Shown here one piece after another: positions 1 to 64,000 of a stretch of DNA of 64,000 nt (the first letter of the stretch is position 1; every line of letters starts with the position of its first letter). The stretch lies in assembly GCA_010356995.1 (NCBI GenBank), contig ML996698.1:245923-309922 (forward strand), given 5' to 3'. The position numbers and the translations under genes are program-made. The notes under the pieces are model-generated. The model ran no database searches and was not told where the DNA came from. It was given only the letters and a program-made list of their open reading frames with translations. This DNA is from Trichodelitschia bisporula. Lineage: Eukaryota.

Positions 1-686
1 GGCGGGTTTGGAAGGCGCGAGGGCCTGAGGCATAAGGAGAGAAGATGGTAGGGGTCCAGCGGCGGTCTTGGAGGTAGGCGGAGGGAGGAATGAGGAGGTT
101 CTCGATGGGAATGTGGAGAGCGAGGGCTGAGAGGGAGGATGCTAGCTACCGTATTAGCATGCGATCACTCTTTCATACCGATACAAGGCCTACCGTGCAC
201 AATCTTCCGCCGAAATTTGGGGCTCACAACTGTCGAGAACATCTCCGCCAGTACGCGCACCCACGTGCGTTCATGGACAATATACAGCTTCTGTATGCGC
301 TTGCGCATCGCCCGCGACAGAACATGGTATGCCTGAATAAACCAACCCCAGCCTGGGCGGCTCTTCTTTGTTGAAGTGGCACCCTCAGCAGCCCCGCCAG
401 CGAAGAAGATGATCTCATATGCTGTCCCGCCAACTAAATCATCCTCGTCCGGCAGACGCGCAAGCACATACGGTAGCAGCGAGTCGTAGTCGACTTCGGA
501 GGTATCGGGTAGCGCGGCCGAGTCGAGGATGTAGACTTGGTGTCCGCTAGGCGACGGCAGCGGCGAACGGTACAGGATGCTCTCGGCCGCTTTCGCCATG
601 TCGGTCGAGTAGTCGGACGAGTGGGCCGGTGGAGGCACCGCGCTTATGTTTGAAGCTTGAGCGCGGTGGAGGAGGTGTGCACGCAT
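1..686 (-). CDS. Ecm25-like divergent CRAL-TRIO (Sec14-like) protein, probably RhoGAP-associated; 5' part only, runs off the window
   Basis: ATG at 686. Motifs YILDSAALPD, YEIIFFAGG, WFIQAYHVLSRAMRKRIQKLYIVH, SPKFRRKIVH. Removing intron 142-193 restores ASSLSALALHIPIENLLIPP. Confidence 0.75.
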
Positions 687-2142
687 GCCGGGTCTACGGA
701 GGTTAGCTTTGCGGGAGGCTGAAGCGAACATCGAGTGCAAACAAAGAACGGGATGATGAGCGCTAACGTCAAAAGAGATTGATGGGGAAACAGTAAGAAA
801 GAGAGTAAGAGAAAAGAGATGCTGACATACTTTGGAAGAATACTTGGTTAGGTGTTACACGGGGCGTGGCACGGTGTTGCTGGCAGACTGAGAGGCGCGG
901 AGTGGGGAGAGTTGAGCTGGCCGCGCTTCGTGATGCGGCCCGTGCGTCAGGTAAAGACACCGGCCGGGATTATGTCAGGCCGGGGGCGGGGCGCAAGGCT
1001 TAAACCCAATTCTAACTGCAGCTGCATAAATACCGTGCATTGAGCATTGTTGCAAGTATGGATGGTGAGTGAGCAGGTCCATTTAAAGCTATGTGCATCG
1101 GGTCCTCCAACACCCTAAAGCTCGAGAACGGTGCAAGGCTGACAAGGTTTGGCATCCAAATCAGGTCCTGAGTTGAAGTATCCAAGGCTTGCAACGCGCC
1201 CCAAATCCATCGTCACCTGCTCCGTTTCCTCCACAATCCATCCCATCCCACCTTTCCTGACGTCAGCTTCTGTAGCTAGATGTAAATATAAGCTGTAGTA
1301 TCATGCTAACTTTCCATAGCCGGCATCGATCTTGAGGTATCAGGATGTACATTTCTCACTGATCAACTGAAGCAAGCCAGGATCGCCCATGGGAACCCCT
1401 TGGGCATTATCATCCGCAATTAGGTGGAACAATGGGACACCATCGAGGATCCTTCCAAGATTTGCACGCAAACTCCAGCGCCATGAAGCCGGCACTCTTC
1501 AGCCTTCTCAAGTCCAACGCTTTTAGTATCATTGTGCAGCGCGTCATAGCCACAAGCAATCCAACCCCGTCAAGCCACATTTGAAGTCAAAACATCACAG
1601 CGTGCTTTTTGTTTGAGACGAGGTTTCGAACTCATCCTTCTTATTGGCTGCAGGCTTTATCCCTAGACCGTGCCCTGGCCGCCAGCTCAAATTGGGATGC
1701 GGTTGATATCGTTGATATCGGGGAACAAGCAACGACAGCTGCATGGAACTGCAGGAACAAATAAGACATGAGGTGTGCTCCGTTCAAGCGCCCGTCGTCA
1801 GGTCTTGGGAAAGAAATAACGGTGCTCTCGCTTTGCAGAGCGAATCAAGTTTATCCTTTAACCCCAGCCCACCAGCCCCGCCTCCCCTGTAGCTTGGCGA
1901 GGGGTTAGGAGGAGGTCCGTAGTGGCGCTGGCGGTGGCACAGGTCTCCTTCACTCTCTCTCGTCCCCATCCCTCATGACAAACACCTCCGCCGCACTCCT
2001 CTCGCAAACCCATGGACTCGAACTCAAGCAGCAACAATAGCCTCATCCTTCGCAGAGGTCGACTTCGCCCCTATGAACGCTTGCCTTAACGCTGCACCCT
2101 CGATTGCCTGACCGAGGCCTTGAATCCCCTCTCCTCGGCACC

Positions 2143-4935
2143 ATGGTGGACGATTCTATGGGCGGTCGCCAGCCCTCAGACGCGGATGTGATATCGCTTG
2201 CCCGTGAAGCCTTTGAGGCCTCGCGAAAAGTTCTGCGCCAGGCCGGTGACGGCTCCGCATCGTCGGAGATGCAGCAACCAGGCATCACGGTTGATCTCGG
2301 CCACAAGAACATTGCTCGGCTGCCGGACGAGGTCATAGACATCATCAAAGACGAAATCGAGCGGTATATTATTCAGTCCTCAGTGTATATCGTCTCTGAC
2401 TTTTCAGGCTTGCTATAGCTCACAACATGCTCTTTTCCTTCCCTCCCCGCCTTGCGGAGTGCAAACGCCTCCGCTACCTGAACGTACGCTACAATGCGCT
2501 CACAGAACTGCCGAAGCCGGTATGTGCTACGTTGTACGACCTCATTATGTGATCATACTGATGGCCAAGGTGCTGGAACTCGCGTCGCTCGAAATCCTCG
2601 ATATTAGCCGCAACCGCCTGCGCACGCTCCCGAGAGAAATCCGCAAGCTGACGTCGTTGAAAGTGCTCGCTATCCAGCGTAACGAAATCGAGAAGCTTCC
2701 TTTGTCTCTCGGCGAGATGAGCAGCCTGCGCGTTCTCAAGTTTGCCGATAATCCGCTCACCTTTCCTCCCCGAGAGGTTTACACTATGGCTCGCGATTTG
2801 CCTCCCACCGCTACGAGCGGCGAGCGCGAGGCACATGTCACATCAAAAGTAAAAAAGTTCCTTAAGCAACAAGCGCTAGCTGCTGCGGCGAGCAACCGTC
2901 AGCGCCTACAATTTGAGTCGGATTCAGAAATGAGTGAAGGTACCGCAGAAACGCCGCGTCCGCCGAAGCCGAACGGACGGTTTCCAGTACGGCCGAGCGT
3001 CAGTGGATCAGACGCCTTTGGCATGCTGTCGCGGTCTCCGGAATCGCCACCCCCGATTCCCATCCGGTCCCATGCGCGCATGACCTCGAGCCAGAATAGC
3101 TTCTCTTCCATCAGGCGTCCGACGCTACTCTCGCCTCCCGATGCTGGCCTGAACGGAATGGACCGCAAAATAGACACCGAGGACCGGGAGACAAACCTCA
3201 GACCCAACCCGAAGCGGCATGGCATGATCACACCCAGAGTGTCAGAGGCTCCAGTGAAGGGATTTCCCCTGGTCCGTACCCCTCCTGGTGTCAGTAGCAT
3301 GGACTTTGCGCGGTCGCCTCCTGCGTCGGGAACGGTCACACCTGCTACTTCTCCGCCATACGGCACCATAGCCTACGAGCAGCGTTACCCGGTAAAAGGG
3401 TTGATAGAAGCCGCGCGTGGTGTGTACACAGCACTTGTGCATTTCTCTCAGAACCTCGAGCGGCTCGGATACAATGTCGAATCGGCCGAACAAGGCCGCG
3501 CTTTCAGTCAACTCACCTCGCTCTTACGCGCCGCATTTCGCACCGCCGAAGCGCTCAATGGTCTGGAATCGCGGCGTGCCAGCACCCCCGTCGCCGGCTC
3601 CACCATGCGCGTCATGAAGAAGCATTTGCACGAGTATCTGCGTGATACTCAGGCCGTCGCTCGCTATGTCGCTCAGCACACCTGGCTTTTTTGCGTTCCG
3701 GCCACTCATGACTCCTACCGTTCCCTCATGTGGGATCTCCAGCGCGTTAACTGGGAAGCCATGATCACCAACGTCTCTCTCGCAACCGCGAAGCGCGCCC
3801 ACCGCACCGAAACCGGTGCCTTTGTCACGCCTCGCGCGCCGCGGAGATCTGTCCGTGCCGCATCTGCGCTGCGTCCCCGACCGGAGTTTCAACCTCCGGC
3901 GCCTACGCCGCTGACTGGCATTCGTAACACTCAACCTTCCCCGGACATTCTGCCCACGAACAGTCCCCAGTATTTGGCTGCGCTCAAGTCTGGACCGTCG
4001 ACCGTTAGCTCTGGCACCTCGACTCCTCAGTACCCAGGATACCCGCGGCGCACGCCTCGCACCAAGACCTCCCAGGGCCAGATCACGCAAGGATGGCAGA
4101 GCCAGCATAATCAGCTACTGGGGCGGCGGTTGGAAGATGTGCAAGCGGAGATGAGCGAGTCGGCCTACGAGCCAATATACCAGTCGCTGCGGGAGGTGGA
4201 GCTGCGTTGCAGAGAAGGGCTTGAGCGGATTAAGGCGCACTTTTTGGGGCAGCGACAGGAGCTGGCCAAGGGCTACAGGAATGATAGTGATGCACGGCGC
4301 GTGGTCATTTTGCAGGAGTTGGTCTCCCGCGCTGAGGCACTTATCCGCTCGTCGAATCACCTGAGCGAATTCTTGGACGACTTGCGCGATAACGCGTGGG
4401 CGGCGGGACCGCAGCTGAATCAGGTGTTCAAACAGCTGACAGAGGTATGTCTCTCCTACCCTCCCCCCTTTCTTTACTAACATGACCCCAGGAATGGTCC
4501 AGCTTCATCGAAGTCAGCAAAACCCTCGGCTCCTCCCAAACCCTCGGCGACATCAAAGCCCTAATGAAGCACATCCACATCGCCGTGAAAGAGGCCTCAG
4601 TGCGCATCACCAACTCGCCCTGGGCCGCCGGCGACGCATCCAAGGCGCCCTCCGTAAGGGAAGTCCCCTTCTCGCCCTCCGCCTCCTCCTTCATCTCCTC
4701 CCTCTCCGGCTCCATGTCCGGAAACCTTCCCCCGCCGCACATGCCGCACAACAAGCAGGGTTCATTGGGATCTGTACCGTCGACGCCGTTGGGCGCGGCG
4801 CTCGGCCCGGCTGCTTTGGCTACGCTCCCGAATTCGCAGGCCGTGAGGAGTAATGCCCAGGCAGGCGTGGGTGGGAAGATGAATGTTTTTGAGCGCGCGG
4901 AGAGGCTCTTGACGAGCCAGCAGAGGAGATATTAG
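2143..4935 (+). CDS. SOG2: RAM signalling network leucine-rich-repeat protein Sog2 (about 3 introns)
   Basis: DLGHKNIARLPDEVIDIIKDEIER, then LRRs (LEILDISRNRLRTLP, LKVLAIQRNEIEKLP, LRVLKFADNPL), GRFPVRPS, and C-terminal TPLGAALGPAA...NVFERAERLL. Confidence 0.85.
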
Positions 4936-5516
4936 GGGTCTGACAGCGGATGATGGCTCGAGGTCGACTGACGGTACGCACAACTGACGGATGATCGGAT
5001 TCCTTGGATCCGCCTCGGAGCCGTTGGCACCCCGATTCGACTTATCCTTAGCTGCCTGCCTTTGTTGCGGCGCGCAGCAAATTGCGTTGACAATGCGGTC
5101 GCGCCAGAAGTCGCGTGGCCAGGTCGCAACGCTCGGAGATATCCCAATAACCTTCCACGCCATATTACAGGAACGAGCGATGCCTGGATATTGGCAATGT
5201 ATCACTGTTAGACGGTCATGTGTACGAATATGTTTTCGGGCGTGTCTTAGAAGATAGCGCGGCGTTGGGATAGCATTTACCGGCGCTGAACATTGGATAG
5301 GCACGTAATTCACCAGGATGATGTCTTCACGCACTCATGAACCTGGCACCCTTCAGCATCAGCAGCGAACCGCCATGACTCTTGTCCGTTGCTCTACCAG
5401 CCTAGCCTATATGATCCTCCCACGCCTCAGTGGTTCAGAAGTACAGAGATATGACGCCGGCCCAGCAAAGATGCGCAAAGACAAAAAGAACTCGTCGGTC
5501 TTGGATTTTAACGCGC

Positions 5517-5962
5517 TTAGTCGAACAGCCCGAAGCCCATATCCTCGTCCGACTCCTCCTTCTCCTCTTCCTTCTCCTCCTCCTTGGCCGCCTCGGGCGT
5601 CGCGTCCGTCGCGCCGCCGGTAGCACCACCGCCCGGAGCAGCAGCCGCGCCACCGCCGGATCCCACGTTCAGGAGCAGGTCCTTGACATCACGGCCATCG
5701 AGCGCCTGGGAGGGGGGTTAGATGCGTTTGGACTCAATGTAATGCGGGCACGCATACCTTGGCGAAGAGCGATGCCCAGATGGGCTCAACACCTTCTACA
5801 CCCGCGGCCTTGATCAGAGTCTGGAGCTTGTCGGCCTGGTAGGTTGATTAGCCAATTTGTGCGGAAAAGGTGGGGGTATCGCGGGAAACTCACAGTGATG
5901 TCGACGCCGTCATCCGCGAGGATGAGGGCCGCGTAGGACGTCGCAAGCTCGGAGGTAGACAT
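5517..5962 (-). CDS. RPP1: 60S acidic ribosomal protein P1 (2 introns)
   Basis: Spliced translation [66 protein letters not shown]...[17 protein letters not shown]. Confidence 0.97.
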
Positions 5963-6377
5963 TTGCGAACAGCTGTTCTGTGTTTGCTAGAGGTGGGGGG
6001 CACGATCGAAGGGGGATGTCGCTGCTGGAGACGAGGGAGTTTTGTTGCCGCGAGTCGAGAGATGGCAGATATTGGTGTGTGGTTGGCGTGTTTGCCGATA
6101 ATCTTGGCGCGGCCGGGTCAGCTTTCTTCCGGTGGATTTCGGGAAGGGAGGGGTTTGTGGCGCTAATGGCGTGTGGCGTGCAGAGTGCCTGGGCTTTGTG
6201 CCTCGGGCACTCATAAGGCAATCGGCACCCCGCACAAAGGGCAGCGGGGCCCCGGGGACGACATGGACAAACGCATCATCGCGACGAGAACAGACGCTGA
6301 GCCTATTCCACTATTTGGTTTTGAACCCACGAACTCCAACATTGCCTTCAACGGAGAATTGCCGAAACTGCACCGAT

Positions 6378-8157
6378 ATGACCGATTCCCCGCGCCTCCG
6401 GCTGCCGCTCCCGTCCGGCGAGGAGGGCATCCATGCGGCGCTGTTGGAGACACGCATGCGACTGGAGCTGTTGAAGACGGATCGAACGAGCTACGTCAAG
6501 AGTGAAGATGTGCTGGAGTTGTATCATGGGGTGATGGAGCAGGTGCATGCGCTCAACCGTATACGGGCGGATAGGCGCGGAGAACAGAATCGCGGTGTGT
6601 AGGCTGATACGAGGCTAAGGCCGCCGGTATGCTGATACGAAGGGCAGTGGACGTTGTACTGGACGATTGCTTCCAGCTCATCTCCCTCGCTTTCATGACG
6701 ATTGGAAAGAATAATGAGGCACCGGCCATGTAAGTAAGCCCAGTGCCTGTGTAGCCGCGGCTCAATAACCGCCCAGCTACTCCGTCGTCTCTACCATCAA
6801 GGTAACGCATCCGTGTCTTTTCTCTTCTCCCGCTAATGATCCGCAGCGCCTACTCGATCATCTCACCGAAGCAGCATTCTACTCTAACAAGGACCTCGAA
6901 TCTATTACGAGGCACCTCGACGACTTCCGCAAGACAATATCGCGCGGCCGCAACCGCCACGATCCTGAGTTCACCACCCTGCTCGAGGCGCGCATTGGGG
7001 TGTGCCATGAGATTCTGGCCAAGCTGCGGAAGGTGCTTAGTCAGTTGACGCCGGAGCTAACACCGCTGTATGAGCAGTTGGTGTCGATATTGCGGTCGCT
7101 GTCTGCGGCGAATACCCGGTCTCGGGTAGGTCATATGTCTCGGCATGTAACGAGCGGTTGGGGCTGACGGCTCTAGTTCCCGAAAGAGGACGTCGCGGCC
7201 ATGCGCCAGAACCTGCAGGACATCAAAGAAAAGTTCCCGGTCATCTGCGCGGATGACAACCGTTCGCTTGAGGAGCGCTACGCAGAGAAGGTCCACCAAG
7301 CAGAAGGACTGGAGTCGGCATCGGCGGAGCAGCTGGTCTCTGATCTCCTAACCCGGTGTCTGCTCTGGATCGAGATTATTCAGCAGCAGTACGTCCCCAG
7401 ACCCCGAACTAAGAAATAGAGAAAGGCTAATGCAGCCAGGCCCGGCAAAATCAACGAAAGCTTCCGGCCCACGTACAGCAAGCTTCTCAAGATCCGTAAT
7501 GACCTCGAGAGCCGCTCGCTGCTGCAGGCCTGGTCGCTGCGTGAAACTGACCTGTACGATTATCAGCGGCGGTTGGACGCTATTGATCAGGAACGCACAC
7601 CGGACGGCAATTTCCTTGACCCTGAGGGCAACCCGGCGGATATCCAAACACAGCGGGTTGGTTTGCTTCCATTGTGGGTATGGGCTTGGCTAATTGACAG
7701 ACCCTGCTGTATCTCCTCCGCAAGAGCTACGCCCTCATCTACCACCTCCTCACATCCTCTGAGCCGGTCTCCGAGGCCCTCTTGCCAATCTACAACCAGC
7801 TCAAGACGCTCAAGCGCTGTCTCGAGGAGGTGTACCGCGCGGGCGGCGTGTCGTCGCCGCGGGAGCTGTACCCGTACAACATGAAGGTAGCCACTTCTTC
7901 CCCCTACAGATTTCATAGAACCGTCCTGACACCACCAGCTTACATCCATCGACAACATGCGCGTCGACGGCAAATTCATGATCGGCGCCGATATCCCCGA
8001 CGGCCAGGCGGCGCTCACGCAGCTGCTGGAAGAGTGCTTTGAGATCATGTTCAAGCTGAGGGAAACGGCGGACGAAGCCGAGGAGCGGGCCGAGGCGGGT
8101 GCGGAAGAGCCTACGATCGGCGGCGTAAACAGCGGCGGGCAGCATATTTCGGTATAA
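6378..8157 (+). CDS. DUF2408 / UPF0662 (Cub1/YPL260W-like) conserved fungal protein, multi-exon
   Basis: LELLKTDRTSYVKSEDV, VLDDCFQLISLAFMTIGKNNEAP, QAWSLRETDLYDYQ, SEPVSEALLPIYNQLKTLKRCL, RELYPYNMK, DNMRVDGKF; several short GT-AG introns. Confidence 0.85.
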
Positions 8158-8289
8158 GTGGTGGGTTCAGTGGCATGCAGAGCTGGTTTCTTTATGGCAC
8201 ATTTTGTTATGGGTGTAGTTTAGTGGTTTAGACGGCGACTATGCAGTAATGTGCGTGGGTGCGGACGTGGGGTGGGGAGAGTACTGCAG

Positions 8290-8932
8290 CTAGCGGGTTA
8301 ATTCGTCGACTTGTATACTACGCAACACGTTTTCTGCCTCCTCTGGTTCTTCGGAGATGGCGTCGGCGTCGACAAATGTGAGCCGCGCGCCGTAGGATAT
8401 ACCTGGACTTGTAAGTGTGGGAGGGGGGATGCTAGAAGCACGTACACAGTTCCTCCCCTGTGGCGATATCTCGCGCCGCCCGGTACGTCACCGTGCCGCG
8501 AGCCACATCCCGCGTCCAGACTACGTTTTGATCCCGCGAGGAGTGGTTGAATAGCGAGCCGAGGCCGAGGACGACGGCTTGGAGGGGTTGGGAGGGCGCC
8601 GAAGCGGCATCGGAAGTGGGCGCGGGCCAGTTACTGCCGGCGTGAGTGGCGGGTGAAGGTGAGGGTATGGGCGTACTATGTGTAGTGGTAGAGCACTGTG
8701 TGCTTGATGTGGGCTTCGTTGTCGGTTGGACTGAGGACCAGGACCGGGTTCGTGTCTATATGGGTGCCGCGCGGAATTGGGACCATGGTAAAGACGCCGC
8801 GACCTACGAGGTCAGCAGTGGGCCGGTGGTGAGAGGCGGTCGGGGAGGTGATGTACCTTTGGGTGTGTCCGACACCAGTACCAGGCCTGGGAGGCGCGAT
8901 AGTGGCACAGCGTCCTCGAAACTCACAGCCAT
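8290..8932 (-). CDS. Small SET-domain lysine methyltransferase (S. pombe Set7-like), 4 exons
   Basis: Exons 8932-8857, 8803-8677, 8633-8446 and 8402-8290 give ...TPKGRGVF...IPRGTHIDTNPVLVL...LYHYTYNWP...LGLGSLFNHS...RDIATGEELCISYG, containing the SET motifs GRG, NHS and EELxISY. Confidence 0.9.
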
Positions 8933-9121
8933 CGCGGCGTATCCAGATCTAAACGGACAGCAGAAACGATCGCGGTCACGATAGCGGAAACGCAAAACAC
9001 ACATCCCGGCCCTGCCGCGCCCAGCCGCGGAGCCGCGCAGGGATCCCGCTCCACGCGCCACACCTCCGCAACCTCTTGCGGCAGCAACCTGGCCGACGTC
9101 AGCGGACCTGCATCGCTAGCA

Positions 9122-10224
9122 ATGTCCCGCGCGCGCGCTCCCTCCGTGGGCGAGAGCCTCAAGACGCCGCATAGTGTGAGCTTGAAAGTCCTGCGGTATT
9201 CTCCCTCCCTCCCCTCCCCTCTCACCCATCACTCCCGCCTTCTCTCCCTCTCTTCCTAGCTACCACCCGCTAACACGCCCAGTCTCTCCCGCCCCTCCCT
9301 GGCTCCACAGACGCCCCTCCCCCCCGACTCCTCCTCGCCGCTCGGGCTACACTTCTCCGCGCACGCCTCGCGGGCCGATCCTAGCGGCAGCAGTATTAGG
9401 GATGGGTTTGGGGTTGGGCTTGCGCCTGCGCTGCTGCTGCCGGAGAGCTTTGGCGGGGCGTATGTTGGGGAGACGTTTGCTTGCGCTTTGGCGGCGAATA
9501 ATGAGGTTCCCTCTGGGGACCCGCGGGAGGTTAGTGGGTTGAAGGTGGTGGCCGAGATACAAACCCCGGGAGCTGCGGCGGGGACGTGGGTGGGCGTTGG
9601 GTTGGAAGGGGAGCATGAGGGCGAGGAGGGGTTCGAGCCCGGGGCGAGCAGGCAGTGGATCTTAAGGCTGGCGCTGAAGGAGGAGGGACAGCATACGCTG
9701 GGGGTTACGGTGACGTATACCGAGACGGGCGCGGCGGGCGAGGCGCGGACGCGGAGTTTCAGGAAGTTATACCAGTTCGCGGCGACGAATCTTGTGGGTG
9801 TGCGGACGAAGGCGGGGGATTTGCCACCTCGTGCCGGGAGGGGGAGGTATGCGCTTGAGGCGCAGTTGGAGAATTTGGGGGAGAGGGGGGTGGCGATTGA
9901 GGTATGTTCACGTATCCCTCTCTTTTCATTATGCCGGACTAAAGCCCACAGTCTGTGAGCGTGGCTCCCCGCCCGCCTTTTACGAGTACGTCGCTCAATT
10001 GGGATGTGGCAGGCGACGCTGCGCGCGCGCCGGTGCTTAATCCGCACGATGTGTACCAGGTTGCGTTTATACTTGAGGAAGGGGAGGAGAAGAAGGGTGA
10101 GGACGAGGAGCAAACTCCCGCCGGTGGGAAGCTTGTCCTGGGCCAGTTGCATATCCAGTGGCGTGGGTCGATGGGGGATCGGGGGACATTGACGACGGGG
10201 TGGTTGACTGGGCGGCGGCGGTAG
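9122..10224 (+). CDS. TRAPPC13: TRAPP complex subunit 13 (DUF974 / Trs65-like), 2 introns
   Basis: HSVSLKVLR|LSRPSL, LLLPESFGGAYVGETFAC, LKEEGQHTLGVTVTY, RSFRKLYQF, LEAQLEN, LGQLHIQWRGSMGDRGTLTTGWL. Confidence 0.9.
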
Positions 10225-12814
10225 GTGTGGGTTAGAGGAGGAGTGTGAGGCATCGGTTTACAATAGACGGACGGGCAACGCCTATCCGTCTGGAAGGCAG
10301 AAGCGAACCGGCCTGCGGATATCACCTGCGTACCGCGTACCCGTTCCACAAGCTAGCCGATAACCGTTGGCCGAGCGCGGTATGCAGGGTCTTGCCGGCA
10401 GGGTAGGATACGGGCGGGATGCCGATGGGCATGGGTGCCGGTACGGGACCCTCGGTGTGGGGGTGGTCGTGGTTGTGGTCTGGAGGCCAGGCGGAGGTTG
10501 GGATTGGGCCGGGAAGGGCGAGTCAGATGCGACAAGGTGCGGGGAGGGGTGGGGTCCGGAGCTGGGAAGGAAGGGACGTTGCATCGCGATTCCCTGCTCG
10601 ATTGCCTACTCGAGAAGGGAATTACATCACCGCGATTCAATTGCGGGGTAAAGAGGGAAACACGAAGGATGCGTCTGGGGAAGCATTGCGGGGTATAAAT
10701 GTGGGGGTTTAACTTGGGAATTCAACTTCTCCATCACGAAGCCACTTCATCAACTTTTTTCTGCTCATACAACCAAAGCTCTCGAATCTGAACATTCGAG
10801 CTCTCTCTGCTCCACCAAACCCAGCGGCTTGACCCATACAATTTTCACAGTTACTAACAACAGCAAACACCGGCAACTTCGCCAACCGCCGGTGGGCATG
10901 GCGACGGGCGGGCGGGCGGGCGGGCGTAGTTACGGCGAGAAGCGAGAGGTCAGCATAATCAGCATCGTCATCATAGCGGGATATTAACCACACTCCCGTC
11001 CACAAGCACACAAAACGCGCATACGCACGTAAACACGCACACACGTGTCCCATACCCAGCGACTCGGCTATTTCCATTTGGCGATATTGGAACCATCTTA
11101 CGACAGTACCTTTGCTACGGGCCCAGCGATAGTGCTGTCCCGTGTGTGAGCAGGACGCGCAGTCCGGCCCGAGGCTTGGTACTTCAGCGGCAGCCGATAC
11201 TTTCAACATTTGGAGCGGTTCGGTGGCATGGCGATGCTCGTTGGATAGCACAATGCCATATCCCGGTTGCGCATCGGACTCGGCTTCAGGCCATGTCCTC
11301 GTTCGCCAACCGCTCCACCAAGTCCACCGCGGCTGACGCCAGGCACCATTCAACAACCCCGGCCCCTGCGCGTGTCCGGCCCCGCACGTCTCGAGGCGAG
11401 CCTTGGCGCGGGGGCATTATCTGGGGAAAAACTCAAATCTTTCCCATATGGCCCGTATGCCCGTGCTGATATACCATAGCCACGGAGATCGACAGTTTCG
11501 ACGTTACATATGCGGGGACGGTGGACGGAAAAGTGGGTCGGGCGGGTGTGCTTACGGTACCGCAGTATCTCGAGGAAGGGCAATCATGGAAGTAACATAT
11601 GAGGGGAATTGTGGTGGTGAGAAGAAAGGCCGGAGACTTCATGCCCCACCCCCGTCGTCCCAAGCCCCGCGGCTCCAATCCCCGATCCGGCCTAACCAGA
11701 GATACGACTGGCGCCTGCGCGTCGCTAGCTCGCAAGGGAAAAACTCAGAGCCGCGGAGGCGATACGGCCGGGGGGGCATATCGTGGAGAGCTGGGCTTTA
11801 CGAGGTTTCGATATCAGCCCAGCGCCGACGCAACGATGTTAACATACTGTGGCAGTGAGTGCTGGATGTGGAGTAACGGAGCAGTAACCGGCCGGAGCCT
11901 CGCCCGCGATAGCTGTACACGGCTGGAGGCGTGCCCGTTGTGCCCCCAGACGGCTGAAGCCGTGAGACAGGCGTGGCGGGCCGTGGCCGTTGGGAAAAGG
12001 AAGTTCACATGCGTGGAGAAACGAAACAGTGAAAACGCGCGATGCGCGATCGGCCCGTCGAGGCAAGCGCAGGGTCTGGCGCGCTTGGCCTCGCCAGCCC
12101 GCGACAGCCACCCCGGATTTTTGCGAATGGTGGACAAGGGCGGAGTGGGTTGCATATGCAGTGTGCATGCATGGGCTCAGGGGGATAGGGAGGCGGTGGA
12201 TGTTCTGTGTCCATATGTTGCGCTGTGCTTGTGAGGTTGCCGACGGCGGAGGGAGGAAGAGAAGAGTTCTGTCAGTGATAGCGAGATAGGTAGGCGTTGA
12301 AGGGCCTGGTACAGGCACGGATTGGACGGGGAAGAGAACGGGCGGGGAGGGTTTGCGGCGCTGCGAGCTGTGCAGTTCACTCCCGGTATGCGTAGAAAGT
12401 GTGGAGGGCTGAACGGAGATTCAGTCCTCCTCCCCCGGGCCCTAGTCGGGATGGTGATAGCAATTGATACTTTGCGGGGGCTGTAAATAGAAAAGAGAGG
12501 GCTGGAATTGTTTTTCTTCCTGGGATTATGGCGATGGCTTCTCCCGTGAAGATGGAGAGTGGTATGTAGTTACATCTAGTTAAATGTGGGCGTCTAGATG
12601 ATCCGCTTGCGCATTCCGCACGCGTCGCCACCTGGTCCTGGCCCCTGGGGCCTAGTGCGTCGGCTACGCTGGTGCGTGGGAGCTGGATCATGGTGAGGCT
12701 CGCGCTCAAGTGCACGCTATGCCGCTTGTGAGGATGGAGATGCTGGGAGGTTAGAGGGGCTAAGAGTGGGCGTGGAAGGATTTCTTGGGGAGACAATTGG
12801 AGGATGGCAAGGCC

Positions 12815-12975
12815 AGAGAAGAAGAAGACGAAGCAGAGGACGAAGCAGATGAAGAAGAAGAAGCAGACGAAGAAGAAGAAGCAGAGGACGAAGCAGACGA
12901 AGAAGTAGAAGAAGCAGAGGACGAAGCAGACGAAGAAGAAGAAGAAGAAGAAGAAGAAGAAGAAGAGGACGAAAC
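12815..12975. repeat. Imperfect (GAA/GAC/GCA)n purine-rich trinucleotide repeat
   Basis: Runs of gaagaagaa interspersed with gacgaagca, seen directly. Confidence 0.9.
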
Positions 12976-13238
12976 AGAGTGCAACAGGAGATTTGTCAAC
13001 GGTTTTGCCCTGTATGTACTCGTGTCCACTTTGTGAGCTTGCGGCCCGTTTCTATCAAAAGAATCGGCACGTGAAGAGCGAGACAGAGACGGAACCGAAG
13101 AGAGCGGGAGAAAGATATTGCTAGTATTTCTGTGCAGAGGGAAGAAGCGCCGCAGCAGAGGGCTGAAAGTGAGTGAGAGTGAGAGCGGCAGAGAAAAAGT
13201 GCCAAAGCATCAACCACAACATCTCCTCTCTTTTTCTC

Positions 13239-13241
<3 letters not shown>

Positions 13242-13283
<42 letters not shown>

Positions 13284-13292
13284 CTCTCCCTC
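13242..13292. repeat. (CT)n microsatellite
   Basis: Seen directly. Confidence 0.95.
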
Positions 13293-13483
13293 AATCGACA
13301 AATATTTCCATTCTTTGCTTCGAACTCCGACAATCCCATCCTCTATCGTCAACCAGACATCAGCAACCATAAACCCCATTCTGTCGCAACACATTGCGCT
13401 CAACAAACTACCCGCTTTTATTTCCCATCTCTCCAGCAAACCCCGAACCCTCTCCCACACACACCCTTCACACCCCCCTCCCC

Positions 13484-13520
13484 CACCACCACCACCACCA
13501 CCACCACCACCTCCACCAGC
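13484..13520. repeat. (CCA)n microsatellite
   Basis: Seen directly. Confidence 0.9.
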
Positions 13521-14057
13521 AAATATCCCTATCCCTCCCCCCAGTCTGATCGCTGCCACCATCCACCAACGGCCATCGCCTATCAACCACACCTCGTCCA
13601 CAGCCCCCTCTCTCGCATGCTCATAACCGTCTCCGCTCGCGCGTTCCCGTTCAGCGCTTCCTCCAACTGTCCGTTTGCTCGCTCTCTTACTCTGTCTCCG
13701 TCGCTCAATCTCTCTCCTTTCAACGTCTGGACACCCGCTGGCTTTGACATCTGCACCTGTACCCTCATCCCTACCCCCGGTGCCTGACCAACGCTGAAAC
13801 TTGCACGCTACACAGCATCGGCTCAACGCTCGCAAGCGCAGTCGCACACATTGCCCCGGTAGTCCCAGAGGCGTATCCACCCGTCGCAGCGCGTCAGTCT
13901 GTCACTTTGCAGAAAAAAAAAGAATTCAAAAATTCCCATGATATCTGCCTGCGCGCGTCACTCTCCTGGACACCTTTGAAACCCGCGACACTCGCCGTCA
14001 AATCGAAGCAATCCGAACCCGGGACCCCGTCCATGCGACTACACATAACCAATCATC

Positions 14058-17000
14058 ATGGCTTCCCACAAATCCAGCGCTGACGCGTCTTTGCCGTCTC
14101 CGCCGCTGGCTGACTACTTCTTCATTACTGGCATCGAGTCGACGCAAATCTTCGACGAAAAGGCTGCTCCCGTTGGCGTCGCCGCCCCTCCGACGCTTGA
14201 CACTACAATTGAGGAGAATCGCGAGTTGGAGACTGCGCCCAATGGCCGGCCAACGTCCTATGAGACCTATGACAGCCTTGGTCTCGGCCTCGAGCCTCGT
14301 CGCGCGTCGGGGCTCAGTTTCGAGGCCCGCAAATCCATAAGCAGCATGCTAAGCTCCGAGTCGCATACCGCCAGCAATCGCAGTAGTGCTACCACAATCA
14401 AAGGGTTCCCAATGGCGGGATCGACGGGGCTGAGCGAGGCCGACTTTGACAAGGCATTGCGCAAGTTTGCTGCGGAACGCGACACCTTCATCGAGGAGAT
14501 CCAGTTCAGCGCCGGCGTCGTGCCGCAACCACCGAAGCCCAAGGCGCGCGCTAAGGCGCAGAAGATCGTGGCCGAGGACGTCGGTGGCATGCGCTCGGCG
14601 GTCGGCAGCGTACGCCGTCGTCTCTCCACCATGAACAGCCTCAAGCGCCAGCCAAACCCGCTCATGCGCACCTGTAAGTTGCCTGACGCTCCTGTCCTGC
14701 GTCGGGCAAACACTGAACCTCTACCTACTCTAGCCTCTGTGCGTACTTCCCGCCGCCTCAGCGGTTACAATTCCGTAATCCCTACTCCTCAACCCTTCCA
14801 CCACGATCCCAATATGCACCCGCTGCGCCGCCGCTATGAGCCGGTCCTTCTCGACCGCTACCCGGGCAAGGCTACGGCGGTGGACGAGCTTAAACGCCGC
14901 AACCCCTTTCCCGACTATGTGCCCATGTTCGCCTTTCCTAACGATGTGACGGTAGTATCCTCGGACGAGCGACCACGCGCCACGTGGCACGGCTTTGTCA
15001 TGACCGGCTCGGATGGCGCGAAGCTGCATGGCATCTGCCTCATTCTCTGGGTGCCCCTTAACCAAAAGGCGTCGGAAGAGTTGGAGCGTCAGTGCGAGGA
15101 CTGGCGCAAGGCGAACATGAGCGGGGAGGAGCGGGAATTGGCGAGCAGCCTGGGCGAGCGCCTGGCGACGGAGCGGGCGAAGCTGTCCCGCCTATTGGCC
15201 CGGTTGCCGACGATGTCACAGGGCTCCGACGAGCGGGAGTCCTTGGAAGAGGAGATTAGTGCGGTCGAGGAGAAGATTGGACTCATGACGGACCTGCTCC
15301 GCCCGGTGCGCCACGGCGCTGCGTCCAAGATCGAGGGCCTGACGGACGGCGAGACTGGCCTCTGGATTCCGCGCTCGTACGGCGTGCTCGGACGCAACGG
15401 TGGCATGACGAGCTTCTGGAAGGAATGGCTGCGCGCCGTCTGCGTGCCGATGATGAACGGAGCCGTGTTGCGCGTGCCTGCGAGCTCGCCCAGGGTCGGC
15501 ATGTGGCAGCCGCTGGAGCGCTACGTCGTCAATCTGTGCTCCGAGGCACCGAGTCCGATTTCATCTATCACACAGGTCGAGATTGCCATCCGGGAATTGC
15601 GCCTGTATGCGCGCAAGGAGGCCGTCAACGAACTGCCTAACAGCCGCAACATCGACCTCTATGCGCTCTTCCGTGCGTTGTCAATACAGAACATCGTTAC
15701 GCTGTTCGAGTACGTCATGTGCGAGACGCGCATCATCTTCCTTTCGTCCCACACCGCCATGTTGCATCTCGCCTGCAATGCGATTGTCAACCTCATCTAC
15801 CCGTTCAAGTGGTCTGGCATCTTCATCCCGGTTCTTCCGTCGCGGCTCATTGCTGCACTCGAGGCGCCCTGCCCATACATTGTCGGCATCGAACGCCGGT
15901 ACGAGCCGGAAGAGTACCCCGACGACGAGTACGTGCTGTTCGATCTGGACAGGGACACCATTCAAGGCACCGGTGTTCCCACAAAGCCGTTGCCACGGCA
16001 GCAAAAGCGCAAGCTGACACAACTGCTGCATCTGGCCGCGCCTCATCACGTGCGGTACGGCGTGCCCAAGGGCCCGCCCGCCTACGCAATGGAAGCCTAC
16101 CCAAACGACTCCTATTCCTCCGAGAACTCAGCCATCTACAACCACCGCGCCGCATCCTCAACGCTATCCACGCTCGTCAGCCTCAGCTCCTCACACTTTG
16201 ACGACGCAGGTAGCGTCCTGGCGAGCACGCGTCCGCTCATCTTCAATGCCTTCCTGCAGGCGCGCAACGACCGCAGTAGCCGTGGCTCGGACCAGCGGCC
16301 CAACACCAGCAGCACAGGCGGAACAACGCGGCTAGCCTCGCCGCCCTCGCCGCACGTCTCGCCCATCTCGGCGCACTTTCCCGTGCCCACGACACCCAAT
16401 TCGCGCAGCGACTCTGGTTTCTCGCTTCAGGCGACGCTGCGCGAGAAGCGCTCTGGCCACTTCGACTCGGTGTCGCGGCGCAGCTCGGCGCACGTATTCG
16501 ACCCGGTTGCGTCAAGGCGGCCCAGCCAACCGTTCCTCGGTCACTACCCCACGCAGTCGATCTCCACGCTCAGCAGTGTGGATCTGCGGAACGGGTCTAG
16601 CTACGCGCCGTCCGTGTATGCGCAGAGCACGCTGGCGGCGAGCACGATTATGCCCGGGCTCATGATAACCCCGGCGCGGAATACGGATACGGTGCAGCAT
16701 AAGGAGGGGCATCGGATGGTGTGGGCGGCGCATGATGATAAGGCTGTGTGCTCGGTGTGCGAGGATAAGTCGGATGAGGGGATTTTCAAGTGTGATAGTG
16801 AGTACAGTTTTTGCTCTGAGGGGGCGGGGTTAACGAGTGCAGATTGCAGCGTGTGCGCGCATAGCCGCTGCATGCAGAACGTGAACCTGGTGTGTCCATC
16901 GGCGTTCCGGCCGGAGCAGGTGCGCGCCGCGTTCGTGCGCTGCTTCTCGAGTCTGCTGTACACGTACCGGCGCTCGATGCAGATGTCCAACTCGGAGCAG

Positions 17001-17683
17001 AAGAAGAATGGCCTGATGTTCAAGTTTAACTACGAGGGATTCTTGAAGAGCATGCCGCATGAGAACGCGGAGTACATGCAGATGCTGCGGGAGACGCAGG
17101 GTTCGTTTTGCCCTCCCCCCCCCCCCTACGATCCGAGAATTTGCTAACCCGCCCGGCAAAGGATTCAACGAGTTTATCCACGAAAGGGAAACGAAACCCC
17201 CGTCCGACCCGGAGGTTAAGCTGTTTGACCAAATCATCCTTTCGAAGAAGAATCGCGGCCGCATGACTTTATTCCATAAAGCGAGTCAGTCTGCCCCGCC
17301 AGCTCCCCTCCCCCCAGCGCGCGGAAAATACTTACGTAGAGAAGCGGCGACAGATTTTTTGGCGGATGCGAGTGATCATACGTGGCGCACGGCGGCGGCT
17401 AGTCCGCCGAGTTCGCGGTTTCCGGGGGATTATCGACAGGTTATAAGTCGAGGTATGTTGCCCTTTCTCTAGTGCTGGGGAAATGGTAGGCTGATGCATG
17501 ATAGTACCGGCTAAGCTCGACACACTGCTTATGCGCGAGCCGCGCGTGCCGCAGAATGTCCCCCGTGCGGGGCCGGGGTTTGCGAGGAGGAGGGCGGTGC
17601 CGAGTGTTGCGGTGCCGGGGGGTGGGGCGTATGGCAGACCGCCTGGGGTGGGGGGGATTGAGGGGGGGTTGCATAGTGTTTAG
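14058..17683 (+). CDS. DENN-domain protein (putative Rab GEF) with a C1-like zinc finger, several introns
   Basis: LADYFFITGIE, YEPVLLDRYP, PDYVPMFAFPND, LFRALSIQNIV, IYPFKWSGIFIPVLP, LEAPCPYIVGI; C1-like H...CSVC...C...C...H..C; dDENN region FVRCFSSLLYTYR, TQGFNEFI. Confidence 0.9.
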
Positions 17684-17725
17684 GTGAGGGGAGGTGAGGG
17701 GAGGTGAGGGGAGGTGAGGGGGGGA
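17682..17725. repeat. 10-bp tandem repeat (gaggtgaggg) x4 immediately after the DENN stop codon
   Basis: Seen directly. Confidence 0.9.
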
Positions 17726-18820
17726 AGGGGATGGGGTGGAAAAAGGAGGGGGGGTGCTTACGACGTCACGGCTGGATACCCCGTTTGCGATGTGCTTTTT
17801 CATGGGTTGCGGCGTGCTGGGTTTCGCGGGCGCGGGCTAAGGGTTCGGCGTGCGGGGGACTGATACTCATTTTGCGGCTTTTTCTTCCGAGGGTAATTGG
17901 TCGTTGATTTTGATGCGAGCATTTGTGGATCGGACTGGGTCTGGGGATAGCGCCAGAGAAGGGCATGGTGTTCGGCGTTCGAGCATGGAGTGAGGGTGGT
18001 TCGGTGGGGAAAAGGGTGTATGGCGGAGAGGGGATGGATTGTATCATAGTTGTAATTCTCTGGGCCTGGGGATGGAGTCCTCGGCTTTGACCTCCGCATA
18101 TGTCCACCATGGTTCATTTCTGGATGGTTGATGGACGCAAGACAGTTGAATGCTTGTGGTGGAGGTGTTGAACGGGTTGAAAGTTGCTGAGGCTGAAAGC
18201 ATTTGGGTAAGCATGTTGGGCCAATGCTTTGTCCGGTGTCATGCTGCAGATTCAACAAATGGCGCCCATAGCTGTGAGCGGAAAGGGAGTTCTCTTCGAT
18301 TCAATTAATCAATGGTTTCCTCACATTTATTGGTACCAAGCGCTTGTAGTGTGAAGAGAGCTTGAAGTTTATCGTGAGATACCGACACCTGCAGAACATG
18401 AGTGGACAGGGCGATATCACATGACCTTAATAAACACCATACACGAGGTGCGTTAAGGAGCAGGGCCTTGCTGACGCTGATGACGGCGAGGAGGCGAGGC
18501 GAGGCGAGACGAGACGTCAAAGTTGGCAGCGTCGTCTCATCTTCCTCTTTCACCTACATCTACCATCTTCACCTACGGAATTCACTGTCTTCTCTGTACT
18601 TGCACTTCACGGCGTCATCCTCTCTGCCATTCCCCCGTTTACGGATTGATGCTCCCCCTCATCAAGATCCCGCTAGATCTCGTCTCCACTCTTCCCCCAG
18701 CCCCCACGACAGCGCCAAGCGCCTAGCGCGTGTCAACGCATCAGCATCAGCCTCAGAGCTCTCAACCTCCTCCTTCAGCTCCCCCAGCTCCAGCTCACCT
18801 CCCATCCATCCTCCCTCATC

Positions 18821-21565
18821 ATGCCAGACTACGCAACAATCGACACTCCCACCCGCTCCTCCTCCCGTCCCGCCTCCCACCGCTCCACCACCTCCGCCCG
18901 CTCCCTCCGCTCCAGCCGCACCTCCGAAGCAACACCCCTCCTCGCTCCCTCATCCGACGATGTAGACGAAACAACGCCGCTACGTTCACCATCAGCCTCC
19001 TCTCTGCTCCAAGACATAATCGGCGATGCCCGCAAACCAGAAGCTAAGCGCCCGCGCTGGCCGTCTTTCGTTGCCCTCGGCGCGCTGTGCGTGCTGGTTG
19101 CGCTGATTATGGTGGCCGGGTTCGTGGTCCCGCAGGCGGCGGAGGAGTATGCGAAGCAGGCGCGCGTGTTCGAGATTACGAGCGTGAGTTTGCCGGAGTT
19201 TACGGCCACGGGGGCGAGAGCGCGTGTGCAGGGCGTGTTTTGGTTGGACGCGGACAGGGTGGGGAGGCAGAGTGTGAGGGATTTGGGGAGATTTGGGACG
19301 TGGATTGCTAGGAAGGTGGAGCTGCGTGAGACGAGGGTGAGGGCCTATTTGCCTGAGTATGGCGATGTGGTGATTGGGACGGCGAAGGTGCCGGGGGTTA
19401 AGGTGGATGTGCGGAATGGAAGGAAGACGGTTGTTGATGTGCTTGCTGATCTGGAGCCGGGGGATGTGGATGGCATACGGCAGGTTGCGGATGCGTGGCT
19501 TGCGGGCCGGTTGGGCGAGTTGACGGTGCGTGGTGTGGTGGATGTTACGCTCAAGTCGGGCATTTTCTCGCTTGGCCGGCAGACTGTCGAGCAGAGTATG
19601 GTTTTTGCGGGTAAGTGATGAGCCCGCCGGTTTGGGGCTGCGGTTTCAAACACTGACAGACCTACCGCAGGGGATGACGTTCCTGCGCTCCCTGCTTTCA
19701 ACATAAGCAAGCTCAACATCCACGAGGTGGATCTGCCAGATGCCACGCAGGGCATGGCCGCCGACGTGACTATCAAAGTGCAAAATGGCTACCCGCTCGA
19801 CATCGTCGTCCCGCCGCTCGGCTTCGCCATTCTCGTCGACAATTGCTCCCCCGCCGAACCCTTCATCATGCTCGCCGACGCGACGACCAACTGGCTCGCC
19901 ATCCACCCCAGAGAGGACGTCGTGCTGAATGTCACGGGCGTGGTGCGCAGGCTCCCCGATGCCTTCACAGCCGCGTGTCCGGACTCCGAATTCTCGCCCC
20001 TGGACACCCTGCTCGGCAGCTACATGCACGGCGAGGACACGACGATCCACGTGCGCGGGTCCGACGCCCCGTCCCTCGACACGCCGCGCTGGATCTCAGA
20101 CCTGATCTCTGGCATCACGGTGCCTGTGCCCATCCCCGGCCACTCTTTCGGTAATCTGGTGCGCAACTTTACGCTTGCGGACGTGCACTTCAGCCTGCCA
20201 GACCCAATGGCCGATCCCGACACCCCGGAATCCAATCCCCAGATCTCAGCAACGATCAAAGCCGTCATCGCCCTGCCGGAGGAAATGAATCTCTCCCTCG
20301 ATGTGAACAAGATCCGTGCGACCGCCGACATTTTCTACAAGAAGCGCAAGCTCGGCGTCCTGGATCTGCATAAATGGCAGCCTGCCACCTCTCACCCCCT
20401 GGGCGACGCCGCTGGCCCCGCGCTGCTCATCGAATCGGCCATCGCGTCTGCGCCGCTGAGTATTACGGATGACGATGTTTTCGCCGACGTGGTCCAGGCC
20501 CTGCTCTTCGGGTCCAAGCCGCTGATGCTGAGCGTCACAGCGGCCGTGGACGTCCATCTCGACACCGCACTCGGCCCGCTCACCATCCGCCGCGTCCCGG
20601 CTCAGGGGACTGTGCCCGTCAAGCGTGGGTTCTAGCCGGCGCGCCTGCTATAAAAACGACCGCTAACCCGGGGCACAGCGATTAGGGGTCCCGGGACGGG
20701 GGGCTTCGTGCCGCAGGTGGGCAATTTATCCATTATCGAGACTACGGAGGATAGTCTTACCATTGCGGCGGTGGTGAATGTTACGAATCCGACGATGTAT
20801 AAGGCGAGCGTGCCGTATGCGGACGTGCTTATTCTGGTTAATGGGACGAGGGTTGGGCATGCGATGGTGCGGGATATGGTTGTGGTTCCCGGGGTTAATG
20901 CTGGCCTCAAAGTGATGGCGGTGTGGAATCCGGCTGCTGGGGGGAGGAATGCGTCTGCTGTCGGCCGCGCGTTGTTGTCGCAGTACATCTCTGGTGCGTA
21001 CCCCTCCCCCTCTCTTTTCGTATCTAACCCGACAGGACGCAACGTCTCCCTCACCCTGCGCACCCACGCCGGCACCCTCCCCTCCCAACCGCGTCTCGGG
21101 CGCGCCCTGTCCTTCCTAAACCTCACGCTCCCGGCCCCGCGCCTCGGCGGCCCCCCACCCCCCTCCGACCCCAACGACGGCGACGACGAAGACGACGGCA
21201 AACCGCACTTCATCCGCGCCGCCACAATGCACCTCCTCAGCAGCACCGCGGACTTCACCCTCCTTTCCCCGCTGCAGCACACAACCCTATTCATAACTCG
21301 GATCAACGCGACTAGTTTCTACAAAGGCGCGCCCGTCGGGAAGATTCTGCATGATTTACCCTTCGCTGTGCCGCCGGGGGAGAGTCTGAGTCCGAGACTG
21401 GGGGTGGAGTGGGATTTGGGGAGTGTGGGGTATGAGGCTGTGAAGCGGGCGTTGGGGGGGACGTTGAGGTTGAGTGCGCGGGCGGAAGTCGGGGTGAGGG
21501 TGGGGAGGTGGGAGGAGAGGGTGGATTTTGTAGGGAAGGGGATTGGGGCGCATGTTCGGCTTTGA
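18821..21565 (+). CDS. Tag1-like single-pass membrane protein with LEA_2/DUF3712-type beta domains (3 introns)
   Basis: N-terminal ETTPL-type motif, one TM helix (FVALGALCVLVALIMVAGFVVP), EEYAKQA, RDLGRFGTWIAR, HFIRAATMHLLSSTADFTLLSPL, SPRLGVEWDLGSVGYEAVKRALGG. Confidence 0.7.
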
Positions 21566-21698
21566 TTTTGCTTTTCAGGGGGGAGGGGGGCGTTTTGGGT
21601 AGAGTCGGTGTTGGGGTTTGGGGTTTATCGCTGATGGCGGGCACGTACATAGCAAGCCGCAGATACGTGAGGTATTACTCTTCTATTCCGCTTTAACG

Positions 21699-23336
21699 CT
21701 ATGCTTTCCGCCCCCCCGTCCTAGCGATCTGCATCGCGATAAGACCCTCCATCTCCCCCACCCACCTCTCCTTAAACACCTCCTCCGAGAACCGGCGCGC
21801 ACTCTGCCTCGCCCTGCGCCTCATCGCCGCCATATCTCCATCCGACATCGAGAACGCCTTCTTGAACCCCTCCGCATACTCCTCGGCGCTACTCGCATGG
21901 AACCCCGTCTCATTAACCACAATGTCTTCCTTCGGTCCCCCACTCGCATTTACAACGCTAACGAGACCGGCGGCCTGGTACTCCACGACCCCGATCCCAA
22001 AATGCTCGTTCCACATCCCGTTCACGCCGACACTCGCCCGGCCCAACGCAGCTAGCACCGCTGGCCACGGGGCATCGGTTGTGAAACTTATGTGGGGGCG
22101 GAGGGAGAGCTCGTGCGCGATGAGCCAGAGGCGGTACGCGCGCCGCTCGTCTGCGGGCCCGCGGACCGAGCCTATGAGTTGCAGATGGGGTACTTGCATC
22201 CCGTCCGCCGCTGTGCCTGGCTCGCTTCCCTCGTCGTTCTTCTCCTCGTATCCGTGGGCCACCTTCCAGCGCGACAAGAAGAGCGCAAACGCCCGCAACA
22301 CCAGCTCATGATTCTTCTCCGGCCTGAATTGCGCTATGTACAGCACTATCGGCTCGCGGGGCGTGTCTAGCGGGATGGCAGCTTCGAGTTCGGATACCGC
22401 GACGGGAGGGTACAGGATTGTAATCGGGGGTTTGTGGGTCCGGTGCGGGGACCAGAGCGAGCGCATGTGCGCTGCTGTCCAGGAACTGTTCGCCCAGACG
22501 ACGTCGATGCCGGACCCGGCGTGCGAATAGAGCGTGGCGAAGAGGCGCCAGTAGAGCTGCTTCGCCGTGCCGCGGAGCCCGGTACCCGCGCCGGTGTGCG
22601 TGCCGATGGGAGCGGTGGTGGGGGCCGAGAGGGAGGAGAGCATGTCTGTGGATATTGTGGGGTAGTGCACGTACGCGGCTGTCGGCACGGAGGGGAAGAG
22701 CAGGGAGGAGAGGCGCAGCGCGAAGGCGTACCCCATTGTGTCGATGAAAATGTCAGGCACCAGCAGGATCAGCGCATCGAGCGCGAGGATCAGCGACCCG
22801 AGGCTCTGCCCCAGGAGGGTGAAGTGGGGGTAGCTGGAGGGGAGGACGTAGCTCCGTGTGCTGAGGTAAAGGAAATGCAAAGTGGAGGGGTTGAGGGTGA
22901 TGTTGAACCGGTCGCGCACGCGCGATATGAGGGCCTCTTTGCTCAATTCGTGGTCCCCCGTGTAAACCACACAGACGGCGCGCGGGTACCGGTCTTGTGT
23001 GGCGCGCACTGCGGCCCAGAGAACGCGTTCGCCGCCGCCGCCTGCTGCGCAGAAGGGGTGGAGGAAGGCGATTATGCCCGTCCAAGTTGAATGACTTCCT
23101 GGTTGCGAGGTCTCGGTGGTGGAGGGTTGCGAGTTCTCGGAGGTGGAGGAGGGTTGTGGACTATCGGCCCTCGGGGACGTGGTGAGCGCAGGAAGGCTGG
23201 ACAGCAGCAGCGCGCGGCGCTCGCGGCTGCGCCTTCGGATGAACCATCCTACAGCCCGGGCGAGGTATCGCAGGAGGGTGGGAGCGGCGAGGAGCGCGGC
23301 GAGGAGGGTGAGGGTTAGGGGGAGGGCCGGGGCCAT
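21699..23336 (-). CDS. ALG11: GDP-Man:Man3GlcNAc2-PP-Dol alpha-1,2-mannosyltransferase
   Basis: FLHPFCAAGGGGERVLW, PDIFIDTMGYAF, YVHYPTISTDM, IAQFRPEKNH, MWNEHFGIGVVEYQAAG. Start taken at the ATG of MAPALP. Confidence 0.95.
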   Translation of the reverse strand: MAPALPLTLTLLAALLAAPTLLRYLARAVGWFIRRRSRERRALLLSSLPALTTSPRADSPQPSSTSENSQPSTTETSQPGSHSTWTGIIAFLHPFCAAGGGGERVLWAAVRATQDRYPRAVCVVYTGDHELSKEALISRVRDRFNITLNPSTLHFLYLSTRSYVLPSSYPHFTLLGQSLGSLILALDALILLVPDIFIDTMGYAFALRLSSLLFPSVPTAAYVHYPTISTDMLSSLSAPTTAPIGTHTGAGTGLRGTAKQLYWRLFATLYSHAGSGIDVVWANSSWTAAHMRSLWSPHRTHKPPITILYPPVAVSELEAAIPLDTPREPIVLYIAQFRPEKNHELVLRAFALFLSRWKVAHGYEEKNDEGSEPGTAADGMQVPHLQLIGSVRGPADERRAYRLWLIAHELSLRPHISFTTDAPWPAVLAALGRASVGVNGMWNEHFGIGVVEYQAAGLVSVVNASGGPKEDIVVNETGFHASSAEEYAEGFKKAFSMSDGDMAAMRRRARQSARRFSEEVFKERWVGEMEGLIAMQIARTGGRKA

Positions 23337-23717
23337 GACTGTGGCTAGCGGTGTGACATTGGTGGGCGGGATGTGTGTATTAATGGATGTGGTGGTGATA
23401 GGTATCGGCGGCTGGTGAGAGGAGGAGTGGAGGTTGAGGTTGAATAGCGGTGGTGAAGTTGGCGATGGTTGCGCGTAGAGGTCACGGTACGCCACAAGTG
23501 TGTCTGGTGCACGTCCGGACAGGGATGGGGGGTTTGCCCGGTCCAGGATTTTTGGCGACACTTCAAGCTTTGATGCAAGAAACACCAAAATCTTGACTAT
23601 CGCGAACATCCGTCATACCGCCGCCACGACGTGCGCGCAGCCGCTCCTTTGTAAGGCCTCCGTCCTAGTCCAGCTCTATGCTCTGCATGTCCAATTGCTA
23701 ACAATAACCCAAGCACT

Positions 23718-24947
23718 ATGTCTCCGCCCCTCCGGCTCCTCCTCCGCCCTCTCCTCCGCCCTCTTCCCCGCCTCACATCAACCCCTCTCACCTCCCGAAT
23801 ATCCCGCCCATCCCGCCCCTACAGCGCCTCCACCGCCCTAACCCCCCTCCTAACCCTCACCCACGAACTCCTCACCCTCCTCCACTCAACCGGCCTCCCC
23901 TGGTCCTACACCCTCCCCCTCGCCGCCCTCCTCCTCCGCATCCTCACAACCCTCTCCCTCTCCCTCCCAGCCCGGCTCTACCTGCAGCGGCGCATCTCCC
24001 TCAACCCCCTCCTAACAGCCTTCACCCCCCACGCTGGAACCCACACCCACGTGCGCCACTACTGGCTCCAGCGCATCGGCCGCTCCCTCCGCAACCAATA
24101 CTACACCGCCACCACCGAGCGCCGCCTCTTCACCAAAATCCGTGCCCGGCGCTGGGGCGCCACGACCCTGCCCCCCGCCCTGCTCGGGCTCGCACAGATA
24201 CCTATCTTCCTGCTGGTGATGGAGACGCTGAGGGCCATGCTCGGGAGCCAGAACGGCCTGCTGGCGGGGGTTGTGAACTGGCTAGGCAAGGCGTTTGGCG
24301 ACGCGGCGTGGGTGCAGGGGTTGACGATCGAGCATATAACAAGGAGCATTGTTGCCGCGCCCGGCCGCTTCGTCGGCTGGATATGGGGCACGAAGGCCCC
24401 CGCTGCGGCGCCGGACGCGAGCATATCCGCCACCGACCTGGCCGCGCCCACAGCTAGCATATCCCCCGACGCCATCCCCGCCCCCCTCGAAGCCCCCCTC
24501 GAAGTCCCGACCACAGACGCACTCTTCGCCGCCGCGGCCACCCCGCCCACGCCCACCGCCTTCAGCCCCACGTGGTTCGACACGACTCTCATGACCGAAG
24601 GCCCGCCCTGGGCACTCGATCTCACGCTCCCGGACCCAAGCTTCATAACCCCCGCCCTGCTCTCAATCACCATGGTCCTCGCCGCCCTGAACAGCTCGCG
24701 CGCAGGCGGGCCCCTGACGGCCGCCATCGCGCGTCGGCAACGCATAACGCGGAACGCGCTCGTGCTGGTCGGGGCGCTGATGGGGCCCGTGATGGCGAAT
24801 GTCCCCGCCGGGCTGGTGTATTATTGGGTGTGGAGTATGGGGTTTGGAGTGCTGGGCCAACGCCTGTTGGATGGGTGGGTGAGCGTTGGGACACCGGTTG
24901 TGCCCTTGAAGAGGCCGGTTCGGAAGAAAGTTACTGTTCTGCATTAG
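23718..24947 (+). CDS. COX18: Mitochondrial inner-membrane insertase Cox18/Oxa2 (YidC family)
   Basis: Arg/Leu/Ser-rich presequence, LHSTGLPWSYTLPLAALLLR, LAQIPIFLLVMETLR, TEGPPWALDLTLPDP, PAGLVYYWVWS. Confidence 0.8.
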   Translation: MSPPLRLLLRPLLRPLPRLTSTPLTSRISRPSRPYSASTALTPLLTLTHELLTLLHSTGLPWSYTLPLAALLLRILTTLSLSLPARLYLQRRISLNPLLTAFTPHAGTHTHVRHYWLQRIGRSLRNQYYTATTERRLFTKIRARRWGATTLPPALLGLAQIPIFLLVMETLRAMLGSQNGLLAGVVNWLGKAFGDAAWVQGLTIEHITRSIVAAPGRFVGWIWGTKAPAAAPDASISATDLAAPTASISPDAIPAPLEAPLEVPTTDALFAAAATPPTPTAFSPTWFDTTLMTEGPPWALDLTLPDPSFITPALLSITMVLAALNSSRAGGPLTAAIARRQRITRNALVLVGALMGPVMANVPAGLVYYWVWSMGFGVLGQRLLDGWVSVGTPVVPLKRPVRKKVTVLH

Positions 24948-25383
24948 TTGGCGGAGACAGCCATGTGAGGAAGTGGGTTAGGGGGATGCTGATGGGGACG
25001 ACGGCAAGGGCATATACTCCGCTCCTTCTGACATGAAATAAAGTGTAGAGTACGCTAGGGGGATCCCGACGTCTGAAGCCACGGCGGGCAACGTCGGGCC
25101 GGACAACGTCGGGCCGGACATGCATGTGGCGGACGGCATACACTCCCGCCGTGAAGTGGTTGTAGCCGATCTAGTCATTGCGGCAGCATACACGCCACGT
25201 TTCTACATACGCCATCTCCCGTCCCACCGCTGGTATCCCGAAACCGACGTTAGCACCATTAGCATTATCGTTAACCCCCCCGCCTTCCCCAACTCCCGCT
25301 CTCAACGCCGAACACAAGAATCCCTCGGTATCAGACCCCCACCTAACCCACATCGCCCGGCCACCCACCCCTCCCCCCACACC

Positions 25384-27832
25384 CTACTGCCTCGCCCATC
25401 TTGCACTAGTAACCCGATAAAGCTCATCAACCCATATCCCCTCCTCGCCCTCCTCCGCCCCCGCCTCCGTCCTAAGCCCAAGCCTCCCCTCCGCCTCATC
25501 AACCGGCCTGCTCTCAACCGTCGTATCAGAGCNNNNNNNNNNNNNNNNNNNNNNNNNNNNNNNNNNNNNNNNNNNNNNNNNNNNNNNNNNNNNNNNNNNN
25601 NNNNNNNNNNNNNNNNNNNNNNNNNNNNNNNNNNNNNNNNNNNNNNNNNNNNNNNNNNNNNNNNNNNNNNNNNNNNNNNNNNNNNNNNNNNNNNNNNAAC
25701 CCCCCCAAACTCGCGATGTATCCTGCGGGCCAGGACATCATGTCCCCCCGCGCCCCGTCCCACGCGCTGAAACGCCATAAATATCCCAAGCGGCTTATAC
25801 ACCAACTCTGCCCTGTGCACCCCCGCCCCATGCACATCCGGAATAACACAAAACGCATAAACATCCCTCGTGCCCCCCCACACATCCCTCACCCTAACCG
25901 GCCTCCCGCAAAACACCGCGTTGGAAAACCAGCTCTCCCCCACCATCTCCCGCATCCCCCTCACCGCGCCCAGTATCTCAGTCCGAAACCCGTCGGCCGC
26001 GGGGCTGCTCCCCCGCCCTCCCAGCGCGGCTTCAAGAGCTATGAGACTCATCCCGTCCAGCCGCGCCATCTCCCGCTCTTGCCACTGCGCCAGCGGGCCG
26101 CCCCTGAGCTGCACGCTGGGTAATTCGGCTGGGCGTTCTGCCCGCACGAGCACGTCCCACCCCTCCTTTCCCCGTACTGGTCTCAGCGCCGCGCGCAGCA
26201 CAAACGCCGCGATCAGCGTGGGCGCGGGCGCAGGCGCCGCAGGCGGCGTGGCGTACGTCGCGCAGTAGCCCCGGAGACTCGCCAGCGTCGCGGCCATAGT
26301 CGGCGCGGGCACACGCGTCGCACGCGCAATAATATCGCAAACCTGCGCCGGCGTCGCGAAGCGGTACCCCGCGGACTGGAGCTTCGACGCTTCGGCGCGG
26401 GAGCAGGGGCGGGTGAGGAAGAGCAGCTGCCCGCGGCCCATGAAGGGGGTTGGGTCAGTGTCGGGGGTGGAAGGGGGGTCGTGGGCGGTGCCTTGCGGGC
26501 AGGATTCGAGATCGGAAGAGGAGGGGGAAGAGGGCCGGGTGCCCTTTGGGGGTTTGGGGGGCGGTGGGGGGGTGGTGCGCCCGGTGGTTAGGACGTCGTT
26601 GTAGAGGACGCCGAGGGAGGGGAGGGGGAGTTGGAGCTGTTGTGCTAGTGCGGATGCGGCGACGCAGAAGTGCGCGCGGAAGACGAGGCTGTAGCTTTCG
26701 CCCCGTCCACCCTTCGCGCGGTCCTCGTCCGGACTCGTAGGGCGCGCGGCGCGGCGCAGATGTGCGGCCATGGAGGGGAGCAGGTCGGCGACGCCCGCCC
26801 AATTGAAGCTCACGCGAAAAAGCCAGTGAAACACCGGATGTGCGGGGTTAAACTCGTCCGCAAAGCTGCGGGTGTTGAAGTGATCCGTGACCTTCTGTGC
26901 CGGCAGCAAGCCCTCATGCGTAACCAGCAACCGCCCATCCGGATCGAAAGTCGCAACCGCGAGGACGACGTGTTGCGCGCGGTCGGCGAGGAGGCGTTTG
27001 CGCCGCTGGGTGAGGAGAACGAAGGAGAGGCAGACGGCGCAGGAGAGGAGGGAGATGACGATGGCGACGATGAGGGTGGAGTTGCGCGCTGCTTCGGAGT
27101 GCGTGTGTTGCGCGGTTACGAGCCTGTATTTTGTGCCGACGCTTGCGACCCAGTGCATGCCGCTTACGGCGCCGGCGAGCAGGCAAGCGCAGACTACGCG
27201 GCGGGGGAGGGAGTTGATCCATTTCTCCTTGAAGTAGAAGAAGAGCATGAGGGCGGTGACGGAGGCGCAGATCGCGATCGCGGCGGCCCCAACCACGTAG
27301 CCGACTGGGTTGTAGAGCTTGTAATTCGTGATGCCGAAGTTGCCGACGTAGTGCATGCCCGTGATGGCGAGGCCGGCGATGACGCCCGCGAAGACCAACG
27401 AGGGAAGGAAGAGCGCGCGGCCGGGCTGCCGCAGCTCCACGGTGGTGAAGCCGACGAAGAGGAAGATTACAGGGAGGAAGACGGAGAGCACGGTGTAGCC
27501 TGGGTTGTAGTAGAGTTGGAGACCGTGAGACCCGTCGCCGAGGACGATGGCGCGGTTGCCGACGAAGTGCATGCACCAGATGGCGACGAGGCCGAAGGAG
27601 ACGGAGATGGCGAATTGCTGTAGGCTATGCGCGTATCCGGGTTAGCAAGGCTTCAAGTGGAGTGGTCGCAGCCGACTTACACGTTCACCCATCGCTTGCC
27701 CTCTCGTCTTCGGTGGAGGAGTTCGATGGTTGTGACAGCGCCGACGAGGCTGACGAAGTAGGAGGCGACTATAATCCCAGAGTTGAAGTGGAAAGGCACC
27801 TCGTCGCCCGGCTGGTATTCGTGTTGCGCCAT
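25384..27832 (-). CDS. Fungal MHYT-domain membrane sensor protein (one intron at about 27620-27680; interrupted by an assembly gap)
   Basis: ASYFVSLVGAVTTIELL, AIWCMHFVGNRAI, GMHYVGNFGI, SGMHWVA, LADRAQHVVLA, FNPAHPVFHWLFRVS. After the gap the coding-like frame reads ...GIWVDELYRVTSARWARQ* with the stop at 25384-25386. Confidence 0.85.
25533..25697. other. Assembly gap (165 N)
   Basis: Run of n. Confidence 1.
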
Positions 27833-30092
27833 GGTTGGCGATAGCGATGGTAATGTTGCGGTTTGCGCAGTACAGCCTTGCCGGAGAAATCGAAGCTGTG
27901 GTTTGCTGTCGAACACTCCTTCAGCCCTGTGGAGGAAGATCCACGAAGCAAACAACGGCTAAACACTCATCCTCCACGCCAGCCGTGATTAACAAAAAAA
28001 TATGCTCCGATCCCGTGTCGATAGTGATCGTCTCGCAGGCGCACCACCGCTTAATAGAACAAGCTTTCCCGATCCGATGCCAGGCTCGCAGGGAAATATG
28101 TAGACGCCGGAGCACCCAACAAAGCAAGCTTGCGCCCACAACCGTCCGCAGCCTTAAAACTCTCAAGCAAGAAACGAAAGCAACTCTAGGATCGCAGAAG
28201 AAGCGAAAAATGGCGTTGAAACAAACACCACCACTCGATCCCACAGCCAGTTAAAGAATCCCCCGCCGCCAACGGCCACCTCGTCACCACCACCAAACAC
28301 TCCGGCACTTCTTCTGCAAGTTATCAACGCGCAGTCCGTAACCAGCGCGCCATTCGTTCAAAAACGCCACCCCGGCAGTGGTCTGCGCCGGGAACCAACA
28401 CCGCAATCGCTCGTATCGTCTTTCGCCCTGGCAAAGTCCGCAGATTGGAGACCCGGCGTCGTTTCCGGCGGCTGGCGTGTCGGTTGGCTTGAAGGCGGCT
28501 GGCTGGCTTGCGCAGTATGTTGTCGATCAACGATACACCGCGCACAACCCGCCATCGCCGGCCGCGCTCTCTGCCCTTCAAGTATCACGCACAACTCCCC
28601 TCCCTCCCCGCAAGCATCTCACCCAACGCCCAGGCCGTAGGCGGGGGTCGCACAGCTTACCTCGCGGAAGAAAAGAGCAGGCAGGTTTGGGCGTGAAATT
28701 TCCGCGATCGGGGGTGTGTGGCACGCGCCCTTCGCACTGATTGGATCCATAGCTGCTCACAGTTGGTAGAAGCAGCGGGGTGGGGTCACGGAGTCCGGGA
28801 AACCCCAGGCGCTGTGTAAATGGCGAATACAACGCATTCACTGAATGCAACAATGCCCCCCCCTTCCCTGATCCCGCCCCCTCGGCCTGGCTTGGATCGG
28901 TGTTGAAGGTGCAGAACAAGGTGTCCGCATCTGCGGCTTCGCTTTTGGGCGAATCACCGCCCGGATCAGTAAGCATCCGCGCGATCGAATGCGGCAATGA
29001 TGTGCGCCAGCATACGTAGCCGGCAGGTTGGGGGACCGCCGCATTCCTTCCCGCCCATCAGGAACGCCCGCAAAGCGGAGGAACTATTTGGAGCGCTGGA
29101 TGCAGACATCTTACTGTATGCCGAACCTTGGCCATCTGTCGAGTCCAGCACCACCACCGCACCCGCACACTGCTATCCGGTTCGTGCAAGTGGCGTGCAA
29201 CCTGCTTTCCCATTACGCCTGCGATCTGATGAAATGCCCCCCCACAAGCGAGGACGTGAAGTCGCGCGCTAGGTCTAGCCGATCGATCGCGGCGCAGGGT
29301 TCGCAGCCTTATCTCGCTCCGATCGGGGCTTGCGAGCGCCACAGCCCCCATCGCGGACGGACGGCCCGATAAGCAAAACAACCGCGACGTCAACGCACAC
29401 TTCAGCTTGACACACGAAGGAGTGAAGTCCGCAAAGAAAGTACCAGTAGTGCTGGATCGCCTGGATCAGAATCCTACCGGTCGCACGGGGCCCAATCCAT
29501 CCCGGCCGCTTCTTCAGAAGCCCGTTCTTGTCCCACCGAGCCGGCGCCGGTACCCATCCAGTCTAGGAAGACCCAATCGATGACGCGCTGTCGTGCGTGG
29601 AGCGGTGCACATGTCTAATCTCCGCTGCGGGCGTACGCTGGGAGCGTGGGGTGGTGGGTTTACGCTGATCGATTCACTCCCTCAACGACGACCACCAGGG
29701 AAGTGGTATACTCCTATCCGGGTCCCATTTCGAGGCCTCAGCACTTAGGACACAGCAAGCGTCAACGTGACCACCGGCTCAAGAGCAAGAAGCAAGGCTG
29801 AAGCGCTTGATACGGCCCTAGCACAAGCCGCGGGAGCGATACTCAAGGCAGTAGGTATCCCGAGCGCGGGTGGTCGGACTCGACGATAGCGCCTGAATAT
29901 GTGTTGCACCCGTCCACCTGTTCGCTGTTAGGACACGGCATAACGAGTCCACCTGCTGTATGCGGCATGTGATATCCGAGCCCGTGGCTGTGCTCGACGA
30001 GGAGAAAGTGCGCCGTGCGCTGTGGTCAATATACCCAATCTCCATTATATGCATGATCGACACCTCGATGTTTTGGCTCAAGGCCAGCTTTC

Positions 30093-31530
30093 TCAGCAGG
30101 TACCATCTTGCCTTGATTGCAGCTCGTAATCGTCAAAGTACATTTCGTCGTCATCGAAGCCGTGGTCCCAGTCACTCGTGAGCTTGTTTTCCCCGTTGGT
30201 GTAGTTTTGCTCCTCTGCGAATAGATCGCTCTCCGTTTTGAGTTCGTCTTCTTTGCACTGATCCCCGTCATCCATGAAAAGATCCTGACTCTCTTTGAAC
30301 AAATCATAGATGCCATATCCATCCACTTGTGCTGCAAAGTCGTCGTCCCATATGGCAGCCTCGTCGTCCAAGTCAAATAAGAGCTCATCCTCATCTCCCA
30401 TAAACATGTCGTCCTCCGCCTCGTTGTCGTCTTGCAGATCCAGTCCCAACCGAAACAGCCCATCTTCATCCTCACCCTCATCCCTGATCTGGTCTGCATC
30501 CCTCTTCTTTCCGTCACTACTAAGTGGTGCCAGCCTGCGCGCCGCCCCGGGATCCAGCAGCCCTTTCTGCGCGACGCGCCACACAGCCCTCTCCGCAATG
30601 GCAAATCTCTTGCTCGCATCTTGCAGACCACCGTCTGTACCCAGTAACTGGTCTAATTTCACCTTCAGGCTCGTCGACTTCACTCGGGTGGGCAAGCGAT
30701 GAACCAACGCTTGAGCAATGGTTGGCACGAACGGAGAGCGCGTCGCTACTGCCTGCAGAATAGTCAGCGTACGACTCTGATAAGCACATCTGAAACACGA
30801 ACATGCAGGTACCCGGGGCACAGCAGCGCGGGCACGATGCTCGCTAGGCGGTACCCTGGCTCAGGCGGCTTTGTTTTGAGGCTCGGGGCCAGATTGCGGG
30901 GTTTCGCGTGGATCGTCAGACGGATGGCGGCGTCAAGGAGGGATGTGAGAATAGGAATTTTGACAGGGAAGGTCTCGCCTTTGTCTTGCAGGCTTCTGGA
31001 GCGCTGAGGGATTGGCAATGCGGATTCGTGGAACGGTCTCGTGGCTGCGCTTAGCCGAGCGTCATTGTTCCATGGGGCTCGGTATGTGGCATCGGGCAAG
31101 TCTGGTAGCATTCGTTCGTTGCTGATCCACTCGTTTCGAACCTCGCTTTCTGGCGACAGTTCGCCACATTCCGTGCTTTGGGAACTCAGCAGTACCCCAT
31201 CGCTCATTGTCTGCGAATCAAACAGATTCTCGTCTGAGTCCAAGTCATCAAAGTCCCTGTTCTCGAGCGGAACCTCGTACATCTGCCACATATCCTCATC
31301 CCCGCTGTCGGGCTTTTCTTTCAGCCGCTTGGGTGCGTACACGTAGGCGTGATCCTCGATTTGATGGTCGTCTTTCTTTCTCCTTTTCCCCAAACTGCGG
31401 CCAATCGCCTTCATCCTTTCAATGGAGATCTTCATCTTTACACACCTGACGTCCACGACCTGGATCGTCTCCGGCGGCATGACATCTGCGGCGGATGCTC
31501 CCAAGGGCAGTCGATGTCGCCGTTTATGCA
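30093..31530 (-). CDS. Hypothetical protein with a very acidic C-terminus; intron at about 30755-30805; 5' exons uncertain and may extend to about 32025
   Basis: ORFs 30764-31567 and 30093-30821 can be joined through an intron (ALLCPGYL|..AVATRSPFVPTIAQAL); upstream GTAAGC donor near 31703. Confidence 0.5.
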
Positions 31531-32314
31531 TAGCCAGCGAGTCCGGGATGTGGTTAATCCCAAGCAAGATATGATTCTCAGCGGCCGCTACGGAGGTATC
31601 CGTCTGTGCTTGCGGCGTAACTCGAAGGCAGAGCTGCTTCCATAGCTAAACTGACGCTTAACTTTGGGGCTCTTATGTGCCGGACTGCGCACTCAATGCT
31701 TACCTCCGCGTTGCAGACGACATCGCCAAGACCTGACCTCACATGCTCGGATAGTGGAGTGCCGTCCACGCTGATCTCGATATCCAAACACAAGCCGGGT
31801 CCGCGGCGGAGCCAATGTTGCTCTAGGGAAGATGGATCTGAAGGGGCAGAGCCATCTGGGCACGAGATGACGATACTGGTGCTGGAAGAGAGTCGAAGAG
31901 CACTGTGTGTGCTGATTATACGGAGAGTCCCGAGGGCCAGTTCGGTGTGCGGAGACATGTAGAGAAGCGATGACAAAATTCATCGTAGTCCAATGAGCAG
32001 AGTGGCTCAGGAGGTAAAAGACCATTGGTACGACAGTGGTTGTATTGCAGGTGAGTCCACAGCTCCAAGCCAGCAATGTCAAAGGGAGGGTTGAGGTGCT
32101 GAGGATGCCGACGTGTGGGATATGGTGGGTCGGTCCTTCCCAATGTCAGAGTGGGCTGTTCTACCCGCAACGGGAGGTGGAGGAATCAATGCACGCCGCT
32201 GAAGAAGTCCAATTCGTATTTTCATACGTTTAAGTGCCGTGAGATGACGGCCGACTCTTTCCAAATGTGCATAGTCCAAGTACCCGCTTCAAAACAGCGT
32301 TTCGTGGATGGCAA

Positions 32315-33430
32315 TCACCATAACACCTTCGAGGCAACGCTCATCAACCATGCGGCGTCATTCCAGCCACCCTCATCGTCCGCAGGTCGCGGAGCTTGCT
32401 GGTTCTCCAGGTGAACAGCAGCATTGCGCGACGCTTGCTCCAGAGCTTCCTTCCGCTGTTTGGCCCTCTCGTCTCGCCGCTTGGCCACCTCGGCATCCGT
32501 CTCTTCATCAGCTTCGTCGTCCGTCGTGTCTTCCCTCTCCTCAAGGTCGAACAGCGACCATCCGACGAGCCGATCCACAAGCCCGCCTAGCCCAAACCCC
32601 GTTTGCCGCGTCAACTGTGCAACCTCGTCTTCACCCGCGCTGCTCTCCTCTTCCTCCTTATCCACAAAGTCCGGCTCCACTACCTCATCAAAGTAGCTCT
32701 CCTCTGAGAAAGCAAGCAGATCCGCCCTGGATCCCACTCTGCTGCCCCGCCTGCTTGTCCGTGCGCTAACTACTCGGCTCCCGCCCCGACTCAGATTGCG
32801 GTCAAGCCGCGGAGTAGTTAGTCCGTCATCATCCACCGCAGACAGCGGCTCAACAGGCATGCCAAGAGCCCGCTTCTTCTGCTGCGCATAAGGGTCCACA
32901 AAGCCCGGTTCCGTCTCGTCAGCCAGCGAGGTCGAGCTGTTCCGCGTCACGAGCCAGCTCTGACCCTTCGACGAGCGCGTCTCGTAGGCAATGACCAGGC
33001 CCGCGCGATGGATCCAGTCGTCATCCTTGCGGGCAGCAGAAGAAGAAGCGTGCTTCGTGTGCGAAGGCGATTCTGGGAACGATATGTGCTGGCGCGGCCG
33101 CGGTGCAAGCAGTGCGCTCGTTGACTTGGCCTTTGTGATGGGTAGGTCGACCGGGGCACCGGCGGGAGGGAAGTAGGAGTCGAGGGCGTAGGCTATGTGC
33201 TTCTTGTGTCTGCGGCGCCGCGTCGGGCTGCGGCTCAGGATACTGGGTGTGGCGGGTGCGGATTTGCCCTGAATGTAGGTCGAAGGGATGGCGGGTTGGG
33301 GGTCAGGCTCGTAGCCCTCGTCATCGATGGGGAAGCGCGAGGACAGAGGGGCGAGGGAAAGGTGGGTCAAGTTGGGGAAAGAGCGGCGAGAGGATGAGAC
33401 GCGCTCAAAGGGCCGCGGAGCGACCTCCAT
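32315..33430 (-). CDS. DUF3984-like conserved fungal protein
   Basis: RRSFPNLTHLSLAPL, YIQGKSAPATPSILSRS, DWIHRAG...SSKGQSWLVTRNSSTSL, VDRLVGWSLF, GGWNDAAWLMSVASKVL. Confidence 0.75.
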   Translation of the reverse strand: MEVAPRPFERVSSSRRSFPNLTHLSLAPLSSRFPIDDEGYEPDPQPAIPSTYIQGKSAPATPSILSRSPTRRRRHKKHIAYALDSYFPPAGAPVDLPITKAKSTSALLAPRPRQHISFPESPSHTKHASSSAARKDDDWIHRAGLVIAYETRSSKGQSWLVTRNSSTSLADETEPGFVDPYAQQKKRALGMPVEPLSAVDDDGLTTPRLDRNLSRGGSRVVSARTSRRGSRVGSRADLLAFSEESYFDEVVEPDFVDKEEEESSAGEDEVAQLTRQTGFGLGGLVDRLVGWSLFDLEEREDTTDDEADEETDAEVAKRRDERAKQRKEALEQASRNAAVHLENQQAPRPADDEGGWNDAAWLMSVASKVLW

Positions 33431-35419
33431 TGGTGGTGTATTAAGATACTGAGACGAATTGATTGATCGTGTATGATTTGTTCCGATGCTACACAGCACA
33501 CGTTGCAGTGAGGAAAGATGAGGCGTTGAATAGCAGTCGTTGTGGCGGAGGTGGAGTTGAGTGGTGGGATCACGTTGGCCATCGGCCCACGGTCGGCTAT
33601 CCTAGGAAAGGGCGAGCTTGGCCCTCCTCAGGCCGGGGAACGGAGTCCTACGAGTGATAGATGCACGACAGCATAGAGTACGTACTCTAAACTCCCATGT
33701 CAATTGGGCAGATCCCTACTGATGCAGTAGATAATTTGACTTTATTCGCTGAGCCGCCGTGCAGGTGGGGTACAGGCGAGGCGCAGGAACGTGCATACAT
33801 GCCATGACGACCCTCCTTGTCAAGAGATGGACGGTTGGCTACGGAGAGGGGAGTCGGTGAGGGCGACAAAGAGGTCTGGATTTGCAGCTTGCAGCCGACG
33901 TCCGACATGTCTTGTCTTGTGGAGTACCATTGATGCAGCTTGAGCCTTGACTGCAGGATAGGACTGCTGCGAAGCGAGGGGCGCTACAGTAGATTCATGT
34001 GCTGCTGTGCGTGGTGTGGGTTCACGTTGCTCGGAGTGTTCGGATTAAGGGTAAACTCGGCTGTGTGTGGTGGTAAGAGTTCGGATAGACAGCTTGGGTG
34101 AGGCTTCTGTAGGTTGTCTTTGAAGCTTATGGCTCCTCGATCAGAGGTTACGGTACGTATACGAAGTAGGAGACGTGCAAGGACAAATTTAGTAGAGGGG
34201 CAGAACCTGGTAAAAAGTCACACGGTGTTAACGTCACCGCCAAGCAGCTACGGGATCCATGAGCTGCAGTGACTGACGCTGAGTACGGTGGTTTTTGATT
34301 TGCCGTAGAGAGGAGGCAAACGGCGAGAGTGAGTGAATGGGATCATGATTGCGATAATGAGCATACTGCTGTAAGGAGGTATGCACCATGCATGTTTTTT
34401 CCACTGCTTCTTCTACCGGTACAGCATCACTACTTTCTGCTGCTACATCAGCCATACATGACGGCATTTCGCGAGTTGAAGCACACGAAGACTGCACAAG
34501 CTTCACCGAATATATAGTACCAAGGAGGGGACAAGCGTGGCCTCCCCCACGCTTCGCTCTCTGTTCTTCCGGCTTGACGGTGATGGGCGCGCGGGTTGTT
34601 GAGTGGGAGAGGTGGAGGGCCAGGTCATATTACTAGTTCTAAATACCTCCTACTGGGACTTCTTTGCCTCAAGGAGTGGGCTACTAAGGAACAGTCACGA
34701 CGGTGTCCAAAAAGCCGGCTCACGTGACTTTTATGGAACGGCCCTTTGACCTTTCGCTTGGGCTTGCTTTTCAACACCTTCAACCTCCTCTTCCCCCCAT
34801 CCCCCTCACCTCGCCTCTACCGTCTCCCTCCTCAATCTGCCACGCTTTGCTCTACATTCGTCTTCGATCCCTCTTGGGGCCGTTGCCCTTAGCCTCTCCC
34901 TCTACGTCGCAGCTCCTTCCCGACCCGTTGCAGCACGCGTTCCGCAGGACCCGGCCGTCTCCAAGAGCCAGTAGGTCGCAAAATCGGACTTTCTCTCGTA
35001 CCGTCGAGCCTCCAACCGGATTGCGTGGTCTTTTCACTTCCCCTCAACATCTCTTATCCCCGTCCCGGAACATGCACCTGGCACAGTTCCCTCCCAAACG
35101 CCAGAAATGTGCTCGTTAAATTTTCGGTGACGACAAGGTGAGAACGCCCACCAGGACTCTTGGGTCCTTGGTTGCTGTTCAGCCTGTTGACAACTTCAGT
35201 CACCGCTTCCGGGCAACCTCCGCTCTCTTGCGGATCTCGTATTGCCAACAACATACTCGACTACCTCTTACCCTCTTCCCGCCAACATCACCACCCCGGG
35301 TGCCCTGTCACAGTACCAACTCACTCCCACATACCGCGCTCCAGTCACTGAATTCTCTTTTACTCGGCTGCGCAACCCTCCTGGCACACACCTTCAAACA
35401 CTCAAGTGCAGCATCGGAG

Positions 35420-36307
35420 ATGCCTGGAGCAATAACAAAGAGCCTAAACGTGGCAATGTCCTTCATTGTTTCACATCACAAGGGCGAGGCCCACCATGAG
35501 GATGAGGACCTGCTGCAGGCGGCAGCAAAGGGCGGGGGTAATGCCCCCGTGCATTGAGCGCTCACAAGAGCAACATTAATTCTTGATTAGTGGACATCAC
35601 CACCAAGAAGAGCGCAGGGAAGGCCGACAAAGGCAACCTGCCGGTCAAGCGGGTGCCACAGGCGCCGGATCGCCTCACTCCCCATATCCCTCCGGAGAAC
35701 TTTGGGGCGGTCATTCCGGGGGCGGTCTACCGCAGCAGTTTCCCCACCAAAGACAACTTCAGTTTTCTGAAGTCTCTTAAGCTCAAGACGATACTGTGAG
35801 TTTGCTCATCGCGTAAACGATTTTTCTCCTAATGACCCAGGACTCTCGTGCCCGAGCCGTACCCTGATGAGTATGTTGAGTTCTTGAACAAGGCCGGGAT
35901 TGTGCAGATCATTGTGCCCGTCCCCGCCAACAAGGAGACGGTGCAGATGGATGATGCTACCATCATCAAGGCTCTGGGGGTCGTCATGGACAAGACGAAA
36001 CACCCCCTGCTCATCCATTGCAACAAGGGGAAGGTAATTTTCCCGCTTAAGTGTGCGTGCCCAGCTGACATGTCAGCACCGTACGGGGTGTGTGGTTGGC
36101 TGCCTGCGCAAGTTCCAAGGTGACTCGATGGAGAATATCATCTCCGAGTACCACACATATGCGGATCCGAAAGCGCGGCTTCTCGACGAACACTTCATGC
36201 ACAAGTTCAACGAGCGCCCGCTCCTCTGGCTTGCTCGAGAGGGGGGTCGCATCAGCCCTGAGGGCTTTCTGACACCCATGAGGGGTCAATCTCGCACAAA
36301 GGCGTAA
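35420..36307 (+). CDS. SIW14: Siw14/Oca-family dual-specificity (inositol pyrophosphate) phosphatase, 3 introns
   Basis: PPENFGAV, VYRSSFP, FLKSLKLKTIL, and catalytic loop HPLLIHCNKGK|HRTGCVVGCLRK. Confidence 0.8.
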
Positions 36308-36618
36308 AGGTGTTCTAGATTAAAGCGGTTGCGGCGTCGATTATCCGGGTCTTTAGAATGAGCGGGCGTTCGGGATTATCGGCAGGGCATTGGGCGGCAG
36401 CACATCACTTTCGTCATCATAGAGCATATTTAATCGTTCCTTGCGCGGTGGACCAAAAGTACCTCGCTGCCACGGTCCGGCAGCAAACTTCATTCGGATA
36501 TATAGAAGGGGCCGCAAACTCGCGTGCCTAGACTAGAAAATAGAACACCATGCTGAGCCGCCGCGTAGCATCAAGCGCCATGCGGCTCGCCAGCGGAACG
36601 GCTCGAAGCCAGCTCCAC

Positions 36619-38017
36619 TCACTCCAAAATGACCTCTCCGGCCTCATTAACCAAGTGCTCAGAAACACTAATCGGCCCCTCGCCCACCCCTGTCAAAATT
36701 ACCCGCTGAATGCCCCCGGCCAACGTCTCCGCCGCACCCTCGTCATACGCCACCACGCGCGCTACATCCGCTGCCTGCACCACAGCCCCGCGTGCAGTCT
36801 CCCACCCTTCCACGGACCCAAGCAGCGCCTTAAACGCCCCGGCCACGCGCGCCTCGTCCTCGGCTAGGTAATACACCACCGCATTCGGGCCCGCATCGAA
36901 GGTATATGCCGCCACGGGGCGCGTGATCCCGTCTGCCGCGGCTGCGGCATTGATCCCTTCGACCACGCGCACGGCGGCACGCGACACGTCGCTCATGTAG
37001 AATATGGGCGGCGTGGTGTCCAGGCAGACGGCGTGGAACGAGTTGCTGTCCTTCATGGTCAGATCTGCGAAGGCTGCGAAATCGCGCCCCGCGATGGCGG
37101 CGCGCATCGCGGCCATCCGTGCCGGGACGACGGTTTCGGCGCGGTGGGGAAAGAGGCTGCTCGTTTTGACGGTCGCTTGCATGCCGGCCGTGCTGCTCAC
37201 GGCTTTTTTCTTGGCGCTGGCGACGAGGATGGCGGCGCGCATGTCCGGCCAGTGCGCCGCCTCGGCCACGAGTTCGGCGCTGCTGTCGCTCCCATCGGTC
37301 GCAGTGCCGGCGTTCCAGGCTACATACCCGCCGAAGAGGGAGCGGCACGCGGAGCCCGAGCCCTGGCGCGCGATGAGGCTGAGTTCGGTGGGGGAGGACG
37401 GGAGCTCGTACAGGTCGGCGATGGCGCGGACGAGGGCTGCGAAGCCCGCGGCGGAGGAGGCGAGGCCTGCTGCAGTGGGGAAGTTGTTACGGGAGGCGAG
37501 GCGGAGGGGGAGGGTGGAGAGGGGTGGGAGGGAGGGGTTGGAGGCTTCGTGGGCGGCGCGGAGGGAGCGGAGGGCGCGGAGGCAGGCTTGGAGGCGGGCG
37601 CCGGTTATGTCTTGGGGGGCGGAGTTGAGGTGCAGGGTGTCGGAGGTGAAGGTCGAGGAGCAGGAGGCGGTTGTGTGCGTGCGCAGGTCGGATTGGGAGA
37701 GGGTTACGCTGAGGGAGGAGTTGGTGGGGAGGTTGAGGGTTACGTCGCGCTTGCCCCAGTATCTGGTTGGGGGTTAGTGGGGGGTTTGGTGGTGGGGGTG
37801 AGAGGAAGATGGGGGTTAGGGTGTAAACTGATGCTGGCTAGAGCTCGAATATATGATATAGAGCATAGGAGACCACATATAGCCCGTGGAGAGTGGTTAC
37901 ACAACGTGCAAAGCCTCATCATAGAGAAGCAGCAAGAAAAGGGGTAACCACATACTTGATAACGGCAATATTAACCGGCGCCGTGGTACTGGCCCGGTAG
38001 ATTTTGGTATCAGCCAT
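36619..38017 (-). CDS. MVD1: Diphosphomevalonate decarboxylase (one 193-nt intron, 37763-37955)
   Basis: ASTTAPVNIAVIK|YWGKRD..LNLPTNSSLSVTL, NNFPTAAGLASSAAG-type motif, ARQGSGSACRSLFGGY, DSNSFHAVCLDT, AYTFDAGPNAV. Confidence 0.97.
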
Positions 38018-38464
38018 GATGAGAATGTACTAGAGTTTTGAACAAAAATGTACAGCTTTCTTGTCTCTCTCGAAGGTGTTGAAGAGGAGAGAGTTGTTGT
38101 TGAAGTCCTCTTCACGTCCCCCACTTCACCCCGCCAGCTGGCGGTGAAGTGGCTGGGCCCCTTCCCTCATTGGCCGCGGGACGAGCCGCCGGGACAAGGG
38201 TCCTTGCATGCAAATCTTGAGCCGCAACGGCGATAGCGACGTGCGACGACATCTTCCCGAGTCCATTTCACGGTGAACCGAGCATACAGGTGCGTTTATA
38301 TCCATTGCCTTTCGAAATCCTCCCCAGAGCACGGTACTACATCTCTAGGCGCTTCGGACCCCTCCTCTCCCCGGCAATCCCCATCCTCGGCCCACCAGCT
38401 AACCCTCCCAGCCCTCACCGTCGCACTCCCAGTCACTGCAGAACGCGAGCCTCCCATCACCGCA

Positions 38465-39279
38465 ATGGCAAGCGAAGACGCCTGTCCCGTAGACCACAAA
38501 ACGCGCGCCGCATGGCTCGAGCAAGCCGCCGCACAAAAAGCCGCCGGCAACCCCGCCCCTCCCCCGCACCCCGCCAAACCCGCTCCGCCCCCCCTCCCCG
38601 CCGGCCAGACCTGTGACTCCAGCGCCATGGACCAGACCCCCGCACCCTCGCACACCGCGTCCTCGCTCCTCGCCAGTCTGCGCCTGGGCACCCAGCGCGA
38701 AGTATCCACGATACCGCGTGCAGCAGGCGAGGGCGCGAGCGCCGCGCCCGCGAACGCAGAGGCCGAGAGCGGGAAGGATAAGAGCGGGATGTGGATTTAC
38801 CCATCGGAGCAGATGTTCTTCGAGGCGATGCGGCGGAAGAGTTATGATCCCAAGGCGGAGGATATGCGCGCCATTGTGCCGATACATAATGCGGTTAATG
38901 AGCGGGCGTGGAGGGAGATTTTGGGGTGGGAGAAGGGGAGAGGTGGGGAGGGGTGAGTTTCTTTTACACTTGGGGGTGGGGGTGGGGCTAATGGGTGCAT
39001 AGGTGCGGCGGCCCGAAGCTCGCGAGCTTCAGCGGGAATAGCCAGGCGCTAACGCCTAAGGCGCGGATTAATACGCTGCTCGGGTATCAGGCGCCGTTTG
39101 ATCGGCATGATTGGGTGGTGGATCGGTGTGGCACAAGGGTGGAGTATGTGATTGATTTTTATGCGGGGAGGGATGAGGGGAAGCCGGGGAAGAGCTTGAA
39201 TTTTTATCTCGATGTGAGGCCGAAGCTGAATACGTGGGAGGGGTGGAAGATGCGGGTGGGGAGATTTGTGGGGGCATAG
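38465..39279 (+). CDS. CYT2: Cytochrome c1 heme lyase (one intron)
   Basis: CPV heme-regulatory motif (CPVDH), REVSTIPR, WIYPSEQMFFEAMRRK, IHNAVNERAW, PFDRHDWVVDRCG, YLDVRPKL. Confidence 0.9.
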
Positions 39280-41870
39280 GGCGGGGGTTTAGTAGTAGGC
39301 GTTGGGAGATGGGGATTGGGATTGGAATGGGGATGGGGATGGAGATGGGGATGAGGATAGGGTATCTTGTGAGTATCTCGACTCCTGTGTATTTATGTGC
39401 AACGCGAATGTCATGTTACGTCATCTTTTGTAGGATCGGGAATGGTGGAGACCAGGAGAGCGTCCAATACAACACAAATTTGCTAGAAGGCTTCGACTTC
39501 CAACTACAGCGGAATATCACGGCACTCGGGACGAAGTCTGCAGAGATGACAGGCGTGGCGGTACAGAGCAGAGGTGGCGAGGCGACTGAGGGCAAGAATG
39601 GCGAAGACGATACTTGGGATATCACCTCGCATCCAGCATCAAGATCCAGCACCACCGGGGTCAATCGCCAGCACGCGCCGCTCCCTCCTTCCACTCGTCC
39701 CAACCCCTTCAAGGCGCCGTCGCTATGCTGGCGGGTGCATCGGACGAGACCAACCCAACCGCCGTATAAGTTTTACTTTCCGCAAAGTACTGCTATCGAT
39801 AGGGGGGGGGCAGGTATGGAATGGCCCAGCAGTATGGGCAGCAGCTCCATGACCGTCTGCACCACATGCCTCGATCCCGCGTTCGAAACCCTCCCAAGAA
39901 AAATCCCCTCATGGCTTTCAAGGCTTCTTTCGTACTAGAGGGGGTTTTCGTAAGCCGTGATGGCTAGCTTTTTGGTGTTTTGGGCTTTTTTTGTGGTTGT
40001 GTTCAGGTGTTTTTTTGCTGTTGTGGGATCTGGCTGAGGGGGCTGAGAGGGGAGCAACACGGCAAGGCAACACTGGCTGCAAGGTATCACGGTATATGCA
40101 ACCCTTTTGCTGGTTTGCTCAACGCAGCTCTTTTGACCGCTGAGTACAGATGGCCTGCGAGTTCCCCGCATGATCTAATCCGGTACACATTCTCTCCCGA
40201 GTTTCCCATCACAAGGCTTACAACAAGGAGTAGAATTTCAGTTGCTTCTTACAGCCACTGGGATTTCCTAGGACAATCCACTTCAAAGTGTATCATAAAA
40301 GTCCATATACCTCCCAAGCCTCGATCACTCAAGCATTTACACAGGAAAATAAAGCGTCAATCCGGATCCGTCACTGTTTCAACATGCTATCGTCCACCGT
40401 ATCAGCCATCAGCAAATGTCCATCCATATACTTTCGCCGAAAGGAGCAGCCCCAGATAAGGCGCAACCTTTCCCCCGGCCATCTAGTACCAAATATGTGA
40501 CTGCCCATGTCCACTTATAGCCATCCTGGTGCCGAATATACACGGTGTATATAGTGTTTGTCCCACGAACGGCTCCCAGAGTTGGAGCGAAGGATTCTGA
40601 CTGGAGCCCTTCCTGTGATCACCATATATCGAAACACGATCCCCGAAACCACCTATATGAGAGGATAAATGAGAACAGTCGGCACGAGGACGAGATCTGA
40701 AGGATGATGACGGTACACGAGGCGCGCTTCGAGCGGGGGAATGCGGGGAAGGGAAATGTTTCAGCGGTGGAGTGGAATGATGAACTCGCGGAGCTGCATG
40801 CGAGGAATGCGCGTCGGTTGTGAATCGGCGAAGGTGAGCGAGGTGTGCGCGCAAGACATGAAGGCGTCTCGAAGCGAGTCAACCCGTATAAGTGGCTCGC
40901 AGATTGCGGCATGGTTGCTTATCGTCGTCGGGGGAGACATGATGACCCCGTCCTTCGAGGCGCCTCTCGGACCAGGTTTGGCGGGGGAACCGAAACGTAT
41001 AATACCAGATGCAGATTTGGAAGCATGAAACTCTGTGGAGCGGAAGAGGGACGAAGTGACTAAACCCAACGGCGATGATCTCCCTTCATGATGATAGGTG
41101 GATCGGATTTGGGGGGGAGGGAAAAGGTATATGACTTGATGCCTGTGAGCTTCCCTCGCACAACAGGCTCAACTATATCCATCTCGCGGGCAAGATTTTG
41201 GAACGCCCGCACGTTCGTATAAGAAACCTTGGTGCCCGGTGAGATGCTGTACAGAGTGTGCAGGTTGTCGAGGAGGTGGTCGGACAACATATACGAAAAA
41301 CGTTGATTGCCGTGTCGATGTCAAGATTAAACCTGCCGCTCTGGTTGAACAGCCGAGCTTGAGTGACCACGCCGTCGTCGCTGCGCAGTCTCCGGCGCTG
41401 TCGGGTATATCGCGGTGCCGTTTGATTGGTGGAAGGGACTGGAGCTGGGGGACTGACAGGGCGTAGCGAGGATGATACATCCGTGGAGATTCTCCACTCC
41501 TGCTGGAGCTTGGTCGCGTTCTCATGGGCGCAGAAGCCGCTCATTTGGAGCGCATTGCCGACCAGGTTCTCGAGAAGCTTCTCCAGCTTCTTCCAGCGGG
41601 ACAGGTAGAGGCGACGAGGGACGAACCCGCTCTCTAGGTCCTCAGGGAAGACCACTGCATCCGGGTGCTCGAAGTGGAACGCCCGGGCCGCTTGGAGGAA
41701 GTCGAAGCCCCACTCCTTGATGTAGTTATGGGCGGCCTTGTCGCTGAGACCAGAGAACTTTTTGAACAAAGAAGTCTCTACGGCCGTTCCACATGTACGC
41801 CCTTAAGCGGTTTGCGGACGAATTCCGAGTCGTCGGGCTCTGGAGCCTTGGAGGCAGATAAAGGATATCA

Positions 41871-42008
<138 letters not shown>

Positions 42009-42300
42009 CTAGATGGAGAATGGACTGAGATAGAGAAGGAGGCGTAAGCGAGAGATGGGAAATGCAAGAAGGAGAAGATGGACTGAGAGTGAAAAGGAGA
42101 ATGATGAGTTTGCCAATACCTCTGCTTCGAGGAGCGACAGTCAGTCCAGTTACAGATGTGTTTGGGGAGATAATGGGAAGGCACGACCGACCGGCGCGGC
42201 GCGCACAGCGCGTGACGATTACGAGAAACCGATCGGGTTGTTGGTATGCGAAATGTGATCTGCCCCCTCAGTAAAGACACATACAAGCTGTCATCGAGGC

Positions 42301-42432
42301 AGGGATATCAGTAGCATTGCACTCCATCGGACAGCCGTAGAGGACGCAGATAACACTCTCATGAGCAATGATTATGAGGTCATTGTGCTCGCGCTCGAGT
42401 TCAAGGTTGATCGGTTCAAGGCGGACGGCCAA
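42301..42432 (-). pseudogene. Isolated fragment of 6-phosphofructo-2-kinase/fructose-2,6-bisphosphatase (Pfk26-type)
   Basis: [44 protein letters not shown] resembles the recalled [44 protein letters not shown]. Confidence 0.85.
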
Positions 42433-42725
42433 GCGGAGGCCGTCGACGGGTATTGAAGATGATGGCGACAAAAAAGTCGAACTGTCCGGAAGCGGGAGAG
42501 AGCCGAAGCTGCGGCTCCCGGGGCTAATATAGAAGCCGCGGACGACTGGGCGCAAGATCTCGAAGCGGTATATCCGCAATATATAGCCCCATTGAGTCAG
42601 TAGGCGCGTTTGAGCCGCCGATTGAGCGTCATCTGCGTGTCATGGCTGACAATACGTCGCGGAGTCATTGGAAGCGAAAATGAGGATGGGGACGCTCCTC
42701 TCCCGGATATAGCTTGCGCGGCAGC

Positions 42726-42939
42726 CTCGCACGGCGCCGTCAGGTCCGCAGCGGGCAGCAGCTGAAGTATTCCGAGCTTCTTCGTCTGTCCGAGACAAAT
42801 GTGGTTGTCGGTTGCTGATTGGCGCTTATGGAATGACCATCGTAGCAAAATACGGGGAGCGAGTTCATTCTCCGAAGTAGTCGCGCTTCAAATGGTTGTA
42901 TGCCGGGAAGTAGATCGCCGAGAAGGGGATGTCCCGCAG
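42726..42939 (-). pseudogene. Split fragment of the mitochondrial aspartate/glutamate carrier (Agc1/citrin type)
   Basis: LRDIPFSAIYFPAYNHLKRDYFGE (42868-42939), then about 80 bp of unrelated sequence, then QTKKLGILQLL-PAADLTAPC (42726-42788). Confidence 0.85.
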
Positions 42940-43132
42940 TATATAATGGCGTAGCTGCTCATCTTTCTCGAGCAAGGTGCTGCGAGTCTCTTCCTTGGTG
43001 GCTTCGTTCTGACGCTTGCGTCCCTAATAGCTTGCTGGACTTGCTTGAAAAGGGCCCCGGCTTCATCAACATCCTTCTGCCCTTGAATGCCGATATGGTG
43101 GTTCTCAGCATGGCGCCGAGCGTAGTTCCACT

Positions 43133-43480
43133 CAGTCCGAGCTTTGCAACCGCCTTGCGGGCTTTCTTCTCGTTGCGCGAGTGGACGGCAACAGACGAGT
43201 CCATGGGGATCACGGCCTCACCCTCGTTGTCGACCTTAGCATTCTTCCCCTATATACGAGCGGCGGCGCCGGCGGACCGCCGGTTGTCGGGGTCGTCAGG
43301 ATTTATAAGCGGGCCTTCTTCTCGTTGCGCGAGTGGACAGCAACGGACGCGCTTCGTCGTGGGTATTGAATGCCAGGTCCATGTCCTGGAGATGGTGCAT
43401 GAAGTTCTTCATCATCCCCAGCAGCGCTTCTCGACCTCAGAGTCATCGTCGGAGCCAGCGTCCTCAACCTCAACATTCTC
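43133..43480 (-). pseudogene. Two tandem fragments of NAC alpha subunit (Egd2); the upstream copy is interrupted by a probable GT90/CAP10 fragment
   Basis: VEDAGSDDDSEVE ... [14 protein letters not shown] and [26 protein letters not shown]; insert MMKNFMHHLQDMDLAFNTHDE at 43353-43415. Confidence 0.85.
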
Positions 43481-46207
43481 CTGATATACTCGCAGCGGCG
43501 CCGGCGCCAGACCGCTGGCAGCCAGGATCTGACCAGGATCTACTTTTCCAGGAAGTACGCCGTCGGGATGGGCCCACTGCGGAATATCTTCGTTAGGATC
43601 TATAAGGCGTGGACTTGCATTTTCTTGATATTCAAATGGGTTTTGAGGTGTTGGGAGAGGTTTGGAACTGGAGTTAGGAAAAGGTTGTGGATGGGTTGGG
43701 TTTGTGTGAACTGAGGAGGAAGAGAATAGGAAGAGAATAGGAAGAGGAAAAGGTTCAGAGTTAGAAGAGGGTAGCACCGTCGTTGTACACGGTAGGCGCT
43801 CCGAGAGCGGAGGTTTTCATATATAGTCGCTCCGTTTGCCGGGGGTGGTTTGCGCTTGGTGGATCGACGGAGGAACAACCGGTGCGAACCAGGTGGGACA
43901 CGCGGAAACAAGGGCATGCGCCTTGAAGCGCTATCTGTTGCTCGTTAGATGCGTTTACATCTCGTGTGAAGGGTTACTCACATAGATGCGTTTATATAAT
44001 TTCAAACTCATACTATCCCGATGGAGCCCGTCCGCTGACGTCGTTTTGTGCGCATACTTGACAGTTGCGGATTTGAGCTCCGGCGGGACGCGCGGTTGGT
44101 ACTCCTTAAGAAATGTCGAGATTGGGTCGTCGCTGTGGATTCATCGGAGACATTCGTCTTAACCGATGGCTTGTCCATGGCAGGCTTAGCAGCTTCCGTC
44201 GTCTTCGCCGTGGCGGGGGCAGGAGTGATAGCCCCAGCTTCGTCAGTTTAATACCAGTGTTCTTGAACTCCTCTGCCCGTACGACGTTGCGCAAATTATC
44301 AGAGCGGCTGCCGGACGTCGTCGATGCGTTGCGAGGGTATGTGCCGTTGAATCCCTTGATGATGTTGCGCGGGAAGGGTCAGACAGTAGGGACCACCGAA
44401 GCGTGATACCCAACGTCGGGTTGTCCGGTGGAATGGAAAGGTAAATTTCACGAATGCGCTGTCCCTCCAGTCCATGTGGTTAGTCATGCCATTAAACAAA
44501 CGCTCGAGCATAACTTACCTTTGCGGTCCACACCCCGAGGCTTATAGTGGAGCGGAGCGGCGCGGTGCTCGGCACCGCGGCGTTTGCGATATATCGGCGT
44601 TGCCGCTGTCTGTTGATTGTTAGATGAGTTTACACCTCGCGTTAGGGATACGTACATAGATACGTAGATGACGACAGCTGTCGTATACACATCGGTCGCC
44701 TTGTACTCCTGAAGCACGTCGAGAAACTGCCAGACACCGCTAATCTTAGCCGTCACTCGGCTTTCCGAGTGGGCGTCAACCGGAATATAAGAAAAAGGTG
44801 GAAAGTAGAGCTTGTGCACAGAGAAAGTGTCCTTGAGGCATGGTTGTGGAGGAAGAAGAAGAGGAAGAGGCAGTGAGCACCGATTTTGACAACGCTCCTG
44901 AGCCGCGATGAATAAGCGCCCATGTGAATACCGCGTTGAGTAGTCGGAAATCTTGGCGCCCGTCTCGACAGTGAGTAATGGTAAAACGTTTTCCCAGCAG
45001 TGAATACCGCTCAAATGCGCAGTGATGGTTGACAGACCAGAGCCGCGGCCGGCATCACAGGAAGGCACGGCTGCGATTCAGCCTCGTCGGCGAATTTCTT
45101 GTTCGGCTCCATCCCCTGCGCCTCGGCCCGGTGCGGGACATACGCCTCTCGCCGCGCTTCTTCCCAGCCACCACTCCTTACATCAAAAGTCATCCCCATT
45201 TCCCCTCCCCGGTCAACCCCACCCAACCCTTCGAACATTCCCCGCCGCCCTCAACCCTCCAGCAACACACCAACTGACGTCTCCAGCGCCAAGCCCGTAA
45301 TCCTCGTATGCTTGCCATTTCGGGCAACGGCAGAGCGGGGCAGGGATCATGGCGCCGCGCCGCCGGGCTGAGATTGCGCGCTGCAGGGGTCATCCTAATC
45401 TAGATCTCGCGTTGCCGGGGCATGGGGTTGTTGACGTGCAAGGGGATAAAAGGAGATCGATGTTCATGCAAGATGCCGTCTGACAAGATTGGAGTCTGAT
45501 AAGAGGATGATAGAACTTCAGCTTTGATGTGAAGAGCAGGCGAGCCTCAGGTCTGCTGTGAGGAGAATACATCTGTTTACCGTCAACGTCGTCCCAAGAA
45601 GTGAATCAACAATCGGACCACAAAGACGCGGCATGATCCAGCCATACCGCGTCCTCTCGGAACATACCGTACGGTAGTTGATACCGTAAATAGCCCGTCC
45701 CCAACCCACCCGTTCCTTCACAATGGGGGCGGAACTCGTGTCCCCCCAAAAGCGCCAGTCACCACCACCGCGGTCCTCCCTCCACCCCCATCTCCATCAC
45801 AATCCCTCTGACTCTCCTCCCCCTGTGGCTTACCTCACACGACCGCCATCCCCCTTTCCGCCCAGCGCCCGCCCTCCCCCCCGTACCCTAGGCCCAATCA
45901 CCCGCGCACGCCACCCGCACGAGCCCCTTTCCGTCCCATGCGCAGCCTTCGCCGCGATGGTGATGTGGAAATAAGGTTCTCACGCCAACTTGACCGGTAC
46001 GGTAGGACGGGCTAGCAACGGGCGCGCAGGCCAAGGCTGAGCGGCACGCGTGGAGGCAACCCAGAATCTCTGCGAAGAATGTATAAAGAAGGGCGCTGCG
46101 CCGCGCGCGTCGTCGTCCGGTTCTTTGTCCGTCCAGTCGCTCCTTGCATCCATCGTCGATACCCAGCCTTACTTCCCACCTTCCGTCAATCCTTTGAAAT
46201 CATCGCA

Positions 46208-46861
46208 ATGGCCGCCCCCGCCCCCGCTCCCCATGCCCAAGCTGGCCCCACCAAGCCCGGCCCCGTCGACCACGCCGACGTTGAGTCCTGGAAGGCGCGC
46301 TTCAACGAGGTCCTCGCGAAGCCGGATGTGATCACCGCGCCTGGGCCCGCCGATGCGCGCGAGTGGAACGCCGGGTTTTTCGGGTGCTGCAACCCGATTG
46401 ACACCTGTGGGCCTTCCTGCCCCACGCACAAAATGCTCTGCTAACCACGCTCGAGGCCTCATCACCTGGTGTCTCCCCTGTGTAACCTTCGGCAAGACGC
46501 ACCATCGCACGCGCAAGCACGCCGGGCTGGAAGGGTATGAGGCGATCAACACCTCTGTTAGTGCCCCCTCCTTCCCTCTCCCCAAGACCATCACTAACAT
46601 CCGCAGTGCCTGCTCTTCACGGCCGCAGCCTTTGTCGGCCTCCACTGGATCCCTGCCTCGATGCAGCGCTCCGACATCCGCCGCAAGTACCACCTGCAGG
46701 GCAACTGCCTGACGGATATTGCGTCGGCGTGCTGCTGTGCGCTGTGCGATCTGGTGCAGCAGGAGAAGGAGGCGGAGTTCCGGGAGGCGGAGCTCGGGAA
46801 GGGCGCGCCTGTCCAGCAGCAGTATGGGCAGCATGAGGGGATGGAGTATGCTAAGCACTAG
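46208..46861 (+). CDS. PLAC8-family (DUF614) cysteine-rich protein, 2 introns
   Basis: WNAGFFGCC, CLITWCLPCVTFGK, QRSDIRRKYHLQG, CCCALCDLVQQEKE. Confidence 0.92.
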
Positions 46862-47096
46862 GATGTTTCTGGGGAAGGATTGAGTGGGAGGGGTAATACT
46901 GGGGATAGGTTTGGAGTTAGGCGATGAGGATAGCGCCTTGCTGTAGTTGAGTAAGGCTGAAATGCGCGGTGCTGTGCGAATTGGACCATAATGCCTGGCG
47001 TTGGTGGAGGTACGATGTCCCTGACCTTAAATGGGAACTTACCGTACATTCATCACAACCCAGACCGAGCTTCACCCAGTCCCGTCCCGATACACT

Positions 47097-47309
47097 TGTT
47101 GGAAACATGTGCTTTATACGTGCAATGGCTACCGTATGAAGTAAAAGTCTGATGAGAGGCGAAGAAGAGAAGAGAGTTGGAGACCCTCGCGACCAAGTAA
47201 ATAGTACACCGTGTGGCAAATGTCCTCCCATGCTCCTGCCTTCTATCATGAACACATTACATCATGTACCTTCTCAACAGTAACATGCTCCGGCCTCATG
47301 TCTACATCA
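47097..47309 (+). repeat. Dispersed repeat copy A (candidate degenerate solo LTR)
   Basis: Shares ccttctatcatg, cacattacatcatg and cctcatg.ctacatca with 58393-58639. Confidence 0.75.
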
Positions 47310-47498
47310 CACGCCGTCCATCCCTTTCCAAAGTGACATCACGAAGCATGGTGTCCAACTATGAGGCATACACATACGAAACGGTGTTGACTCAGTTGAG
47401 CCTAGGCCCATCTATCCGCCCACGTCCACAAACGGGTATCAATCCTAACCCACAGTCTGTCCCCAAACGCCTTTCTTGATATGCACACTCCACACACA

Positions 47499-49297
47499 CT
47501 AAACATTCGCCAACCAGTACGCCGCCCCCGCAATCCCCGCCCCCACCGCCCCAACAGCCGGCACCCACGACCCCGGTGCCCTCGCCGCCTCGCGCCTCGC
47601 CCTCACTTCCGGCGGCTCATCACGGATGGAAACCACATTGCCGAACATTTCCTCCAGACCCGTCTCCCCCCCCTCCCCCGGCAACTGCAACCTACTCTCC
47701 GCAAGCGCGAAGCTACTCCGCTCCCGCCCGAGCTGCAGCGGGCTGCTCTTCCCGCCGAAGGCCATGGCGGCGTTGAATTTTTCCTTCGAGGCTTCGGACG
47801 CGCGGGTGAATTGCACGGCGGGCTTGTAGGGCTTGTGGGCGGGTGGGACGGGTGCGGCGGGGAGGATGCCGCGGAAGGGGGAGGGGCCGGTGGGGGATGC
47901 GGGCTGGGGAGGGCGCTGGATGGGGCGGGGGTTGAAGGTCTGGGGTCTGGTGGGGGTCCATTCCATTTGGTTTGGGTCGTTTTCCTCGGGATTGTAAGGT
48001 ACGAGGTCCATACCGTATGAGCGGGGGTTGTGGATCGCGTCGTCGTCGGATGGAGGGGAGGGTGCTCGGCGCGCGAGGGCAGAGATAGGGAATGAGGTCG
48101 AGGAGGTCGAGGAGCGGAAGAAGTCGGCGCCTTTTTTGGGAGCCGTTACGGCGCCTTCGGGTGGGACGACGGGTTTAAGGCCCGCGAAGGAGATGCGGGG
48201 GGTTGTGGAGTGTTTGACTATCCAGAGGGATCTGATCGACGTCTGTTTCGTTAGCTTGTGGCGTCGGCTAGATGCAAGAACTTACGAGGATCATGAAGAT
48301 GAACATGAAGGCGTGGACGGCGCGGTAGTCGAACGGGAGCTTGTCGGCCCTGGATTCGCCCCAGCCTGCCCCGATGCGCGTGACGAGGACCACCCATTGC
48401 ATGAGCATGTGCTCTAGCTGTCCGTGGAGCTGGCCGCCCTGGTGGAGCCGTTTCCGTAGTTGCGGATTCCACCAGCAGGTGACAGAGCTCAGAGCCACAG
48501 CGAGAACGGCGAAACTTCTCACTGCATCGAAGCAGCTCTCACGCACTACACCGGCCTGAAAGCTGTGAACCGTACACGAGGCCACATGCGAGACTCCACG
48601 CCACTTCCGCCCAGAATCCTCCACAAGTTCCAGCTCCGGCGTCAACATGCCCAGCGCATTATAGACAAGCTGGACCAGCACAGATAGTGACCAGCCCAAC
48701 CCGCCCAGAGACAGCCCCACATCCTTCCACCGAAAGGTGCCCTTATTCCCCGCCAACCCGCCCCTCTTCGTCTTATCCATCATGCGCCTTAGATGGTCCG
48801 TCTTCGCCGCATACACCGTCGCCCTCAACCGATCATTCACCCGCGGCGCGCAGTCAGCGCATATCTGCGGATACCGCTTCTCCAACCCGGCCTTGTACGT
48901 CTCGAATGCGTCCTCGTATTCCCGCGCATCAGGCCCGTCCACGTCCGGCAGATATGATGACAAGGCCTGGTGGTACAAGTGCTGGTTCTTCTGGCAAGTG
49001 GTGCAGAAGGGGCTGTTGCGCATGGGCTCGAGGTCGGGAGACATGGGGCGCGGCGAGGGGCGGGCGTATTTTGCGCTTCCTGGGGTGGACTGAGGGGGTG
49101 GGTCGGTGATCTGGCCGTTCTGGAGGGTTCGAGTTAGTATGTAGACTTCTGGCAGATGTCAGCAGACGTACCTCGTCCAAGTAGTTCACGGCTTCGCAAG
49201 AGTCGCATTTCCACTCCCGCAGTTGCCTGGTCGCTCTGCGGTCGGACGGCGTGCCGCAGTAAAAGCAGGTCAAGCGTCGACGGATGAGCGACGCCAT
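47499..49297 (-). CDS. IMA1: Inner nuclear membrane protein Ima1 (Samp1/NET5 family), 2 introns
   Basis: LTCFYCG, WKCDSCEAVNYLDE|NGQITDPP, FCTTCQKNQ, LEKRYPQICADCAPRV, TM segments, MEWTPT and TGPSPFRGILP. Confidence 0.9.
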
Positions 49298-49681
49298 GTT
49301 TGCTTAACTTCGCAGCAGAAAAGTTGGTATTTACAGCTCAAGAGATAAACGTTGCTGTTGTTCCAGGCGTGCGTTGTCGAGCGAGACGGTATTGCTAAAC
49401 ACCGGCCAAAGTCCTTGACAACCAAGTTCCCGGGCCCCAAGGCACCAGCCACACCAACCTTGGCACGCAGCCATCGGCGGACGGGGTCTGTGCCGAAAAC
49501 GCCGCGCCGGCGGGAAGATTCTGAGCTTAATCGGGCGCCAACACCACCATTGAGACAGCACCATCGACATCACGAGCACACGGCCGTCTCTTCCAGCACC
49601 CACGAGCGTCGCTGCGAACATCTTGCCAACCGGGCCTACCCCTAGCGCTCGATTGGCCCGCCCGGCCGTCCGCCGCCCACG

Positions 49682-50943
49682 ATGTTGAAGCTCATGGCCC
49701 GCACGGCCAAGGCGCAAAAAACAGCCAAAAAGCTCAAAGAGGCACAGCAAAAGACGACCCGACATCTCAAGGAAAAAGAAGCGCGAGACCACCTACGGCT
49801 CAAGCAGAAAGTGCTGGTAGAGAACATGAAGGCGGCGCGCATCGCGCGCCGCGAGGACTACGAACTAGGTCCCCTGGCGCCGAACCGGCACGCCGGCGAG
49901 CAAGGCGAAAAGTACGGGACTGCGGCTGGGCAGCTGCTGCAGTATTACAAGCTGCCACGGAATGAGCTGGAGCGCGCGAAGAAGAGGAGGGGGGAGAATG
50001 AGTTCAGGGTTAATGATCGGGTTGTTGTGCTCAGGGGACGGGAGAGGGGAAAGATTGGGACAGTGTTCGAGGTGCAAGACGAGACGATGAAGATTTTGGG
50101 GGTTAATCACGTATGTGGGACTGGTATGTATGGGCTACATGCTGATGACGGCAGGTTGAGATGCATGTCCCCGAGTGGATGCGCAAGGCCGAGAGCTCGA
50201 CTGCCCCGGTACGGTCCATGTCCGCGCCCGTCCCCCTATCAGACGTCCGCCTCGTCTACCCCGTTGCGGGACCGGATGGAAAGGATCGGGAGGTGATCGT
50301 GGCGGCCATGGACTTCCGCTGGCGCCAAATCCCGGGTACACAAGAAAAGAAGCGCCGAATCCCAGGCACACAAGAAAAGGACTACTCAGTGCCACACAAA
50401 GGCGACCTCCTCGCCCTAGACGACCCCTCCGCCGAAGAAAACCCCCTCATCACGCGCTTCACCCCGGCGCCAGGCTACAAGTGGGAAAAGGTCCGCTATA
50501 TCAAAGGCCAAGCCGTGGAAATCGTAACCGTGAAGCCAGCGGACGAGGACGTGGACGAGCCATACACCGACTCGGACACACTCCGTATCCAGACAGAGAA
50601 GGAAACCTTCTTGCCGGCGCTGACGCAGCCACCTATGCCACCTGAGGTCATCGACGAGTTGCGCGGCAAGTACAGCGATTACCGCGATCGCCATGAGCCG
50701 GAGTATATTGCGAAGAAGGAGGAGATTGATGAAGGGAGGGAGCGTTTGAAGCGGTCGAACGTTTTGAGGATGATGACGCCGCATCGCGAGTTTTCGATCA
50801 GATCACGCATGGCTGTGCAGGCGTATAGGAAGAGGAGGGCGCCTGATGTCAGCGTGCTGGCTGCTATTGGCGAGCATATGAGCAGGAGTAAGTCGCTGAA
50901 ACTTTCGTCGCCGAAGGCTGTGAGCCCCGAGGCGGCCCCGTAG
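49682..50943 (+). CDS. MRPL40: Mitochondrial ribosomal protein uL24m (YmL40-like, KOW motif), one intron
   Basis: REDYELGPLAP, KOW motif FRVNDRVVVLRGRERGKIGTV, SDVRLVYP, PPMPPEVIDELRGKYS. Confidence 0.85.
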
Positions 50944-51109
50944 CTGGGTGAGAGATCTGCCGCTTGTACATTAGGCCAATGAACACCCTGCAGTGTACTC
51001 GTAAATGCTGATTGTGCCAGTAGCTTAGCTAAGAGGTTGCGAGTTAGGCCTCTTCTGGTTTATAATGAGCATGTTAGCCCACCTGTTGTCGAACCGAACC
51101 TTCCCCATC

Positions 51110-51299
51110 TGATGTAGACATGGGGAAGGAGCATTGTTATGTCTGGAAGGCACATGATGGGAGGAAGGAGCATAGGAGGGCGCTTGGTGTCATGTATTTA
51201 GTCTCGAGAGTCTCTCGGCTCTCTTCTTTCTTCATCTTTATCCAACTCTTCACTGTAAACTGTAGCCATTGCGTGTGTCAAGCCTATGCTCCATTAGCA
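51110..51299 (-). repeat. Dispersed repeat copy B
   Basis: The reverse complement contains gagactctcgagact (identical to 63962-63976), cctcctatgctccttcct, caatgctcctt and ctacatca. Confidence 0.75.
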
Positions 51300-51743
51300 A
51301 CTCAGATCTTCATTTAGTCAGCCCTCTCCAGCTCCCCCCAATTGTCTCAACACCGCGAGTGACGAAGTTAATTATGAGAACCCTTCCAGATCATATGCCC
51401 CAGAAGAAACTCCCCCCTTCTAGGCAGCCTTTGTCCAGTTCGAAAGGGCAGAGGGCGCCATTCACGAACTTCCACTGTCGGCACAAGACTCTTGTTCAAG
51501 GCCACTATGAGCATCTTGCTTCAAAGACACTTCAGTCGGCATCCATGGCCAATATCCTGCGATCTAGACAACGAGGGAGAAACCAGAGAAGCAATGAACT
51601 GGAATCACAAATGCAACACCACAAGCCAAAGCCGCGACACACACCCGCCCAACGGGAATTACTCTATTCTCCCCCAAAACGCGGGTATTAAGTACAAGAA
51701 CCGCCAATCCAATCCACATTCAAAACGCCCGCAGCCAACTCAT

Positions 51744-54700
51744 TCACACTCCCCACGCGCCCGGCACAATCCCCAGCAACGACCCCGCCTCAGGCGCAGC
51801 CGGCGCCCCGGTAGGGGCTGCAACTCGCCTAACCTTCAACAGCGTCGTCGGCACCGAATGCACCTTACCCAGGGGCACAGCGGTCGATACCGCAGTGGGG
51901 ACCTCATACGAGGGCGCGCTCGGGACCGCGGTCGGCACTTCTTGCGATGGCGCCGAGGCCTTTGGGACGCCAGCACGACGCGCATGCGGCGCAGAGCTGT
52001 TGACAGGAAGCGCCTTGTACGCCTCGCCGACGATAACAGATGGGTCGTGCCGGCGGACCTTGTCCGAAGGAAGCAACGCCGCGACCTCAGCCGGGGGCTC
52101 GGGAGCTTCGGGGAGATCCTGGCGCTTCTCGACAGTAGAGTCATCGTCCTCGTCCTCCTCGACGGTGGAGTCATCGTCCTCGTCCTCGTCATCGTCCTCC
52201 TCGACGGTGGAGTCATCGTCTGGGGACTCGTCCTGGTCCTGGCGTTTCTCGAAGGTGAAGTCCTCGTCTGAGGACTCGTCCTCGACGTCGCGATCCACCA
52301 ACGCGCCCAGGCCGGAGAAGATGGTGCCGAGAATATGATCCGGCTCCTCGACAACCGCATCCGTGTCGAGCTTCGTCGCACCCGTGTTGAGGAGGTCGTC
52401 TGAGGCCTCGTCATCGACATCGCGGTTCACCAACGCTCCTAGGCCGGCAAACACAGTCCCTAGGACGTGGTTCGGTTCCTCGACAACCGCATCCGTGTCG
52501 AGGCTCGACGCGCCCGTGTTGACGAGGTCGTCCGAGTCCGAGTCTTTGCCGCGCCGCTCAAGCGCATCAAACTCAAAACCCTCCGCATCCTCCACCAGGT
52601 CGTCCACGTCACCAACGCTCACGCTCTCGCTATCAACGTCGGGCTCCACGCCCTCCAAAACAGTGACCGTGGCATCGAGGTCCGCATTCGCAACGCTGCT
52701 GTCCGCATCCGACTCCGTCTCGTTCTTCGACGCGAACTCCTCGCCGCGGCGGTCCACGCCCTTAGCCAGCGGCTCAGTGGCTTCGGAAACAGTCCGCCCG
52801 GCGCCGGAAAAGGTGCTCGAGGCGGAACCGATGCTGAAACCGCTGTGCTCGACGTTGCGGTCGACCAGCTTGCCATCCCCGGAGAAAGTGGTGCCGGCGA
52901 TGTTGTTCGGCTGCTCGATCGCTTTGTCGGTGTTGACGTTGCTGCCGTCAGTTTTGGCGAGGCCGGATTTGGAGTCCGAGGAGCTGTTGTCGCGGCGGTC
53001 GAGGGAGGGGATTTCGGGAGCATCGGCAGTGGGGAGGTCATCGGCGGTTGGGATGCCAGTTGCGGAGTCGGGGGAGGCAGCGTCGTCGGCCGAAGGAAGG
53101 TCGTCAGCAGAGGGCAAGTCATCGGCGGAAGGCGCATCGTCAGCGGAGGGCAAGTCATCAGCAGAGAGCGCATCGACATCATCCAACTCCTGGCGGCGGT
53201 TGAGCCCAGGCACCTTGTCGTTCACCTTATTCTCCACGCCTTGTGTCTTGTCATCGTCCGTCTTGTCGCTGATCTTGTTCTCGAGATGGCTGACCGTGCT
53301 GGTGACACCGTCGCGGCGGACAAAGGCATGCGGCTTCACCGGAAGCCCGCTGATCGGGTTGCGCTCCTCCTCAGGCGCCGCACCGTACTGCTGCGCGGAG
53401 CGACGCTTGGAATCGCTGCCCTTAACCAGCGCGCCCTGCGGGTTTTGGCTCGGCTCCGTGTTCGCACCCGTAAGGTCGAGGTAGTCGTTCGTGTTCCCCG
53501 CGGCATTGCCCTCGGTCGGAATGTACAGCTTCTTGCACGCATCCTTGTGGTCGGACGGAATCTTGACGTCGATCTTCTCGGGCGCTTCGATGAATGTCGC
53601 GGTAAGGCCCTCGATTACGTGCCACTCGATATGGCAGTGGATGAGCTGGATACCGGGGTTGTTGGCGCGGAAGCGGAACACGACCCAGCCGCCTGCACGA
53701 ACACCGGCCACGTCGCGCTTCATCGGGACCTGGGGAATGTTGGTGCCGTCGTAGCGCGCGCCGGAGCTGAGGACCGCGGCGTCGGAGCGCGAGACCACCT
53801 GGAAGTGGTGGCCGTGGAGATGCCATGGGTGGCCGGAGGTGTCGAAGTTGTTGAGCACGACTTCGACGACGTCGTTGTACTTGAGGACGAAGGGGTTGCT
53901 GTTTACGCCGTAGACCTTGGGGTTGGAGGAGAGGTTGCCGGCGGAGAGGGCGGTGTACAGGGTCGGGACCTTTTGGTCGATGTACGTGATGTTGTTGATG
54001 ACAGCGCGAGGCAGGCCGTTGATCTTGCTGAAGCCGAAATCCATGACGATTTGCGTGTCGACCTTTTCGAGGATCTTCTCGCCGTCGAAGGGCTTGATCG
54101 TGAAGTCGTCGATGGGCGGCATGATGCTGCCGACCAGAGTGGGTGGGTCGCGCGCTTCAGTGGTCTCGTTCTTCGCGTACAGGAGCGCACCGTGGGCGAC
54201 GGGTGGGCCCTTGTAGGCATCGGGGTTCGCGAACATGGACGTGTCGACCATAGCCGCGATGTCGAAGTTCTGGGCAGTCGAGTTCTGCGCCGTGATAAGG
54301 ACGTCATAGCGCTGAGCAGCACCGACATAAAGCGTTTTCGCGACGGTCTTCTCAGTGTACTCGCCATCCAAAGAAATGATGGTCATGTCATGGCCCGCGA
54401 AGTTGACGAAGAAAGAAGGGAAAGCACCGACGTTGAGAATGCGGAAAAGATACGTCTTGCCGGGCTTCATGGTGTAGTTCGTGCTTTTGCCGTCGTTCAT
54501 CAGGATGCTGTCGGGGATGGGGATGTCGCCGTTGGTGTTGGATGTGGATTGCAATTCCTTGATGAGTTGAGGCATTTGCTTGTGGTACCAGTCTGAGAGC
54601 ACGAGGTTGTACTCTTCGTCCCAGTCATACGGCGGCTTCGTGTCCTTGACAATGAGCGGCGCGCGGAGACCATCGGGGTACTGAGCATTATGCGAATCTG

Positions 54701-55097
54701 TTCATCAGCCCTGTCCCACACCCCCAAACAAGCTCAACTCACGATACCAGTACGTCCCCGCCTTACTCGCTGTAAACGAATACGTAAAAACATTCCCCGG
54801 CGGAATCGGGCACTGAGTAACCGCAACGGGACCATCCATCTCCGCAGTCCCGTTCTGCCACAGACCGTGCCAGTGCAGACTCGTCGTCTCGTTGCCGAGC
54901 TTGTTGGTCACCTGCACGTTGACTTTCTCGCCGACCGTCGCCTCGAGCACGGGCGGCGGCCACTTGCCGTTGATGCCAATGACGGGCCGGGTGAAGCCGT
55001 CTGGTGCCGCGGAGGTCCATGTTGTGTCCCAGAGGTAGGTTTTTGCGGCGGCGGAGTGGAGAAGGCCCAGACCCAGGAAGAGGGCTGGTTTTATCAT
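51744..55097 (-). CDS. Secreted multicopper oxidase (Fet3/Abr1-like) with a long acidic C-terminal extension rich in dibasic sites; one intron at about 54678-54741
   Basis: Signal peptide [18 protein letters not shown]; all four Cu-binding motifs present: [17 protein letters not shown] and HCHIEWH. Confidence 0.93.
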
Positions 55098-56982
55098 TAT
55101 GGATTAAGTAGAAAGAATAGGAAGAATGAGTGACTGGAATGAATGACTGAGAAGGATGGAAGAGGGGGGAGAAGGAGGGACAGACAAAAACGAGTGTGGG
55201 TGGGTTGATTGGGGACATATCTTGGGGGAGGCTGCTGGGAGGGTATTTGTATGTCCCCTCTGCTTCGCGGAGCTAATACCGATCTACGGAGGGAGTGGGT
55301 GGCGGGCGTGAGGGTGGAGCGCACGGCGACGGTGCCTGCGTTGGAGTGAGGCCCTTGACGTTGAGGGGACTGGGCATCGTGGCACCCAGCGTTACCAAGA
55401 TCAAGCCACCGGCGATATATGCCTTTGTGTGAGGGGGAGAATGCACCTGTATGGGGACAGGGCATTTCTGAAGGCCTTGGCTGCTTCTCACGGGCGATGG
55501 TGGTGGTGGTGGGAGTGAGACATGATAGAACCTGTGGTCGCGGTCGAACCAATTGGAGGCGTGGGTGGTGGGCGTAAGCAAATGATGGCGCAGATGAAGA
55601 TGGGGAGGTGGAGAGATGGGTTTGGTGATTTGATATCAAAACATATCGTCAGCTTAACGCGTAGACTCGATCTGTTTCCCTTCATCAGCAAGATGGAACG
55701 AATGCCATTCTTTACTCAACATCAATCCCAAAGACAACGCATCCCAAATCCGCACCAGCAGCTCCATTGCCCTCCAAAAATCCATAGTCCACCAAATCCA
55801 AAGTGAAGCAAAGCAATTCCCTAAGACACGATCAGTGCCGATCAGCAGGGAGTGCGATGTCGATCACCGGGGACACTACCGGGCCGCATTAGAGAAGCCT
55901 TGGAGCTAGCGCCACCGCTCCACCCGCATCCATCGTGGCGCCCACCCCCCAAGCCAATTAGCTCCATCGACGCCGAGCCTCCGCTGTCCAGATGCAGAAA
56001 TCCACTGTAAGACCGTTGATCACGACTTGTTTTCTCCTGTGGGATGAGACATACGACGGTATGGATCTGGGTGGAGTATTTGGCAAAGAAAACGAGGAGA
56101 AAAGAGAAAAGAATTTGCAGAATAATGGAAAAGACGGCATCAATTCCCCACCTGCGTCAAGAAGTTCGACAGCATCAACAAATCCAGGTTCGGCGCCTTC
56201 GGCATCGCCCGCCAACCGTCAGGAATCGGCTAGGACCCTTCAAATCCTGCCGAGAGCCGAGAGCCCGCCGAGATTTGGAAACGGCGTGTGGCTTTCGATG
56301 TGGAGCCGTGACCGCTGACAGTTGGCGGCTGAGGCGGCAGGCGGGCTGAGTCTCCGGGTGCGGGTTGCAGAATTGCAATTGCAATAGATACGGGAGGAAG
56401 ATCGGTGTTCAGGCCGCCGATATCCGCTTCGTATGGCTGTGTTGCGGATAGGACATGCTGATGCCGGAGGTCTTCGTCGACAGAGTCAGGGGAGATTTGG
56501 AGCATGCGGGTGGACATCGTGGGGACGATCGTGTATGCTTTTGGCCGTTGCTCCTTTTGCGTGTCTTACTGCTTGGTGTTCGTGATGCGATGGCTGTTGA
56601 CGTCATTTTCTGAGATGGAGGGGATGCTGAACGTGTAGGTCGTGATGGCGGATTGGTAAAATCTACGCAAGGCACGGCGCATGCGCTGACGGAGATATCT
56701 CGAGTGAGCATCCTCTACCAAGGTTGTGGCGATACTCAGAGAGGAGAATTTGGTGAGCAGTCATTCTATAAAAGCCCCGTCTTGTCTGCCGACGGAGAGA
56801 TCTAAACCTGATGTCTCTCCCCTTCCTAACGACGTGATGATACTCCGGGAGGAATTCTTGAACTACCGTTCCCACCGCCAAAAAGACCGATCTCAACTCT
56901 GATTCCATGAAACGTAACCTATCGCTGACATACCCATTAATCCTCCCACGCATCTCGCCATTAAACTCCAAATGCACCATCC

Positions 56983-57952
56983 TCAAAGAATCCCAGGCAC
57001 AACTGACCCCCTCCCCCCAACCTTCTCCCCCCCAAACCTCTCCACATACCACTCCTTCCCTTGAACAGCCCTCGGCAACATACTAAAAACCTCATTAAGC
57101 ACAAACGCTCTCGCCGGTCCACATCCCCACCCCGCCATAACCCAGTACCCCGTCCACTCGACCCACTCACACACATAATGCGGATACAGTATCCATTTGA
57201 ACAGCCCGTCTTCAGGGAGCAAGTACACCTTCTCCACACCCCTCTTCCCCCGCTCCTCCGCCTTCTCCTGCTTGCGCGCCGCCTCCCTCCTCAACCTCCT
57301 CAACACTTCATCATGGTACACATTCCCTACCAACCCGCACAGCCAAATCGCAGCTCCCACATACACCTGCGTCCCACGGCCCGCCCAGTAAGCACCCGTC
57401 GTGGGCCCGTACCCAGCGAGCCACCCGCCCAGCGCGGTCGCGTTAGAAAATTGGAAGCTCAGCGCGGCGATCCAGACTAAGGGGTGAATGGGGCTCATAC
57501 TCGGGTTGAGGTAGAGCGGGGAGAGCAGCGCGCGGTTGAGGTAATGAAGTGTCTGGGATGGGGGTTAGCTACGGGGATTTGGGAAGGGGGGGAGGTTTGG
57601 TATGGGAAGGTGAGACCTACGAACATGCCCGCCATGACCCAATTCTCTTTCGGGAGGCTGGTAATTCCGAGAGAAGGCGGTAGGGTGTACATGTTATACA
57701 GCAGGAGGCAGAAGCCAGGCGTTTCCATAGTCGCCCACGCCCATTTCCCAGGTATGTTGAGCCGACTAACAACGCTTGTTTTGCCCATCGGGTACCAGGT
57801 CGTCAACCATTGCACCGTCGTGAACTACGATAAATGAGATCAGAACAGAAACGTTGAGTTGGGGGCCTGACCAGTGGGAAAAAATCCCAGACGCGGCAGA
57901 GGAGGTCCCAATTCGAGCGCGAGGGGGGGATCCACCCTTGGATTAGAGGCAT
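56983..57952 (-). CDS. 3-oxo-5-alpha-steroid 4-dehydrogenase (steroid 5-alpha-reductase) family protein, 2 introns
   Basis: WYPMGKTS, NIPGKWAWATMETPG, GNVYHDEVLRRLR, GLFKWILYPHYVCEWVEWTG, PRAVQGKEWY. Confidence 0.9.
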
Positions 57953-58392
57953 TATCGTGACGATGGTGGGGAGCTTGAATATGTAGGTTTGAATCTTGGA
58001 GGCGGATGTAAAAGTTGAGAGGTGAGGTGGTGGGCGTGACTGCGATCGGAAGCTAGGGGAGCTTTGCGGCGACCGTAAGGTTAAAAGTGTCGTGGGCCAA
58101 GACTGGGGGGCTGGGCCGAAAGGCTGACTACCGTACTGGGGTGCTATTTTGAGGTGTCCGCACGTTGGATGTGCTAATGGGAAGGCTATAATAGCGTCGA
58201 TGGACTTTAGATCGAACTAAAGGGTTTAAGTACGCAAACGGAACGTCCATGGTTCAATAGACAAGATGAAGTAGTCAACTCAGAGCTGTCAAGATCGCAT
58301 AGATGCGTTTTGCTGATTCGGTTGAAAATATCAACCCAGGACAACAACCACACCAGCAATTCAACTCGACTTGACGGAGAAATTCGACGGAG

Positions 58393-58639
58393 TGTCATGG
58401 GAGCGGGGCTCATCAATTGCAAAGGCGAACGTGAAATCTGAAGATTGAAGGAAAAGACGAGAAGAGGAAGAGAGGAAGAGAGGAAGAGAAGAAAAGATCC
58501 TCAAGAATAAATACAAGATGAAGCCATGTATCCTCCTATACTCCTTCCTTCTATCATGCGCACATTACATCATGCTTCTCCCTCGGATAAGAACGCTCCT
58601 TCCTGACATATCAATGCTCCTTGCCTCATGCCTACATCA
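58393..58639 (+). repeat. Dispersed repeat copy C
   Basis: Colinear similarity to copies A, B and D; starts with TG, ends with CATCA, and has an internal aataaata. Confidence 0.75.
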
Positions 58640-59007
58640 GAGCGTACGCTGAGCATCCAGAGTTGAGTAGACGATACGAAGACCGTCAATTTATAGTCCT
58701 CCACCATGCGCAAATGAATCTCGCGTATTCGGTTCACAATATCATTCTGGCACAACGACCCCTTCAACTGGACTTGATATAAAAGTTCGATTCATAGCCC
58801 TCCCGGCTCAAGTTCATAAATACCACCCTCCCATGCTTTCAACCCATCAATGCGGCGTTTAGCCCACATGCAGACTGCATATGCTTGCAAACGCAAGAGG
58901 ACACCAGAACGCCCGAAATCTCCCCAGCAAACACCACCCACCGGCCGCACATGCAAAAACGACGTCACATGTACAACAAGCACCCAAACTTCACCCCCTC
59001 AAACTCC

Positions 59008-61890
59008 TCAGGACATTGCCTCCTCCTCCCCCAACCCCTCCACCTCCCTCGCAACCTCCTCATACCACCCCCCATGCGCCCTCCTATCAACCTCACTAAC
59101 CCTCCCCAACCCCTCCACCACCTCCCCGACCAAAGCAATAAACTCCGCAAGCCCACTCCCCGCCAGCCCCTCACTAGCAACACTCGCCTGCCTCACCCTC
59201 TCCCCAGAACTACTCGCCCCGAGCCGGCCAAACACATGCGCGCGCAGCCGCTGGAACAAGACTTTCATAACCGGGTCCGTAAGCCGACCCGTCTCGGCCT
59301 GCGGCAAAAGGCGCGAAATCGTGCCCTGGAGCTGAGCACGCGTGGCGGCGGGCATAGCGTGCGCACTCTCCAGCGCCGTCATAAGCCGCGCCGCGACACC
59401 GCTCTCGCTGACGTCTTCGGAGCTGTACCTCGCGGCTTTGATAACGTCGCACATGCGCGCCGCCTGCGCCTTCCACTGCACGCGCACATCGCGCTTAAGC
59501 AAGTTCTTCGCCGTGAGCAGCACCGCGCCCACAAAAACCACGCGCACCGTATCCGCCCTAAAACGCGCTATCCGCGCCGCGTCCATCTCGAGCGTCTCTG
59601 GCAGATCATCGAGTTTAAGCGGGGTTGTGGCGATGGCCAGATCGACGAGCCCCCTTGCGTAGATCTTCTGATTTGTGGGCATGTTGCGCGGGTCGCGCCG
59701 GTCTGCTTCGGTGACGACGTTGACGGCGGCGTTTTTCCACCAGCGGCGCGTTTTGGACAGGGAGATTTTACCAGCCGCGAGATCGCGCGCGAAGGCGCGT
59801 TGTTCGTAGCCGGCTGCTTCTTTGATGAGGCGCGGGGCGACAGAGGCGAGGAGGAAATTGGAGTAGTCGAGGCTGAGGAGGTCGATCATGTGGAGCAGCT
59901 TGAACAGTTTCTCGATCATTTCCTCCAGATTGCCGTACGTCTGCAGATCCGTCGCTAGGGCCTGGACCTCCGCGTCACGGAACGGGGCGCATAGCTTTGG
60001 TAGAATGGATGCCATGAACGAGAAGAAGTTCTGGTATGAGAAGACGCCCTGCTCGCATTGTCGCTGGACGTGCTCAGGGTCAAGCACCTCGGAAATCAGC
60101 GTCTTGAGCGAGTTATCCGGCTTCGAGCTCCCGAGAAGATGAAGCAGCTTGCTACGGATGTTCTGCGCCATAGCCATGGTCCACGCGTCGCCCTCGCCCT
60201 GCTCATACCCGCGCCGCATGCTATCACAGACTTGGCGATTGAGCGCGTCGCGCAGATCGGAGTGCGGGCCCACGTCGATGCGGTACTCCTTGTCGATAGC
60301 CAGCTCATGCGTGAGGACGCGGTTGTCCGGGATGACAGAAAAGAGCCTTGTCAAGGCGTTAGCCTGCGAGCCGTCTGGCGACACCGGCTGGGCGAGATGG
60401 GACGTCGTCTCCGCCGTGACCGTGACAGCATCACTGCCGTCGCTAGCCTCAGGGTGGATGACGTGGGAGTCAGCAACGCGCGGCCGCACATCCCCGACGG
60501 GCTTCCTGCGCAAGCGCGCACGGCGGCTCTCGCGAATGGCTTTCTTGATGAGCATATTCGCGCGGTCGTGCCCGGCGAGCTTGCGGATCTTGGAATAGAT
60601 GGCAAGTTGGTTTTCGCGGATTCCGTTGCGGTAGTCGTCGGCCACGCCGCCGTCAGTGTCGTCTTTGACAGTCTGCCAGATGGCGTCGAGGTTCACGAAG
60701 CTAGCTACCATGATATCAATAAGCGCAGATGCGTCCTGAGACTTCCAGTCCCCAAAGGCGGTCAAGAACGTGGCGTGGGCAAGGTGCAGGTTCTCAATCT
60801 GAGTTGCGCCCGGGCGAAATCGGTTGAAGGTTGTGCTCTTTGATACAGTGGCCTCGAAGCAAATCACCAGGTCCTTGGCCTTGGTGATGAGATCCTGCTC
60901 CTGCTCACCATCCTTGGTGAAGACAGCCGCTGGATGGCCCAGAATGAGATATGCGGTAAGGAAGTTCTTGGTCGAGGTGCTGATATCCGTCGCCTTCTGG
61001 TCATTCTCATGTAGCTCGTACAGCCCGAGAACCTTGGCCGTGATTCCCAAGACCTTCTCGTTGAGCAGCAGTCCGGAAATGTCCTCAAACGTCGTGTCGT
61101 GCACTTTGTCAATGGTGAGTCCCAATTTGGCGAACTCGTCCAACACAGCCTTCCTATGGCCAGTACGCCATGCACGTTGGATACACGTCGCTGCGACCTC
61201 GGAGTCCATCTTCGGAGGTGCCTTGATAACAGGCTTCTTGCCTTCGTTGGTCGCCGGATAACTGGCGGTGCGCGGACGGCGCGTGTTGCGCTTATATTCC
61301 AGGCGACGGCGCTCCGCATCCGCCAGCTTCTCCTCCATCTCGAGTCTGTACCGCTCCTCCTCAGCGGCCCGCCGCTCCTTCATCTCCTCAGCCACCTTCT
61401 TCGCGCGCCGCACCTCCTCGGCGCACGAAGCAGCCACCTGGGCGAGGTGCTTCTCCCGCGCCTGCTGCGCAGCGAGCGCGCGCTCCTCGCTATTGGACCC
61501 ACGGGGCATGGACTTAGCGAGCGCAGCGCGGATACGCACCTGTTCGGCGTGGGCTTCGCGGGCAGCGAGGCGGGCCTTGCGGCTCTCGAGGATGGATGCG
61601 CGGCGCAGGTACTGGGCGACATGGTTGGAGCGGCAAGCGGCACGGTAGGAGCTGTTGGACAGCTGGGAGTGGACGGAGGACATGGAGTTGCGACGCGAAG
61701 AGGCGGCGGAGGAGAGACTCTTGCGGCGGTGGTTGGGTGGCCGGTAGAAGCGCGCGGCGATGCGGGCGGGGGGTGCGAAGGCGTGGCCGGCGCTGTCGGA
61801 GACGGTCAAGTCTTCGCATTCTTCGGGGATGTCATCGTTAGGAGGGAGGGAGGGGAGTTGGACCTGTTGAGGAGGTTGTTCGGAAGCCAT
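59008..61890 (-). CDS. TCP11/Sok1-family protein with an IQ-like motif
   Basis: 960-aa intronless ORF; coiled coil, IQRAWR, NFLTAYLILGHP, NRVLTHELAID, LCAPFRD, LPETLEMD. Confidence 0.88.
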   Translation of the reverse strand: MASEQPPQQVQLPSLPPNDDIPEECEDLTVSDSAGHAFAPPARIAARFYRPPNHRRKSLSSAASSRRNSMSSVHSQLSNSSYRAACRSNHVAQYLRRASILESRKARLAAREAHAEQVRIRAALAKSMPRGSNSEERALAAQQAREKHLAQVAASCAEEVRRAKKVAEEMKERRAAEEERYRLEMEEKLADAERRRLEYKRNTRRPRTASYPATNEGKKPVIKAPPKMDSEVAATCIQRAWRTGHRKAVLDEFAKLGLTIDKVHDTTFEDISGLLLNEKVLGITAKVLGLYELHENDQKATDISTSTKNFLTAYLILGHPAAVFTKDGEQEQDLITKAKDLVICFEATVSKSTTFNRFRPGATQIENLHLAHATFLTAFGDWKSQDASALIDIMVASFVNLDAIWQTVKDDTDGGVADDYRNGIRENQLAIYSKIRKLAGHDRANMLIKKAIRESRRARLRRKPVGDVRPRVADSHVIHPEASDGSDAVTVTAETTSHLAQPVSPDGSQANALTRLFSVIPDNRVLTHELAIDKEYRIDVGPHSDLRDALNRQVCDSMRRGYEQGEGDAWTMAMAQNIRSKLLHLLGSSKPDNSLKTLISEVLDPEHVQRQCEQGVFSYQNFFSFMASILPKLCAPFRDAEVQALATDLQTYGNLEEMIEKLFKLLHMIDLLSLDYSNFLLASVAPRLIKEAAGYEQRAFARDLAAGKISLSKTRRWWKNAAVNVVTEADRRDPRNMPTNQKIYARGLVDLAIATTPLKLDDLPETLEMDAARIARFRADTVRVVFVGAVLLTAKNLLKRDVRVQWKAQAARMCDVIKAARYSSEDVSESGVAARLMTALESAHAMPAATRAQLQGTISRLLPQAETGRLTDPVMKVLFQRLRAHVFGRLGASSSGERVRQASVASEGLAGSGLAEFIALVGEVVEGLGRVSEVDRRAHGGWYEEVAREVEGLGEEEAMS

Positions 61891-63878
61891 TGCTATGGAT
61901 TTGTGTGTTGTTGTGGTCCAGGTTGGGGTGCGGGAAAGTGTGTGGTAGGAAGTTTGAGGGTCGGTGAGCTCTCTCGTGAATGTAAAGTGCCTGTTGGCAG
62001 TGGACTACGTGCAAACCGAAGCGGTAGACTCTAGAGATGGATGCGTAAGTGCGAGTGACGGGAGCAGATCTTCGCTGTCAAAGAACGCCAAAGGATAGGG
62101 ATGCAGATGCAAGATGCAAGCGGCGTGGGGGTGCGTGAGACTCTAGTAATAAGCGACGAGCAAAGCTCCTTCGAGGAAAGGACAACAAAGAAGAAGAGGC
62201 GGACGTCAAGAAAGAGGCTCCCCAGGGAGTAGGTGAAGAGGAGTGGTTAGAGAAGAGGGGAAATAACAGATGACGGAGCTGAGCGTGCTGAAGGTTGGCG
62301 GAGGAGAGGCAGGCGGATGCAACGGCGCAGCTGCAGGCAGCGGCCGACAACCTTGCTTGGTCAGTGTCGGTGGCTGACTTTTGGTGGTTGGCAGGCAAAG
62401 TCGAGGCCTTGGCTCGTGGTTCCTCGACAAAGACAGCGCGGATACGGAGGTTGTGAGAACACCGACTGCAAGAGCACGCGAGAACGGGACCCGATGGCGC
62501 TTTTGGCGATATCGAGGGTGTTGCTTCAGGAACAAGAAGAAGAAGTTAACGAAATAATGGAGAAGGAGAGCGGAAGAAGTGGACGAAAGCGACTTAATGT
62601 TGGCGTCATGACAACCACGACCAGGTCTGCCTTGATCTCTGTAGCTCAGATACGATAGGCGCCTCTCAGCACGGGGTTCTCCTCTCCTATGGTATCGAGA
62701 TGCTGCAGCAAAAGCACGTCAGCCCTTACTGACATTAGGCGGTTATCTTCGTCTGTCAGCACGGCAGCATGGCCAGACGTTGCATGATCTGAGCACGAGA
62801 ACCTTCCACCATTTTGCCTGCTGATTGACTGATCTCATCCATGCACTTGGAAGCAGGCTGGATCACGGGATTTTGCGCCTATCGACCTCTGCAACATCGA
62901 ACATTGATGGCATTGACGGCTTTCGTATCTTTATCATGCAATCACACTCTCCCTTACGGTGCTATGCGTCAAACAGTACTCACGATGGAGAGCCCCTGGG
63001 TGTGCCGTCTGTCTCTCCGGAAGTCAGTTGACCGCCATCCTCTCCCACTGATACGGCAACTCCCACAACGAGCGAGCACACAACCCGCAGTGATATCGTC
63101 AGCATGCGCCATGAGGATCCGGAACTCCAAAAAATCCAAAGCCGCCAGGCAAGCTTTGGGCATTCAATTATATAGGCCTCATGCCTTGAAGAACATTGAC
63201 CGGACCGCCAACACCGCCTCTCAACCAACCTCTGATGAGACAGGCTCGCATGATAGTTCCCCCCATCTGTACAGCATCATGACTAGTCATCCAACCGGCT
63301 TCCCCGGCGCTTGTCCGACCACTAGTACTCTGCGAGCTCCGGGTGAATCGGAACTCGGATGTCGCACTCATCACCACTTCGGCCCGTATTATTCGGCCCG
63401 ATCGCAGGTGTCGGACCTTGGAGATGGCAACTGTTCAACAGCCGCACGAGGTACTTCACAATTCCTTGCGAAGGCCAATAACCTCCAGACTTGCGGTGCT
63501 GCTATCGCGGGCATCTCATGGTTCGCTCTTGTTCCACCGACATTCTACCCAAAAGATTTGGCAGATGGTCCCGGTGAGGTCACTTTCGCTCGGATCTTCC
63601 GCAGCAGCCCAGATAGGAGTCATAGACTGGTTCTTGCTCCTAGGTTATACACATTGCAGCTCATCATCATTGCCAGTAAAGAGGGCAGCCTTTTGAACTA
63701 GGTCCACTGAAAACCACAGCATCTTGCTAAAAAGACACCTCCCCGTCATATCAACTTCAGGACTTCCCCCTTTGCAGAAGGCCCTGAAAGACGTCCACAC
63801 AACCTTCATTGCAGGCTGACCCTCGACCCCGTTCAAGTAACGAAACTCAACCTACTGTGGCCACCATCTCACCAGGGA

Positions 63879-64000
63879 TGATGGGAGCAAAGGCTCATTA
63901 CGTGCGAAGGTAACTTGCAATGCTGATGATTGAAGTAAAGACAAAGAGAGGAAGAGAGTCGGAGACTCTCGAGACTTTTAAACACACGATGCCAAGTATC
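63879..64000 (+). repeat. Dispersed repeat copy D (cut off by the window end)
   Basis: tgatgggagc..ggctcat..gattgaag..agaggaagagag..gagactctcgagact, colinear with copies B and C. Confidence 0.75.

Follow-up and report, generated by a model that had tools for sequence, protein, structure and literature searches.

A Fet3/Abr1-type multicopper oxidase of Trichodelitschia bisporula with a long orphan tail punctuated by Kex2-type sites

The window, i.e. the whole 64,000-nucleotide stretch of Trichodelitschia bisporula contig ML996698.1 that was analysed, carries on its minus strand a gene of two exons and one intron (55097-51744) that encodes 1102 amino acids, a multicopper oxidase followed by a long C-terminal tail; the minus-strand open reading frame 51744-54701 runs through 985 codons without a stop. 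The gene and its oxidase part comprise the following features:

54743..55097, minus strand: exon 1, with the signal peptide and the first cupredoxin domain (Pfam Cu-oxidase_3, E 7e-32; RNA contigs)
55041..55097, minus strand: predicted signal peptide, amino acids 1-19, from inspection of the sequence and from similar N-termini in relatives
54875-54864, minus strand: HWHG copper motif in exon 1
54698..54742, minus strand: predicted intron of 45 nt (GT..AG) that interrupts the WYHSH copper motif and is spliced out in the contigs of both runs
54697-51744, minus strand: exon 2, remainder of the oxidase and tail
53427..55040, minus strand: three-domain multicopper oxidase of the Fet3/Abr1 group without a membrane helix (Pfam, yeast Fet3 1zpu, tree, motif positions)

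Contigs from two runs revealed that the predicted intron is spliced out exactly, and they span the region from 54697 to 51705 and 51712, respectively, with no gap and no mismatched letter. The runs are not recorded as RNA and were taken as such since two GT..AG introns are missing from their contigs; both derive from one sample, perhaps the genome's own source, and therefore do not count as an independent strain. As the spliced contigs are gap-free, oxidase and tail are placed on one mRNA and in frame. This bears out the sequence-only reading of the locus, which had proposed a multicopper oxidase fused to a tail of about 550 amino acids (557 in the gene model) and had named RNA across the boundary of the two parts as a check; the contigs run through it continuously.

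Pfam analysis of the oxidase part found Cu-oxidase_3, Cu-oxidase and Cu-oxidase_2, all four copper-binding motifs are present, and the axial ligand position is occupied by Leu. The closest solved structure is yeast Fet3 (PDB 1zpu, E 3e-92), which has all copper motifs, the axial Leu and D409 in common with the oxidase, while the latter differs in having no membrane helix and no adjacent Ftr1 and in the loss of E185 and D283. Past the oxidase, a hydropathy scan reached a 19-residue maximum of only 0.92, compared with 2.0-2.9 in anchored Fet3s, in agreement with the soluble oxidase that had been proposed. At the positions equivalent to the Fet3 iron site (numbered as in PMC9880977, with residue numbers assigned by hand from the alignment to 1zpu), D409 is kept and D283 is lacking; in place of E185 there is Ile, next to an Asp, and in place of Y354 there is Arg. 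The only FTR1 locus found in the genome lies on contig C21, where it adjoins another, anchored Fet3, and since Ftr1 is thus paired with a separate oxidase, the tailed enzyme is not the iron-uptake oxidase. An identity as a Fet3 iron-uptake ferroxidase was ruled out by the missing membrane helix, the missing Ftr1 partner and the loss of two of the three iron ligands (E185 and D283). The iron-site pattern resembles that of HaLF, which has D409 only and Arg at Y354, and for which laccase activity and no ferroxidase activity are reported in PMC9880977. As the same source describes enzymes with an incomplete ligand set that still oxidise iron, the resemblance gives a likelihood, not a proof: a laccase-like activity is rather likely for the oxidase, and its substrates would probably be phenolic or pigment compounds rather than Fe(II).

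The tail begins at amino acid 546, is orphan and is composed as follows:

51744..53417, minus strand: tail of 557 aa, mostly without confident structure
53400..53435, minus strand: GAL junction and first dibasic site, SKRR (KR/RR at most 45 aa from the same junction in five of the six nearest relatives)
ends at about 53315, 53195, 52994, 52748, 52553, 52244, 52124, 52052, 51977 and 51827, minus strand: ten further dibasic sites
52859, 52424 and 52292, minus strand: LV(D/N)R sites
53076..53165, minus strand: five 6-aa SADD(L/A)(P/A) units within a 65-aa piece of net charge -20
52857..52991, minus strand: repeat copy A, 45 aa, the most diverged, ending in LVDR (z 13.7 and 14.9 to copies B and C)
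52422..52550, minus strand: repeat copy B, 43 aa, with an acidic N-terminal half, a hydrophobic segment and an LVNR end (132-nt tandem repeat; low-confidence helix)
52290..52421, minus strand: repeat copy C, 44 aa, ending in LVDR (selection test against copy B)
52122..52241, minus strand: polyacidic piece, 38 aa, net charge -25, from recent 42-nt duplications
51747..52121, minus strand: four near-neutral terminal pieces rich in P/A/V (22, 23, 48 and 26 aa), without a GPI-like hydrophobic end

Asp and Glu account for 128 of the tail residues (23%), whereas aromatic residues are as scarce as the sequence-only reading had noted (three Tyr and one Trp); Cys and Met do not occur and His occurs eight times. 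The eleven dibasic sites follow each other in the order SKRR, FVRR, LNRR, LDRR, VDRR, LERR, FEKR, VEKR, KVRR, HARR and KVRR, exactly as they had been listed, together with three LV(D/N)R sites. Overlapping [KR]R matches number 12 in the tail compared with 2.07 +/- 1.36 after shuffling, and as none of 10,000 shuffles reached 12, the sites are not a product of chance. Twenty of the 25 Arg residues of the tail sit in dibasic sites and three more in LV(D/N)R (shuffled tails place a mean of 3.0 and at most 12 Arg in dibasic sites, 5,000 shuffles), while in the oxidase part only one Arg in twelve does so. At seven of the eleven sites P4 is L, V, I or F (binomial p = 0.002), although not at SKRR, the first site, whose P4 is not aliphatic. 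The sites thereby fit the Kex2 motif, for which a preference for hydrophobic P4 residues is described in PMC8528282. According to the same source, Asp at P3, found at two of the eleven sites, is unfavourable, and Asp and Asn are not among the preferred P2 residues it gives; the case for the three LV(D/N)R sites is weaker for it, and the repeats may therefore not be released singly. The genome contains one kexin-type gene, which encodes both a catalytic and a P domain. The proposal of Kex2-type sites thus stands, and from their fit to the motif and the kexin gene we consider it very probable that the tail is cleaved by Kex2.

Kex1 trims basic ends. Cutting at KR/RR with such trimming would yield, in addition to the oxidase, 11 tail pieces of 22-101 aa, so that one gene probably gives rise to an enzyme and about a dozen peptides. 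The dozen peptides had been expected to be acidic, which holds for four of the eleven pieces, whose net charges are -20 to -25, but not for the other seven (-4 to +1), and the acidity is limited to the middle of the tail (amino acids 621-977, net charge -84). An all-pairs comparison of the pieces identified three clearly related units of about 43 aa (z 13.7-28.5), which had escaped the sequence-only reading, and one other match, which is short and acidic (z 4.6). An Arg site directly precedes each of the three repeats, each has LV(D/N)R as its C-terminus, and none contains Tyr, Trp or Cys. Copies B and C differ at 25 of 129 nucleotides, distributed 7/1/17 over the three codon positions, which corresponds to dS 0.69, dN 0.12 and dN/dS 0.17 (Fisher p 1e-4); they show nine amino acid differences where 15.7 are expected, a value as low as this being reached in 5 of 3,741 neutral simulations. 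Copy A compared with B and C gave dN/dS 0.23-0.29 (30 codons). The three repeats are under purifying selection; a low dN/dS between internal copies indicates constraint at the protein level and not a specific function, and by this measure at least these three repeats appear to be functional. The two most hydrophobic segments of the tail fall on copies B and C, and a single-sequence model of the tail (mean pLDDT 42.6, low confidence throughout) placed its only tandem helices, and the majority of its helices overall, on the same two copies. The hydrophobic cores of the repeats are 14 aa long and their helical moments are modest (0.28-0.36).

We collected 156 relatives, of which three were dropped for a missing anchor motif, 101 were anchored and 52 were classed as anchor-less, among the latter one that is really anchored (P0154) and three that look truncated or distant. 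A FastTree tree was computed from 75 of the 151 usable cores, namely all 50 classed as anchor-less and the first 25 anchored ones, and A. fumigatus Abr1 is not in it. The gene groups with six proteins (P0001-P0006; the named ones being from Tothia, Venturia, Aulographum and Rhizodiscina) with support 1.0, and this group is nested, likewise with support 1.0, in an anchor-less clade that also holds Penicillium proteins named 'Multicopper oxidase abr1' in their source. Its subclade is separate from these abr1-named proteins, with a weak support of 0.64 at the node joining the neighbours.

The six nearest relatives measure 564-596 aa, and what follows their junction is a piece of 19-77 aa that is not conserved in sequence; five of them carry KR/RR at most 45 aa past the junction, and the Aulographum piece has three such sites. 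KR/RR is also found within the first 50 aa in 13 of 25 short-tailed anchor-less relatives, compared with one of the 101 anchored relatives, in which a shorter stretch of 25 aa was scanned. Dibasic sites are absent from the 24 truly anchor-less relatives with long tails (205-401 aa); in Penicillium these tails are rich in P/Q/A and His, and those of P0149 and P0153 are S/T-rich and have a GPI-like end. At 79 metagenome loci, open tails of anchor-less oxidases have at most two sites, and the four closest loci (L022-L025) have a basic cluster at their end but no KR/RR, an observation that speaks against the first site being strictly conserved. At 12 of 22 loci checked, some of them redundant, a phase-2 intron in the Gly codon of the junction could splice to a last exon of 17-46 aa, and six of these twelve exons carry KR/RR; a paralogue on contig C3 of the T. 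bisporula genome likewise has the junction intron and a KRR-bearing end, whereas the tailed gene has no intron at this position. Since relatives bear such different tails at one junction, we regard the junction as a variable slot. KR/RR at the same junction in most of the nearest relatives marks the first site as old, and we regard it, on this comparison, as ancestral and the long tail as lineage-specific growth. The expectation that orthologues conserve the dibasic sites was accordingly borne out in part: the first is kept in most of the nearest relatives, while the other sites and the tail itself are absent. Three long proteins with at least four dibasic sites (P0121-P0123) were considered as parallels and rejected, as they are anchored Fet3s with gene models that extend into PP2C or ankyrin domains.

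Searches for the tail elsewhere gave no homologue among 7,999 candidates of 541-1722 aa, none among 1.84 billion representatives and no usable Atlas match; 255 pattern matches in metagenome contigs yielded no confirmed case, and the own genome returned the gene itself and one low-complexity match on contig C17, in a frame unlike that of a gene at that place. The suggestion that other oxidases or stand-alone proteins might share the tail thus found no counterpart in the protein, metagenome or own-genome searches, although low-complexity queries search poorly, which makes these blanks weak. A Pfam 'Senescence' match on the tail (E 0.04, below the cut-off) was dismissed as noise.

Oxidases of the Abr1/BrnA type resemble the protein in their Fet3-like core, the missing membrane helix, the missing Ftr1 pairing and a tail that starts from a GA(L/M) junction, and Abr1 and BrnA are reported to cluster with fungal ferroxidases (PMC3200161). 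Abr1 is described as influencing conidial pigment (PMC13153316) and, in A. fumigatus, as building up in the conidial wall (PMC5120144). The P/Q/A- and His-rich tails of Penicillium Abr1-like proteins, however, contain no dibasic site compared with eleven here, the gene sits in a separate subclade, and a Pfam scan of 21 other open reading frames of the window showed neither a PKS nor any other melanin gene, which leaves a pigment role as a lead only; a scytalone dehydratase gene is present on a different contig (C6). The C-terminal peptide removed from laccases is about 10-15 aa long. In the ascomycete laccases of Melanocarpus and Myceliophthora the C-terminal extension is likewise removed in the secretory pathway, and a new Kex2 site at a laccase C-terminal tail is reported to have increased activity in yeast (PMC4323517), but these enzymes belong to another oxidase subfamily with a DSGL-type plug and lose a short piece, not 550 aa with eleven sites. 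Other laccases of the T. bisporula genome end in a DSGL-type plug.

Repellents of the Rep1 type are amphipathic peptides that, once released, assemble into surface-active amyloid fibrils. Ustilago maydis Rep1 and Hum3 also place amphipathic repeats, there of 31-55 aa, between Kex2 sites (PMC4617103; PMC3133707), and Hum3, which combines repeats with a folded hydrophobin domain (PMC4617103), is the nearest precedent for peptides and a domain in one precursor. In contrast to both, the folded part is here an enzyme and N-terminal, and the repeats make up only three of the pieces, which number about 14; the tail searches turned up no sequence similarity to Rep1/Hum3. With the KEPs described in PMC6339444 and PMC7329392 the precursor has a signal peptide, the absence of a membrane helix, many KR/RR sites and internal repeats in common, and it additionally contains a catalytic domain. 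Measured by the cut-offs published in PMC6339444, the protein has a signal peptide (by inspection) and no membrane helix (by hydropathy scan), and KR/RR cutting gives more than the four fragments asked for (11 tail pieces plus the oxidase). It falls short of a KEP in the number of similar fragments, since three copies lie in two KR/RR fragments where at least three are required and three would be reached only if LV(D/N)R were cut, and in repeat coverage (11.7% of the protein against at least 15%); repeats were judged by pairwise alignment instead of the FIMO pipeline of that survey. Supplements of the KEP surveys (PMC6339444, PMC7329392), in a possibly incomplete form, gave no match for Cu-oxidase, multicopper, laccase or the repeat motif, and the literature searched, which covers few subscription journals, contained no oxidase doubling as a multi-peptide precursor. 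Assignment to the dikaritin-type fungal RiPPs was rejected in the absence of a clustered UstYa/DUF3328 gene and of Tyr in the repeats.

Our leading reading, which we hold tentatively, is that Kex2 frees a laccase-like oxidase along with co-secreted peptides and that the repeats among these function at the cell surface. A secreted precursor would be cut by kexin (Kex2) in the late Golgi, and the first cut, at the ancestral site, would free an anchor-less Fet3/Abr1-type oxidase of about 530 aa. In this lineage, the short ancestral C-terminal piece would have expanded by internal duplication into 11-14 peptides, co-secreted 1:1 with the enzyme. The repeats would most likely be amphipathic, surface-associating, repellent-like peptides, which together with the polyacidic pieces may form or mark a wall layer where the oxidase acts, and the peptides would then take over the positioning job seemingly done by the uncut P/Q-rich or S/T-rich tails of other members of the clade. 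For the surface role itself we see a somewhat less than even chance. A fuller version, in which the oxidase brings its own kit of surface-assembling amphipathic and polyacidic peptides that build a scaffold for the enzyme's polymer, with repeats freed at the non-canonical LV(D/N)R and a swappable C-terminal slot that is often a separate last exon, seems rather unlikely in its entirety.

The most serious competitor, which we also rate as fairly unlikely, takes the tail for an inflated and disposable propeptide that is cut off and degraded, at most an acidic disordered spacer aiding folding or secretion, with the many sites serving efficient clearance. Such a fate would suit an orphan tail of heterogeneous pieces, modelled as mostly unstructured, that grew from a short, unconserved C-terminal piece in a group of fungi where trimming of laccase C-terminal tails is known (PMC4323517); it sits badly with repeats at dN/dS 0.17-0.29 and a conserved hydrophobic core, and with a tail that about doubles the precursor although freeing the enzyme would take no more than a single site. 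Alternatively, the tail might stay on, uncut or partly cut, and keep the oxidase in the wall as the Penicillium Abr1-like tails may do. The 24 anchor-less relatives with tails of 200-400 aa at the same junction and no dibasic site, as well as the non-aliphatic P4 of SKRR, are consistent with a tether, yet it is precisely the avoidance of KR/RR in those tails, set against eleven sites holding 20 of 25 Arg here, and a first site in common with short-tailed relatives that make this improbable.

An artefact, with the oxidase linked to another gene or to non-coding DNA through loss of a stop codon or a join in the assembly, could be suspected from the absence of the tail in all relatives and from runs of a single sample, maybe the genome's own source. 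We regard it as the least probable explanation by far, given RNA contigs with no difference across the junction, a GC3 of 0.77 in the tail against 0.81 in the oxidase and repeat differences biased by codon position; moreover, as the tail has neither Met nor a signal peptide, it is not a separate gene. Multicopper oxidases require four Cu ions, and the polyacidic pieces might bind Cu, Fe or Ca to load the enzyme with metal or to nucleate a mineral, as the sequence-only reading had suggested from composition alone. The strong negative charge of four pieces (-20 to -25) and the net charge of the tail's middle speak for this role, but with no Cys or Met and few His in the tail, two of the three Fet3 iron ligands missing from the oxidase and the most acidic block being a recent duplication, it is no more probable than the tether, if not slightly less. 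Finally, the fused oxidase might modify its own tail peptides in a RiPP-like manner, enzyme and peptides being made together and dikaritins being described as using Kex2-cut precursors and oxidases (PMC7329392). With Tyr, Trp and Cys missing from the repeats, close relatives of the oxidase lacking such a tail and the closest UstYa/DUF3328 match (C12:400471) about 100 kb away, this is very unlikely, and the proposal that the peptides serve as substrates of the oxidase, with three Tyr, one Trp and no Cys in the whole tail, found no support.

The architecture is real and unusual; it is built from known parts and was seen in one genome only. Kex2-processed peptide precursors and processed laccase tails are each already known, while their combination in one oxidase was not found. 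In its mode of working the precursor would correspond to a laccase with C-terminal processing that is continued by a string of peptides of the Rep1/Hum3 kind. More widely, the tails that follow this one junction vary greatly among Fet3-like oxidases without an anchor. On the reading of a Kex2-freed oxidase with co-secreted peptides, and provided that the peptides are stable, the gene would be a small system in which to ask how the wall position of secreted oxidases of the pigment type is set and whether LV(D/N)R is cleaved by kexin. Should the enzyme-plus-peptide reading be true, the C-terminal slot would be one way for fungi to acquire new peptide cargo.

RNA contigs extend far upstream of the start codon of the studied oxidase (window 55097-55500 and further), one of those spanning this region being 6,618 nt long, which reflects either a long leader or a merger with the transcript of a neighbouring gene. 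Other genes of the window, together with two anchor-less paralogues (without the C-terminal membrane helix) elsewhere in the genome, are as follows.

Window 49682-50943, plus strand: ordinary mitochondrial ribosomal uL24m-like gene
Window 25305-27641, minus strand: fungal protein with MHYT repeats (PF03707)
Window, further housekeeping ORFs: LRR protein, DENN, Tag1, ALG11, Oxa1-like, DUF3984, mevalonate diphosphate decarboxylase, cytochrome c heme lyase, PLAC8, Ima1, steroid 5-alpha reductase-like, Tcp11
G000:C3:1276219-1277516: anchor-less Fet3-like paralogue, short basic end
G000:C4:303054-304461: anchor-less Fet3-like paralogue, short basic end

The uL24m-like gene carries a spliced 44-nt intron (50111-50154), and its RNA contig extends to 51301. 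The MHYT family is known chiefly from bacterial sensors, and is found here in a fungal protein.

Both paralogues are present in addition to the canonical Fet3-Ftr1 pair (contig C21). In the C3 paralogue, a phase-2 intron (L011:1738-1787) lies within the Gly codon of the oxidase/tail junction, and the same intron was found in the metagenome loci L026, L029, L047, L049, L050, L069, L072, L074, L095, L097 and L098 and likewise in L040, which is of the anchored type. Thus, the variable tail often forms a separate last exon.

Extensions also occur at the other end of anchor-less Fet3-like oxidases: in the relatives P0124, P0125, P0131 and P0140 (from Podospora, Cadophora, Acephala and Rhynchosporium), the oxidase is preceded by a large N-terminal region that comprises approximately 500 aa without annotation plus S/T linkers, and all but one of these proteins have a Pfam WSC domain there. 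The recurrence of this fusion makes a gene-model error unlikely.

Tails of 200-400 aa, for which general literature searches returned no published description, were observed on the Abr1-like oxidases P0126-P0152 and P0155, some of them from Penicillium. Here, a stalk rich in P, Q and A leads into conserved repeats with His, Asp and Trp, and these repeat tails may serve in copper binding or enzyme anchoring.
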